Source: Magallana gigas
Taxonomy: Eukaryota
Assembly: GCF_963853765.1 (NCBI RefSeq)
Contig: NC_088861.1
Location: 16,244,001 to 16,308,000 of the forward strand
Reading direction: 5' to 3'
Length of the DNA: 64,000 nucleotides
In this document: positions 1 to 64,000 of the stretch, one piece after another
How positions within the stretch are numbered: position 1 is the stretch's first letter
Layout of the letters: every line of letters starts with the position of its first letter
Made by a program: the position numbers and the translations under genes
Notes under the pieces: generated by a model
What the model saw: only the letters and a program-made list of their open reading frames with translations
Database searches by the model: none
What the model was told of the DNA's origin: nothing

Positions 1-1445
1 GAACAGAATGACAAAGAAATTGAGAGAGTTCGTAAAATGAGGGTAAAAAACAAATCGCAGTCATTTTGCCAACAAACAAAAGCATGTGAAAATTTCATCA
101 AAACAAGAGGATACATTATGGATTCGTTAACAGATGAGGAGAGGAATTTTCCGATTGCATACAGCATTCTTGTTTATAAAAGCCCAGAACAGTTTGAAAT
201 TCTTCTGAGGTCAATTTACCGTCCACAAAATATGTACTGTGTTCACGTAGATAGAAAAACAGTTGAATACGTCTTCAATGAATTTTTCTGCATCGTACGA
301 TGCTTTCCCAATGTGAAGATGGTGTCCAAAAGAATTGAAGTGAATTGGGGAAAAATAAGTGTTTTATTACCAGACATCACATGCATGAAAGACCTTTTAT
401 CAATTCCTAAATGGAAATATTTCATTAACTTAACTGGACAGGAATTTCCCCTTCGTACAAATTATGAACTGGTAAAAATATTGCAAATTTTTAACGGTTC
501 AAACGATGGAGAAGGCACCATCAAAAGGTTTGCAGAATTTTTATAATATGTACATGAAATTACATGAAACAAATTTCGACTAGGGACAATGAAATAATGA
601 CTATATAACACCTTTCATTTACAAAAAGTCCCCATACAATCACAATCTTTAATAGTAATTCACCCATTAAATCATTTGCTCCAATTCGACATTCATCAAA
701 TTAGGGCAAACAAGGAAAGATGGAATATTACTGAGAAACCTCCTCATACTATCCAGCCAGTCAAAGGCTCTGTCCACGTGACTTTAAACAGAAAAGTTGT
801 GGAATACGTCATCAATCATGATGTAGCTGCCGATTTTCTTACATGGGTGAACAAAACAAGTATTCCAGATGAGACGTTCTTTGCAAGTTTGATTCATAAT
901 CCTCAGCTGGGAATTCCGGGAAGTTTTAAAGGTAATAAAATAAGGCTATTACTCAGAATACACTGGCCTTGTGGCATTTTTTAATTTTAGCAATAAATAC
1001 TAGTCAAAATGCATATGTTTATTGCTTAATTTGTTAAAATTAAAATATGCCAGATCTACAAGGACAGTTATTCATTTTTAGACAATACACCTATTTTATA
1101 TTTACAACTAAGTGTAGGATTTGCTTTGTAGGAGATCTGGAAACAGATGTTGGCGTAAGAAAGCCTTTTCTATCACGATTTGTAAACTGGGAGGGTTTAT
1201 CAAATCATCGGCAGTGTCATGGTAAATATGTTCGTTCAGTCTGTGTGTTTGGAGTCGGGGATCTTTCTCTATTGGCTCGACGACCAGAGTTCTTTACCAA
1301 TAAATTCCACACAGAATACCAGGAAGCCGCTTTGCTTTGTATGGATCAGTTAATATACAACAGAACCAGAGATGAGTATTATCAACGGTTAGGATTTGAT
1401 TTACAGTATTATGAAAAACTACCACATATCAGGAACATCATATAG
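1..1445 (+). CDS. GCNT-like: Beta-1,6-N-acetylglucosaminyltransferase (core-2/I-branching, GT14), copy 1, 5'-truncated by window edge
   Basis: Exons <1-527, 705-931, 1132-1445 with GT/AG and consistent phases (2, 1). Motifs FPIAYSILVYK, YCVHVD, KYFINLTGQEFPLRTN, IPDETFF (catalytic Glu-type), NKFH. AATAAA at ~1529. Confidence 0.93.
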
Positions 1446-3403
1446 ACGTTTGAAAATGTGATAAAAAGTATTTGGACGGTTTTTTGTATTTTGTAAATTG
1501 TTACTGATGACAATGATGGAATGTGTATAATAAAATATTTAACGACACGATTGTAATCTTTGCAGTCTCATAAAGTCAACCTATAGGGGTTAATATTATA
1601 TATAACCATTTTTATCAACACACTTTTGTGTGTATGTTTTTAACCGACAATAATTTTTATGACCGTAATGTGGAAATGAAATCATATTTCATAAAACTTG
1701 ACAATCCGATTTAAATCAGATCCTCGATCCGCTCCTTGTTTTTCTACTGTCGCTACACGAGGATATCATTGTTCGTATCATACGAGTTTTACTGTATGCT
1801 TAATCTGATATCAAATGGGCGACGGCTGCGGACATGGTTTTCTATTTAAAAAAAAACCGGCAGAATTTGTCCTTCTGCTCTGAAAAAAATTGAGTAAAAT
1901 ACGGGAAAATATTTTTTCTGACGTCAAAAACATAAATAAACCCAAGAGAAATGAATACATTAGTAAATAGATTAAAAAAAATATAATATAATTTTACTTG
2001 TTGATTGCACTCTAAGGAAAGTACGGTACATGAAACTCAATTTAAAGTAAATATAAAAAGCGGAAGATTCAATTCATCGCCCATCTGCTATTATTGTCAA
2101 GACATTTTAATTGATAATTTTCCAGATTACATAAGGTAAAGATCTAAGCTAGTTAGTGAGTTTCGACCGTTTCATTCGTCCTACATCAGTGATGACATCA
2201 TAATTGATTTAAGGTATCTTTCCTCCCCTTGTTGGCATTAAACATTTTTGGGTTTATCTTTCCTCAAATATTTTGGCAGCATGGCATGTTAATATGCGGA
2301 AAATTAAACACGTTTTCATGAGTTTCTATTTATAATAAGAAAGAAAATACGTTATTCATTTCATATTTATAACGTTGTAGTAAAAAACAACTATGCATAT
2401 AAGCTGCTTTCTTTTGTAGACACTTTTGATATATCATTGATCGTTAAGACGCACATGAATGAAAAAGGAAACTTGCAAGAAAATTGCATTAAACGCATGC
2501 TAACACATTATGAGCAAATTGTTTGATGGAATTAATATAAAAAATATATCTGTGTGTTACTTGATTCCTTTTAAATAAATGTTTTACTTCATAATGCTTG
2601 GAAATATTTTACAGAAACTTTTATTAAAATCCCATAGCATAATGAAACTAAGTGAAATCCAATAATGAAGCCGAAAATGTGTTCACCAACTCAATCCATC
2701 CGTAGATACGCAATTTTGGAGACATTGTAACCTTTGAAATATATAGATTTGCAATGTTTATAAAAATAAGATATGGCTATACGAAGTAAGTGATAAAATG
2801 ATAAACTTATATTCAGACAACAATAGAATTACATCAGAAAAGAAACCCAGATAACATAGAGTGACATGTGCAGATCATAATTAAAAAGAGATGCACCGTA
2901 GAGAGTCGACATACATCATTTATTTCATGTCCTTCCGTTATAGTTAGAAACAAAAAAAATTAAAGGTTTATACCACGCCATACCCATATTCAAGTGGAAG
3001 AAAAAACTATAATAAAGAAAAGCTTTTCAATTCTCATTTTGTTTTTTATGCACTACGTAATGAGTTTCAAAAAGTGATGTTAAGGATTTATATTTCATAA
3101 TACTAGTGTGTGCCTACCTGGGTAATAGGACCCCACTTTGTAAAATTTTAATTTTACGTTTTTTTTTACTTAATCATTACAAGTGTTGCAGAAACACAGT
3201 TTTGCCAACTTGTCGATAGTCATCGAATATTACGCAACGCGTCAGAAAGCTTTAAATAAAATAATCGGTATATTGAGAAACAATCCAAACAACGGAAGCT
3301 ATACATCTATTTATGGTCCAGTAAAAGAAAACAGGTTCGACTTCGTGATGATTTTCAAAGAAATAATATTCTTAAAAAAAGAATCATTTTTTGAAATGTA
3401 TTA

Positions 3404-3619
3404 CTGTGAAATCATAAGATTTCGTGGTGGCTCAGTTTTCTTGGAATTCGTGGATACTTTTCCACCACGAATTACCATCCTCCACGAATTAATAAATTAG
3501 AGTTATAAAGTCATATTTCCTTTTATGAATATGAGAATACACGAAATTACGTCCCAATGTACAAGTAAAATTTAAGCAATCCAGGACAATTGACCCCACG
3601 ATTTTTAATGATTCCACAG
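3404..3619. mobile_element. 216-bp TA-flanked MITE
   Basis: TA-CTGTGAAATCAT ... ATGATTCCACAG-TA terminal inverted repeats with TA duplication; family not assignable. Confidence 0.75.
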
Positions 3620-4049
3620 TATTTATTTGTTGCTCTTCAACGCCATACAACACTAACATGTTTAAAGAGGTAGGCTTTAATATTAGATTTACTAGACTGA
3701 AATAGCAAACACCAAATGAAATTGATAAGGGTATTCAATCAAAATAGTATTATTTGAACCAACAGCAAAAATACTACTTTTTTGAGGCATGAGTAAAGTT
3801 TGATACGTCTTTAGCCCCTTTGTAAAATAGACTATTAACATCGACTGTCGAAGCTTTCCAGTAAATGCTGCAAGGCGACTTGGGGACTGAGAGAGGAATG
3901 CCTGTTCATACGTTGACTGTAGTTTTGAACTGTATAAAATAGCTTTTAAGAAATCGATCGAGTTTTTGAAATGAATATTACAAATGAATTTCTTCACTCA
4001 TTGTGATATTATGAGAAGTTCATGACAAAATGAGGACCAGAGAAACTTA

Positions 4050-4977
4050 CTGTAAAACGAGAAATTATGGCGCACTACAAATTTTAGCGCCTTTGGCGCA
4101 ACTGCCTCTGAGCGCTAAAATTAATAGTGCGCCAACGATTTTCCATTTGTATTAAATTTCTTCAAGTTGCAAAACAATAACGTCAGTCCATTTCTAAGGC
4201 TATATAGAAGTGTTCATTTAAATATCAGATGCTGTCGGTTCTGTTTGTTTAAACAATTACAAAGGTAAACGGTATGGGTTATCGGGTATAAGTGCCTAAA
4301 CATGGATTAATTAATTCAGTTTTAATTGCTTTTTCATATCTCTCATTAGCACCTGGAAAATTTGGCTTCTCCCCATGCCACTTCCATTTAGCGCCTCGAG
4401 GTGAAAATGTGATTAATCGTGGCGATCGTTAACGCTGACAATACATAATTGATCATAATTTCTTTGTTCTCTGATTAGTGGATATAAAGATAACAAGACG
4501 ATACCTATTTTTTTTAATGTAAAATTACTGTGAAAAAGATTCTCTCATGGTGATCGAAACTCATGGTAAATGTAGCATTCGATTTCACTTTTAGTTTCGG
4601 GACTCTTCTAGTGTTATCCAAGTCGACACGTTAAATTCAAAGTCCGATAACTCAAATTTGTTTACCAACAAAAATTACACATCATCGCCAATAAATGAAG
4701 TTTTCATATCTATTTACTGACGATTTACACAAAAGTAAGTGCATTGTTCTCAACGACAGTTTACCGTGCATGCGAGATAGAAATCAAGGTCGTTGTGTTC
4801 ACGTGCTTGAGTGAACACAAAACTAAATATTGGGCGTGCACATCGTTTATCAAACCACAACATTTTTTGTATTCTTTTTTAAAGAAAAGATGCATGCGCT
4901 AAAATATAATTGCGCTAATGTACTGGCACTTGTGTTTGCGCTAAAATACGTATGCGCCAAATTTTCTCGTTTTACAG
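4050..4977. mobile_element. 928-bp TA-flanked non-autonomous DNA transposon
   Basis: TIR CTGTAAAACGAGAAA(TTA/ATT)TGGCGCA at both ends; TA at 4048-4049 and 4978-4979; no ORF. Confidence 0.85.
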
Positions 4978-6423
4978 TATATGTTTTAATTTTAAATGAC
5001 TACTAATAAATGTCTAAAACATGTTTTGACAACATTATTAGAGCATATTTATCCAGAACCATGAAACAACAGAGTACACAAAGTAATTCATATCCCATAC
5101 ATAAAGTTTGAATTTTGAATTCAAATATGGTTTCCTTTTTTTAAGAAAAAATGACGAAAACACAAGTTGCCAAGATAAGCAAATAAAAAATTAACTTTTT
5201 AAGTTCCACGATTTGTATTATGCAAAATATGTCGGTACAAGTGTGGAAGTATGTACAGTATTTCACAGTGAGGAAAAAACCAATTTACAGGAAAGGGTAC
5301 ATTTGTAAACTGTTGACCATTTTAATCAACAAAAATGGTGAAAAGAAGAGTTTATTGCAAATAAAAAATCTAACACAATGACAGAAGGGGCATTGTAGTG
5401 GATATTACGACAAAGTACTTATTTGTATCTGATGTCTGGTTAAGATGTATGCACTTCTCACAAAAAGCGGCATGTACTGCTTGAACCAAGGATTATTTGC
5501 AGTGACTGAGATAAGATAAAACACTAGTGCCGTTCACAACATGCATGCACTACAACAATTGATAAACAGATCTTGAATCGCAATATGCTTGCACTACAAC
5601 AATTGATAAAACGACATTGAATATCACGATTATAAATTTATGACTTTTATACTACTATAACAAATCTTTAAAAAGATAGTAATGCAACGAAGTTGATACG
5701 TTAAATCACATCTCTAATCGTAAAACGTTCACAGTTTTAAAACTTGCTTAGAAATGATGCCTCAAATAAGAAAGCAATAAAAGGATTCTATACGCTTAGT
5801 AAATTATCATTTAATGCTTAAGTTTTCTTTTTGACCTGAATTTTCTTTTGCTAGGGTTGTATATTACGCTTTCGAACACTTTTATAATGATCATGTCATA
5901 GATATAAAAATCATTAACATGTACAGCGTAACTCTTTGTTCTACAAACATTATCAGGTATATCCATAAGTTTCCTTTATTAATAACTGAAATGCCTGTCT
6001 TTAAATGACACAATTTGATTCACAATCATAAACTTAAACATTAGGTTGAGTCGCCCAAAAATTAAATGTAACCACAAACAATAGAACACGTTACAGAACT
6101 ATTGTCTGCTTAGAGTGAAACCTAAAACACCAACGTTGATATTTTTCAGCACCTACGCTTGTTATAAATGTTTTCTTCTTTTTTCATATAAAATGTTGAA
6201 TAAGGTAGTTTGTCGACAAAATGAGCTTTACTTTTCCGATTATAGACTATGTTCTCAATGCACCCAGTAACCTTATTCCAATGCAGATATGAGTGCATTT
6301 AAGGACATCATTTATAAAATATTAGATGGGTTCAGATAAGATAAATCCAGACTAAGTTATGCAGTCACGTAATATTGCGTTTTTACAAAAAAAAGAAAAC
6401 ACTGGAAGTTAATATTTCAAACA

Positions 6424-8220
6424 ATGAATTTGAAGGATTTGCAACTTACAAACAAAACAATGTGGATATTTTATGTGCTATTAGGTATCTGTATTATCAT
6501 GTTCACAATGTTGATGAACAATTCTTGCTCAGAAAAAAGAAACGGAATTCAATCGGTTATTACTTGGACGAGCCAAAACGCTACAGACGAACCGGAGAAA
6601 GGTGCAACTAAAGATCGATTTTTGCGAAGGATAATCAAGGTTTTCGATAATGGACCACGATTTGATTATTCCTTTTCACCTTTGTATCAAAACAAGTCAT
6701 CAAAAATCATCGAAAGAAATACTCGACATCAAAACTTTGACACAGACAGACATTTATCAAATGTGGATTGTAGTTCGCTGTTTCAACAAAATTTGAAAGA
6801 AATTGAGAGAGTTCGTAACCTGAATACTACAAGCAAATCACCTACGTTTTGCAATCAAACAATCGAGTGTAACAGTTTCATTTTATCAAGAGGATATATA
6901 ATGGATTCTTTAACCGACGAGGAAAGAGATTTCCCAATTGCATATAGTATTCTTGTTTACGAAAGTCCAGAACAATTTGAAATTCTTCTGAGAGCCATAT
7001 ACCGCCCACAAAATGCTTACTGTGTTCACGTTGACAGAAAAACCACCGAAAACGTGTTTAATGAATTCTCATGCATTGCACAATGCTTTCCAAATGTGAA
7101 GTTGGCATCTAAAAGAATTGAGGTGGAATGGGGGAAAATAGGAATAGTACTAGCGGAACTCTCGTGCATGAAAGATCTTTTATCATTTTCAAAATGGAAA
7201 TATTTCATTAACTTAACTGGTCGGGAGTTTCCACTGCGAACAAATTATGAATTAGTGAAAATTTTAAAAATTTATAATGGTTCCAACGATGGGGAAGGCA
7301 CAATCAAAAGGTTTGTAATCTTCTCAAACAAGAACTGTTAATTAAAAATAATTCAATGTCAAAGCATGGAGTTATCTTTTTTTCAAAGGGCTAACAAAGA
7401 CAGATGGAAAATTGGAGAAAAGCCTCCCCATAATATTCATCCAGTAAAGGGATCAGTTCACGTCACACTTAATAGAAAGTTTGTGGAATACCTCGTCAAC
7501 AATAGTGTAGCTGCTGATTTTCTAACTTGGGTAAACAGAACAAAAATTCCAGATGAGACATACTTCGCCACACTAATTCACAATCCTAATCTTGGAATTC
7601 CAGGAAGTTTTAAAGGTAAGAGAAACTAAAGAGAAAAGTAAAACAATAATTCAATTCAATACAATTCAGTAAAAAAAGCTATTGGCATTGTCTAGGTCAC
7701 TTTATATTTTTTATATATTGTGGTTAAAATGTACGCATTACAAACCTTGACAAACCTTGAATTTTTTTTTTTATCCAAAACTCAAAACTTCATTACTGAT
7801 TTTACTGATGTCAATATGAAATAGATACACAAATTTTAAAACATCAACTTCATAGTAGTATCAGGTTTTCATGAGAAGGATACTAATGTACAAGTTATTT
7901 TTACAGGAGATCTGGAAACAGATTATGGTGTACAAAAACCTTTTCTATCTCGGTTTAAAAACTGGGAAACCTCACCCAACTCTTTACCATGTAATGGTAA
8001 ATACGTTAGAACGATCTGTATTTTTGGAGTTGGAGATCTCCCTCTTCTTGCTCGTCGACCTGAGTTCTTTGCCAATAAATTTCATCTCGATTACCAAAGA
8101 GAATCTTTACTTTGTATGGATGAACTTATTTTTAACAGGACAAGGGATGAATATTACCAACGACTGCATTTTGATACAGAGTATTATAAAAACTTAAAAC
8201 ATATCCGAAACATTGTATAA
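6424..8220 (+). CDS. GCNT-like: GCNT-like beta-1,6-GlcNAc-transferase, copy 2, complete (475 aa, type II membrane)
   Basis: Exons 6424-7310, 7389-7615, 7907-8220 (1428 nt, in frame). N-terminal TM MWIFYVLLGICIIMFTMLM; same motifs and intron positions as copy 1; exon 2 is 227 nt as in the other copies. Confidence 0.93.
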
Positions 8221-10734
8221 ATGCATTTACATGTTTGAAGACCTATTTGATAAATAAAAAATAGTGTTTTATGCATAAATGCTTTTTTGTGGTATGTGTT
8301 TTTTTTTCTCTAAAACTGGCCATTATAGTCAGAAGGTTCCATCCCTGGAATCGCAGACAAGCATCGTTTGTAATATCATTCAATTTCTATACACAGTCGC
8401 ACAACTTAATGTCCATTTAGGACAAATTAAGGTAAAAAGCCTCTTAACTTTCTTAAAAAAGACAATCAAAGGTTTCCAATTGTCATCAAATCATTTTCAC
8501 CCCCCCCCCCCCGGTTGTTATTTACTTTGAATTACGACAGAAATTTATTCGCAAGGCCATTTTGCATTGACATGCAGATGCACAATATACATGTACAAGT
8601 ATGTACAATTTGCTTTCCTGTGGGCTAAGAGGACACGTTCCAGTCGCTGGTGGCCCTTGTCGATGATAATCTGGTTACATGTAACCTCTTTAATCTATAA
8701 AGCTGCTTATGAATTTGTGAAAACGTCTTTATACTTTATATATTTAGTAATTAAAATAGTAAATGGGTTATGTGGGGGTTAAAATCCGTGTTTTGTATTA
8801 ATAAATTGTCACACATCAATAACGTTTTTATTATATACACTGTATGGGCAAGAACATTTTTTTCACCATTATTTTTGAGAAATCAGAATAACTAAAAATA
8901 TTGCGATTAAACAGCATTTTTTAAACGTTTTAATGAGCAAAGTAGAAATAAGAGAATATTTCTTAACTGAGAACAGTTCTGAAGTCGAAATTATCATTAT
9001 ATAGTTTTACATGTTCATTTTTTGTATTGTTCAAGATATTATTAAAAAACATATCATTTCATATCTCTCCTGTGTTTCTAAATTTGCATTCATTTTAATT
9101 ACAACGACGCAATTCTAGGGAAAAATAGTGTTTGTAGAACTGTCTTTTGTAAATTAAAATTGATAGACGGTTGAACATGTACAGAAATTCATTATAAGAC
9201 TAGAATGGGTTAATTTGAGATTTGTTTATTTTTTTCCTATAGGAGACTGTATGCATATTTAAACAAAACTCCCTACATCATTCATAACTTTTGATATAAT
9301 TTCACTCGTCTAAAAATCATATTGAAAACTTTCAACAAATTATATAAAGTAAGTTTGCAGTACATGTATAACAACTGTCAATCTTAGGTCTTATAACGTG
9401 TCTTTCAAATGCTAGACATTAATGTGATATGCATAGGGATTAGAATAAGCGGTGGTTTTCGGAGAATTCGAGCCATCATTGTGGGTTGGGAAAATAAATT
9501 GTCATCCGCTTATCTTTATTGATGGTTGTAGTTTTACAAGGACACGCATGGAGATCCATTGAATACTGGGGTCAATCAGGAAATAACAAGATGTGCGTTT
9601 CCGCGAAACTATGATAAGCTCAGTCTACCTAGCGCTTTGAAGATTTGCGCTAAGAGAGAGCGTCTGGTTGATTTCTACTTTTTTAATTACATTTTAAAAC
9701 GTATGCAAGAACGAGAGTTATTTTGCTTCGCGTTTTAAATACATTTTTTTAAAAAATACAGGCAAACAATATAAAGGAGAAAATATTTTAATCTGCGTTA
9801 CATTATGAGTATGAGGTTTGTTTATTTGTAATTAGAATCATCAATCAAAGTGTTTTTTTTATTATATTATTTTTTATGCCTTGTGATATTGTTTTTTTTT
9901 TAAATTTTATCTATTTGTTTTGATTTATGGTTATTTTTACCACATCATATTCAATTTGGTCCCCGAAAATTATATAATGTAAAATGTAATTTACTTAAAC
10001 ACAGAACAGAACGCAGAATGAGAATTTTGGTTAATTCGGTTTTCATCAGAGTTGCGGGTTTCCCCCAAAATCTTTAGTTAGTGTAAAGTGAACAGGAATT
10101 GCATTTAATTTCTTTTTATGCTCTTTCAGTTTGTACAGAATCCGCTCACAATTATCGGAAAAATTTGTAGAACACTTTTATGTACATGTAGAACTATTTC
10201 ATTCTAATATTTATTCATAACGACTTAACAATCATATGATATTTCATAAACGCTAGATGACACAAATAGTTGTAAATTCAAATTATAAGGCTGACACTAC
10301 TTTGTTCCTGTGTTTTAGAGAGTATATACTATGTAATACAATTACTCAAAAGTTTTGTTGTCTTTTTTTAATGCTTGCTTCAATTTTGATTCTTATGTGA
10401 ACAATGAATTACGATAAGTGTAATTTAACAACCCTCTTTAAATAGATTTTTGCAAGTTTTTAAACGCATCTTCGTATTCATTTTCCGACGAGATACCTTG
10501 AAAAAAATCACCTGACGACAAAATTAGAATTTCCTTGAATAGCTGTTTCAAAGAAACACAGCAGTAAATATCAACCATATAAAGATATAATTATATGTAG
10601 TTAGTGGTTTATAGATTTTCATAACATGTAAAAATATAAAATGTTTTTTCTCTACCAATATTACTGTGTTATAGATCTCATAACGGTTATTAAAGTCGTT
10701 CAATTAAATTAGAAAATATGAAAATAAGACGTGT

Positions 10735-10737
<3 letters not shown>

Positions 10738-10795
<58 letters not shown>

Positions 10796-10818
10796 GGAGA
10801 GAGAGAGAGAGAGAGAGA
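10738..10818. repeat. (GA)n microsatellite, ~40 units with one interruption
   Basis: Directly visible; GAC interruption near 10793-10796. Confidence 0.97.
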
Positions 10819-13800
10819 TTATCCTGCTCGAAGAACCCAGAAAGTAACAAATTAATATACATTTATTTTCATCAAATTTAAAAGTCAAAAACAAAATTGT
10901 TTTAGAATTATATAGTTTGTCTTCTAGACATTTAAAGGTAAGGAAGATTTTGAAAAAAAAGTTTAGGGCACTTTAAATCTTTTTCCTTAGCAATTAGTAA
11001 CAGCTGCAGTTAATAACTTTACACTAAGTTTTTTTTAACCACGGATTGCACATCAAAAATAGCTGCAAAAAGGAATATAAAGGTTTGCAACGGACAAATT
11101 GTGGAGGCGGAATAAAATATACAGTAATAGGTTGGCTGATGCACTACATACATCAGATTTTAATCTATATTTGCATCATTTTCCTAGGACAATAAAGGAT
11201 TGTCTCCTTTGATGATTGCCAATGTATTGTTAGATGGTTAGACATCAATAAATCTCAAATTATCCAAAAACCAATATAGATGAAAAATAAGATAAGGAAA
11301 AAAGATGCATTGCTGATTTATCTATAACTGACTTATCAAAAAGGGAGAAACCTACAATTATTTGAATTAATTGAACATATCTTCTTATCGAACACATTCG
11401 CAATGCTAATCATTAATACTGGTATATCAAACGACGGCACGGTGCGTTGATATTAAGTCCTTGGAAAACCGATAACTTCAAAAGTTTGAATTTAAATAGT
11501 CAGCGAATAGTTGACCGATCATCATGTGTTCGGCAAAAGGTAATTTTTTTTACGGTCGGCCGCTACAAAAGCGCCTCGCCGCCGCTTATCAAGCGAAAGA
11601 CGGTAGATGCACAGGGGCCAAGCTCGTTTTAACATTAATTTCAATGTAACCATAAATAAAGAAAGGGGTCGAACTCTGACCCAGATTAAAAAACTACCAG
11701 CTCGCTTCAAAAGCCTAATAAATCAATTATTTTTTATAACACTTGCAATATGCATGTATTTTCCAGAAAAGTAATGTCTAAGATACACTCTTGCCGAATT
11801 TCAAGTTGATGGGTCTTAAAATAGCGGAGATATACGTCATTATTTTCTTGAAGTCGCCATTTTATTTTTACTCGGACATATACCGGTCCAGGGCTCACGA
11901 TGGGATTATGCCTAGTATGACAACAGCAGTATTGCAACAAGTCGAGAAACATTCGCACTAATCTTTTAAAATCTCACATCAAACGCACGCTACTTACATC
12001 CTTAAATTCCGAAAAAATTTCTTAAATACTCTCCAAACTGAACTTTTATTGTGCAGCCACATCAACTTCTAACCAGACCGGCCATTTTGACGTCTTCGAG
12101 AAAGACTGATTCTGATTAAACCATCAGGAATATTAACCAATGAAATTGAGTTTAACATTTTCTATCACAATGGCTGGTCTGCATGCCGTTGAAAACGTCG
12201 GCGGGGTTTAATCGGGACAGACAGACTTTACTTGTCACATTGAATAAGTTTAATTTAATAATCCAACGTAGAAAACGTGTTTTTAATTTAGATATAACTT
12301 TGGCAGATCCATTATAACCTTAGAATTATTATAACTCTTCAGATGTAGAAACATCAAATGTAATGACAGTATATCCAGAGCTGAATGTACCTAGTGCTAA
12401 ACTTTAAGGTATTATTCGATGTGTAACGACCACATTTTGTACCTAATAAATGAATGGTCCGATACTCTTAATCATGATATCATTTTGACAGCGTTATCAA
12501 ATAAAAACACTCCACCAAAGGAATTTTCAAAAGTTTGATTATGATCCAACTAATTACACCTTGAATTTTGCATTAACGTCTATGCACAACATATGTTTTA
12601 TTAAGATATTGTAAAAAGTAACTTAAAATTCGTAGAACTTTCTTGGTAAATACATGCATAAACTTTCTCTTTATTAATCTATGAAAGAAAATGAATCACT
12701 TACCGCAGATATTTTGACGAAATTAAAATTTTCTTTTTTTGTCAAGGGGGAGATAACTCATTGAAAAATTTTGAAGTGCAAAATGACCGGCTTTTTATAT
12801 GTTGTCAGTCATGTGAATTTGGTTTATTTCACTTTCATTGTTATCTTGCAATACATATTTAACTAGTTTAAAATGATTCAAAATTGTTCAATATCCCTTC
12901 ATTATGCATTGAATACCTTAAGACAAGAACAGTCAAGATGGGTTAGAAAAATTAAACATCCAGTTATCTAGCTGTTTACTTTGAAACAGACGTCACGCAG
13001 ATTTTATTGTAAGGTCAAAATATTTCATTTTCATTTATTTTTGTATTATATAGTATGTGTGTTGTTTTTTTTTATTGTGATAGAATGAATAATAAAATGC
13101 AACTACCCAAATACCAGGCACATCGAAATGTTTTAACGAATTATTCACCGTAATAAGTTCTACTTTTAAACTTCATTAGAGAAAGCCTGTGTCCTACTAG
13201 CTAGGTGTTCGAATTATTCCTGTGATACAGTGGTTTCCCAGAACTAACAGTATCTTAAATCAAACACATATTTACGATTTACTTCCATAAGTACAAGCAG
13301 GCACTTAAAGCAGGCTATCGGGCTATAGACGCAAATACCAGGCAGTGAACTGTAGGTGGCAGGGGACAGTTTTTGTTATGCATGAAATTGTGGGGTGGGG
13401 GTACCCCCCATTTAGCACTATGTTGCGGGAAAAATATAATCTGCACCTGGATCAAAATGACTTGTAACTACCTGTTAGGCTTAAGGAAGGACATTAAAGT
13501 TAAAAATTTACACTAAATGACACCAATATCTTTTTCTGGTTAAATAAAATGTCTAATTAACCACCCTGTGTAATGTCAAAATTTTACCCATTTTGACCCA
13601 TTTAGACCCCACCCTAACGTATTCCCTGCAGAGAGATGACCCCTGCGACAGAGTGTAACCTGTAGTCTAACATGTCCCTTCCCTGCCAGTCTGTACCGCC
13701 CCACCTCAGTTTCACACTATTTCACTTACCGTCTGCCCTACTTTCTTCTTGCATGAAAAGTGAGAACACCTGCCAACAGCCGCCTTTTCGCATCTGACTC

Positions 13801-14275
13801 CCAAGCACCCCCTATAACACTATGGGACCTACACGCTTTACATAAATATACAGGAATGACTCCCTGTTACCATAAAATGATCACCTACAATCAATTCACT
13901 AATTTTCATAGTACATACAGGCCTTTAAATACAGTAACACATTTTTACTAAAATATTGAAGGGTACTTTATGCGAAACTGCCCCTTGCTACCTGTAGCTG
14001 CAACCCTTCCTCTGTTTACTGTCCTGAAAAAAAAATACATATTTAAGGACCAGAAACAAAATAAAGTAGTAAAACAAAATTGTAATTTCTTTTTATTTTC
14101 AATGTTCACATTTTTAGTATTATAAGTTTAGTTTAACAGAGATATATTACATTTATAGTTAAAATTTTTACTGTCGATAATTTATTTTCAGTATATCTCA
14201 TATTTATATAGAGATTATAAATGTCTAAATGTTCTTTAATTACAGGAATTGCATCTTGACTGCGTCCTCAGTGAT

Positions 14276-15454
14276 CCCGTTTCACCCCAAAAATTTTTAA
14301 AACGCCTAGGTGCTTATACACGCAGAAGGGTATCCTACAGCGTAGCAACAGCACAGCGGTATCTTCATTTGTCGCGGTGGGATTGCAAAAATGCCATGCG
14401 ACGGCGCGCACTTTGAGCATGCACAAGTACGAGCCTTGGCTCTGCGTTCTGATAAACATGCGATAGAAACAAAGTGAGGTCGCTGTGACAGCGTCGTAAG
14501 GTCTCCAACAGAACCACTATAGCTCCGCTGGCGCTCTCAAGTAACGCACTTAATCGGAGCCTAGATGCAGTACTTAGTCAATTGCGCTTGCACAGAGACC
14601 TCTTTGATGATGTAATTGCCGGGTCTCAAGTGCGCTTTTACTGGCGTACGCATCCGCAGCGTCTGAACCTGTTGTTTATCATTCCCCTAAAGAGCTGTTG
14701 CTGCGATTATCGCACTCTCATGGCGTTTCATCTTTGTTCATTGGCATTTATAACGCACCTCTTCGGTATTTCTAGTGCGATTTTAGCCAGACCACACATC
14801 TGGAACAATGGTTGTTGTACTATAGCAAGCAAACCTGATGTGGATAACCATGTAAAAAGCAACATCTGGGATTTTATCAGGACCTAATCGATCATGTAAT
14901 TCATGGAATGTTTTTTATTACTATCCATTCATGTTTTCTAGCAGCTAACAACGCTTATTTTTTTTAAACACTTCTACCAGAATTTTTGTCTTGTCACATA
15001 TTATTTCAAAAGTGATGTTTCAATAACCTTATCCTTATGTCATTAAAACAAACAAATTTTTTTAAAATTATTTACTTGTTATAAAGTTCAAAATTCTTGT
15101 TGTTTTGCGTTCAAATTAAAATGTATATTCCCATAAGTAAAGAACGTCTTGTGTACGCAGTCAGTGCACTGGACACGACGTGATCGCAAAGTAAAAACTC
15201 TTAGGACGTCATGAACGCTTTGTAATACTCGGCGAGAGTCAATCGCCAAGTAGAACTCGCCGCCCGGGCTCCACAGAAAGGACTAGATCGCCGTCAGTAC
15301 GCCCTGACATATTTACTTGTAAAATTTAAAATAAAAATAATTTAGAATAAAATTGTACAATTTCTCTGAATCCCCCCCGCCATACTTCGGCGAGGTTAGG
15401 AATTTTAAAACGCCGTGACCACTACGTGGGTACGCAACTTGGTGTGAAAGGGCC
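14276..15454. mobile_element. Degenerate PIF/Harbinger-like non-autonomous element
   Basis: Right end GGTGTGAAAGGGCC followed by TTA. Left candidate CCCGTTTCACCCCAA (14276-14290) matches its reverse complement at 12/15. GC-richer interior, no transposase. Confidence 0.45.
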
Positions 15455-16043
15455 TTAGAGAAGCATATTTTAAAGAGCAAACGTTTTAAAACAAATTTCT
15501 TATTTAAACAAATAATAGCGATCAAGATAAGAGATGTGTTAAATAGAATATAAGAAAATATGTTTGGTGTTTGTCAGCAATAGAATACACAATATATAAA
15601 TCTATTGTTGCACGTTTCATTTGATCACAGAATATTTTTTCTCACTATGAACACATAGTAAACCTGGCATATCGTTGTCACCTATTATGTTTATGAAAAT
15701 ACATTTTTATTGGAAAGAATAAAAGCTGACGACACTTATACAACCGTTTTATTGCAGGCTCGAGATTTTATCGGACAGATGATAATTCACTTTGTCTGGC
15801 TGATTTACTGTGTTTCACTTTTTTGTGTCTCACTCACAACATGTGTTGCATGCATTACCGCCATACAAGGAGTGAACATTCCAGAATCACTGATTATCTC
15901 GCATCGCAAAAGGAAAAGTAAAGAAACAAAATAATCGATAAGAAATAATAATACATAAAAATCCCAATCAAGGCTGAAATTCATAAGATATATATATATA
16001 TATTCATGACCCCTCAAACGTGTCTCTTCTTAAAGCAACTGCA

Positions 16044-18903
16044 ATGACTTTAAAATATACTGACGGAAAAAGATTCTTGATTTGGGTTTTATTTTATAGT
16101 TTTTGTCTAACATTTTTAACACATTATATTTTAAAATTCAATGTGTATCATGGGATAAATAATACAGCCTTTCTTGAAACCAATTATAAAAATCGGACAA
16201 ATCCTGATTCAAAGAACAGACAAACGGAACATGATTTAGAGATGCAATTTAGATATAAACTATTTAACATTGGGGCACAGTTTGCAGTATCGTTTTCACC
16301 TTTGTACAAAGACTCACAAGCAGTGAATGGATCACCTCAAGGATTCTTTAGTCCTTCAAGACATGTCTCAAACGTGGATTGTAGCCTACTGTTTGAAAAC
16401 AATTTAAAGAAAATCAAAAACGTACGACGTAAAATGAACACCAAAATACCCTCACCGCCAGTGTGTCAGCAAACAAAAGACTGTGGACATTTTATTTCGT
16501 CAAGAGGATATATAACAGATTCTTTATCAGACGAGGAAAAACATTTCCCAATTGCCTACAGCATTCTTGTTTACAAAAGTCCAGAACAATTTGAGTTTCT
16601 TTTGAGAGCCATTTACCGACCACAAAATGTTTACTGTGTTCACGTGGACAAGAAAACCCCTCCTAACGTCTTCAATGGATTTAAATGCATCACACGTCGC
16701 TTTCCAAATGTTTTCTTAGCGTCGAAAAGATATTCAGTGAACTGGGGGAAAATAGGTGTTTTATTACCAGAGATTGAATGCATGAGAAATCTTTTATCAT
16801 TTTCAACTTGGAAATATTTTATCAATCTCACTGGACCGGAATTTCCTCTTCGTACAAATTATGAGTTGGTGAAAATTTTAAAAATTTATAATGGTTCAAA
16901 TGACGCAGAGGGGACGGGACGATCAAGAGGTATGCAGTTTATGGCATTAAAAATATTAAAATGTTTTTCAACATTTGTATCATCAGCTATATACATGTAC
17001 ATATACAAACTGTTTTATTTGATGCTTCTATTATGGCAGGATTATTTTACCCTTAAGATGAGTTCAGAAAAATAATTCCAGCAGGAGTAACCTCCAGCTA
17101 ATGGCCATATTTTGGGTCAAACTGTCATGATTACTTTAATATTCAACCAATATCAACTTGCACTACTGGGTATTTTAACGCAGATAGAATTTTTTAAATC
17201 ATGTATTTACGTTTGTTAGAGCTTTCTTTACTATGTATTTGTAGTGCTGTTTGAATTTTTTTTCATCACTGTACATTTTTAACATACCTAAAATTGGTTG
17301 TCAAAGTGAAACATTCACATCTTTGACAAAGATAGCAACCAAGGGAAATAACTTTCATGGAATGAGAACTATAACAGCTCTCCTTAATTCAGATTTAGCA
17401 GAACAAATAATTTCTTTATTCTATTTGTTTTTGCATATACAAATACAATGGTAAAAAATTGCAGTTTTTTATTTATACCTATATATAATATTTCAAAATT
17501 ATTATTGTTTTGTACTGACATGGCCGTGTTAAGACTTTTGTCACTAATATCTGTACTTACATGTACGAATATAACACTTTCGCATATAGTTTCTTAATGC
17601 GTTTCGATGAAATAAATTAATGTTAATTTACAGATTTCTAATAATCCTTTTTATATTCAATTAGAGCAAACAAATATAGATGGAATATAAGAGAGCAACC
17701 TCCTCATGATATACACCCCGTAAAAGGATCGGTTCACGTGACTTTAAACAGAAAATTTGTGGAATACGTCATTAATAACGATGTAGCTGCTGATTTTCTC
17801 AGATGGGTAAAGAAAACAGAAGTCCCAGACGAAACATACTTTGCCACCTTGATTCATAATTCCCAGCTCGGCATTCCGGGGAGTTTCAAGGGTAAGTATT
17901 AAAAGATATTTATATGGTACCATATTCTTGATGTGCAATTTAATACATGTATCAGAACACATTGTGATGTAAAGCAGCTTTTATCTCCACAAACAGCATA
18001 ATCATTTCAATGACTATTTTGAGTTGATATATTTTATAACCTGAAAGTTAACGTACGACAAATTCATACCTGTTATATATTTTGAGTTTTTTAATTCTTA
18101 ATCGGGTATGGTCACAATACTGGTCAATTTTTTTTCTATTTTTCTTTGGTTACAATGCTTCAGTATTGCATTGCTAATAATCAACCAAAAATTGAGTGTC
18201 ACTCGTAGAGTTGCTAGCAAGACTTAAATCTTACCATTCTTGGTTGTGTAAATAAGGCTCGTGCCATGTTTTTAAATGCATTGGTTCAATATACCGGTAA
18301 AAATTCTTTTTCAAGCTGGTGTTTTTATCTGTTTATTTGTTTTAAATATAAATAAACAGTTCAGCATGTTTGTCACGTTCATTCTATGTCATAACCTAAA
18401 TATTTACTTTTCAAAATATAAATGTAATCCCAAAAATAACCTGAGCTTTTCCTAGATAACAAAGAATTATAAGTTCTGTATCTCACGTATAACTGGTATT
18501 CTTAAGTCTAGATGTTGTGAGTTACCTTAATTAAATACAAAATGTATACTTGAGTTTAATTCATTTGTTTGTGTTTTTTTAAGGTGACTTAGAGACAGAT
18601 TTTGGTGTACGAAAACCTTTTCTATCTCGCTTTAAGAACTGGAGGGATACGGCAAATTCACTCCAATGTCACGGTAAATTTGTTCGATCGATATGTATAT
18701 TTGGAGTCGGAGATCTTCCTCTTCTTGCTCGTCGACCTGAGTTCTTTGCCAATAAATTTCACCACAATTACCAAAGTCAAGCCTTACTTTGTATGGACGA
18801 ACTAATTTATAACAGGACACGGGAGGAATATTACCAGCGAGTGAACTTTGAGACGGAATATTATGAAAAAATAGCACACATTAAGAACATTGTAGAGAAA
18901 TAA
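16044..18903 (+). pseudogene. GCNT-like: GCNT-like copy 3, frameshifted at end of exon 1 (possible rescue by shifted acceptor)
   Basis: Exons 16044-16929, 17665-17891, 18584-18903 total 1433 nt (not a multiple of 3). GGACG is duplicated at 16912-16921 where the paralogs encode GTIKR. Remainder, including VPDETYF and exon 3, is intact. Confidence 0.8.
18102..18445. mobile_element. Partial TTAA-type (Kolobok-like) MITE in GCNT copy 3 intron 2
   Basis: TTAA then GGGTATGGTCACAAT..TGGTCAA..ACAATGCTTCAGTA..CAACCAAAAATTGAGTGTCA, similar to the ends of the 56487-56918 element; right boundary approximate. Confidence 0.5.
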
Positions 18904-19995
18904 TACATGTAGTTGAATTGTACCAATAAAAGTGTTCTAGAAGAGAAATGGATGTTCATTTTATCATGTTCTTATGAATAAAAGAATGTAAATCGTTTTC
19001 ATATTTCGTTTTATTCTATATAATTTGTATGAGAACATAGAAAAAATATGAAAATTCCCCAACGATGGTAAAGAAAAATGTAGGAGAATAAGTTAAGTTA
19101 TAAAGGTCGTTGATGATCCTCTTCTTGATTTAACGATAAGAATATTTCCACAATACAAACAAGTTGTAGAATCAAACGACAATATAAATGATTGGTATAT
19201 GTACATTTTATATTTCAGGGCTATAGCTACAGTATAATAACATTAGCATAACATCTTGAAGGAAATCAAAGTTAAAACAGAGCTTAAAACAATGCTCAAT
19301 ATTATTGCTTACGTTTCACTTTTTTTAGTTCAATAACCATATTTCTGAAAACAATTATCATCATCATGATCTAAAGATGCAGTCTATAAGCACCGAATTT
19401 TATCATAAAATCAAGAGTCGTTAAATATTATCTATTGATTATTATTTGAAGCACTTGAGGAAAAAAGGTCGCAGAATATTTTGCTAAAAAGGAGGATAAA
19501 AGATAAGATATAATCTAGTGAAAAATTTCTGAGAGAAAAAAAAGCAACACATTGAGTTTCATTAACGATGTCTGATAAATCAGCAGATGTTTAAAAGAGA
19601 ATAACAAAACTTAAATAGAGTCAATTGCTTTCTATTGTTTGAACAAAACCACATGCAAATTCAGATAAAATGATTTTTATAACTAGGAATTTTAAAAAAG
19701 TGCATATTTATTCTTGTTGAAACTAAACTGTTTATCCGATTTCGGAATTTGGTGAACAAGTAAACTGAAAATCGTTAATATGAACAAACATATCATTTTT
19801 TACATATACGCAAATTTATTTTCTTTCCGTAATTAAAACCTTCCATAAGACGGTTGGAGCATTGGATTTCAATGTCAGTCAGTTTGGTTTAGGCAGAAAG
19901 TGAGGGGAGGGAAAAGCAAATTTACCTGAAATATTATGGCAATCGAAACAAAAGGGTAAACAACAAACAGTTTACTCGTTATTTGCCAATGACAG

Positions 19996-20207
19996 TATAC
20001 TCCTAATTAAACGCGGAACTAATATCCGCGTAAAATCGAGAGAAGCATTCTTCGCGAATTTTAAAAACTCACCATTATTTTCTGAGAGTTGAAAACTATA
20101 AAAAATAAGAAGAAAAGTTCCACGTTCGCATTTTTATATTGTCGCGATTTTATACAAACCAGCGGGCTCGCAAAATTAAGTACTCGCGTAATATAAGGAA
20201 TTTACAG
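19996..20207. mobile_element. Degenerate TA-flanked MITE
   Basis: Right end GCGTAATATAAGGAATTTACAG-TA; left end only partly matches (TACTCCTAATTAAACGCG). Confidence 0.5.
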
Positions 20208-23200
20208 TATCAGTCATATAAGCAAGAAAAGGGTTTTATAAGAGTGCATATATTAAAGACTTTATTTAAGTACATGCAAAATTAAACGGAAACCTCAAAA
20301 TCTATATTACTTTGCGTTCCATATTAATTAATCTGGCAAGTAGGATGGGTTGTCAATTCACTAAGCAATAATTTGTGTTGATTGTTAATATATTCTGCCT
20401 AACGAAAACATTGTTTAACAATTAATTAGTAAATTACTAGTACCCAATGTTAAAAAAATAATAATATTCATTAAGGAGTTTTTAGTTTTTAATAAACGTC
20501 CGCGACCGAAGCACCGTGTGAATTTAATCCAGTTTTCGGAGCGTCTTTGATCCTGCGTATCGATTCCGCTCACGGAATGACAAAAAGGTGTATAGGGATC
20601 GATCACGAAAACCTCTAAATATAAAAATGCAAGATTTTCCCACAAATAAGTATGTGTGCTTAAATCGATAAAAAAGACGAGAACTGTTCCCCGAGACAGA
20701 TTAAACATGTAGATAAGAAGTATCCTTGATTTAAAAAAAAGTTATTCTAATGTACGATGGAAAGAAATGTTGAGTTTGCTCTTGGAAAATTATCACAATA
20801 TCTGTTGAGTCTTATATATAAATGTAAGTGAAAGGAAATCCAACTTTGTTTTAACTTCCTGTATTAATATGTTACTTAAACTTCTATACAAATGTCAAAG
20901 CTCATTTACATATGAGTATATTATACACATGAAGCTTTTAAAGGTATTAAATGCAAAATATGTCAGTTCTAAAAAAGGAATTAAACCTAGCATGATTTAG
21001 CAGATTGTACTTCCTACACTTATTTATTCTGCTAAAAAAATCAATATTTATATTTCATACACTTATGTCTGCCTTAAATTGTAAACACTGATCAAAAAGT
21101 CTTGTTTAGATCTGTTATGTAAGAGAATCGTTATTATATCCTTTTCAGTTTTTCATTTATTTACTTTAATATGTAGTACTGGGTTTTGATCATGTCGCAT
21201 CATATAATAATCGTTTGATTTATATTAATTATTGTAAACCATTGTGATAAATAGATATCAATTAGCAATCGTGCATTTTTATTATGAAACAAAATAAAGT
21301 GAAAATATTTCCTTGACTAGAATTGTACAAAAATATAATAAATTAAAGTACTTAAATTATACTTCATTATCTTGTTCATCAACTAAAGGAAATTAACAAT
21401 TTTGAGATAATGACAGTAAATAAATCAAGGAAGAATTTAAAATTATGACATTTTTTTAATAGAATCAGGATTTTGAAGTAATGGGGGAGATCAAGTACAT
21501 AAAAAAATAAAAATAAAAATGAATTTTTTTTCAGTTAAAAGTAATCTTACTTAAATGCCTACAAGATAAATACAAAATATATCCTACATAGGAATATGAG
21601 AAATGTGGTGACAAATATTTAACATACTAAAAATATTCATATATATATATATATATATATGTAGTGGCTGACCGTCACTTAAATCAACCGTGAAGCAACC
21701 ACAAACAACAAGTCAATGATCATAAATAACTGAAGCATATTTCACTTGCTTCGTGATCTACTAATTTATATCCCAACAACTGAATGTGTCCGTCGTTATT
21801 ACGGCGTACGACCTTTTTTTAGTGTATTCTATACTGATTCTCTGACGTAAAAGTAAAATTACTATATTATACGTGATAACCGGTGAGACCAGTGGGTCAT
21901 GTTTCTTATATTGCAAGAAATTAATTTCAGATTAGTTTTCGCAAACTATAATTGCAATTCAAAAATTTACATAAAAACCTGTACATTCACAGCTTTACAT
22001 ATATATAAAATATTTATTTAATATTAATTAGTTTACACACAATTTTTTAAGTTTAAGATACGACGAAAGCAAATGATCCAGTGTATACTCATTTTTAAAA
22101 TCTACAAAAATGCGAGTTTATTAATAGCATATATTATAGGACTTTGTTCTTCCTGAAATCTTTTGAAAGAAGTGTCCATCTCGCTTCAATTCAATCTATT
22201 TACCTCTCTCCCTATGCGCCGCTGCTATCATCTAGTGGTCTTCAGTCAGATGACTTCTTCACAGTTGAAGAGTCTATGAAGAGTCAGAATGCTGTTTGAT
22301 TCACTTTCACGGCTGATACCCGATTTTGGGAGTTCTCTTAAGACTGCGCTATTGCCTTTAACCAAAATATTAGGTTGGTTTTCTTTGGATTTTTAAATTC
22401 AAAATTTTTAGATGTTATGATCAATCAACACATTGACATATTTTCGTGAAAGCTTCATATTTAGACACAGAAGTAGGTCTTTTAATCATAAGGTTTTGTA
22501 TTATTTTTTTGTTTTTTAGATTTTTTTTAAAAATTAGGTTCAGTTACTTGTATGTTTTAATCTTGTATTTTTTTAATGAGCTTAAAACGAATATGAACAT
22601 AATTTATAATGTGTATTAATATCATCAACATCTGAGGATGTTAATAATCTGATAACACAAAGAAACTTAATGTATGCGCGATCTTAAAGGTGTATATATC
22701 TTTGTTAATAAGATAGTTAGCCTGAAATTGACCATACACTCCATATAATAACTCAGACTGAAATTTTATATCTCAGTGAAATAGGAATTTGTCTTTCAGA
22801 CACATCTCGGAAACAATAAATCAAGGCCTCATTACTATTTGTTTTTTTTTTTAATTACTCGTGTGTTTCAACTTTACAAACCTAGGGTATAGTTGTACAT
22901 GTTCCATGGAAGAGTTGATTTAATGTTTATTGAAATTATATAAATGTGAAACAGAGAAAAAACAAAGTGAAGGCTCGAGTATTGTTTAATAAATGGCTGG
23001 TCAATCGTCAACTAAATAACATCTACTGGGGATATAATATTCAACGATTAAAGTCCCTAAATTCAGATGTATTGAGCTGAAAAGTTGTTTAACTCTTAAA
23101 AACGGATTTGAATTATATCTAGCTGGATTATGAACATCCTTATTTTTAATTGATTTAAAATTTGGCTATCATTACAGATCTTATTTTCAGTTATTAACGG

Positions 23201-23277
23201 AAGATCGTCGTATAAGCCAGATATGATACGCAATTATAACAAGTGATCTGAATCAATTCAACTTTTAGCTGTACAAA

Positions 23278-24347
23278 ATGAGTTTCGTGTTGATAGTTTT
23301 CCCTCTAATCTGGACACCAGTTTTATCATTATGTGGAAGGTATGGTATGACTACAAAATACTACTGTTTTGTTTTATTATTTACTATTTATAAACATTTA
23401 TCTTAACTTTTTACAAATATAAAGGATACTTATTTACTTAAAAGCTATGTTGGACCCGTATGCTGTGCAGGGACATATTGGAATGATGAAACATCAAGTT
23501 GTGAAAGTAATTACAATAGTTAATAATAATCTATTTAGAACTTCACACGTACTGTATATTTCTCTATTTACAGTGTATTTTTGACTATCATGTCGATATT
23601 CTTTACGTAGAATGCCCGTTAGGGTACCAAGACATTAACTGTTCCAGAGTATGCACATATCCGACTTTTGGGAAAAGGTGTCAGGACTTATGCGACTGCA
23701 AACCTAGCGAATGTGACTTTAGATTTGGATGTAAAATATTTCACGGTATATTTATAGCATTCTGTGTCATCATTGTGGAAAGCTATTTTGGCTCAGTTAA
23801 ATAAGAACTCCAAACTGTTTCATTCATGTATCACAAAACGCTTGCATTTTTCAAATTTACTTGCATGCAAATATAAATATTACTGCAAAAATATGTATAA
23901 CATTTTATCCTTATCATTGATGATTACTTTTTAGACATTTCCCTCAATGAAACGTTTACTTCAACATCCCAGATTTTAACAACGTCAAAGACAACAGAAA
24001 CATCTTCTGGGGATGCTATTTTCATCCAAGGGTTTTCGAATTCTATATTTTATATAATAGTTGCGTTTGTCGTTCTATTTGGATTTTTTGTGGTAATATA
24101 TTTCTATAAACATTGTGTGAAGAGGACTGACGTGTCTCACAGTAAAAAGGAGGAAACCTTTTCAAGTCAAGTTGCCGAGTATGAATCTTTATTTCGGGAA
24201 AGCCACCAACAACCTCCGGTAGAAAATGCTACTGATCCGATGTACCTGGAACCGGTAACGAATGTCCATTATGAAGAAATCAAAAACGTTAATGAAACGG
24301 ATGATCAAATGATTGCTGGTGTTTTAACGGTCAATGAAAGAGTCTAG
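23278..24347 (+). CDS. Small type I membrane protein (223 aa) with EGF-like Cys-rich ectodomain (MEGF10/SCARF/Draper-like), S/T stalk, TM and Tyr-motif tail
   Basis: Exons 23278-23339, 23445-23506, 23611-23745, 23935-24347 give 672 nt in frame. Signal peptide MSFVLIVFPLIWTPVLSLC; GPVCCAGTYWNDETSSCEKCPLGYQDINCSRVCTYPTFGKRCQDLCDCKPSECDFRFGC; TM SIFYIIVAFVVLFGFFVVIYFY; AATAAA at 24415. Confidence 0.88.
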
Positions 24348-24769
24348 TTTTACAGTGAGAAAGATAACTCAAATATTCAAGATATCTATTCCTTTGTAAC
24401 AATGGTCATATACCAATAAACTCATCTTTGCACATCTCAAAATATTGAATCGACAGTTTTTTATACACTGTATCTTTCTCATTAATGTAATTAAGATATA
24501 GGAAAAAAAAACCCGAAAATATGTGCATCTTCTATTGGAACCGTGTCATTTACCAACATTTTGACACAAGCAAATCACTCTGGTATGAAGATTGATTTTT
24601 GTTTGAGCGGTCAACAAGGAAAAAGGGGTGGAACTTAATACTCCAGTATAAGACCTTAACGCTGGACTTCTTTGGATGATGGTCAAATTTAAACAACTTT
24701 TTCCAATGTCATCAAAACGTCAGAATTTTTTGCACCTCGACGTTTCACAAATTTTAAATTTGTTATCCG

Positions 24770-25282
24770 TGTAACCAGATAGCCGTATATATATGAAATA
24801 TAATTTTATGATTGTATTCTACTTTACGTTAATTAGTCATTAGCTTGTTGTGCACTCGATACGAAATAAGTGTATAGTGAACAATGTTAAAGGTCATTGA
24901 CCGAGAGGGACAACTGCGTAGTTAGAACTCGTGGTGTTAGCGGAATGACCAGGAAGAATAAAACTCTCGATGATGATTGGACTTTGGAAAGCGGTCAACG
25001 GATGCAAGACTCTTAATTGTAATTCACCTTTAACAATGGACTTCGTTATAAGTCACTTATGAACTGTGACCCGAAAGGATGTTCTAACAATTGATTATTT
25101 TATTTTACTGATTTATATACTTATGATTTGATTAATAATTAGTAGATGGATTTTGGATTGATAGCAGATTGATTATATATTGCTTTTATACCACTATACG
25201 ATTACAGTGCTTAATAAATATCATAAAACTCCAACTGACTTATGATTTCAAAAGTCTAAAGAATAACAACAGAAGGATCACA
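24770..25282 (+). repeat. 5' LTR (513 bp)
   Basis: TGTAACC...GATCACA; identical to the 3' LTR by eye except one T indel (AAGTCT vs AAGTTCT); AATAAA at 24957 and 25213. Confidence 0.97.
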
Positions 25283-25292
25283 TAGACTTTTA

Positions 25293-25311
25293 TGGTGCCA
25301 GTGACCAGGAT
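25293..25311 (+). promoter_or_regulatory. Primer-binding site, tRNA-His-like
   Basis: TGGTGCCAGTGACCAGGAT versus the expected complement of invertebrate tRNA-His 3' end, recalled as TGGTGCCGTGACCAGGAT; one extra A. Confidence 0.7.
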
Positions 25312-25412
25312 AAAACGAAGTGCTAAAGAAAAACTGAACTGTTAAGGTAAGAACTTTTTCTCAATATCTCTGTTCACTATCTCAAAGTAAATAACTCTGA
25401 TCAGCAACCTAT

Positions 25413-26741
25413 ATGGCAACTGGAAATGGTTATGATAGAAAAGAATTTAAAAATCAAATGGAACAATTGGAAAAACAATTTGCGGGGTTGGGTCAAAGTG
25501 AAGAAAAGGAAGGGCATGAAACAGGTCAAAAATTCTCAGAACAAGAACAGGTAAAACAAAACACTTTTCAAAAACAAACTGACACATATTATGATGCAAG
25601 GTTGTATGAAACTAATGAACCTCGACACCGAGTCCCAAATCAGGATGATGATAAAGATTTTTTCATTGGTCAGGTTAAAGCTATAACATCCGCGCTTACA
25701 GTGCCCCTATCTTCTGTGATAACTCCTTTCGAAGGAGATGCTAGTAAATACAAGCAGTGGATAAAGGAAATTGAAAAATATGCTTTATTGTCTGGGAAAC
25801 AGGGTCATGAAATCCCCATGCTCGCGTATATTACGAGTAAAGGTTCGGTAGGGGACTTTATCAAAAGATATTTGGACGAAACAGACGCGTCGGAAGAAAT
25901 GCCGTCGTGGAACGATTTAAAAGAATCCTTAAGAAACAGATTCGCGGAGATAACCGACTCACAACACGCGTTAGCAGTAATGCGCAGGACGCGGCAAAAT
26001 TCAAACGAAAGTGTACAGTTATTCGCGGAACGGTTGTTGCAAATCGCGGAAGACGCGTATAGTAAAGACAAATTAAAAGATCCCTTAGTCCAACAACAAC
26101 TTGTAGACATATTCTGTGACGGTCTGACCTTTGACTATCTCAGGATGAAAATCCTTAGAGAAAACCCCAAAGACTTGGAGTCAGCAATTCAGTTAGCAAT
26201 GCGCGAACAAAATTTAAGACAAAGACTAGCTATAAGGGGGTCAAGTATAACAAGTACTACGCCGAATGACAATAGACAGACTGTTTCACGGTTTGACAGT
26301 ACAACGCCTTTATTAAGTGAAAGATTGGTTAACTTGTCCTCGACAGACAATAGACAGGAAGAACCCATGGAAGTTGACCACACGAGGAACAAAGGTTGTT
26401 TTAAGTGCATGAAAATTGGTCATAGGGCCAGATTCTGTCCACTAAATAAACCCCAGGTTAGGCCCCGCCCTCAATTAAATAAACGACTTCATAATACTCA
26501 GTCTGTGCATTATGTTGAGCAAAGCCCCCGCCCACCGATTGAGTGTTGGAATTGTGGTAGAATAGGACATTTGCGTGCAGATTGCTGGAGCAAACGCAGG
26601 TTTTGCAGAACGCAGCAAAACAGAGGTAGGTCAGCTGATCGTCAAGATCGATCACGTGATTTTAAAGACCAAAATGATAGGAGATCACCCAAAATCTGGA
26701 CCCGTCGCGCCACTTTTGATAAACAAAATCAGGAAAACTAA
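25413..26741 (+). CDS. gag: Gag, 442 aa, two CCHC zinc knuckles
   Basis: Intact ORF; CFKCMKIGHRARFC and CWNCGRIGHLRADC; capsid-like middle region (FEGD...WIKEIE). Confidence 0.93.
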   Translation: MATGNGYDRKEFKNQMEQLEKQFAGLGQSEEKEGHETGQKFSEQEQVKQNTFQKQTDTYYDARLYETNEPRHRVPNQDDDKDFFIGQVKAITSALTVPLSSVITPFEGDASKYKQWIKEIEKYALLSGKQGHEIPMLAYITSKGSVGDFIKRYLDETDASEEMPSWNDLKESLRNRFAEITDSQHALAVMRRTRQNSNESVQLFAERLLQIAEDAYSKDKLKDPLVQQQLVDIFCDGLTFDYLRMKILRENPKDLESAIQLAMREQNLRQRLAIRGSSITSTTPNDNRQTVSRFDSTTPLLSERLVNLSSTDNRQEEPMEVDHTRNKGCFKCMKIGHRARFCPLNKPQVRPRPQLNKRLHNTQSVHYVEQSPRPPIECWNCGRIGHLRADCWSKRRFCRTQQNRGRSADRQDRSRDFKDQNDRRSPKIWTRRATFDKQNQEN

Positions 26742-29700
26742 GATGTTCTTCCTTCGTTGAAGCCCGAAGGAGGAACGTCCATAAAAAACCTACATTTGAA
26801 ATTAACTTTACAAACAACCCCAGTAGCTGTTTATTAAAAATTGGTAAAAATAAATTCAGAGCGTTAGTAGATACTGGCGCGGCCGTATCTTTGATTAGTA
26901 AAAAAATGTATGATAATTTGTTCCCCCGCCCCAGATTGTGTAAAAATGATATTCCTTGTCTTCAAGCTGCAAATGGTAATTCTTTAACTGCGTTAGGGTA
27001 TGTAAATATTTCATTTAAGATTGCAGGGTTAACTTTAGACCATAAACTTTTTGTGACAAAGGGACTCAACCGAAACCTGATTCTCGGTCGTGATTGGCTC
27101 AAGAAAAACAATGTCCGTTTATACTTTGATCTTGGACTCATGCGCATTGATGGCAGGGCTTATGCCGAATTAAAGGAGGATCTACACATTTCAACGATCG
27201 TAAGAACACCTAAGAAACTTATAGTGAAACCAAATACTGTGACTGTATTTTATGGAAAAGTGAACAAAAATTTCCCCCTTGAAGAAAAAGACTTAGTGGA
27301 AGTGAACAGTATAGACAATAATTGTATCATGGAGGACCCAGGACTATATTTAAAAGACTCAGTTTGTGTTATCCGAAGAGACAGAAAAATTCCCATGATC
27401 TTCGTTAATCAAACCAACAAAAGTTACAAAATCCCTAAAGGCTACATTGTAGGACGTGTTACCGCATTAAGACCAAAAGAAATCTCGGAAATCCAAACCC
27501 AACAGGACAATGAAGAAAAGATTGATGTGCCTGAAAGATTCGAACACTCCATCCAAAGACTTGTGAGGAAAAACAATGACTTATTTGCTAAAAGGGACAG
27601 CGACCTTGGAGTGACCGACACCGTCAAAATGAAGATAGAAACTGGAGACCATCACCCGATAAAGAACAGACCATATCGAGTTCCCCTCAATAAAAGACAG
27701 ATAATCGACAAGGCCATAAAGGAGATGATGAGCGCAAGGATTATTGAAAGATCACAGTCGCCTTGGTCATTTCCTCTGGTAGTAGTAAAGAAGAAGGACG
27801 GATCAGACCGGATGTGCGTAGACTTTCGAAGTTTAAACAAGATAGTGAGACCAGTATCATTCCCATTACCATTGATTGATGACATTCTTTGTTTGCTCGG
27901 TAAGGCCAGGTACTTCACTGCACTAGATTTAAAGAGTGGATATTGGCAGGTAAAATTAGAAGAATCAAGTAAAGAAAAAACAGCTTTTGCATGCCACAAG
28001 GGATTGTTTCAATTTAATAGGATGCCATTTGGATTAAGTAATGCCCCAGCAGTCTTCCAAGAACTCATGAACATCGTTCTACAAGGACAAGAGGAGTTTG
28101 CTATCGCATACCTGGACGATATACTCATATTCTCAGAAACACCGGAAGATCACCTCCATCATATCCAGGAAGTGTTTGATCGTCTAAGGACGCATGGACT
28201 AAAACTGAAGTTAAAGAAGTGTAGCTTCTTCAAAGAGCAGACTGAATATCTTGGTTTTATTATCAATGAACATGGCGTCAAACCGGATCCGAAGAAAGTG
28301 GAAGCCATTAAGAAATTACCAGCCCCCACTACAGTTAGGGAAGTCCGTGGTTTTATAGGTATGTGCAGTTATTATAGAAGATTTATACCAAACTTCTCAA
28401 AGATTGCGGAACCATTGATCGACTTAACCAGGAAGTATGCCAGATTCAAGTGGACATCATGCTGTCAAGAAGCGTTTGACTTCCTTAAAGAGAGTTTAAC
28501 AGTAGTGCCTTTATTAGCTTATCCAGATACTAATAAGCCATACATCTTGTATACCGATGCCAGCGACAATTGTATAGGAGCTTGCCTCACCCAAAAGACT
28601 GACGAAGGAGAAGATAAGCCGATATACTATCTATCCCACAAGCTGAGTAAAACCCAGGTGAAATGGTCAACCATAGAAAAGGAGGCATTTGCAATCCACT
28701 ATGCCCTCCAGAAGCTGGACCATTACCTTCACAGTGCTGAGTTTACTATACGGACAGATCACAAACCGCTCAAATATATTTTAGAATCCCCTATGCAAAA
28801 TAAAAAGATTCAATTATGGGCTTTGAGTATCGCTGGATATAACTGCAAGGTAGAGTACATAGAAGGAAGGTTCAATTGCTGTGCAGATCTTTTATCCAGG
28901 TTACCGTCCACTATCTCTGATGATGAAGCGGAAGAAAAATCTGAATGTGATGAACCGGATGTTAAAGACAATTTCTTTGAAGTAAACGTACTAAACTCAA
29001 ATGCTTTCTCACCCAAAAGATTAGCCAGGTGCGAAGTTAAACAGCAGGACGAATTGCTCAAGCCTTTCATCGACTTACCGGAAGAAATAAACATAAAGGA
29101 GAGCCAACAAAATGATGAGCAGATCAAAAAGCTGAGAAATAGGTTGAGTAAAGGAAAAGCAACGGCGACCGAAGAAAAGAAGTTTCTTGAAATAGATGGC
29201 CTAATGTACTATCTTTCGGATGGAGATTCTGAAGGTCCGAGACTGCGCCTGTATATACCACGTGAGTTAGAACTTTTGGTAGTACAACAATACCATGATG
29301 GACTTGGACACATGGGAGTGGACAAAACGTATGATGTAATCAGACAAAAATATTATATGCCAAACTTATACAAGAGGTTATACTCTTATATAGAAGGATG
29401 CGTAATATGCCAAACGAGGAGCAATAAGAGAACTCAACCTTCACTTCAAGAGACAGACATACCACCTTTTCCAATGGCTAAGGTAGGACTTGATTTGTCA
29501 GGGCCATATCCAACTTCACTGACAGGAAACAAGTATATAGTTTCTTTCATTGACATTTACTCTGGATGGCCGGAAGCCTTCCCCGTTCCTGACAAGTCAG
29601 CTGACAATATAGTGCACCTTATATTAGAAGAAATATACCCCAGATATGGCTGTCCTCTTCAAATTCTCACAGACAATGGAACAGAGAATGTAAATCAAAA

Positions 29701-30835
29701 GGTACAAGAAACCTTGAAAGAACTAAACATTAACCACATCACAACCTCTTACTACAGTCCTCAAGGCAATGGCAAGGTAGAGAGATTCCACCGCACTCTT
29801 CATGACGTAATGGCTAAGAAGATAACAGACAATGCTCAAACATGGGATATTCATCTTAACCAAACATTGGCAGCTATTCGATTTCACCCGAATGAATCTT
29901 CAAAGTTTTCCCCATACTACCTGATGTACAATAGAGACGTTGTATTACCTCTTGATACTTTACTGAAACCTCGTCGAAGATATGCAGGAGAAGATCAACA
30001 TAAAATCGCCCTTCAAGAACAGCACAAGGCGTTTATGCTAGTACATCGAAATATGAAAGAAGCCAAGAAGAAACAGAAAGCCCAGGCTGATAAGAAGAGC
30101 AAAGATGAAGATTTCCAGGTAGGAGACCCAGTCTATCTCAAGAACAACAGGAGACAAAACAAACTAGATAAAAAGTGGCTCCCCTATTACCGAATTATTG
30201 AACAGAAAGGACCAGTCAGTTTTGTGGTGAAGGATCAATTAACTGGATCTATCACCAAGTGCCATGCACGGCAATTGAGATTGGCAGATATTTCGCACTG
30301 GCCCCTCTCACAAGATATTGAAGAAGGTGGAAGAACTCTGAGAAAAACCAATTATGTGGTACCACCTGAGGAGGAATCATCTTCGGAAGATGATGGCGAG
30401 TTGCAGCCAGAGCCATTAGAAAGAGCTATTCGGTTTAAACAACAAGAGAGAGAAAATTCTTCAGACGAAGAAGATATACCCTTAGCTGAACTTCAGAGAC
30501 GCATAAGAGCTAAACAGATCATGGATTGTCGACCGAGTAAGGACGAGCATGAACAGACTGTTGAGTCGGAATCGGATGAGAACCCTGAGTCAGAACAAAG
30601 TGAATATCATGATCAAAATTATGAGATACCTTTAAATACCCCAGCTTTACCCTTAGACGAGGATATGGAAATTGGTGAAATAAATTCTAAAGTAGGTCTA
30701 GGCTTCACCCGTAAACCACTTCCCAAACCGCGTAAACCAGTCCCCAAACCTCGTAAGAATATAGCTGTTAGTAAACAACAGCACGTAGAAAATTGTTTTG
30801 CTATCATGGCTGAAGCGTTTAAAGCAATTGTATAA
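26723..30835 (+). CDS. pol: Pol (protease-RT-RNase H-integrase), in the -1 frame relative to gag
   Basis: Frame open from 26723 after TAA at 26720-26722. LVDTGAAVS protease (~26864-26890), YLDD RT (28109-28120), LYTDAS RNase H, GHMG..C..C, TDNGTE and NGKVERFHRTL integrase, GPVSF motif; no internal stop. Confidence 0.95.
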   Translation, partial: TKSGKLRCSSFVEARRRNVHKKPTFEINFTNNPSSCLLKIGKNKFRALVDTGAAVSLISKKMYDNLFPRPRLCKNDIPCLQAANGNSLTALGYVNISFKIAGLTLDHKLFVTKGLNRNLILGRDWLKKNNVRLYFDLGLMRIDGRAYAELKEDLHISTIVRTPKKLIVKPNTVTVFYGKVNKNFPLEEKDLVEVNSIDNNCIMEDPGLYLKDSVCVIRRDRKIPMIFVNQTNKSYKIPKGYIVGRVTALRPKEISEIQTQQDNEEKIDVPERFEHSIQRLVRKNNDLFAKRDSDLGVTDTVKMKIETGDHHPIKNRPYRVPLNKRQIIDKAIKEMMSARIIERSQSPWSFPLVVVKKKDGSDRMCVDFRSLNKIVRPVSFPLPLIDDILCLLGKARYFTALDLKSGYWQVKLEESSKEKTAFACHKGLFQFNRMPFGLSNAPAVFQELMNIVLQGQEEFAIAYLDDILIFSETPEDHLHHIQEVFDRLRTHGLKLKLKKCSFFKEQTEYLGFIINEHGVKPDPKKVEAIKKLPAPTTVREVRGFIGMCSYYRRFIPNFSKIAEPLIDLTRKYARFKWTSCCQEAFDFLKESLTVVPLLAYPDTNKPYILYTDASDNCIGACLTQKTDEGEDKPIYYLSHKLSKTQVKWSTIEKEAFAIHYALQKLDHYLHSAEFTIRTDHKPLKYILESPMQNKKIQLWALSIAGYNCKVEYIEGRFNCCADLLSRLPSTISDDEAEEKSECDEPDVKDNFFEVNVLNSNAFSPKRLARCEVKQQDELLKPFIDLPEEINIKESQQNDEQIKKLRNRLSKGKATATEEKKFLEIDGLMYYLSDGDSEGPRLRLYIPRELELLVVQQYHDGLGHMGVDKTYDVIRQKYYMPNLYKRLYSYIEGCVICQTRSNKRTQPSLQETDIPPFPMAKVGLDLSGPYPTSLTGNKYIVSFIDIYSGWPEAFPVPDKSADNIVHLILEEIYPRYGCPLQILTDNGTENVNQKVQETLKELNINHITTSYYSPQGNGKVERFHRTLHDVMAKKITDNAQTWDIHLNQTLAAIRFHPNESSKFSPYYLMYNRDVVLPLDTLLKPRRRYAGEDQHKIALQEQHKAFMLVHRNMKEAKKKQKAQADKKSKDEDFQVGDPVYLKNNRRQNKLDKKWLPYYRIIEQKGPVSFVVKDQLTGSITKCHARQLRLADISHWPLSQDIEEGGRTLRKTNYVVPPEEESSSEDDGELQPEPLERAIRFKQQERENSSDEEDIPLAELQRRIRAKQIMDCRPSKDEHEQTVESESDENPESEQSEYHDQNYEIPLNTPALPLDEDMEIGEINSKVGLGFTRKPLPKPRKPVPKPRKNIAVSKQQHVENCFAIMAEAFKAIV
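26732..26779 (+). promoter_or_regulatory. -1 programmed ribosomal frameshift signal
   Basis: G_GAA_AAC heptamer (26732-26738) just before the gag TAA, followed by a 15-bp stem 26742-26756/26765-26779 (two G-U pairs) with an 8-nt loop. Confidence 0.8.
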
Positions 30836-30857
30836 CGTGTTGTAAATGTAAATAATA

Positions 30858-31797
30858 ATGAGTAAACTTGCTTTGTATATATTGCTCGCTTTTGGAATAG
30901 GTACGATAGTGTGTCACCCCTTTGACATTTTGACTGATAATGAAATACCGCGGACGTAATACGTTTGAAATATCGGAACCCGCGATTATGTAAAGAAACC
31001 GTAAAACCGTGTCGTTGTAAGAAATTTAAAATTACTGGTAAAATAATAAATGTTAGGATAAACATCTTGAGTTTGGACGAGGATGTTCTGGTCTTCTTGG
31101 TTCATTATTACTTCCTCCTTACTATAATCGAGAAAGTCAATTTAATATGTCGGACTCCTTTCAAAATTTTATTGATGGCATAAACACATACACACTTTGG
31201 GACCCCCTTAACATCAAATTTCCGGGGATGGGACACATTAAGATCCCCGATAAATTAAAGGATATTAAAGTTTTCCCTATGGACACACTAATGGCGGAAT
31301 TGCCAGTAAGCAATGAACTACAACCTATGGAATCATTACCTTGGGTGGGAAGTCTTTGGTTTTATGTATTTTTGATTTTGGCAATAATAATTGTATTCGG
31401 AATTTGTATCCTGAAACGTAAAACTATCAAAAAGTTAGGATATAAGTGCCGTGGTTGCTGGTCGGGTGGTCGAAAAAGGGGTGGTGACAGGGATGAGGAA
31501 AGTTCTGGCAGAAATGTTTTGTCTGGTGTTAATCCTGATCAACGAAATTCCCAAGAGACTATTGAAATGAACCCCATAGTAAAGGACACTACAACCCCAA
31601 AGAGACCTCGCCGTTATGGAAAACCACGACGATCAATTACAGACGCTCACGCTATTGGACCACTCACTGAAGAATTAGCATACCAGTTGACCGGAGAGAA
31701 TAGGAACTCCGATTATCCGAGGCCTGAACGCTATGGACCGGACCCGGACTTGGCACGCGAATACCTTGCAGAAAGGGCATTGATGTCTAAGAAATAG
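30858..31797 (+). pseudogene. env: env-like ORF3, internally deleted or frame-disrupted: signal-peptide piece (30858-30959) plus stem-TM-tail piece (frame open 31057-31797)
   Basis: MSKLALYILLAFGIGTIVC signal-like peptide right after the pol stop; downstream GCSGLLGSLLLPPYYNRES...IKVFPMD...WFYVFLILAIIIVFGICIL TM and ~130-aa tail; canonical env position between pol and the 3' LTR. Confidence 0.7.
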
Positions 31798-32540
31798 AGG
31801 AACGCAGTCGATGTTCCGCGAGGAGCAAACTCGCCATCCGCGCAGGAAGTGCCGTTGGTGTGCTTATGAAAATTGTGTATTCAATATGTTCAAATTTGTG
31901 AAAAATGTAAAATGTTTTTGAAATAATTATGTAATGTTATATTTGAAATCAAATGTGGTGAGCTGAGAACTGCGAATGGAATTCTTCGAATCCGAATTAC
32001 ACAACGTTTTCTTGATTATCGTTCCGATTATTCGAAAAGGATGCAATTGTGTGAAACCGATAACTTTAGTGTAACTTTTATGTACGCTGGACTGTGTAAC
32101 CTTTATATATGCTTATGTATTTTATTATAATTCTAGCGGCGCTTATGCTTGAATTAACATTTTATAATGGACTTTATATGTTACCTGTGTGGAACGTTGG
32201 ACATTGGACAATTCTGATTGCATTTAATTGCGATTATATTTGATTTTGATTATTTTGTATTGATTAATATTGTTGTCAAAAGTATATATGATTATTACTG
32301 ACTTTTGCATGAATTGCTAAACAATTATATATTGTCATGAGTGAAGTATACATGTTTGTTGACAGACTATTATTGTGTCTTAAGCCGGTATAGGAAATTG
32401 GTCACTTCATTCAACCTCTTAACATAGATGTTCTGACCGGTGTGTCACCAGGAAGTTCATCTGACATAGAAGAGTTTGAAGGATAATTTCTCACACCGGG
32501 CACCTGGCGAAAGAAATCTCCCTCGGGGATATTTCTTTTG

Positions 32541-32553
32541 TTAGGGGGACGTA
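32541..32553 (+). promoter_or_regulatory. Polypurine tract
   Basis: TTAGGGGGACGTA directly 5' of the 3' LTR. Confidence 0.75.
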
Positions 32554-33067
32554 TGTAACCAGATAGCCGTATATATATGAAATATAATTTTATGATTGTA
32601 TTCTACTTTACGTTAATTAGTCATTAGCTTGTTGTGCACTCGATACGAAATAAGTGTATAGTGAACAATGTTAAAGGTCATTGACCGAGAGGGACAACTG
32701 CGTAGTTAGAACTCGTGGTGTTAGCGGAATGACCAGGAAGAATAAAACTCTCGATGATGATTGGACTTTGGAAAGCGGTCAACGGATGCAAGACTCTTAA
32801 TTGTAATTCACCTTTAACAATGGACTTCGTTATAAGTCACTTATGAACTGTGACCCGAAAGGATGTTCTAACAATTGATTATTTTATTTTACTGATTTAT
32901 ATACTTATGATTTGATTAATAATTAGTAGATGGATTTTGGATTGATAGCAGATTGATTATATATTGCTTTTATACCACTATACGATTACAGTGCTTAATA
33001 AATATCATAAAACTCCAACTGACTTATGATTTCAAAAGTTCTAAAGAATAACAACAGAAGGATCACA
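32554..33067 (+). repeat. 3' LTR (514 bp)
   Basis: Copy of 24770-25282 plus one T; followed by the TCCG TSD. Confidence 0.97.
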
Positions 33068-34859
33068 TCCGCATTTGAAATGCATCTAAAGTATTTCTGC
33101 ATGTACTTTTAATGCGTGGCTGTACAGCACAAATATTCATCATATTGTTTCACGACAAGGAACCTTAAATTCAATTCCTTCTAGAATCACATTTGGTGCC
33201 ATAATTAAATCCAAAACAAGTACTTTGTAAAAATATCTAGCGGCGTATTTCACTTCAATATACGTGTAGTACAATTAACATTTCAACAGCATGCTGTATA
33301 AACCACCATAATAATATTAGTATGACATTGTAGGTCACGTCTTCACGGAAACATCATTCCTCCTTTAAACTCAAAACATGCATCTCTAAATGGTGCACTC
33401 GATATAGCTTAAGTGGGTGAACGCCAATGTCAACGTTGTAAACATTCTGTATTGTATATCAAATACATTTAACTGATGGAGTATAGAGAAATAAACTATA
33501 AATAAAGCGGACAATAATGCCGTTAAAGCAGCGGATCTTATGTTCAGCGATGATCCGTGGTTTTTAAAAACAAATACGGAATGCTTGCTGAAGTTTATGA
33601 AATTTTTGTTTTCATGTTATTATGAAATCTCCCCTCGCGCCGAAGCAGTGGGTCATTGATAAACTATTCCTAACTAATTCTGAATTTGTAGAAATACACA
33701 GGAAAACATATTAATATTTCTAGCTTAAGGAATAAAAAAAGGATACTAAAAATAACTTATTATAACATTTATCGCCTTCATTAAAAGAAAACTGGGAAGT
33801 GAGTTTTTCTTCGTTACAGTTTTAAAAAATCAATACATTTACGTTAGGTTATTGGTTGATAATTTAAAAATTGACAATAAATTGTTTAACACTGAAGAAC
33901 ACGCCGACGAAACCCCCGGGGCCCAAGGAGATTCAAACTCCGACCGCAGTGTGGGACTACAACCAGTGCGGTGATGGAGGACGACCTGCGGCTAAGTGGT
34001 TCCAAAACGGATCCACCCCCACCAAATAGGAGAATGCAGGTGAGCAGATGAAGATATCAAATTCCTCTCGTAAAACACATGCGAACTAAATTAGAGACTA
34101 CAATACCAGGAATATACTGACTTTCTCTCAGGTTTTGATATCATGCGTCTTGTTGAATTCGAAACAATGACCGATAGGACGTCATACACGTCTTTGGTTA
34201 ATTTTGCCTTTCTAAAGAACAGAACAAACTATCCACAATTCGTTCAGGTGGCATCGGACTTAAGACAGTCGAGAGTTGGGCTATGGGCGTAACTTATTTG
34301 TTTACGCTCTTTTGATAAATATTACGTATTTTCATCACCCACTCTTAACCTCTTTTTCAAGCTTCTCGGATACAACCTATTAAGGATCGTCCAAAGAAGT
34401 AAATATTATCTCCAAAGTAAAGGGAAAACACTTATACATGTACATACAAACCATCAAAGACAAATTGAAAACAGTTACTTTAAGTGTGATTGTGTTAATT
34501 GACTGAATTGTGTAAAGTTAGTTTGAGTTCCGCCGTGGTGATTCCCGGACGTCGCTTAACTCTTGACAGTTTTGAGTAACAAAACTAGTGTGAACAGTAC
34601 GAGTATATATTGTAAGAAAGCGAGAATATTTTCATTGCTTCTGTTTTTAATTTGGACATTCAAGGAAATAAAAGGTTTCAACATTATTTTTGTGTTCCTT
34701 TAATATTACGCTAAAGTCAGGTTGTGAGAATTGGTTGAGAATTTTTAAGAATTGGCCCGGAGTATTGCATTTCCTATGTAATACCTAGATCCCAGTACCT
34801 CGTGTCTATCATTGTGTAAGCAGTAAATTCCTCCAATGTCGCGCACATTATCCGGCATA

Positions 34860-35660
34860 GCCTGCTACCTTTGAGAGTTATTCTACAAAGGATGCAAGAC
34901 CAAGTGTAAAGCTATGAGTATGCACTGTTTCACCTGCCAGAAAATCGGCCATCTTTCAACGCAGTGCAGGAGTTCTTGTGTCAGAACAGTGAACGTAATG
35001 GTTGTCAAAAGGAAATCAACATATCAACAATCAACAATCATAGGAAGAAAAGCGTGGCCAAAAGCAATTGGCCATGTTCATGGCTCGACATGAGATCACC
35101 ATCGAATTCCTATTTTGTAAAGTTTCTGACGCAGAACTATTTTTTTTTCTTGAAGGTCTAGATCTCAAGACCAACATTTCAAGAGCAGAAAAAGGAAACT
35201 ACTGTTGCAAGGAAGATTTTAGCACTAAATGAATAGATAATAAGCAGCAGAAAAATCATGTAATATTTGAACAAAACCTCTAAGCGTCCTGGAAAAAGAA
35301 CTAAGAAAACATGACTTGATAACAAACACAAGTTCCGACTCTGAAAGAAAAGCTTAAAGACGCCAGGCCAAAAGATAAGACCATTGAAAAGAAACTCTCA
35401 AGAAAAGAAGTCGACATTTTTAAACTGCGAACTAAGATATCATCGCTCTTGTGTCGTCCGAGGACCAAGAAAGGACGAATAAACATGCTTAGATTTGCGT
35501 TCCCTTTTGTACCACTTCCTATTCGGAAAAGGAGTGGGGGGACCAACACAGAAACTCTTCTTTTCACTGAGGCATCATCTCAAACAGAGACAAAGGACAA
35601 CGAACACAGAACCACCACACTCGATCATCTGCAAATAAACAATGCCTTGCACGTGTAAAC
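34860..35660 (+). pseudogene. Decayed retroelement Gag/ORF1-like fragment with CCHC knuckle
   Basis: CFTCQKIGHLSTQC at 34926-34967, preceded by a stop-interrupted CYL*ELFYKGCKTKCKA; Lys/Glu-rich broken frames downstream; boundaries approximate. Confidence 0.5.
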
Positions 35661-35795
35661 GTATCAAAATAGTCATACGCATCCAAGTCATACATATCGT
35701 AGAAATATCCGCGCCCCAGTCCACATACAAGTTCAAAAACCACTTTAAAAAACGACGCTACGTGCCTGAACCAGGGATTATGTGTTTTTTTTAAC

Positions 35796-36007
35796 AGTGA
35801 CCTTCAACTTGCCCAAATGACCTTCGGCCAGAATCATGACACATCCTCAGGTTATGAGCAATCTTTGTGAAAAGTAAGAACTTCAATGTTTTTCCATAAG
35901 ATGTCCGGACTGGGCACGATTGCACAGACAGAACAGACGGACAAACGGACAGACGTACATTGTGATTCCTATATTCCTTCCAAAACTTTGTTTGCAGGGT
36001 TGCAAAA
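35796..36007 (+). mobile_element. 3' remnant of non-autonomous Helentron/HINE-like element
   Basis: GTGACCTT motif, (GACG/GACA) microsatellite at ~35925-35955, then GTGATTCCTATA..CCAAAACTTTGTTTGCAGGG end motif typical of bivalve elements. Confidence 0.6.
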
Positions 36008-36742
36008 ATCAGAGATTAATGATAAAGAATCATATACATGTATAATGAACATGACTTAGTTTTTTTCCATAATATACATATTATTCACAATAGATAGATA
36101 CCGCAACAGCGTTCCATAGTCCATAAATAAACGACATTGGATGCACAGTGGGTTTTAAATCTCAATTTTCAATTGTAAGTAAGAATAACTATATTTATCA
36201 TTATCAAAAGAATAATATACATGATAAACTCATTAAAACAGTGCGTTGTATAGATAAAAGAATATTTCAAATCAATTATTTGTACCTTACTTTCGATTTG
36301 AATGTTTTAAATAGACACCATGTTATGAACCTATATACAGCGTTTTTCAACAATGCCAATTTTTTAACAATTAAGTCCACATACTCATTTTTTTTCAATT
36401 TTGAGTCATAGACATAATAAAAAATTCTGTTGGGTAAATGTCACAGCTTAACTCAGCTATTGTTGGAACTGATTTTATTTGGGCAGTGGTTTTGATGAAA
36501 AAAAAAGTACAAGTGATCATACCGACATGAACCAACATTGTACATGTTTTAAAAAGAATTCGAAATGCTTACTATAAAGAATTTTTAGCTCCAGCTAGCT
36601 AAAAGGTTGATCATTTTAAAATTACTCATTGTCTGCTCTGTATTTCATAAAATTATGTTAAAGATTTACAAAATGTATCTCATGATGTACATTTTTATTG
36701 GTTTTGTAGGCAATGTGCTTTATTGGCATTGTTTGAAAACAG

Positions 36743-39700
36743 ATGATGCTTAAAGATTGTATTCGTCAACTTTTCTTATTAATTATACTGTATGGGGGAC
36801 TACATGTAATACCCACGGTAAGACTTTTTGCATAAAATATCTTGCACAAAAAATCCCTTTTTAATAGAATGTTTTTATTAAATATGTGTAGATAATGTTG
36901 TTGTTGATGTGGGAGTTCAAAATTATTTAGGCTTTAGGATGCGAACCCTGTCAGTTTTCTGTTTTTACTGAAACGGTAGTTGACACTTGTCCTGAGACAC
37001 AAGACGAATTAATCAAAAGGAAAGCGGAGAAAAAATGCGAAATATGGGCAAAACTTCAAAATTGCACAGAGCCAGAGAGGTTTAAGTATCACTGTGCTAT
37101 GAATGAGCACGAGAACAAACTGATTGAAGTTTGTGCAAAAGAACACCGTATTAACGGTAGGTTGTTTAAATTCATAGTACATTTGTAGACATCTAACTAC
37201 ATTACTCATTATTTATGTACTGTTATTAAAATAATTTATTGGAAATAATAATCGATGAAAACTGTATACGCTCAAAATTGAGAAACACAAATTTTTCATT
37301 GTGAGGCTATACACATATGACATTTAACTGTACTGATTCATTCAAACTGACATTTTTACCACCTGGTTTTTACAATTAGCAGTTGTGAGAGTATATAGTG
37401 CCTTTGCTGTAAACATTGATATAAGATAAAAATAAGGTTACACTGAGAATACCATTATTGAATAAGTTCAGGTATTTAATATGAAAAGCAAATCTTTCAA
37501 ATGTTGTTGTTATAATTTTATTTGGTCGTTCAAATAGCATTCAAAGTACGGAACTTGTTTACGATCCATGCAAGTTTATTTGGGTTTTACTTTAAGTGTA
37601 AAGAAATATGACCTGTATTTTTATTTTATTTTAATTTGCTACCAAAAAATAGCTTTAGTCTAACAATACTTCTGCGTTTGACTTTAAATTCTAATGATAA
37701 GATTAAAAAGTCATTCATAAAACTTTATTAATAAAATATATAAAAATGTATGAGAACCCGTTATGAACAGGGCGACAATGATATAAATGTTTCTGCAATC
37801 AGGGCTTTTAAGTAACTTTTCCTCACAGAAATACGATTAAAAGGTCAGAAACCATTCTTTTTTGTTATTTCAGTAGAAAATTTCAATTTTAAAACACACA
37901 TTTTCGACATTTAAACTGAAGCTCATGCATGAATTATATACAGTATTTCAAATATTTTGAATCACCAATTGCAATGAAATGAAGAATACATGTAAACTTC
38001 CAAATGTAATGTAGCTCACTCTTAACGTCAAGGTTATACATTAATATTTTATGACCCAACGTCACAAAATGGAGAATTAAATGTTTTGTGAGATTATTTA
38101 TGTTGAATTGATTTGATTGAATATCACCATAGATCAGTGGTTTAAGTATCAAGTTTGTGAACCGCAGATCCTAAGTTCAAATCAACGTGAGGCTGATTAA
38201 GATTTTAGAAAAATCATATTTCCTCCCTTTAATTTTTCCACAATTTCATATTTTAGTATTTTTCTACAGATTTGAATATTTTGTAATATTTTTTTTATAG
38301 AACTAGTTATTCATATTCTCTGTAGTTGCAGTGATTTTTTAATACACTTAAAACATATCTCAATTACCCCCTCCCTCAAATGATTAGGAAACTTTGCCTT
38401 AAGGGTGACCGGTTCTCGTCCGTTCTTATCCAATTTCTAACAAAGCATTTGTATTATGACCGATGATAAATATGTTAACGCTGATATGTATGTAATTTAT
38501 AGTGTTTTTGTTAACAGAATTGTTTTGGGAGTGAAATTAAAAGCATACTAATATATTTGTACAAGAATTACTAATGCGCATTATCTTTCAGGAGGTCGTT
38601 GTACAGAATATAACACATTTGGAAAAACCATACAGGAACATCAGATTTTGAAGTGCAGAACATTTTTACCAAAATGTCCCCCAACCTATCTGTCTTCAGA
38701 AGCCTATTTATGTAAGTTTTAACAATTCCGTTTTGATTTAGTACATGCATCTTTAACAACAGTCATTTTTTGTGTTTATTTCTGTAACCAAAGAGTTTGT
38801 GATGCTGTTTATAACAAAATTTCGAGCAAAGACAAAATGGTGTGATATTTAACATATTTAATTTTCGTAACCTATTCATTGTTCATTGACTGGTCAAAGG
38901 TAATGATTGTTATGACATGGTGAAATTACAAAAGAAAGGATCGTGTTCTACCGAGCCTCAAGACTTCTCCAAAGCAATGAACAATTCGAACAACACCAAT
39001 GAAAGAAAGAACAGCGATTGTAATGAATCATCGGGGTAATTAGCTATTATCTGTTTGTGTGGCATTACGCATCTTTTGATATTAATAACTCATTAATCTA
39101 TTAAATATAAAGTAAATGATATTAGTTATTTGACTGCAATTTCAAAGAAATGTGACTACTACATTGCAAAAGACTTAAAACTAAAAAGCTGACTTAAGCT
39201 ACATGTAAGACTGTAAAATAAGTTAGAATTTTATGCTGTATTTCGCATTCAAGGAAATACTAAATACATAATTCTTTTAGATAAATGTCCTTGTGTGTTG
39301 AAATAATTTAACCTTTGAATAAAAAAAATACATTATTTTATTCTTAATACACTTTACATTTAAAATATTTATCCATCTTATGATATATATGATTGCAGAA
39401 GGGAAATACTTTCAAATGAAAATATAGTAACCGTACTAAATGTTGAAAAATTTTCTCAAATTATATATGAGAATTTTAATTATTAGAAGATGTTAATAAT
39501 TGGCGCGTGTCTCTGCGACTTCTGTATTTTTAAAATCAAATTTGTATCTTTTGCGTTCAAGGAAAGTCGGAATGAACCGTGAGCTTAATCTTTTATTTAT
39601 CCGCTACTGATCAATCTATATATTTTGAGGACCTCTCTTTAAGTGAAATTTGGCCTTCTTTCCTCAACATAATAACACTCAATACCAAGCTGCCTTCTTA

Positions 39701-42334
39701 TCATACTACATGTACTTTCTGTTGTTCTATAAAGTGCAGCGAACTACCGTAACATTTTTGCAATTTGATATATATTTTTTTTTAGATTTTTAAATATTCT
39801 GCCAAACAATTAACCAAAACAACGCAATAACGCAGGAATTATCCATAAAAAAGCATACGGCTAGAATAACAGCAAATTCATTTTTCTTACAATGAATGTA
39901 AAATTTACATGACTAGGTTATCGGTATTTGTCTTTTTATAGATTCAAAATTTTTTCATTTTTATAATTATCTTTTATTTTATTTATATTTTTGGTGCAAA
40001 CCATCCTCTGGTGACACGTTAGTAAAATAAAAATTCTGTTTTTAACACCAGATTTGTATCTGACGGTCATGAAGTAGAATTTGATCCCTGGAGATCGTGA
40101 TTTTTTAAAAAAAAAATACTTCGTAAACTCTTTACACCCTACTCACAGCTTTATCACTCTTTAGTACTATAAGTGTGCTATCAAAAACTGGATTATATTT
40201 GATGGTGCTAAAAGTTTTTTCCATATATAATTTGCAGGAACGGAATAATAGATAATTACAATATTTGTATGTATATTTTAAACCAATTTTGTTCAGATGC
40301 CTAAAATAAAATGATTAAGATCTTAAATACATTGAATTTTCTAACTATCTCTATTCTTTAACAAAATGCAATTTTTTTTAAAATTGTATTTAAAATAATT
40401 TTGTTGTTAACAGTTTGACACGTTTTTTTTATATTATTCAATGTTTTATATTTTATTGTAAAACAACAGTTGTATATTGATGAAAATATAGCACGGATTT
40501 ATGTTTTACAGATGCAGATGCGATTTTAAAGTCCATGTAATTGTTATAATTGTTGCTAGTGTTGAGTTTGTCATCATCATTTTCATGATCATAAGATCAC
40601 CAATACAGAGAGCACGAAAACAGAGACGAAAGCAGAGTAAGCAGAAATTTTAAAAATAACTTTAAGTTTAGAATGTTCTATTTTTAAAGGTACGTTTTTC
40701 CAATGTCTATTATTAGTGTTAGCCTTCACTTTGCTGTGGTGTACAACAGCCCGTTAATGTTATATTTACAGATTTTTCATTCTTCCATGATAAACATTTT
40801 AGCATGAAATTTGTAACTTACATTTTTAATATTTCCCTAACATTGTCTTTAAAATTTACTAAGTAAACATTCTCCGTGTTACAGTTTTTAAAAACCGAAA
40901 ATGAACAAAAATTTAAAAAAGTGTTAAATATAATTTAGAAGGACGACAAAAATGGGGTACGTTTTTTAAACAGTAACAAAAATACATGTAATTATAAGAT
41001 GAAGCAACATCTTGTAACTTTTAACAAAATGCACGATTATTAACTCTCTAGAAAGTAAATATGCATATCAAGTTGCCGATTATTTACAAAAATAGAGCGG
41101 ACAAAACCTTATGTCAAGGAATATTTGACCATTAATCGTATGAATTATCCTTCTGATTTTCAATTCTTTTTTTCATGTCACGAGTAGTTTTAACACTGTG
41201 GCTGATAATTATGCCAGTGCCGAAGTGGTACGTTTGCACCCGTCTAAGGAGCATGTTTCTAAACGTTCGAATATGTTATGATAGACCATTGCTTTAAAAT
41301 TTTCATAACCACTATTTGTTATTAAAAACCCTAATCCATCAGGTAAGATAGTTACCATTAAACTATGAATTTTCTACGAGAAAATAATTACCCCACAGAG
41401 AAACTTTCCTATACGATGTTGAGAATATCACAACAAATAAAAGAACTTCACGTAGGAATTTAAATTCCGATAGGATTTGGAAAAGACATGGGATATTGAA
41501 ATCTGATAATAAATCTTCATTCCCTATTGGAACCAATCCCCCACGGTCTGAAATAAATTCCTGTATGAAACATTTTTATCATATAAAAAATGTAATTCCC
41601 CTAGGGTTTTAAATTTTTTTCATTCTTTCAGGATTTCAAAATATCATGTAAGATAATTACTTTCCTTTACGAATTATTTTTATACAATTGGATATCAATA
41701 TTTAAAGGTAAATATCTTCCCTGCCAGCTGAGAACACTATACACAAAAGTGTTATGTACTTTTTATAATCTGTTGGCAATAATCTATTTGGTATAAATAG
41801 TTTATAACATAACTGCATCTAACGCGGGAGGAAATATGCCACCTTGACACTGGCATATGCAGTGTTTTTTACCTTTTAACTTTGATAAGTAGTTTTTAGA
41901 TAGCTGATATTAATATTGAGCCAGCAATTACTTTTAATAATCTCAGATTTGTAAGACCAAATTTTATTCATCCGACCAGATGACACAATAGGGAGAAATT
42001 AGTATAAATGCATTTCGAAGAAAATAATTATGCAAATGCACTTGTAGGGAATATCCAATTGAACAATAAATAAACCAAACTAAAATCCATGTGCACATTC
42101 TAACGATGCTCTTTCAGAACGTTGATGTTATGTTGTGTTCCACTATCATCATACATGCACAAATCACGTACTATTTAGTAAATAATGAAATAACAGAATC
42201 GCCTGCAGGATGCCATATATTTATTATTCTTTTATGGATTTTACTTTATCATTATTTTTAGACCAGGACGAAAAATGGAAAATGGAGATGAAGAATCTAA
42301 CTTGAAGTTATCAGTGGCAGAAAACTCACCTTGA
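36743..42334 (+). CDS. Uncharacterised Cys-rich type I membrane protein (oyster-type family), copy A, ~245 aa
   Basis: Exons 36743-36817 (signal peptide), 36931-37156, 38592-38711, 38900-39035, 40512-40636 (TM VHVIVIIVASVEFVIIIFMII) are phase-consistent. Last coding exon 42262-42350; its frame is uncertain. Motifs KYHCAMNE..IEVCA and GRCTEYNTFGKTIQ. Confidence 0.75.
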
Positions 42335-43046
42335 TTTTCACTCTAATAAGGTAAGATTTTTTTAAAATTCAATTTGAAAATGATATAAATATATGAACTT
42401 TTTTTTTATTCCATTAAAGTATTGCAAAGATATATTTCGTTAATGTAATACGTATTAGCATGTTTTGTTTACTTTTTTACTTACGGCATAAAGTGTTCAT
42501 GCATTTCCCATCGACTGGAAGAGTCATTTTTTACTCGAGCCATTCTGTACAAGTCATGTGCAGATTTTCTTTTTTTAAATTACATTGTGTTAAACATTTC
42601 AAAAATAAAGCATGATGACCATCAATCAATTAAACAGAAAACTATTTAACATATAAAAGTATTGTTTTACACATCATAACCAGCTTTATTTTAAGCTTTT
42701 CCTCAACCTCACATATATAATTTATAATACGCACGTTCTCTTGAGAAACATTGTAATTGTATTACAGAAACAGGCTACGCCTTTTAAAAAATTAATTAAA
42801 ATCATATTTGTATATCTAATTTCTGCTTACTATTTTTACTGCAACAGTTTCTTCATTAAGATCTTCCATTAAGGTATACATCTCCCCCATTTTTGAAGTT
42901 AATAAAAAGTCTTCATCTACATATCCATAAAACTACTGCAGTTTGTCGGTGCCCTTTGATTTTCTTTATGATTTAATTTTGGAAAATATTTCAAAATGAT
43001 TTGAGATAGAATCTCGTGATTTTCAATGTATATAGATATTCATTAA

Positions 43047-44219
43047 GGTGGCTCTATACACCCACAGTTTATTCCAATTTTCAATAGAAGACCACAAAGC
43101 ATATCCTTATCAAATATTAAAATCATGATAGGGATACTTTAGGTATTTTTAAAGAATTGTAAAAAATGTTTTTTCGTGTTTTTGTAAAATATTTTTTTAA
43201 AAAGACAGCTATTAACAAATTGAGAAAATTATTTTTGTCATATGATGGATATTTCCTTCGGACACATAAACAAATTATAACACTTCTTAACATTCAAAAA
43301 TGTTATTATTGCAATTTTTTTTAGTATTTCCCCAAAACTTTCATATTTTCTTACTCTGTTGACAAATCATCTGAAAAAGTTGCTTAATTTTATAAGAAAA
43401 TGTATTTTAATAAATATGATAGAAAAAAAAAATGAATGAAAATCATTGCAAATAAACACAAAAATATTTTAGATTTTATTTTGGTAAGGGTTATCGTTCC
43501 TAAGGTCCAAGGCCCAAACACCTTAGGGACTTTTCATTTCTGAGTTGAAGAAAATTTCCTAAATATCACGATGGAATGATACATGTAAATACATACATAC
43601 ATGTACTTCATTATAGGCCTGTATAAGTGAATATATTCGCTTTAATGCAAAACTAAATAAAGGGGAAAATTGACAAGGCTAATAGGATTTATGTATCCCA
43701 ACCTGAGAGAAATTCAAAGCAACCCTTCCATCCCCTTAAGGTGCCGATATTAATGTGCATTAAAGTATATTATAATTGCAATATTTTCACCGGTTTGGAA
43801 TTTTCTTTCACTGTATTCAAATAAAAAATACGTTTTAGAAAATTTTGGAAAGTTAAAAAATTGTTTGTTCTCAAAGGGATTTGAACTCATGACCTACAAG
43901 TTTGTAGGGTACCCACAAAACCACTGCGCTATCGTGTAACATGTCCGAAATGGGAAAGAAACTATTCAAAAAATTATTGTTGATTTTATTGTTTATTTCG
44001 ATAAATAATACCACACAACGTGAAGGTATCACATACCACATTACTTGTAAGTAATGAATTTTCCAATTATCAAATTAAATCTATTCATTTAACAAATTTT
44101 TCAAAAGAGCGGTCCCCATACAATTCGCCTCAGTTTAAATCAGCAAGTACCGGAATTGCCTGCTTCCAGATTGAATTTTTTGCGTACTGCGTCATCAAAA
44201 AGTGGTGTATAGAGCCACC
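43047..44219. mobile_element. 1173-bp Kolobok-like non-autonomous DNA transposon
   Basis: Perfect 16-bp TIR GGTGGCTCTATACACC with TTAA TSD (43043-43046, 44220-44223). RR termini plus TTAA fit Kolobok rather than piggyBac (CC termini). Confidence 0.8.
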
Positions 44220-47200
44220 TTAAGAAGGATGTAATCGAAATAGTCAGTTTTGGTCGTCATCGAAGTCCATTTTAAAGGACGAACTTCAGCGTTGATTGGC
44301 GACCAGGGTTTAATACCAAAAATTATACTCTCTCCAAATACTTTATTTTTCATTTTCTTCTTTCAATTTAAACAGAAACCTCTATAACAAAAAGAATAAT
44401 TCTAACATTTTTTTTTTACAAACATTGCTCTTTTTCTCTTATTATTGAAACCGTTCTTCTTTTTAATTGGATTCCTCATAATTGTTTCAACATTCATTAA
44501 TGTCATATAGTAAGGTCAAAGAGTTTACACAACTCTAAAGTTTTAATGCTGAAGCAAGTTTACAAAATACACTTGGCCATTATGCAACAAACAAAATTTA
44601 ATATTTTAAGTTCTTTGGGTATTTATGGTATGATATTGAATACTCGTGAATAAAAATGGTAGGACTGTAGCAGCGCACTTTGAAAAAAAAAAATAAGCAC
44701 GTTGAAAAAAAATCAAAGTGCGTTAAAATTGGAACCAAGTCATTGTACTTTGAAAATAAAATAAGAGTGCGTTATGATTATGAGTGAACGCCATCATTTT
44801 CATTATTAATGCAAAATCGGTATGTTTCTTTGCACAAAGTCGCTTATTATATAATGAATCATTTCATTTAAAAGACACTCAAATGTACAGCCATCAGCTC
44901 AACACCACAAAGGGTATGCACTTTTTGCACAGGTTTTGAATAAAATGTGTAATTCCTCGTCATCATATTTGATCATAAGCTAATATTGAATTAAAGCAGT
45001 TTGAAATGTAGGATCATAGAAATAGGATGTATAAATTGGTATGGGACACCTGTCGATGTTAATGTTGTTTAAAGTACATAATTTTTTCAAATTCTACTAG
45101 ATGTGACTCACTGCTTTCCACACAAGCTTAGTAATATTCAATTTCCATCCTAACCTCCTTTATCCAAAAAGCCACACGAACTCAAGGATAGATCGAAGAA
45201 ATTGTCATTCATTAAAATTAAAGACAGCAAGTTATAAAAGATAAACAAATCACTAAAGAGGGAATCACTCTTACACAACCTATCACTTATTCATTGATCT
45301 CCTCAGTGTATTAAATTACATTCATATTCAAATTAAACATTCCAGTATCAAAGTAATAACATAATAAAGGACATGTATCGAAACTTATTGTAAAAAAAAC
45401 CCTGGGAATATGGTCAATTGGCCTTTTAAATAATAGCAACTTTAAATAAATAATAGTTTGAAATGTCCTCTTGGTGCGGCTAAAGGTACATGTAATACAG
45501 TTAAAGAATACTACATGAAATGATAAAAACGTCATCGGCAACGCTATTTTGTTTTATATGTGTTTTTGCAACTTACCACAGTTTCTTGTGTACGATCATG
45601 AATGATGATAATGATAGAAAAATTGTTTTCATGTTTGTTTGATGTTTTTGTTCATAGATTCAACAGATTATATCCTAGAGTGATCACAGATTTACCAGTA
45701 GTGTCTACTTTGTCCTCTTTTTTTGCTACACCTTTTTATTTTATGCGTGTTTTAAAGTATCAGAAAATGTATATACAATCTTTGGTTGAAATGGTTTAAA
45801 GAATAATATTTCATTTTTTGTTGTATGATTTTTAAAGAAATCTGATCGTACATGTATAATAAGTTATAATATACCAACACACGCAGTAATTTCAACAGAA
45901 ATAAAATCCATAATCTTTGTGTAATCGAAATAATGAATGTGATTTAATTTATTTCATTTTATTTCTATGTTACCTAAGCTATAGCGAGTTACACATCGTA
46001 ACTAAAATAACAACATGATTTTAATATATGAAATTCGATAATATACAGTTATTAACAACCGTTTAAACGAACGATCAAAATTTGATATGGTAGAATTGAA
46101 TTTTGCTCCCTAGTTCATTAACATATTCACTTGTGTGAAATGCTCACTTTATATTTTGTGTTTTCGATGCACAGTGTGGTATGCAGGAGCTTTTATACAC
46201 GCGAGGGGTGATTCAAAATAAAATGTCACTAAACGTATAGAGCTACTCATTGATGCTAGAAATAGAATTTGATTTTCAAAACTTACTAGATAATTTCACG
46301 AAACATGATTTGCTTTAATTATCTGTATTTAAGTAGAATAAAAGCAGTGTACACTTTTTTTTTTTACATATAAAATGTTTTTGAACTGACGTCTTGTTTG
46401 ACTTTCGTCATTTTAGAATGAACTATACCAAAAAAAAATGGTCGATCATACTAAATGTATTTTAGCATTGATTTTGGTAGAAATCATCAAAACTTATATA
46501 TCAATCAAAAAATGAGAGAGAAAGCGAATACAAGGCTTAAAATTTGAATTTAATATTTTATGAAAGCCAAACTTTTGTACATAAGGTAAATTTCCGTAAA
46601 AACATACGGTTAAAGAACGTTGTAAGGCCTAATTTCTGACTTTATGGATCTAAAAATCCAAAATCTGATAATTACACTAACCTTCACGAAAAGTGCAATT
46701 GTTTATTCAGAAAGGTGAAACAAATGATGTAAGAAAAACGAAAAAAAAAATTAGAAAACCACGGCCAATTATTAAAAAAAAATCACTTCTATTATGGACA
46801 TAAAATAAATTCAACAATAATATTTAACCTAAAAAGTATCTGTTGCAGAAAAGTTTTAATCTGTAATCATATTTTATAGTCTGAGTATCTGTCGCATGAA
46901 AAGAATTTTCATTACTTTATCGCGTCTGTATTTTTTTTTTTACTAAAATGTTTAAATCTCATCTACTAACATTTTTTTTCTTTTTTTTTTTTTTTTTAGT
47001 TTGCCTTCCATATTAAGTTGTTCACATTGTGTATTCATTTCTTTTAAAAAAAAAACCATGTGAAAAAAAAATCCCACAGAAAAGGCTTCCCTGTGATGCA
47101 TTGTATATTGTTTTTTTGTACACAATTTATAGCATTTAGAGTATTGGAATCATATAATTCATATTAAACATATGTTATATCTGCTTCAACATAAGATTAA

Positions 47201-48109
47201 GATTTTATAATTTGAGTAATGATAATAGTTAAACAGATGTCACCTATCATATTTCATCTTTTTTCTTAGCTTGATAACTAGACAAGCGGCAATGCTAGGC
47301 AATACATTAATGGATTTTATAACTTTTATTAAAGTTGATGTCCAAATACAATTCATTGTCAGTGTTAAGAAAGTTACAGTATAAGCGAAAATTATGTCAC
47401 AGAGAAAGCAAATGTTTTCAAAACTATATTTGTTAATTCTAAATGCTTCATGTACATGTAAGCGTTAAGTTATGTACAAGCAATTAAACTCTAGTATTAT
47501 AAAAATGATAAAACTGAATATTTATCATTAAAAAGGCCACTTTTTTTAAATTTAAAAACGGTATACTTTGTTTTCATTGTTTTTTTTTTACAATCAAAAA
47601 CGTTTATAAATGTACAAATTATTGAATGAAAAATATGCATTTTTATTTTTGTATGAGATCTTGTGTACAATAAAATAAATTGTAAATTTGATCACTTTTT
47701 TTTTGTTTTCAACAAAACGGGGTAGGAGAAATGTTCTAATACAACTTTAAAAGTAAAACTTTTAAATATACAAATAAAGGCCGTACACGATAAATATTTT
47801 ATGCTGAAATAATTAAATGAAGTCCTATCATGTTTCATAATTTTACAGCTCTGATGTATATTTTCAAATAAATTTGTCTGAAGTACTCATTGTGATTATA
47901 AACAACAAGTAAAATGTACACTTTGAAATTTTCTTTGTGAGTTTAAACCGAGTCTTACATTGAAATTTCTAATAATATAATATTTATTAACATTATTAAT
48001 TTAAAGGTTTATTAACATCAGTTTCAACAAACAGTTCGTAAGAAATTATTTAAATTTATAAATGAGAAGAATTGTTGAACTGCAGTAAAATAAATAATTA
48101 TCCGTATTG

Positions 48110-48219
48110 TTAGCTCAAGTGAGCTATTCTGATCACATTTCGTCCGTCGTCCGTCTGTCCGTCCGTCTGTCCGTCTGTAAACTTTATACATTTTGAACTT
48201 CTTCTCTAAAACCGCTTAT

Positions 48220-48250
<31 letters not shown>

Positions 48251-48520
48251 TTTATGGGAGGGCAAATATAAATTGCAGAAATAAAAGTCCGATCTGTTTT
48301 CAAAGCGGAGAAAACCTTGAAATTGTAGAAAAAGGGGGGTGCATTTTTAAAAATCTTCTTCTCAAGAACTACCGAGGCAAATTCAACGTAGTTTAGCATA
48401 TATTATCCTTATGGGAAGGAAAATATAAATTGCAAAAATTAAGGGGTAACTCTGTTTCAAATCTGACTTATAACGAAAATAATAATAAAGGAAAGGTGTG
48501 TTTCAATCAGTTTAAAAGCT
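48110..48520 (+). mobile_element. 5' part of HINE/Helentron-like non-autonomous element
   Basis: AGCTCAAGTGAGCT stem, (GTCC/GTCT)n at 48141-48178, then ~2 degenerate repeat units containing AAAATCTTCTTCTC; 3' truncated. Confidence 0.75.
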
Positions 48521-48535
48521 TCGGGCTCGGCATCC

Positions 48536-48758
48536 GGTAAAATGGGTAGGCAAGACTTGGCCAGGGCAAAACAAAAGATTGGCAGTTATTAATCTGCCAA
48601 TCTCATTAAAATTTTAGGATATTTGATGGACTAGTATATTTGTATTTGCTGTAAATATTGCTGCAAAATAATGCGTATTTGGAATTAACGATTGTCAATC
48701 TGCCCCGGCTTTTATTTTGCCACGGCCCGGGTTTGCATACCCATTTTACCTAGACTCG
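48536..48758. mobile_element. Small MITE with ~40-bp imperfect TIRs
   Basis: GGTAAAATGGGTAGGCAAGACTTGGCCAGGGCAAAACAAAAG versus reverse complement of the right end GGTAAAATGGGTATGCAAACCCGGGCCGTGGCAAAATAAAAG. Confidence 0.7.
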
Positions 48759-49605
48759 TATTCCATACTTCTAAAACGAGGTTCTTTGTTTAAAGCAGCC
48801 ATGACATTTTACGAAAAAGGGTCGATCTGACTATGATGAATTTGCTTGTTGTGCAACAGATCGCGTATGAAGGGAAATTTTGAAACATGCAAAATATATT
48901 GGTGCCGATTTTGTGAAGTAAATTGAGGCTAAATATTTCAATGCGTTGACAGTTTTCACACATGACGTTGTTGTTCGCTTGTTCTGATTTTCGTTTTGTT
49001 TTCATTATTTATGCTTTGTAACCTGGTAACTATCGTCTGTATTTCGTGATTTTTACGTATTAAATCAAACAGAGACTTCGGTAAATCAAATTAACTGTTT
49101 ACCTGCGCAAATTAAGCAAATTAAGCGAAATCTGATGTAGGGGTAGGTGCTTACTGGAATACAATTCATTCTATCGGTAATTCGGCATTATCTTTTGCGT
49201 AATGATAGATTAATGCAATAGGTTTTGTTGAAATGCTCGGCATTTTCTCGAGTTTATTCAGTTTAAATAGAGTTTGATATCGCTGACGGAAATATGTAGG
49301 TATGTACATGTATATATATGATTCATTTCGAAAAAATAAATTTTGTTTTTTATTTGTTATACATTTAGTGCATGTTTCTTCTGTTTAATTGTTTACAATT
49401 TCTATTTACTTACCATATTTGAGTGTTAAGCTTCGAATTATAAGCAAGATACAGAGATTTGCTCACAATTTTATGTTTGTACACAGATCTTAAAAACTAA
49501 AGATTAAAAAAGTAAAAAAAAAATGCCAATATTTATTAAGAAAATTTTCAAAGTCTGTTCTTCCATAAACCATCTTTAACAACTGATTGTATTGTAAACT
49601 TAACC

Positions 49606-51017
49606 TTTTTAGCTCACCTGAGGGTGGGGCCACAATGGGGGGTCGAAGTTTAACAAATGAATATATAGAGTAAATCTTTAAAAATCTTCTTCTCAGTTAC
49701 TAATCAGCCAGGAAAGCTAAAACTTGTGTGAAAGCATCATCAGGTAATGTAGATTCAAATTTGTGAAAATCATGACCCCCGGGGGTAGGGTGGGGCCACA
49801 ATGGGAGATCAAGGTTTAACATAGGGATATATATAGAGTTAATCTTTAAAAATCTTCTTCTCAGAAACTAATCGGCCAGGAAAGCTGACACTAAAGTGGA
49901 AGCATCCTGAGGTAGTGTAGATTCAAAATTGTGAAAATCATGACCCCCGGGGCAGGTTGGGGCCACAATGGGGGGTCGAAGTTTAACATATGAATATATA
50001 AAGTAAATCTTTAAAAATCTTCTTCTCAGAAACTAATCGGCCAGGAAAGCTGACACTTGTGTGGATGCATCCTCAGGTAGTGTAAACTCAAGTTGTGAAA
50101 ATCATGACCCCCGGGGGAAGGATGGGGCCACAATGGGGGATCGAAGTTTAACGAAGGAATATAGAGTAAATCTTTTAAAAATCTTCTTCTCATTAACTAA
50201 TTAGCCGGCAAATCTGAAACTTGTGTGGAAGCATCCTCAGGTAGTGTAGATTCAAAGTTGTTTTAAAGTCGTGAAAATAATAACCCCTGGGGGTAGGGTG
50301 GGGCCACAATGGGGGGTCGAAGTTTAACATATGATTATATAGAGTAAATCTTTAAAAATCTTCTTCTCAGAAACAAATCATCCAGGAAAGCTGAAACTTG
50401 TGTGGAAGCTTCCTCAGGTAGTGTAGATTCAAATTTGTGAAAATGATAACCCTGGGACGTAGGTTTGGGTCACAATGGAAGGTCGAAGTTTTACATAGGA
50501 ATAAACAGAGTTAATTTTTAAAAATCTTCTTCTCAGAAACTAATCAGTCAGGAAAGCTGAAACTTGTGTGAAAGCATCCTCAGGTAGTGTAGATTCAAAG
50601 TTGTGAAAAGCATGATCCCTAGGGGTAGGGTGGGGCCACAATGGGGCCAAAGCTTAACAAAGGAATATGTAGGGTAAATCTTTAAAAATCTTCTCGGAAA
50701 CTAATCAGCCAGATGATTCTTTATAATTGTTAAGACTTTGGCCCCAGGATAATTCTTTGGCCTCACGAGAAGATTCAGAGGTTATTGTACGTTTATATCC
50801 CATATATAAACTATTGATAAGGATCTTTTTGAGAACTGCAATACTCAACATACGATATGACTTTAAAATCATCCTGTTAGAAAAGGGACTAATAATTATA
50901 AACATTAGAATATCCAGGGGAAAATGGATTTATACAGGATCTACGTGTATTATTGTACATTGTCCAGATAGTTTGCATTATGACTCCATTAAGCTGATTT
51001 TATCATACCTATTGTTC

Positions 51018-51054
<37 letters not shown>
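49606..51054 (+). mobile_element. Non-autonomous Helitron/Helentron (HINE; Helitron-N2-like) carrying a satellite array
   Basis: 5' TTTTTAGCTCACCTGAG; 3' subterminal inverted repeat CTCAGGTGAGC (51018-51028), GGCCCATGGGCC hairpin and CTCTTGTTTT end. Confidence 0.9.
49623..50712 (+). repeat. ~166-bp satellite array (Cg170-like), ~6.5 units
   Basis: GGTGGGGCCACAATGG recurs at ~49623, 49789, 49955, 50120, 50297, 50462, 50629 (periods 165-167 bp, one of 177 bp). Confidence 0.92.
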
Positions 51055-51438
51055 CCTGTAGCTCTCATAACATGTGCAATACGGATTTCGCCAATTTTTT
51101 TCAGCTAAAACAACTGCAGGTAAATAAAGGGTCTCTATAGCTAATATTTCATATATCTGAGGTATAACACTTCTGCTAATTGACAATGCAATCCTTAAAA
51201 AAAAATTGATATGTATTCGTAAAACAAAATTATAACGTCATTAATTTACCAATTTTCTTAACTTTAGAAGAGCGACATTTTCGGTATCGTTTTTAATATA
51301 TCATTTTATTATAAAATCGTATATTGTTATTTTAAATGTCAACTGAATTTGATTTTTTAAAACATACTTAAGCATGTGACATCTCAAATACTGATAAAAC
51401 AGGATCATTTAGATGGAAAATATATTAATGTTATATAG

Positions 51439-51725
51439 TTTTTATCTCGAGTGAAACGAAGGTTCAAGTGAGATTTTCTGATCACACGTTGTCCGTCCGT
51501 CTGTTTGTACGGATGTAAACTATCACATGTTTTAGTGCCTCTCTTGGAACAAAATATCCTTATTGCAAATGAATTCTAAATTGTTTAACAACGGGCAAAA
51601 CCTAAAACCTTTTATTCTTAAGGGAGCTTGTCACGAAAAAATGAAAATAGGATGTATGTCTTTAAATATCTTTTTCTCAAGAACCCTCCACCATAAATGC
51701 CATAATTTACACCAAAGCTTGCACA
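51439..51725 (+). mobile_element. Degenerate HINE-like 5' fragment
   Basis: TTTTTATCTCGAGTGAAACGAAGGTTCAAGTGAG..CTGATCAC..GTCCGTCCGTCTGT, homologous to 48110-48180. Confidence 0.6.
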
Positions 51726-52459
51726 TGTAGTCAATATTAAAAATACTAAGGGAAGCAAGAATAACAATTACAATGTCACCTAGAAGTGTAAACCAAATAG
51801 TATAGGTACCAAATATTAAAATATTTAATGGCCATCAATATGGTCAACGCACTGAACATGATAATTGCTTCAGTTTTTTTCAGTTTTTGATTTCTTATAT
51901 TTTTCCGAGCACAACAACCAGAAAACATACATATTACACCAAACACCTGCATTTAACATGGCATAGAAAGAGAACACTTCATTATTTTCATTTGTTACCC
52001 GGATAAACAGTTTTAATTATTGAATGTAACCTAAACTATTTGTTAAAAATCGATCTACAGTTTTCACGTATTTATGATATGTGACCATGACATTAAACTA
52101 ATTGAATCATCGAAAAATATTGTTGAAACATACTCTAATGGATTTGCCTGTATCACAAAAGACAATAAAAGCATATTTAACTGAGTTCGTTCCCATGGCA
52201 CCAACCTTCAAAGTCCTTCAAAAATACCCTTGTTTAAGAAATGAAATATTGTATGAGTGAACTAGTCGCCCCCGTTTTATTTTCGTTTTGTCAGTCAGCG
52301 AATTAAGACTTGGTGAATTTCAGTGTATACATTATCTCTCTTCTACCACAACATTGCTGGGGCGAATTAACGACGAGGAAAAACCGTAAGTGAAAGCAAA
52401 AACATGAAGGAGCAAAAATAACCCTGTATCCAGTATATACCAGAGGCAAAGCATGGAAA

Positions 52460-52840
52460 CTGAAACCGATAAATCTTGCAATGATAGTAAAACGCTGCAA
52501 GATTCCGTTAGACAGGTTGAGCAATAGTCTTATGGTCGCACAGCACACGCACAAATAGCTGTGATTTATCTTTCGACATTTAAAAATCATGCATCGCTCT
52601 TGCGAGTGCACAAATGCTGTAAAACATTCGCATTAATGTTCTTGCGTTGCATTTCAATAATTTGGACTTCGGTTGCGTCTGAATAGTTTGCATGTCCACA
52701 TTTTTGGGGAGACGATGCAACCACAAAAGCGCAATCAACGAATGCGAGAGCTCGTGCAACGTATGCAATAGCACGAGCGAAACCATAAAACTCCGATTGC
52801 AAGTGTGTAAAGTACTTGTGCACCAATTGTGTAAGGGGCT
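52460..52840 (+). mobile_element. Right-end fragment of Harbinger-like MITE (same family as 58680-59994)
   Basis: Collinear similarity to ~59590-59994; ends CCAATTGTGTAAGGGGCT followed by TTA. Confidence 0.75.
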
Positions 52841-53278
52841 TTATGTATTTGCATTCACAAAACCTTATATTTTCTTAATTTGGAAATAAAGTAATAAATT
52901 AATAGACGTTTGAAACAGTAGTTACCACATCACGAATTTTCTCTATGATGATTCCAAGAACCAATCAAGTGATTAAAAGATATATCAATTTTTCTGTCCA
53001 ATGAATATTGGTTTTTGGAGTTAAATAAAAAGCAAATTAAAACAAAATCAAAATCAATCATCTGTTAAATAAGATTTTACAGTACTGAAAATCACTTATC
53101 AATTATTGTTAGTGAATAAATGATTAATTCTTCATGTAATTAACTGTGTGTGCTAAAAATCATCAATATTAACATATAACCTATTTTCTATAAATGAGCA
53201 GCTGAAGAACTGTTTTCATTAAGATATGAAAGCTAATTTGCCACACTAAAAATCATTTCGTGAGTAAATGTAGGTCAA

Positions 53279-53600
53279 TCCCAGATAGCATGACTATGTT
53301 TGGCCAGCTTTGGGACACAATGGTTGACTTTGTTTGGTCAACGTTGGGCTAACTTTTTTTTTGCTCATCGGCCGAACCTTGGGCCAACAGGTAGGCCTAA
53401 CGTTTGGCCAGCTGGTAGAACCTACGTTGGACCTATATATTAACGTTGGGTCAACGTAATGCTAATACATGTATGTTGGACCAACGTTCGACCGATGAGC
53501 AATAAAACATTGGGTTAAAGTAGTTTGCCAACGTTGGCCAACCAAAGGTTGCTTGTGTTGGCCCAACTGGTTAGGTAACAACATTAAACCAACGTGAATA
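53279..53600. repeat. Truncated MITE-like element built from CCAACGTTGG palindromic motifs
   Basis: Begins CCCAGATAGCA; many (CC)AACGTT(GG) and TTGGCCCAA motifs; matching right terminus not found. Confidence 0.45.
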
Positions 53601-55487
53601 CATTTAGGTTTTTTAATCGAACATTTTACGAACAACACATATTTTGGTTTAAAGGAATTTGGTCTGAATAACAATACAAAAACATTGAATTTATACTTTT
53701 GAATTCTTTCATCAATATAGGGAATAATTGTTCAAGCAGACCATAATAATCACTTATTTTATATATATGAGCATGTCGTCTTCGTGTTTTAACAGAATTG
53801 TATTTGATATGTTTTCAGTCACAAAATTTGATCGTTGGACTGAGTATTAGCTGCCGCTCATCGTTCTCGTCCTTTCTTTCTGTCCTCTCTTTTCTCCGGC
53901 TTCCTTCTCTATCTGCGGCAAACCGGATCTAGTCTTCGGGATATCTTCGCATCTGTAGCACTTGCACAGAGTCTGTTTTTCCACACGGTAGCTGTAAACC
54001 AAATAGTAACAATTAAAAATCAAGTATCTTTGTAGAAGGTAAGGTTTCTAAAATGCATATTGATTATGATCTTGCTTTTATAATAAATTAATATGAATAG
54101 CTCAAAATGGATACCACAGGCATGTTCATATGCTGTTCACTTTCGAGCTATATGATGAACCCCGACCTCATGTTGCCATAATGTTATGAAATTGTAACAG
54201 GGGAAGATTAATTAAGATCACTTTTATATCATACGAATTGATACATGTATAATTATACAAAGCATATATACAAAACATCCTTATATTCTGAGAATACATC
54301 ATTAAATTTAAAAGTACGATCTAAACAAGACTTAAGTTTTAATATTATTACGTTCGTAAGATCATTAGGTGCAGTGCTTAAATCATCATATGCCGTGAAC
54401 AAAAAGTAATTATTAGAAGTTCATTTTATGTAGTATCAATTTCATTTTATGTGTTAAAATATAAACGTACGGTGGTGAAATATTTATGTGTTGTAATGAA
54501 AGTGGTATGTAATGTATGCAACGGTAAATCCTTTCTATAATTTAACAATTTATCATAGGCCATTGTTGAGTCATTATGTAAAGTGGTCAGTTCTCTGCAT
54601 GATGTGATCATTTTCTACTTAGGAAACTAATTACAATTACATAACTTCCAAAATAAAACTTTTTTGCCTCTTCTCCATGACAAGTGAAACCATTTAACAA
54701 CCTCACCACTAACACACGACTTCACATTCAAGATTATCACACCATATAATTGAATGATCACATCATGTAAAGAACTAAATGTTATTACATCATAAACTTA
54801 TTATTACTCAACAACTGCATAAAATAAATTAGCATATTATATAAAGGATTTACCATTGATATTACACATTCATCAGAATACATAAAGGTTTTACCACTAT
54901 ACATACTGATTTAACACACCAATTAAATAAAAGTAGTACCGAATATACTGTACTCATAACCTAATCCAAGATGTTGCACTGCATGACAAATTTTGCAACA
55001 AACCATGAAAAATGTACCACAAAAATAACGAAGCAACAAAAATACACAATGAGTTTATTTCTATATAAAGTAAGCTTATCAAATTATATAAAGATTTATT
55101 TACAGCATATAATGTATTAACCACTGCACCCAATTCTCTCTCTCTCTATTAAAGAATTAATTATGCAACGTGCAACATTAGTAATGCTATTACTATTTAA
55201 TATCAAGATTTTATCTCTGAATACCATTGTATATTTTAAGTATATAATGATGTTAGCAATGTATAACAAGATGATATCCCTCCATATACATGTAATGATA
55301 TTACCATTAATAATTACAAATAAATGCATAATGAATGACCCAACAAATCGTGCATTTTCGTCAACTGAATATTACCTGAAAGGTCTGAAAAAGGTTACTG
55401 AATAACAAATGTAAACCATTTAGAATCAATTAAGCAATCCGTTATCTTTAAGCCCAATTTTACTTGGCTGAGTGGCAGATGTTCATA

Positions 55488-55551
55488 CATCGTAAGAAAC
55501 CTACGGTCGGTCTCGCTTCTCTGCGAGACCGACCGTGGGTTTCCGACGATG
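55488..55551. repeat. Inverted repeat, 29-bp arms, 6-nt loop
   Basis: CATCGTAAGAAACCTACGGTCGGTCTCGC-TTCTCT-GCGAGACCGACCGTGGGTTTCCGACGATG (3 mismatches, one G-U compatible). Confidence 0.85.
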
Positions 55552-56486
55552 ATGTTTATATTGTGCTGGAGTTAACTTAATAAAAGTGTCCAAATTCCAC
55601 TCTAATCAGTCATAAGTATACACTTATCATTTTGATGGCTTTTGAAAGATTAACAATTTTGTATCAGTTAATTATTACCGTACTGTTACATTTTTCAGTG
55701 TAAAAATAACATTATTCGTGTTAAATGTAAGATATAATGAAAACATGTTTGTATTTTTACGAAAAATAAAACAAAAAATAACAACTGAATACGAACAGAA
55801 ACAACCGTTTGTATATTGAAACAACTACTTAGTTTTAGTGGGATCATACGTATTATGTAACGTTCACTTGGAATATCAGGGTGTTTAAGGAGAGCGTTTT
55901 GCAAATACCTGAGTTCAACAGGTACACGTATATGCTTTAGAGAGAATCGTAAACAGATCGATGCCATAAATAGGTGAATTCGTTAAAGCCAAAATACCTG
56001 TACTTTGGTGTCCGCCTTGTTGTCAATAACACTACTCTCAAGGTCGGCAGAAATGGTGTCACTTTAAAAAAGTCAGTTTATAGGACGGTGTTTGTTTAAT
56101 ATCATATCATAAAAAATATACAGGTGATTAACTCAAATGTATAACAGAAAAAAATGATAAAGATATCTCGAGAAAACATGTGATTGATTGTCCATCAAGC
56201 TTTAAATTCAATATCCAAAAGTTGTTATCTAATAGTTTGTTACTGACTTACTACGGAAAAAATTAGAATTGATAAATTCTAAAAATGCTGATCAGCCCGA
56301 TCAAATCCCATAGTCAATCAATAAAAAACCTAGAAGGTGGATCATTTTAAGTGTATTTTTTTTTCTCTCTCTCTCTTTTTTAAAAAAATAATTATGCAAC
56401 GTGCATCATTACATCTATTCTACACGAGACATATATATCTGTTTAAATTTTAATGCATTACTCTACTCGAAGTAGGAAATATTTAA

Positions 56487-56918
56487 AAGCATGTTCACGA
56501 TTTTTGTAAAATTCTATTTTTGTATTTTCATTTTTCATAATGCTTTAGTAATGCAAAGCTGATGAGCAATCAAATTTGAGGGTCAGTCGTAGAGTTTACG
56601 TTAGTTCAGTATGCCAGTAAAAGTTCTATTTTAAAGATGGTTTTTCTATCTGATAATTCGTTTTTAACATGAATAAACATTTCCTAGCGTTCATGACTTA
56701 TCTTTTTAGGGTCTAAACCTGGAACTTTCTTTTCAGCATTTAAAATGTAGCAAAAACATGATCTTAACTTTGTTTACATAACAAAGAAATTTGAGCTCTG
56801 TATCTCGCTTATAACTTGACAACAAACACTCAAATTTTGGTTGACTATTAGAAATGCCTTACTGTAGCATTGTAAACATTAAACATTAAAAAATAACTTT
56901 AAATCTTGCTCATACCCT
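56487..56918. mobile_element. TTAA-flanked (Kolobok-like) MITE with long imperfect TIRs
   Basis: TTAA at 56483-56486 and 56919-56922; ~120-bp ends are loosely complementary (AATGCTTTAGTAATGCA..CAAATTTGAG versus CTCAAATTTTGG..GCCTTACTGTAGCATT). Confidence 0.55.
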
Positions 56919-57442
56919 TTAAAATAAAAGTAACTTTAAACACATGAATATTAATATAAAACATTCATATCGTGATGATTCTCTGAAATTATCATCTAGA
57001 TCTGTGTCTAGAATTTTAAGATTCTAACTTTTGAGGTGGATCATTTTTAAGAGATGTGTATTGTCGGTTAAACAACAAAAATATTGGGAAAGGAATTTTC
57101 AATTTCTATATAATTTAATTTCATACAAATTGAAGCTTTTAATTGGATTAGCCAATCACATGACAGTGTTTTATAGTGTATAAAGAATGTTGGCTATGGG
57201 GCCACGCCAACTTGACAACAACGAGCCGGACTTACTTTTATCATTACTTCCTGTTTACATTAGAGATCATATAATACATATATATTATATACAATCTGAG
57301 ACCTTGAAAAATAATATCATTAAAAAAATTGATTGTTTTGTTCATTTAAACAATAAAGACAAAGTTTATACCAAATATATTATTGAGACACAGTTTACAT
57401 GGAACTATGTTGTTTGGTTTGTTGTCGTCTGCTATAAACAAC

Positions 57443-58660
57443 ATGGCAGATTTTGAGATGTTGGGTGTTGGGGAGACTGTAGAGATTATAGATACTGATT
57501 GGGACACACTGTACCAATTACTGGATGGTAAATTTGATGTCTCAACATCAACAAATGAAGCGGGGGAGAAGCTTGAGAGGGTTTTAAGCCCTACACATGT
57601 ATAAAAACAGAAGAAACAATGCTGCAAGAGCCATCCTATAGCAGGAGATTTAATTCTGTCAGTGATGCAGAAATGCAGGATCTTAAAGAAAGAAGACAGT
57701 CAAAAGCCACAAAATCTAACACTAAGTGGGGATTAAATTTGGTTCAAGGTATTGAATATTTAATGAAGTGCTCAAATTGAAAATATCAGCTCATCATCAC
57801 TTATATCGGATTAACCAGATTGGGACTTGAACCCAAATTCCCCACACAAAATGCATGGTTGCTTTAACATTAAGCTATCTGGATTTAAGCATGATAAATG
57901 ATTTGATAAGTTCAAAACAAAAATTTCGAATTTCATTACAGAATGGAGTGTTGAGGCTCTTGGGCAGCCAACCAATTTTCATTCAATTTCTGCACCTGAG
58001 CTCAATAGCCACCTTGAAAAGTTCTATGCAGAGGGTGCACCAAGGCCAAATGAAAAAAGATCTCAATATATGACCAAACAACAAGAATATTGGCAAGGAG
58101 GAATACATGCAAATGAAAACCCAAAAGAGAAAAGAATGTATGAGGTACCTTCTGCTGGGGCAAAATGTCCAGTTGCCTCTTTGAAACTTGGACCCTAAGG
58201 CAACATTTTTATTTAACAGATTTTCAAAAGATGCGCTTAAATCTCAAACAACTGAGGAAATTTGGTACACAGATGTTCCGAACAAAAATAAAAACAAAAC
58301 ACCAATTCACGCGGTTCATGACCGACATTTGTAAAAATGCAAAATGCAGCAAAACATACACTGCACATAGCCTTCGTGAAACCTCAATTCAAAGAATGAA
58401 CGATGCATGTTTTTAGGTTTGACACATTATGCACATGAGTGGTCATAAAAATGAATCCACTGTGAGAAGTTATAGTAAATACTGTTTTACTTAGCAGAAG
58501 GTTTCAATGAGTAAAGCTCTATCAAATTTGGTAGTTCCTCAAAACGAAACTAGCAACCCAATTTCAGCCACCACGCCGCCAGTAAATCTCCCAATGGGAA
58601 TGAATGTGAAGAGTCAGATACAGCTCCAATGACATCTGCAGAGATCCAAATTATTTTTCA
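57443..58660 (+). pseudogene. Decayed Crypton-type tyrosine recombinase (DUF3504/ZMYM-KCTD1-like) gene
   Basis: N-terminal RF..S..E.....RQSK.TK.NT.WG, intron 57749-57941 (GT/AG, phase 1), then EW..; WYTDVP; YTAHSLR (HxxR at 58366-58377); MSGHKNESTVRSY (H 58444, Y 58471). Frameshifts, stops and internal deletions. Confidence 0.82.
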
Positions 58661-58679
58661 ATCACCTCAGAGCACCTAC

Positions 58680-59994
58680 AGCTCCTTTCACAATTGGTGC
58701 ACGATCAGAAGCGACAAAATATTTGTGCAACCGAAAAAAAAAATAGATATGAATCGTAAACTGTTGACAAATTAATCGCATTTGAAAAAGTATTCGTACA
58801 AAATTTGCACGATCTAAGCGAGCGTTGTGCGATGTAAACTCATTAAATCTTGCGATACATCTTGCGTCTATATGCGACTGTTCTACAATGAAAGCGACTG
58901 TTGAAGGATAATGAGATAGGATCGCGCGAGAGACCAGGTGATCGGACGGTTGAACGTGCGCCAATGCGATTGGACGTGCGATCATGCGTTCCATGGTACG
59001 AATGCTCGTGCGAGTAAGAGGGGGTATACATGTATATACCACCCATTTCCGACGTTTACAGTAGACATAGTTGAACGCGAGAGAACATGACGCTCAAGAA
59101 GAAACAGAAATGCAGCAGCATTTATTATTATACCTCAATATGATTATTCTATTATGAGAGGGCGATTTCATAGGAATGAAAAAGCCATTATGAGCATACG
59201 ATGTAGACAAACATGATAAAATCAAAAATTTTTAGTCATTATGATTCTCTTTATATTACAAAAACAACTTAACTATGATTCAAAATTATGAAAGAAAAGT
59301 GAGACAGTAACATAGGAAATCAAACAATCACGACACTATTGCTATTGAAAAGTCAGACAATTTTTAAAAAATCAAAGTATTCTGTTTAATCATACATGCA
59401 TTTTGTACGATATAATAAAACGTTTTTTGCATTAATATTCATACAGCGATGCCCTCGGTAAATATGATTTTTTTTTGGAGTAATAAATCTTCATATTTCC
59501 CTCACCATCATGCAATAAATGTATATTGGCAATTGTGGTCTGAAACAGAGATGCTTATACAGGGTAAATATGCTAGTGGCATATTGAGGCTGATAAGTCG
59601 TGCAATGATAGTAAAACGTTGCAAGATTACATGAGACATGTTGAGCAACAGTCTCATGGTCGCAAACCACACGCATATACAGCAGCGATTCATCTTAAGA
59701 CCTTAAAAAATCGTGCATCACTCTTGCGAGTACACAAAACGTTGTAAAACGTTCGTACTATTGTTCGTGCGTTGTACTGCGATGATTTGGATCGCATTCG
59801 GTCGCGTCTGAATAATGTGCATGCCCACTATTTTGAGGAGACTTGATGCGAGCACTAAAACGCATGCAACCAATGCGAGAACTCGTGCAACGTCTGCGAG
59901 AGCTCATGCAACGTGTGACAGAGCTCGTGCGAATCTAAAAAATTCCGATCGCAAAGTGTTGTAAAGTGCTCGCGTGCCAATTGTGAAAGGGGCT
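58680..59994. mobile_element. ~1.3-kb PIF/Harbinger-like non-autonomous element
   Basis: TIR AGC(T/C)CCTTTCACAATTGG at both ends; right flank TTA (left flank TAC, so the TSD is imperfect); no transposase. Confidence 0.75.
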
Positions 59995-60987
59995 TTAGAT
60001 CGGTGCAACATTGTCACTTTGACACTGACATTATTATTTGGCACAATGTTCTGTTTTTATAATGTTTTGACATTTTTAAAAGGTGAAAATGTAATATTAT
60101 AATTATGTCAGAAATAACTTTAAATGTTTATTTTGAGAACTATTATTTAAAAGGACACATTATTTCAATACGCCTTGTATTGTGCCATTGAACAATTGCC
60201 AAAGTTAGCATTCTTGTTTTTGTTAAATACTATATCACAATGTTTACAAGCTAAATATAATGTAATGTCTACAAGTTGAATACTAAGCCTGTCGATCATG
60301 GTCACATGAAGGTAAGGTAAAGGTAAATAACATATGCTCGTATTTCTAGTCGCAATCAGTTTAAAAAGCAGTGAGATACAGATTGATTTTAAATAGAGAA
60401 ATTCATGGTAAGGAATATTATATTCTTATCATATTAAAAGGTAGTTTTGTTTAAGGATGTTTGCTTCGTTCTAAAGTCTTAAAACGTGATTATATTTGAG
60501 GTTGATAAGTATGAGGAAAAGTAGTTTTTTCACGAATGCATATTTAAAAAAAATTAAATTAGACTTTTTACGCACAATTTCATTTTATTCAATCTTTTTA
60601 ATAGATATCTGATATAATGGATTTTGTTTGCATTCAAGGTGCAAACTTTATTTGTTCTTAAGCCTCATTGCTTAAAAAAAACATAGATAATCATTTAAAG
60701 GATTTAAAGTGTCAATTTAATTCATAGTTCATACAAATGTATGAAGAGCAATGTACATGTCTTTTATTGGAGTTATCATTATTTATACTTTGCCTTTACA
60801 GGCTGCACGGCTCAGTCTGACATTGAGTTATAACGACGTTTCTGTTACGTATTATTATGCCTTCTGTCAGTTTGTTACTATATATCAAATACTCATCTAT
60901 TTTCGCATAGTATCTAAAAAATTTTATAGCGTAAGCATACTTTGCCGAAATAGAGCACGGCAAATGTTTTCTACGAAAATCTTTCAA

Positions 60988-61063
60988 GCGCCGACAGCGG
61001 GATTCGAACTCACGACGCTAAAATCATTCCAGCGTGAAGCCCAACGCGTTACCGCTACGCTAA
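60988..61063 (-). repeat. tRNA-derived (SINE-head-like) sequence
   Basis: Minus strand A-box TAGCGTAGCGG and B-box GAGTTCGAATCCC; no clean cloverleaf. Confidence 0.55.
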
Positions 61064-61574
61064 ATTAGCCGTTATTATAATTAACGGTATTTATATATAT
61101 ATATGTATAAAACGTAGATATACACGACTGACATCAAGCAATTAAAATTATTCAATTTTCATAAAACACTTCATATTGATGGAAATTTTTAAGTTAAAGT
61201 TCTTATAAACTTTTGAACAAATAGACTGATAATTTTTCAAAGAAATTCTACATGAGAATCACAAAAACGCTTGATAAAGAATGTACCAGAAAAAATTCAA
61301 TGAGATTTCGTCTGCTAAACATTTCGAGTTTTCTCCGTAAGGCCAAACGTCTCTCATTTCTTGAAAAGAACATAAACCTTTGTTGACTTTTTATTGTACA
61401 ACAACTTGTTGATTAAAACAAAATCAAATCAATTGTTTAATTTGAAAAAAAAACAACAAACGCGTGCTTTTCCGGTGATTTTTTAGGGACTTGTTAGCAC
61501 TCGAACGTCACAGCTATTTATAGCTATTTATAGCTTAGCACGTCAGTATATTCAACAGTCGGCATAATAATAAC

Positions 61575-61715
61575 AATAGTGTTGTGTTCTGCATGTACTA
61601 TGCCTAAATAGTAGTCAGGGTTTGATACAAAGTGCACGATCCGGAGAGGCTCGTGCACTATGTATCAAACCCTGACTACTATTTAGGCATAGTACATGCA
61701 CAACACAACACTATT
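61575..61715. repeat. 141-bp foldback element (65-bp arms, 2 mismatches, 11-nt loop)
   Basis: Arm 61575-61639 is the reverse complement of 61651-61715; loop TCCGGAGAGGC. Confidence 0.95.
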
Positions 61716-63553
61716 ATATAAGTAGTCCGTGATTCATCCGAGAGTTATATACCGCATTTTCCCTCTGATCAGAGGGTGTTATCGCAAACTCCATCAAAGT
61801 ATTGTTTGTGCCACTTGTGAATAAGTAAAACCGAACTATTTTGATGGCTTTCCCGTTTTCCCCATCGTTTGTTTTGTTTCTATCGGTGTTTACCTCGGTT
61901 GAAACATGCTGTTATGATGGCGCACTGTACTTACGGTCAGCTGATCGTGACGTCGCTTTTTCGGGCGTTCTTGCCGTAATATCATTTAAAAGTCCTCTGT
62001 AATTTAAACCCAATTACAAAGTTTAAACCATTTTTACGCCTGGTCGTGCGTACTTTCTGCGACCGTTTGAAACATCAAAAGTTTAGTTTTTTCCGATGGA
62101 AAACATTCAAAACCACTTTAGTTTGAATTGAAATTTTATGAAAAATATTTAGATATACAAGATGTTAAACCCATTTAAAAGGACAAAAACAGGATTGTCC
62201 ACGAACTTTTTGGACAGCCTCGTACATTATATTTATGACTTTAAAGAAATTCAGGATTATGTTTAGAAGTAAACACAATTTACATTTTAAGTAAACATTA
62301 ATACCAACCTTTGTTTATTAAATACATTAAATCAACATGAGAAAAAATATATGTCACTGAATAATAAGTCATGCACCAATGTATGAAACACTCCTAAAAG
62401 AAGAAAAACATATTCTATGCACATCTGTACACAATGACTGTATTGCTGTATTTAGCGTCTTGTTTACATTCTATCAAGGCCTTATATAATAGGTAACGCA
62501 AGTTGTTTGCCCTTCTTAACTGAGAACAGCAAAATTTATTTCTGCAAAACAATTACACAAAGAATTTAAAGCTACGGATAGTCGCATTTTGTCTATTTTT
62601 GTAGGCTAAAAATAATGGTTCCCGATTTCCAGATAAATATGTCAATGCCAAGGTCATTTAATCAAAACATGTTTATATTTTGTTAAAAGATCTTTTACAA
62701 TATACGGCGCACATTTATGGAATAACACATATCTAATTAAAACATTTTACCTAACTTTAAAATGTTCTTTTAAATATTCTATTGGCTCACAATATGGTAT
62801 ATAACATTAAAGCTGACATGGATTTATAAAATCATTTGGTCGCCATATAAGTATCGATCGCTCTTCAGGTGCCACCGGGGTAAATATACCGGTCGAGAAA
62901 GTTACGGTCAATTGCTTTCCGATCGAGGCAACCAGGTTGCACGGACTCCTAAATGCTAACTTCTAAATTGAAGTAAAATGTTTGTGAAAAAAGAATACAA
63001 GAAATTGCACTCAATAAAACATCAAATAAATTCATTCTTTAAAAGAATTTCCAAGTTATCCGTATTATTTTGCACAGAGAATGCTGCCTTACTTCGCATG
63101 CACATTGAACACGTGTGTGATTCATACAGTAGTTTTTGTATTCAAAGAATACAACTAATTTCCAATGAATGAAATAACGCATATCTCTGATTTTGTTTCA
63201 AGTTTAAGACTTCAAATGCACGTGTTAACACATAGATCAAAGATGAACGTTGTTAAATCCGTTACTTTTGCAGATTGATTATTTTCACAAGCAACTGTGA
63301 GAAATGATTGTAGGCTCTTTTCCTCAAAATTTTGATGTAATCTGAATTATTTCAAAAATCATAGCAGCATTACTGCATTAAAGATAAAAATTGTTTTAGA
63401 TCTGTCAATATTGATATAGAAGTAATTATCATTCCAATACTACATGTAGTTGTTTTCCTTATCATAACAATTGATGATCTAAGTATTCACAAAGTTTTAT
63501 CTTTAAATTTTGCAGATCGGGTATTTGGATTGATATCAAATTAGACAGAAACC

Positions 63554-63973
63554 ATGCAACTTGGGATAATTTGTATAATTCTTGGCATTGTGATTTATCT
63601 ACATAAACTTCAATTTGTAAGATTTTATCCACCAAACAGTCATAAAAATCCTTTAGAATAATGTCTCGTCTACAGAATGAAATCTTCAGTAATATTGAAT
63701 TTTAATAATGCATGAATGTTGCAACAATATTGTTATACCTTCTCTAGGCATTCGGCGGAATAATCTGTCCGTGGTCAAGGTACACATCAGAAAAAGTTGC
63801 TTCTTGTCCTGAAAGCCAGAATGAGGCGGAAGTCAGGGCAAAGGAGAAAAACTGTGAATCAATAAATCACAAACAAAATTGTACATCGCCAGAGAAAATT
63901 AAGTATCACTGTGTCATAAACGAGCTCGAAAATGCTTTTATTGAAGTTTGTGCACCCGAATATCTCATACATG
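63554..63973 (+). CDS. Uncharacterised Cys-rich secreted/membrane protein, copy B (5' part, runs off the window)
   Basis: Exon 63554-63616 (MQLGIICIILGIVIYLHKLQF) and exon 63748-63973 (226 nt, same size and phases as copy A exon 2; 38/76 identical residues including 6 Cys). Confidence 0.85.
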
Positions 63974-64000
63974 GTACGTGTTCAGGTCTTAACAAAGGAA

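Follow-up and report, generated by a model that had tools for sequence, protein, structure and literature searches.

Ty3/gypsy elements that carry an envelope (env) gene are found across metazoans. Chary and Hayashi (eLife 2026; PMC13524379) catalogued intact elements of this kind, including 36 bivalve errantiviruses, and the accessible portion of their supplement, which covers 30 of the 36 bivalve rows, gives an F-type envelope (ENV_F) in all 30; the oysters there are Crassostrea ariakensis 1-4 and Magallana hongkongensis 1. Elements with a truncated env were removed from that catalogue and intact ones kept, and its accessible text describes env as not often lost. F-type errantiviruses of bivalves are already published, so the envelope of an oyster element is expected rather than new, and the novelty implied in the initial annotation of the present locus is superseded by these 36 elements.

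Lentiviruses, which are complex retroviruses, have an accessory region (vif/vpr/tat) between pol and env. Extra ORFs between pol and env have also been reported in LTR elements (PMC6431247, accessible part). Loss of env with a higher copy number has been described in vertebrate endogenous retroviruses (ERVs), as in the mouse 'genomic superspreaders' IAP versus IAPE (PMC4643047, accessible part).

In the present study, we analyzed a stretch of 64,000 nucleotides of Magallana gigas DNA (the window), which contains a recently inserted Ty3/gypsy element with a remnant of env, and compared it with related copies in the same genome. The family resembles the bivalve elements of PMC13524379, as far as their accessible description goes, in its gag-pol-env order, in an F-type Env with a basic cleavage site and a fusion peptide, in its oyster host, in its size of 9-12 kb, and in a His-type primer site some bases past the LTR, as in several rows. 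Unlike in those elements, deleted copies exceed undeleted ones by about 7:1 among the loci compared, and as many as four genes separate pol from env in the parent. Like IAP relative to IAPE in the accessible account of PMC4643047, the deleted form has lost env, has gag and pol open, and has a copy number above that of its env-bearing kin; unlike IAP/IAPE, it belongs to mollusc Metaviridae, has kept a stump consisting of the transmembrane (TM) helix and tail, and seems to exchange sequence with the undeleted form. Like complex retroviruses, the parent has several small genes in the pol-env interval, which in the parent each follow an acceptor-like signal. It differs from them in that three of its four accessory genes are paralogs of one orphan family.

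The locus bears on how env-bearing elements are converted to intracellular retrotransposons, since young forms of both kinds coexist and the deleted one is dominant; this dominance runs against the view of rare env loss in the accessible text of PMC13524379. The locus also bears on the question of whether errantiviruses of invertebrates possess accessory genes and splicing programs, as complex retroviruses do: the parent contains four small ORFs under selection, three of which belong to a single orphan family, and its host is an aquaculture animal for which RNA data are ample. The main text of PMC13524379, in its accessible form, contains neither 'accessory' nor 'splic'. Our search of the open literature, with subscription papers and Repbase outside it, gave no account of errantiviruses from molluscs with accessory ORFs or of their env-deleted forms; the two to four small pol-env genes of the parents and the same env breakpoint in two subfamilies were not found in print.

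The element in the window

The related copies fall into two subfamilies, A and B, and the window copy belongs to subfamily A. Its features are as follows (window coordinates).

24770-33067, + strand: complete Ty3/gypsy LTR element
24766..24769, unstranded: left target-site duplication TCCG, the same 4 bases at both element ends
24770..25282, + strand: 5' LTR, 513 nt, TG...CA; a single 1-nt indel relative to the 3' LTR, otherwise identical
25292..25304, + strand: primer-binding-site-like motif, His-tRNA-like
25413..26741, + strand: gag, open, 442 aa; zf-CCHC (Pfam, E 6e-8)
26723..30835, + strand: pol, open, 1370 codons; protease-RT-RNase H-integrase (Pfam)
30836..30885, + strand: post-pol non-coding spacer that aligns collinearly with L057, the undeleted copy of subfamily A; contains the ATG of a 33-aa peptide
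30858..30959, + strand: 33-aa hydrophobic mini-frame, 33 codons long in 1 of 19 aligned copies
30886..31056, + strand: junction filler, without a counterpart in L057, joined to env near residue 473
31057..31797, + strand: env stump with stem, TM helix and a cytoplasmic tail of 126 aa; matches the 746-aa Env at residues 476-734 (tblastn)
about 31357-31416, + strand: TM helix of the env stump (19-residue Kyte-Doolittle mean 3.0)
31798..32553, + strand: 3' untranslated region, 97% identical to the undeleted A copy, with the polypurine tract AGGGGGA directly before the LTR
32554..33067, + strand: 3' LTR, 514 nt
33068..33071, unstranded: right target-site duplication TCCG

The LTR pair with TG...CA ends, the target-site duplication, the primer site, the polypurine tract and the order of the pol domains are all those of a Ty3/gypsy element. 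The reverse complement of 25292..25304 is the His_GUG 12-mer given in the accessible supplement of PMC13524379 plus one extra base. In Gag, the Retrotrans_gag and Ty3_capsid scores were under the Pfam cut-off. The start of pol overlaps the end of gag in the -1 frame, and its stop codon is the TAA at 30833-30835; Pfam matches in Pol were RVT_1 (E 8e-41), RT_RNaseH (5e-35), Integrase_H2C2 (8e-17) and rve (3e-11), and its best named animal match was from Magallana gigas itself (94% amino acid identity). As the LTRs are one indel apart and both gag and pol are open, the element is a young, recent insertion.

The region 31057-31797 is a 246-codon stop-to-stop frame that contains GCSG..LLPPYY..ES and KIPDKLKDIKVFPMD; the hydrophobic helix occupies residues 101-119 and is followed by the tail. 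The initial annotation had located this frame, its stem, its TM helix and its long tail correctly. In-frame ATGs are present at 31147, 31228 and 31279 (MSDSF, MGHIKI and MDTLM, respectively).

At 1-1442, 6373-8217 and 15987-18903, the window contains three genes in tandem that belong to the Core-2/I-branching glycosyltransferase family; the third matched PF02485 (E 9e-27), and the first two were assigned by visible similarity. At 23520-24347, exons of an EGF-repeat single-pass membrane protein, which we take to be MEGF10/scavenger-receptor-like, lie on the same strand as the element and end about 420 nt before the 5' LTR; the protein had no Pfam match.

Envelope and accessory genes of the parent family

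A protein search of the genome with the stump frame gave 153 matches. Three of these, at 57-58% identity, sit in open frames of 771 codons on contigs C5, C7 and C8, and the stump frame as a whole shares 58% amino acid identity with these frames. From their ATG, they encode 746 aa with a signal peptide, R-N-T-R, coiled coils, a cysteine-rich head, a stem, a TM helix and a long tail. The R-N-T-R lies at residues 133-136, is followed by the hydrophobic AVIPIVGKVLSFLFG, and is a predicted cleavage site of the minimal R-x-x-R type. The initial annotation had suggested that an infectious-capable parental family may exist in this genome and proposed looking for siblings with a continuous third ORF of 500-700 aa; a parent family with continuous env ORFs, of 771 codons, was indeed found. 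The long tail, which it regarded as a peculiarity, turned out to be a trait of the family.

The 746-aa Env matched the Pfam family Baculo_F (PF12259) with E 7e-21 and 74.9 bits (cut-off 24.1), and the N-terminal half of the Env of the undeleted A copy matched it with E 7e-14. In contrast to the parent protein, the 246-aa frame and the 33-aa peptide searched by themselves gave no Pfam match below E 0.25. A sequence search of the 746-aa Env against the PDB gave one chance match (E 0.96), and only a fold search was informative. With an AlphaFold2 model built from 32 sequences (pLDDT 73.7, pTM 0.52), Foldseek against the PDB found the F proteins of RSV (the best, E 5e-11), NDV and hPIV3, and against BFVD, baculovirus F (E 2e-24, TM 0.51); the rmsd in these fold matches is high, 18-34 Å. 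The full env ORF, the cleavage-site motif with a fusion peptide and the predicted class I F fold fit an F-type errantivirus as the parent family. The model also matched an uncharacterized 801-aa protein of abalone herpesvirus (BFVD rank 5, E 3e-20, 14% identity), which is F-like. Matches to the Env ectodomain at 18-34% identity were also present in open frames of 700-850 codons at about 30 other loci, which represent several further env-bearing families.

The 246-codon frame thus corresponds, by homology, to the last third of an F-type Env (stem, membrane anchor and tail), in line with the initial annotation, which took it for the C-terminal end of an F-like envelope that has lost most of its ectodomain. 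Of the full env of an F-type errantivirus, residues 476-734 alone are left, and we classify the window copy as a deleted derivative of such an element. The signal peptide, the cleavage site and the fusion peptide are lost together with the head, and without these parts the stump cannot act as a class I fusogen. That the frame might be a captured fragment of a host membrane protein, or noise, could have been argued from the lack of a Pfam match for the stump alone, but in several siblings the stump is contiguous with a Baculo_F ectodomain; this idea is refuted, and we give it practically no weight.

The initial annotation also pointed to horizontal transfer of retroelements among bivalves. Named Env matches outside oysters (Mytilus, Haliotis and Lottia) were 30-36% identical, and the best named non-oyster mollusc RT match among the at least 120 matches listed was 69% (Haliotis). 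The named matches, which are a minority since most matches are nameless, show no sign of horizontal transfer, which is neither shown nor excluded by them; there is no support so far for envelope-driven transfer between bivalves.

In undeleted subfamily-B copies, four small ORFs follow pol in the order ORF-a (72 aa), ORF-b (152 aa), ORF-c (144 aa) and ORF-d (211 aa), and then env. The undeleted A copy has ORF-c and ORF-d and lacks ORF-a and ORF-b, and a third type, L059, has ORF-a to ORF-d, with c and d broken. The small ORFs between pol and env are located as follows.

L054, 5292-7286
L051, 5354-7347
L057, 1587-2717
L059, 5773-7651

ORF-b, ORF-c and ORF-d are paralogs (19-38% identical) with the common core LP...I.KY.R.A...E..R. 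Between the subfamilies, their pN was 0.10-0.27 against a pS of 0.41-0.86, with env similar, which indicates that these ORFs are kept as proteins by purifying selection. All five starts in subfamily B (ORF-a to ORF-d and env) lie within 3 nt after a pyrimidine tract plus YAG, compared with 10 of the 214 other ATGs of the stretch, the pattern having been defined after the sites had been seen. These acceptor-like motifs make it likely that env and the accessory genes of the parent are translated from alternatively spliced RNAs.

One search gave 33 homologs of the accessory family, short and nearly all without a name, with one labeled Magallana gigas. HMMER over 1.84 billion representatives gave 37 proteins of the family, all of 42-224 aa, and the ten that were looked up were nameless or 'hypothetical'; one ORF-c sequence is present on 790 contigs. 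The family matched no Pfam family and nothing in the ESM Atlas (best 0.85, a lead), and with a weak model (pTM 0.33), Foldseek against the PDB gave no E under 0.001 and VIA-align a best Z of 4.2. LP-x4-I is an F-box-like motif, and an F-box was therefore considered for ORF-b, ORF-c and ORF-d, but no F-box family was found at E 0.1 among 32 members and no fold match with the model of pTM 0.33. No homology of these ORFs to retroviral accessory proteins was found.

An unrelated 3-kb insertion (L060, 2530-5716) splits ORF-b of one undeleted B copy. In a distant F-env family (L056, L055 and L064; 34% identity in the stump), L056 (contig C1, 3.29 Mb) has an unrelated 203-aa ORF at 5037-5648, between pol and a 680-aa env. 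L064, a copy of the same family, has also lost most of env but not the stem, TM helix and tail; this deletion, in a separate family, is parallel to that of the window copy.

The deletion and its spread

L057 (contig C10) is the sole undeleted A copy and was 96-99% identical to the window copy in RT, integrase (IN), env stump, UTR and LTR (96-98% in stump DNA); its env is split over two frames, with the break near residue 365. It is collinear with the window up to 30885 (97.8% identity between window 30700-30885 and L057 1297-1482) and again from 31058, with 2654 nt of L057 replaced by 172 nt.

As the initial annotation described, an ATG 23 nt past the pol stop, at 30858, opens MSKLALYILLAFGIGTIVCHPFDILTDNEIPRT, which ends at the stop codon 30957-30959. 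It took this peptide for the N-terminus of Env, and on that reading, the peptide and the 246-aa frame would be the two ends of one env that has lost its middle, and splicing or frameshifting might rejoin them. The peptide does sit after pol, and its hydrophobic core (12-residue mean 2.6) is similar to that of real signal peptides. However, its DNA maps to the spacer and ORF-b and not to env: its counterpart in the closest undeleted copy, at 98% DNA identity, holds six codons and then a stop within the post-pol spacer, and the true Env start and signal peptide lie about 1.25 kb downstream, in a part deleted from the window copy. The length of 33 codons is found in the window copy only, the other 18 of the 19 aligned subfamily-A copies having 6-18 codons or no ATG, and the BLOSUM score against the true Env N-terminus was 22. 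The mini-frame is likely a chance frame made of spacer plus accessory-gene debris rather than an Env signal peptide; the two-ended env is refuted as homology, and we consider it very improbable.

Besides the window copy, 19 A-deleted and 22 B-deleted loci were compared, taken from the best genome-search matches, so that these numbers are lower bounds and the sample is non-random. A genome search with the ectodomain found one undeleted copy of type A and five of type B. None of the 41 deleted copies has env before residue 463. By tblastn, env starts at residues 470-481 in all 19 A-deleted copies and at residues 463-473 in 17 of the 22 B-deleted copies; the other five B-deleted copies show env only past a second gap, which extends to about residue 538 in most B copies. 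Full LTR pairs at 98-100% identity were present in nine of the 19 A-deleted copies, and gag and pol are both open in 4/19 A-deleted and 7/22 B-deleted copies. The deleted forms are active and dominant over the undeleted ones.

With tblastn, an ORF-b relic was found in 21/22 B-deleted copies and 1/19 A-deleted copies, and none in the window copy itself. L082, a collinear sibling that has kept 58 more bases, scored 93.5 against ORF-b DNA (shuffle maximum 42), whereas sibling L079 and the window filler scored no better than controls; the accessory profile gave no score on the window filler, and in a loose DNA alignment with the parents, the filler beat shuffles only across the common spacer. Judging from the collinear siblings, the filler is largely the eroded middle of ORF-b.

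The two subfamilies differ by 15% in RT DNA and 32% in the TM-tail region, with synonymous sites near saturation (dS 1.0-1.4), and form clades with a support of 100 in trees of both IN (43 rows) and the TM-tail region (47 rows). In both trees, the undeleted copies are nested among the deleted copies of their own subfamily; support within the subfamilies is low (5/40 and 8/44 branches starred), and this nesting is unproven branch by branch. Within a subfamily, the deleted and undeleted forms are close in sequence: 96-99% for the window copy and the undeleted A copy, and 95-99% in gag, RT, IN and TM-tail for L061 and the undeleted B form. L071 and L072 (contig C4, 39.49 and 39.69 Mb) have an identical 3' region 206 kb apart, a segmental or assembly duplicate, and L072, being nearly a duplicate of L071, was left out of the trees and of the counting of variants. 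L076 (contig C9, 44.23 Mb; 3.6 kb) has the gag start fused in frame to the pol end, with nearly all of pol missing; its LTRs are 97.8% alike, and it is a non-autonomous derivative.

The likeness of 95-99% and the grouping in both trees could mean that the A and B deletions are independent and recent, each having arisen at a breakpoint hot spot in the full-length parent of its subfamily, without any need for recombination. Both junction ends, however, coincide in A and B, and the sole undeleted A copy lacks ORF-a and ORF-b, yet the A-deleted copies carry an ORF-b relic, which an unsampled A parent with ORF-b might explain. The filler is also heavily eroded, only 72-76% alike between A and B, and is therefore far older than the flanks. 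Independent deletions appear unlikely to us. The same breakpoint in A and B, together with the 95-99% likeness of each deleted form to its own undeleted form, suggests recurrent recombination, and one deletion plus repeated template switching would be the simplest reading of an old junction with young flanks.

By this recombination model, one old deletion would have fused the middle of ORF-b to env and removed ORF-c, ORF-d and the signal peptide, cleavage site, fusion peptide and head; it would be older than the A/B split or have moved across it. Deleted and undeleted RNAs packaged together would then have undergone repeated template switching within each subfamily as they were reverse-transcribed, and this would have brought the old junction into young flanks. 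Such exchange would hold the stump close to a functional env and account for its open frame and weak purifying signal. The parent would be an enveloped errantivirus whose Env is cut at R-N-T-R and acts in membrane fusion as a class I trimer; env and every accessory gene would be translated from separately spliced RNAs, and the deleted forms would come to outnumber the undeleted ones, as with env-less vertebrate ERVs. Overall, we consider it highly probable that the window holds a recent gypsy insertion in which most of an F-type env and the accessory genes have been lost, with a stem-anchor-tail that is likely a non-functional relic, and with intracellular copying by its own gag and pol.

Selection on the env stump

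Variants were called against a natural reference copy and counted as shared if present in at least two copies and otherwise as private (12-18 of 18 A copies per region, 21 B copies). In subfamily A, shared-variant pN/pS was 0.02 in RT, 0.04 in IN, 0.30 in gag and 0.43 in the whole stump; within the stump, it was 0.18 in the stem, 0.37 from the ATG to the TM helix and 0.89 in the tail, and private stump variants gave 0.77. For stem plus TM, it was 0.27 (p 0.001, transition bias ignored), and for the whole A stump, p was 0.007-0.09 depending on the bias assumed (0.02-0.09 with transition bias). In subfamily B, the stump gave 0.61 for shared versus 0.66 for private variants, with 0.69 in the tail.

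Of the 18 A-deleted copies, no two have a stop or frameshift of the stump in common. With A and B pooled, the ratio of shared to private frameshifts was 0/18 in the stump against 15/33 in the 3' UTR (Fisher p 0.007), a contrast that is not significant in either subfamily alone and involves a UTR more prone to indels. Stops in or just after the TM helix are present in 4/7 B-deleted copies with open gag and pol, one of them common to three copies. In both subfamilies, the frame retains an ATG about 26 codons ahead of the TM helix; the most constrained part of the A stump, the stem, lies upstream of this ATG and is missing from most B copies. If the window ATG at 31279 is used, the product has an outside part of 26 aa, the TM helix and a basic patch, KRKTIKK.

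These observations bear on the possibility that the stump is kept as a 172-aa membrane protein starting at 31279 and acting as a fusogen like MDG1-group sORF2 or reovirus FAST, as a capsid tether or in Env interference. Its layout is like that of sORF2/FAST in the accessible part of PMC11952523, with a possible short ectodomain of about 30 aa, one TM helix, a polybasic patch and no full Env. The ATG, TM helix and tail have also outlasted both the common deletion and the second, B-specific gap, without shared frameshifts. Unlike sORF2/FAST as described there, the stump derives from the C-terminus of Env itself, has 172 aa, shows little selection and is dispensable in young copies. The myristoylation motif MGxxxS/T, which most but not all sORF2/FAST members in that account carry, is absent at the stump starts, and none of the stump ATGs, including 31279, has the acceptor-like context found at 5/5 parent ORFs. 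The tail pN/pS of both subfamilies (0.89 and 0.69), the TM stops in young B copies with open gag-pol and the constrained A stem upstream of the ATG also argue against a function of its own, the last fitting inheritance from a full Env. A functional stump is thus improbable in our judgment; under weak selection, it is most likely a relic, and its residual purifying signal would stem from refreshing by a functional env.

A wider picture can be offered only tentatively, and we would not favor it at present: an oyster 'complex' errantivirus, enveloped, with a duplicated array of orphan accessory genes and alternative splicing, whose env-deleted satellites are co-packaged and recombine across the subfamily split. 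If it is true, enveloped particles could carry the satellites along, and at its boldest, the picture would have the TM-tail stump act as a small membrane protein.

Reads of three RNA runs (about 1/100 of each) and the contigs of one run were placed on the window element; depth was mostly below 10, with no joint into the stump, and these thin, multi-copy matches weigh neither way on expression. Many reads match only window 26714-27155 and 32416-32568 and then diverge; other transcribed repeats contain these pieces.
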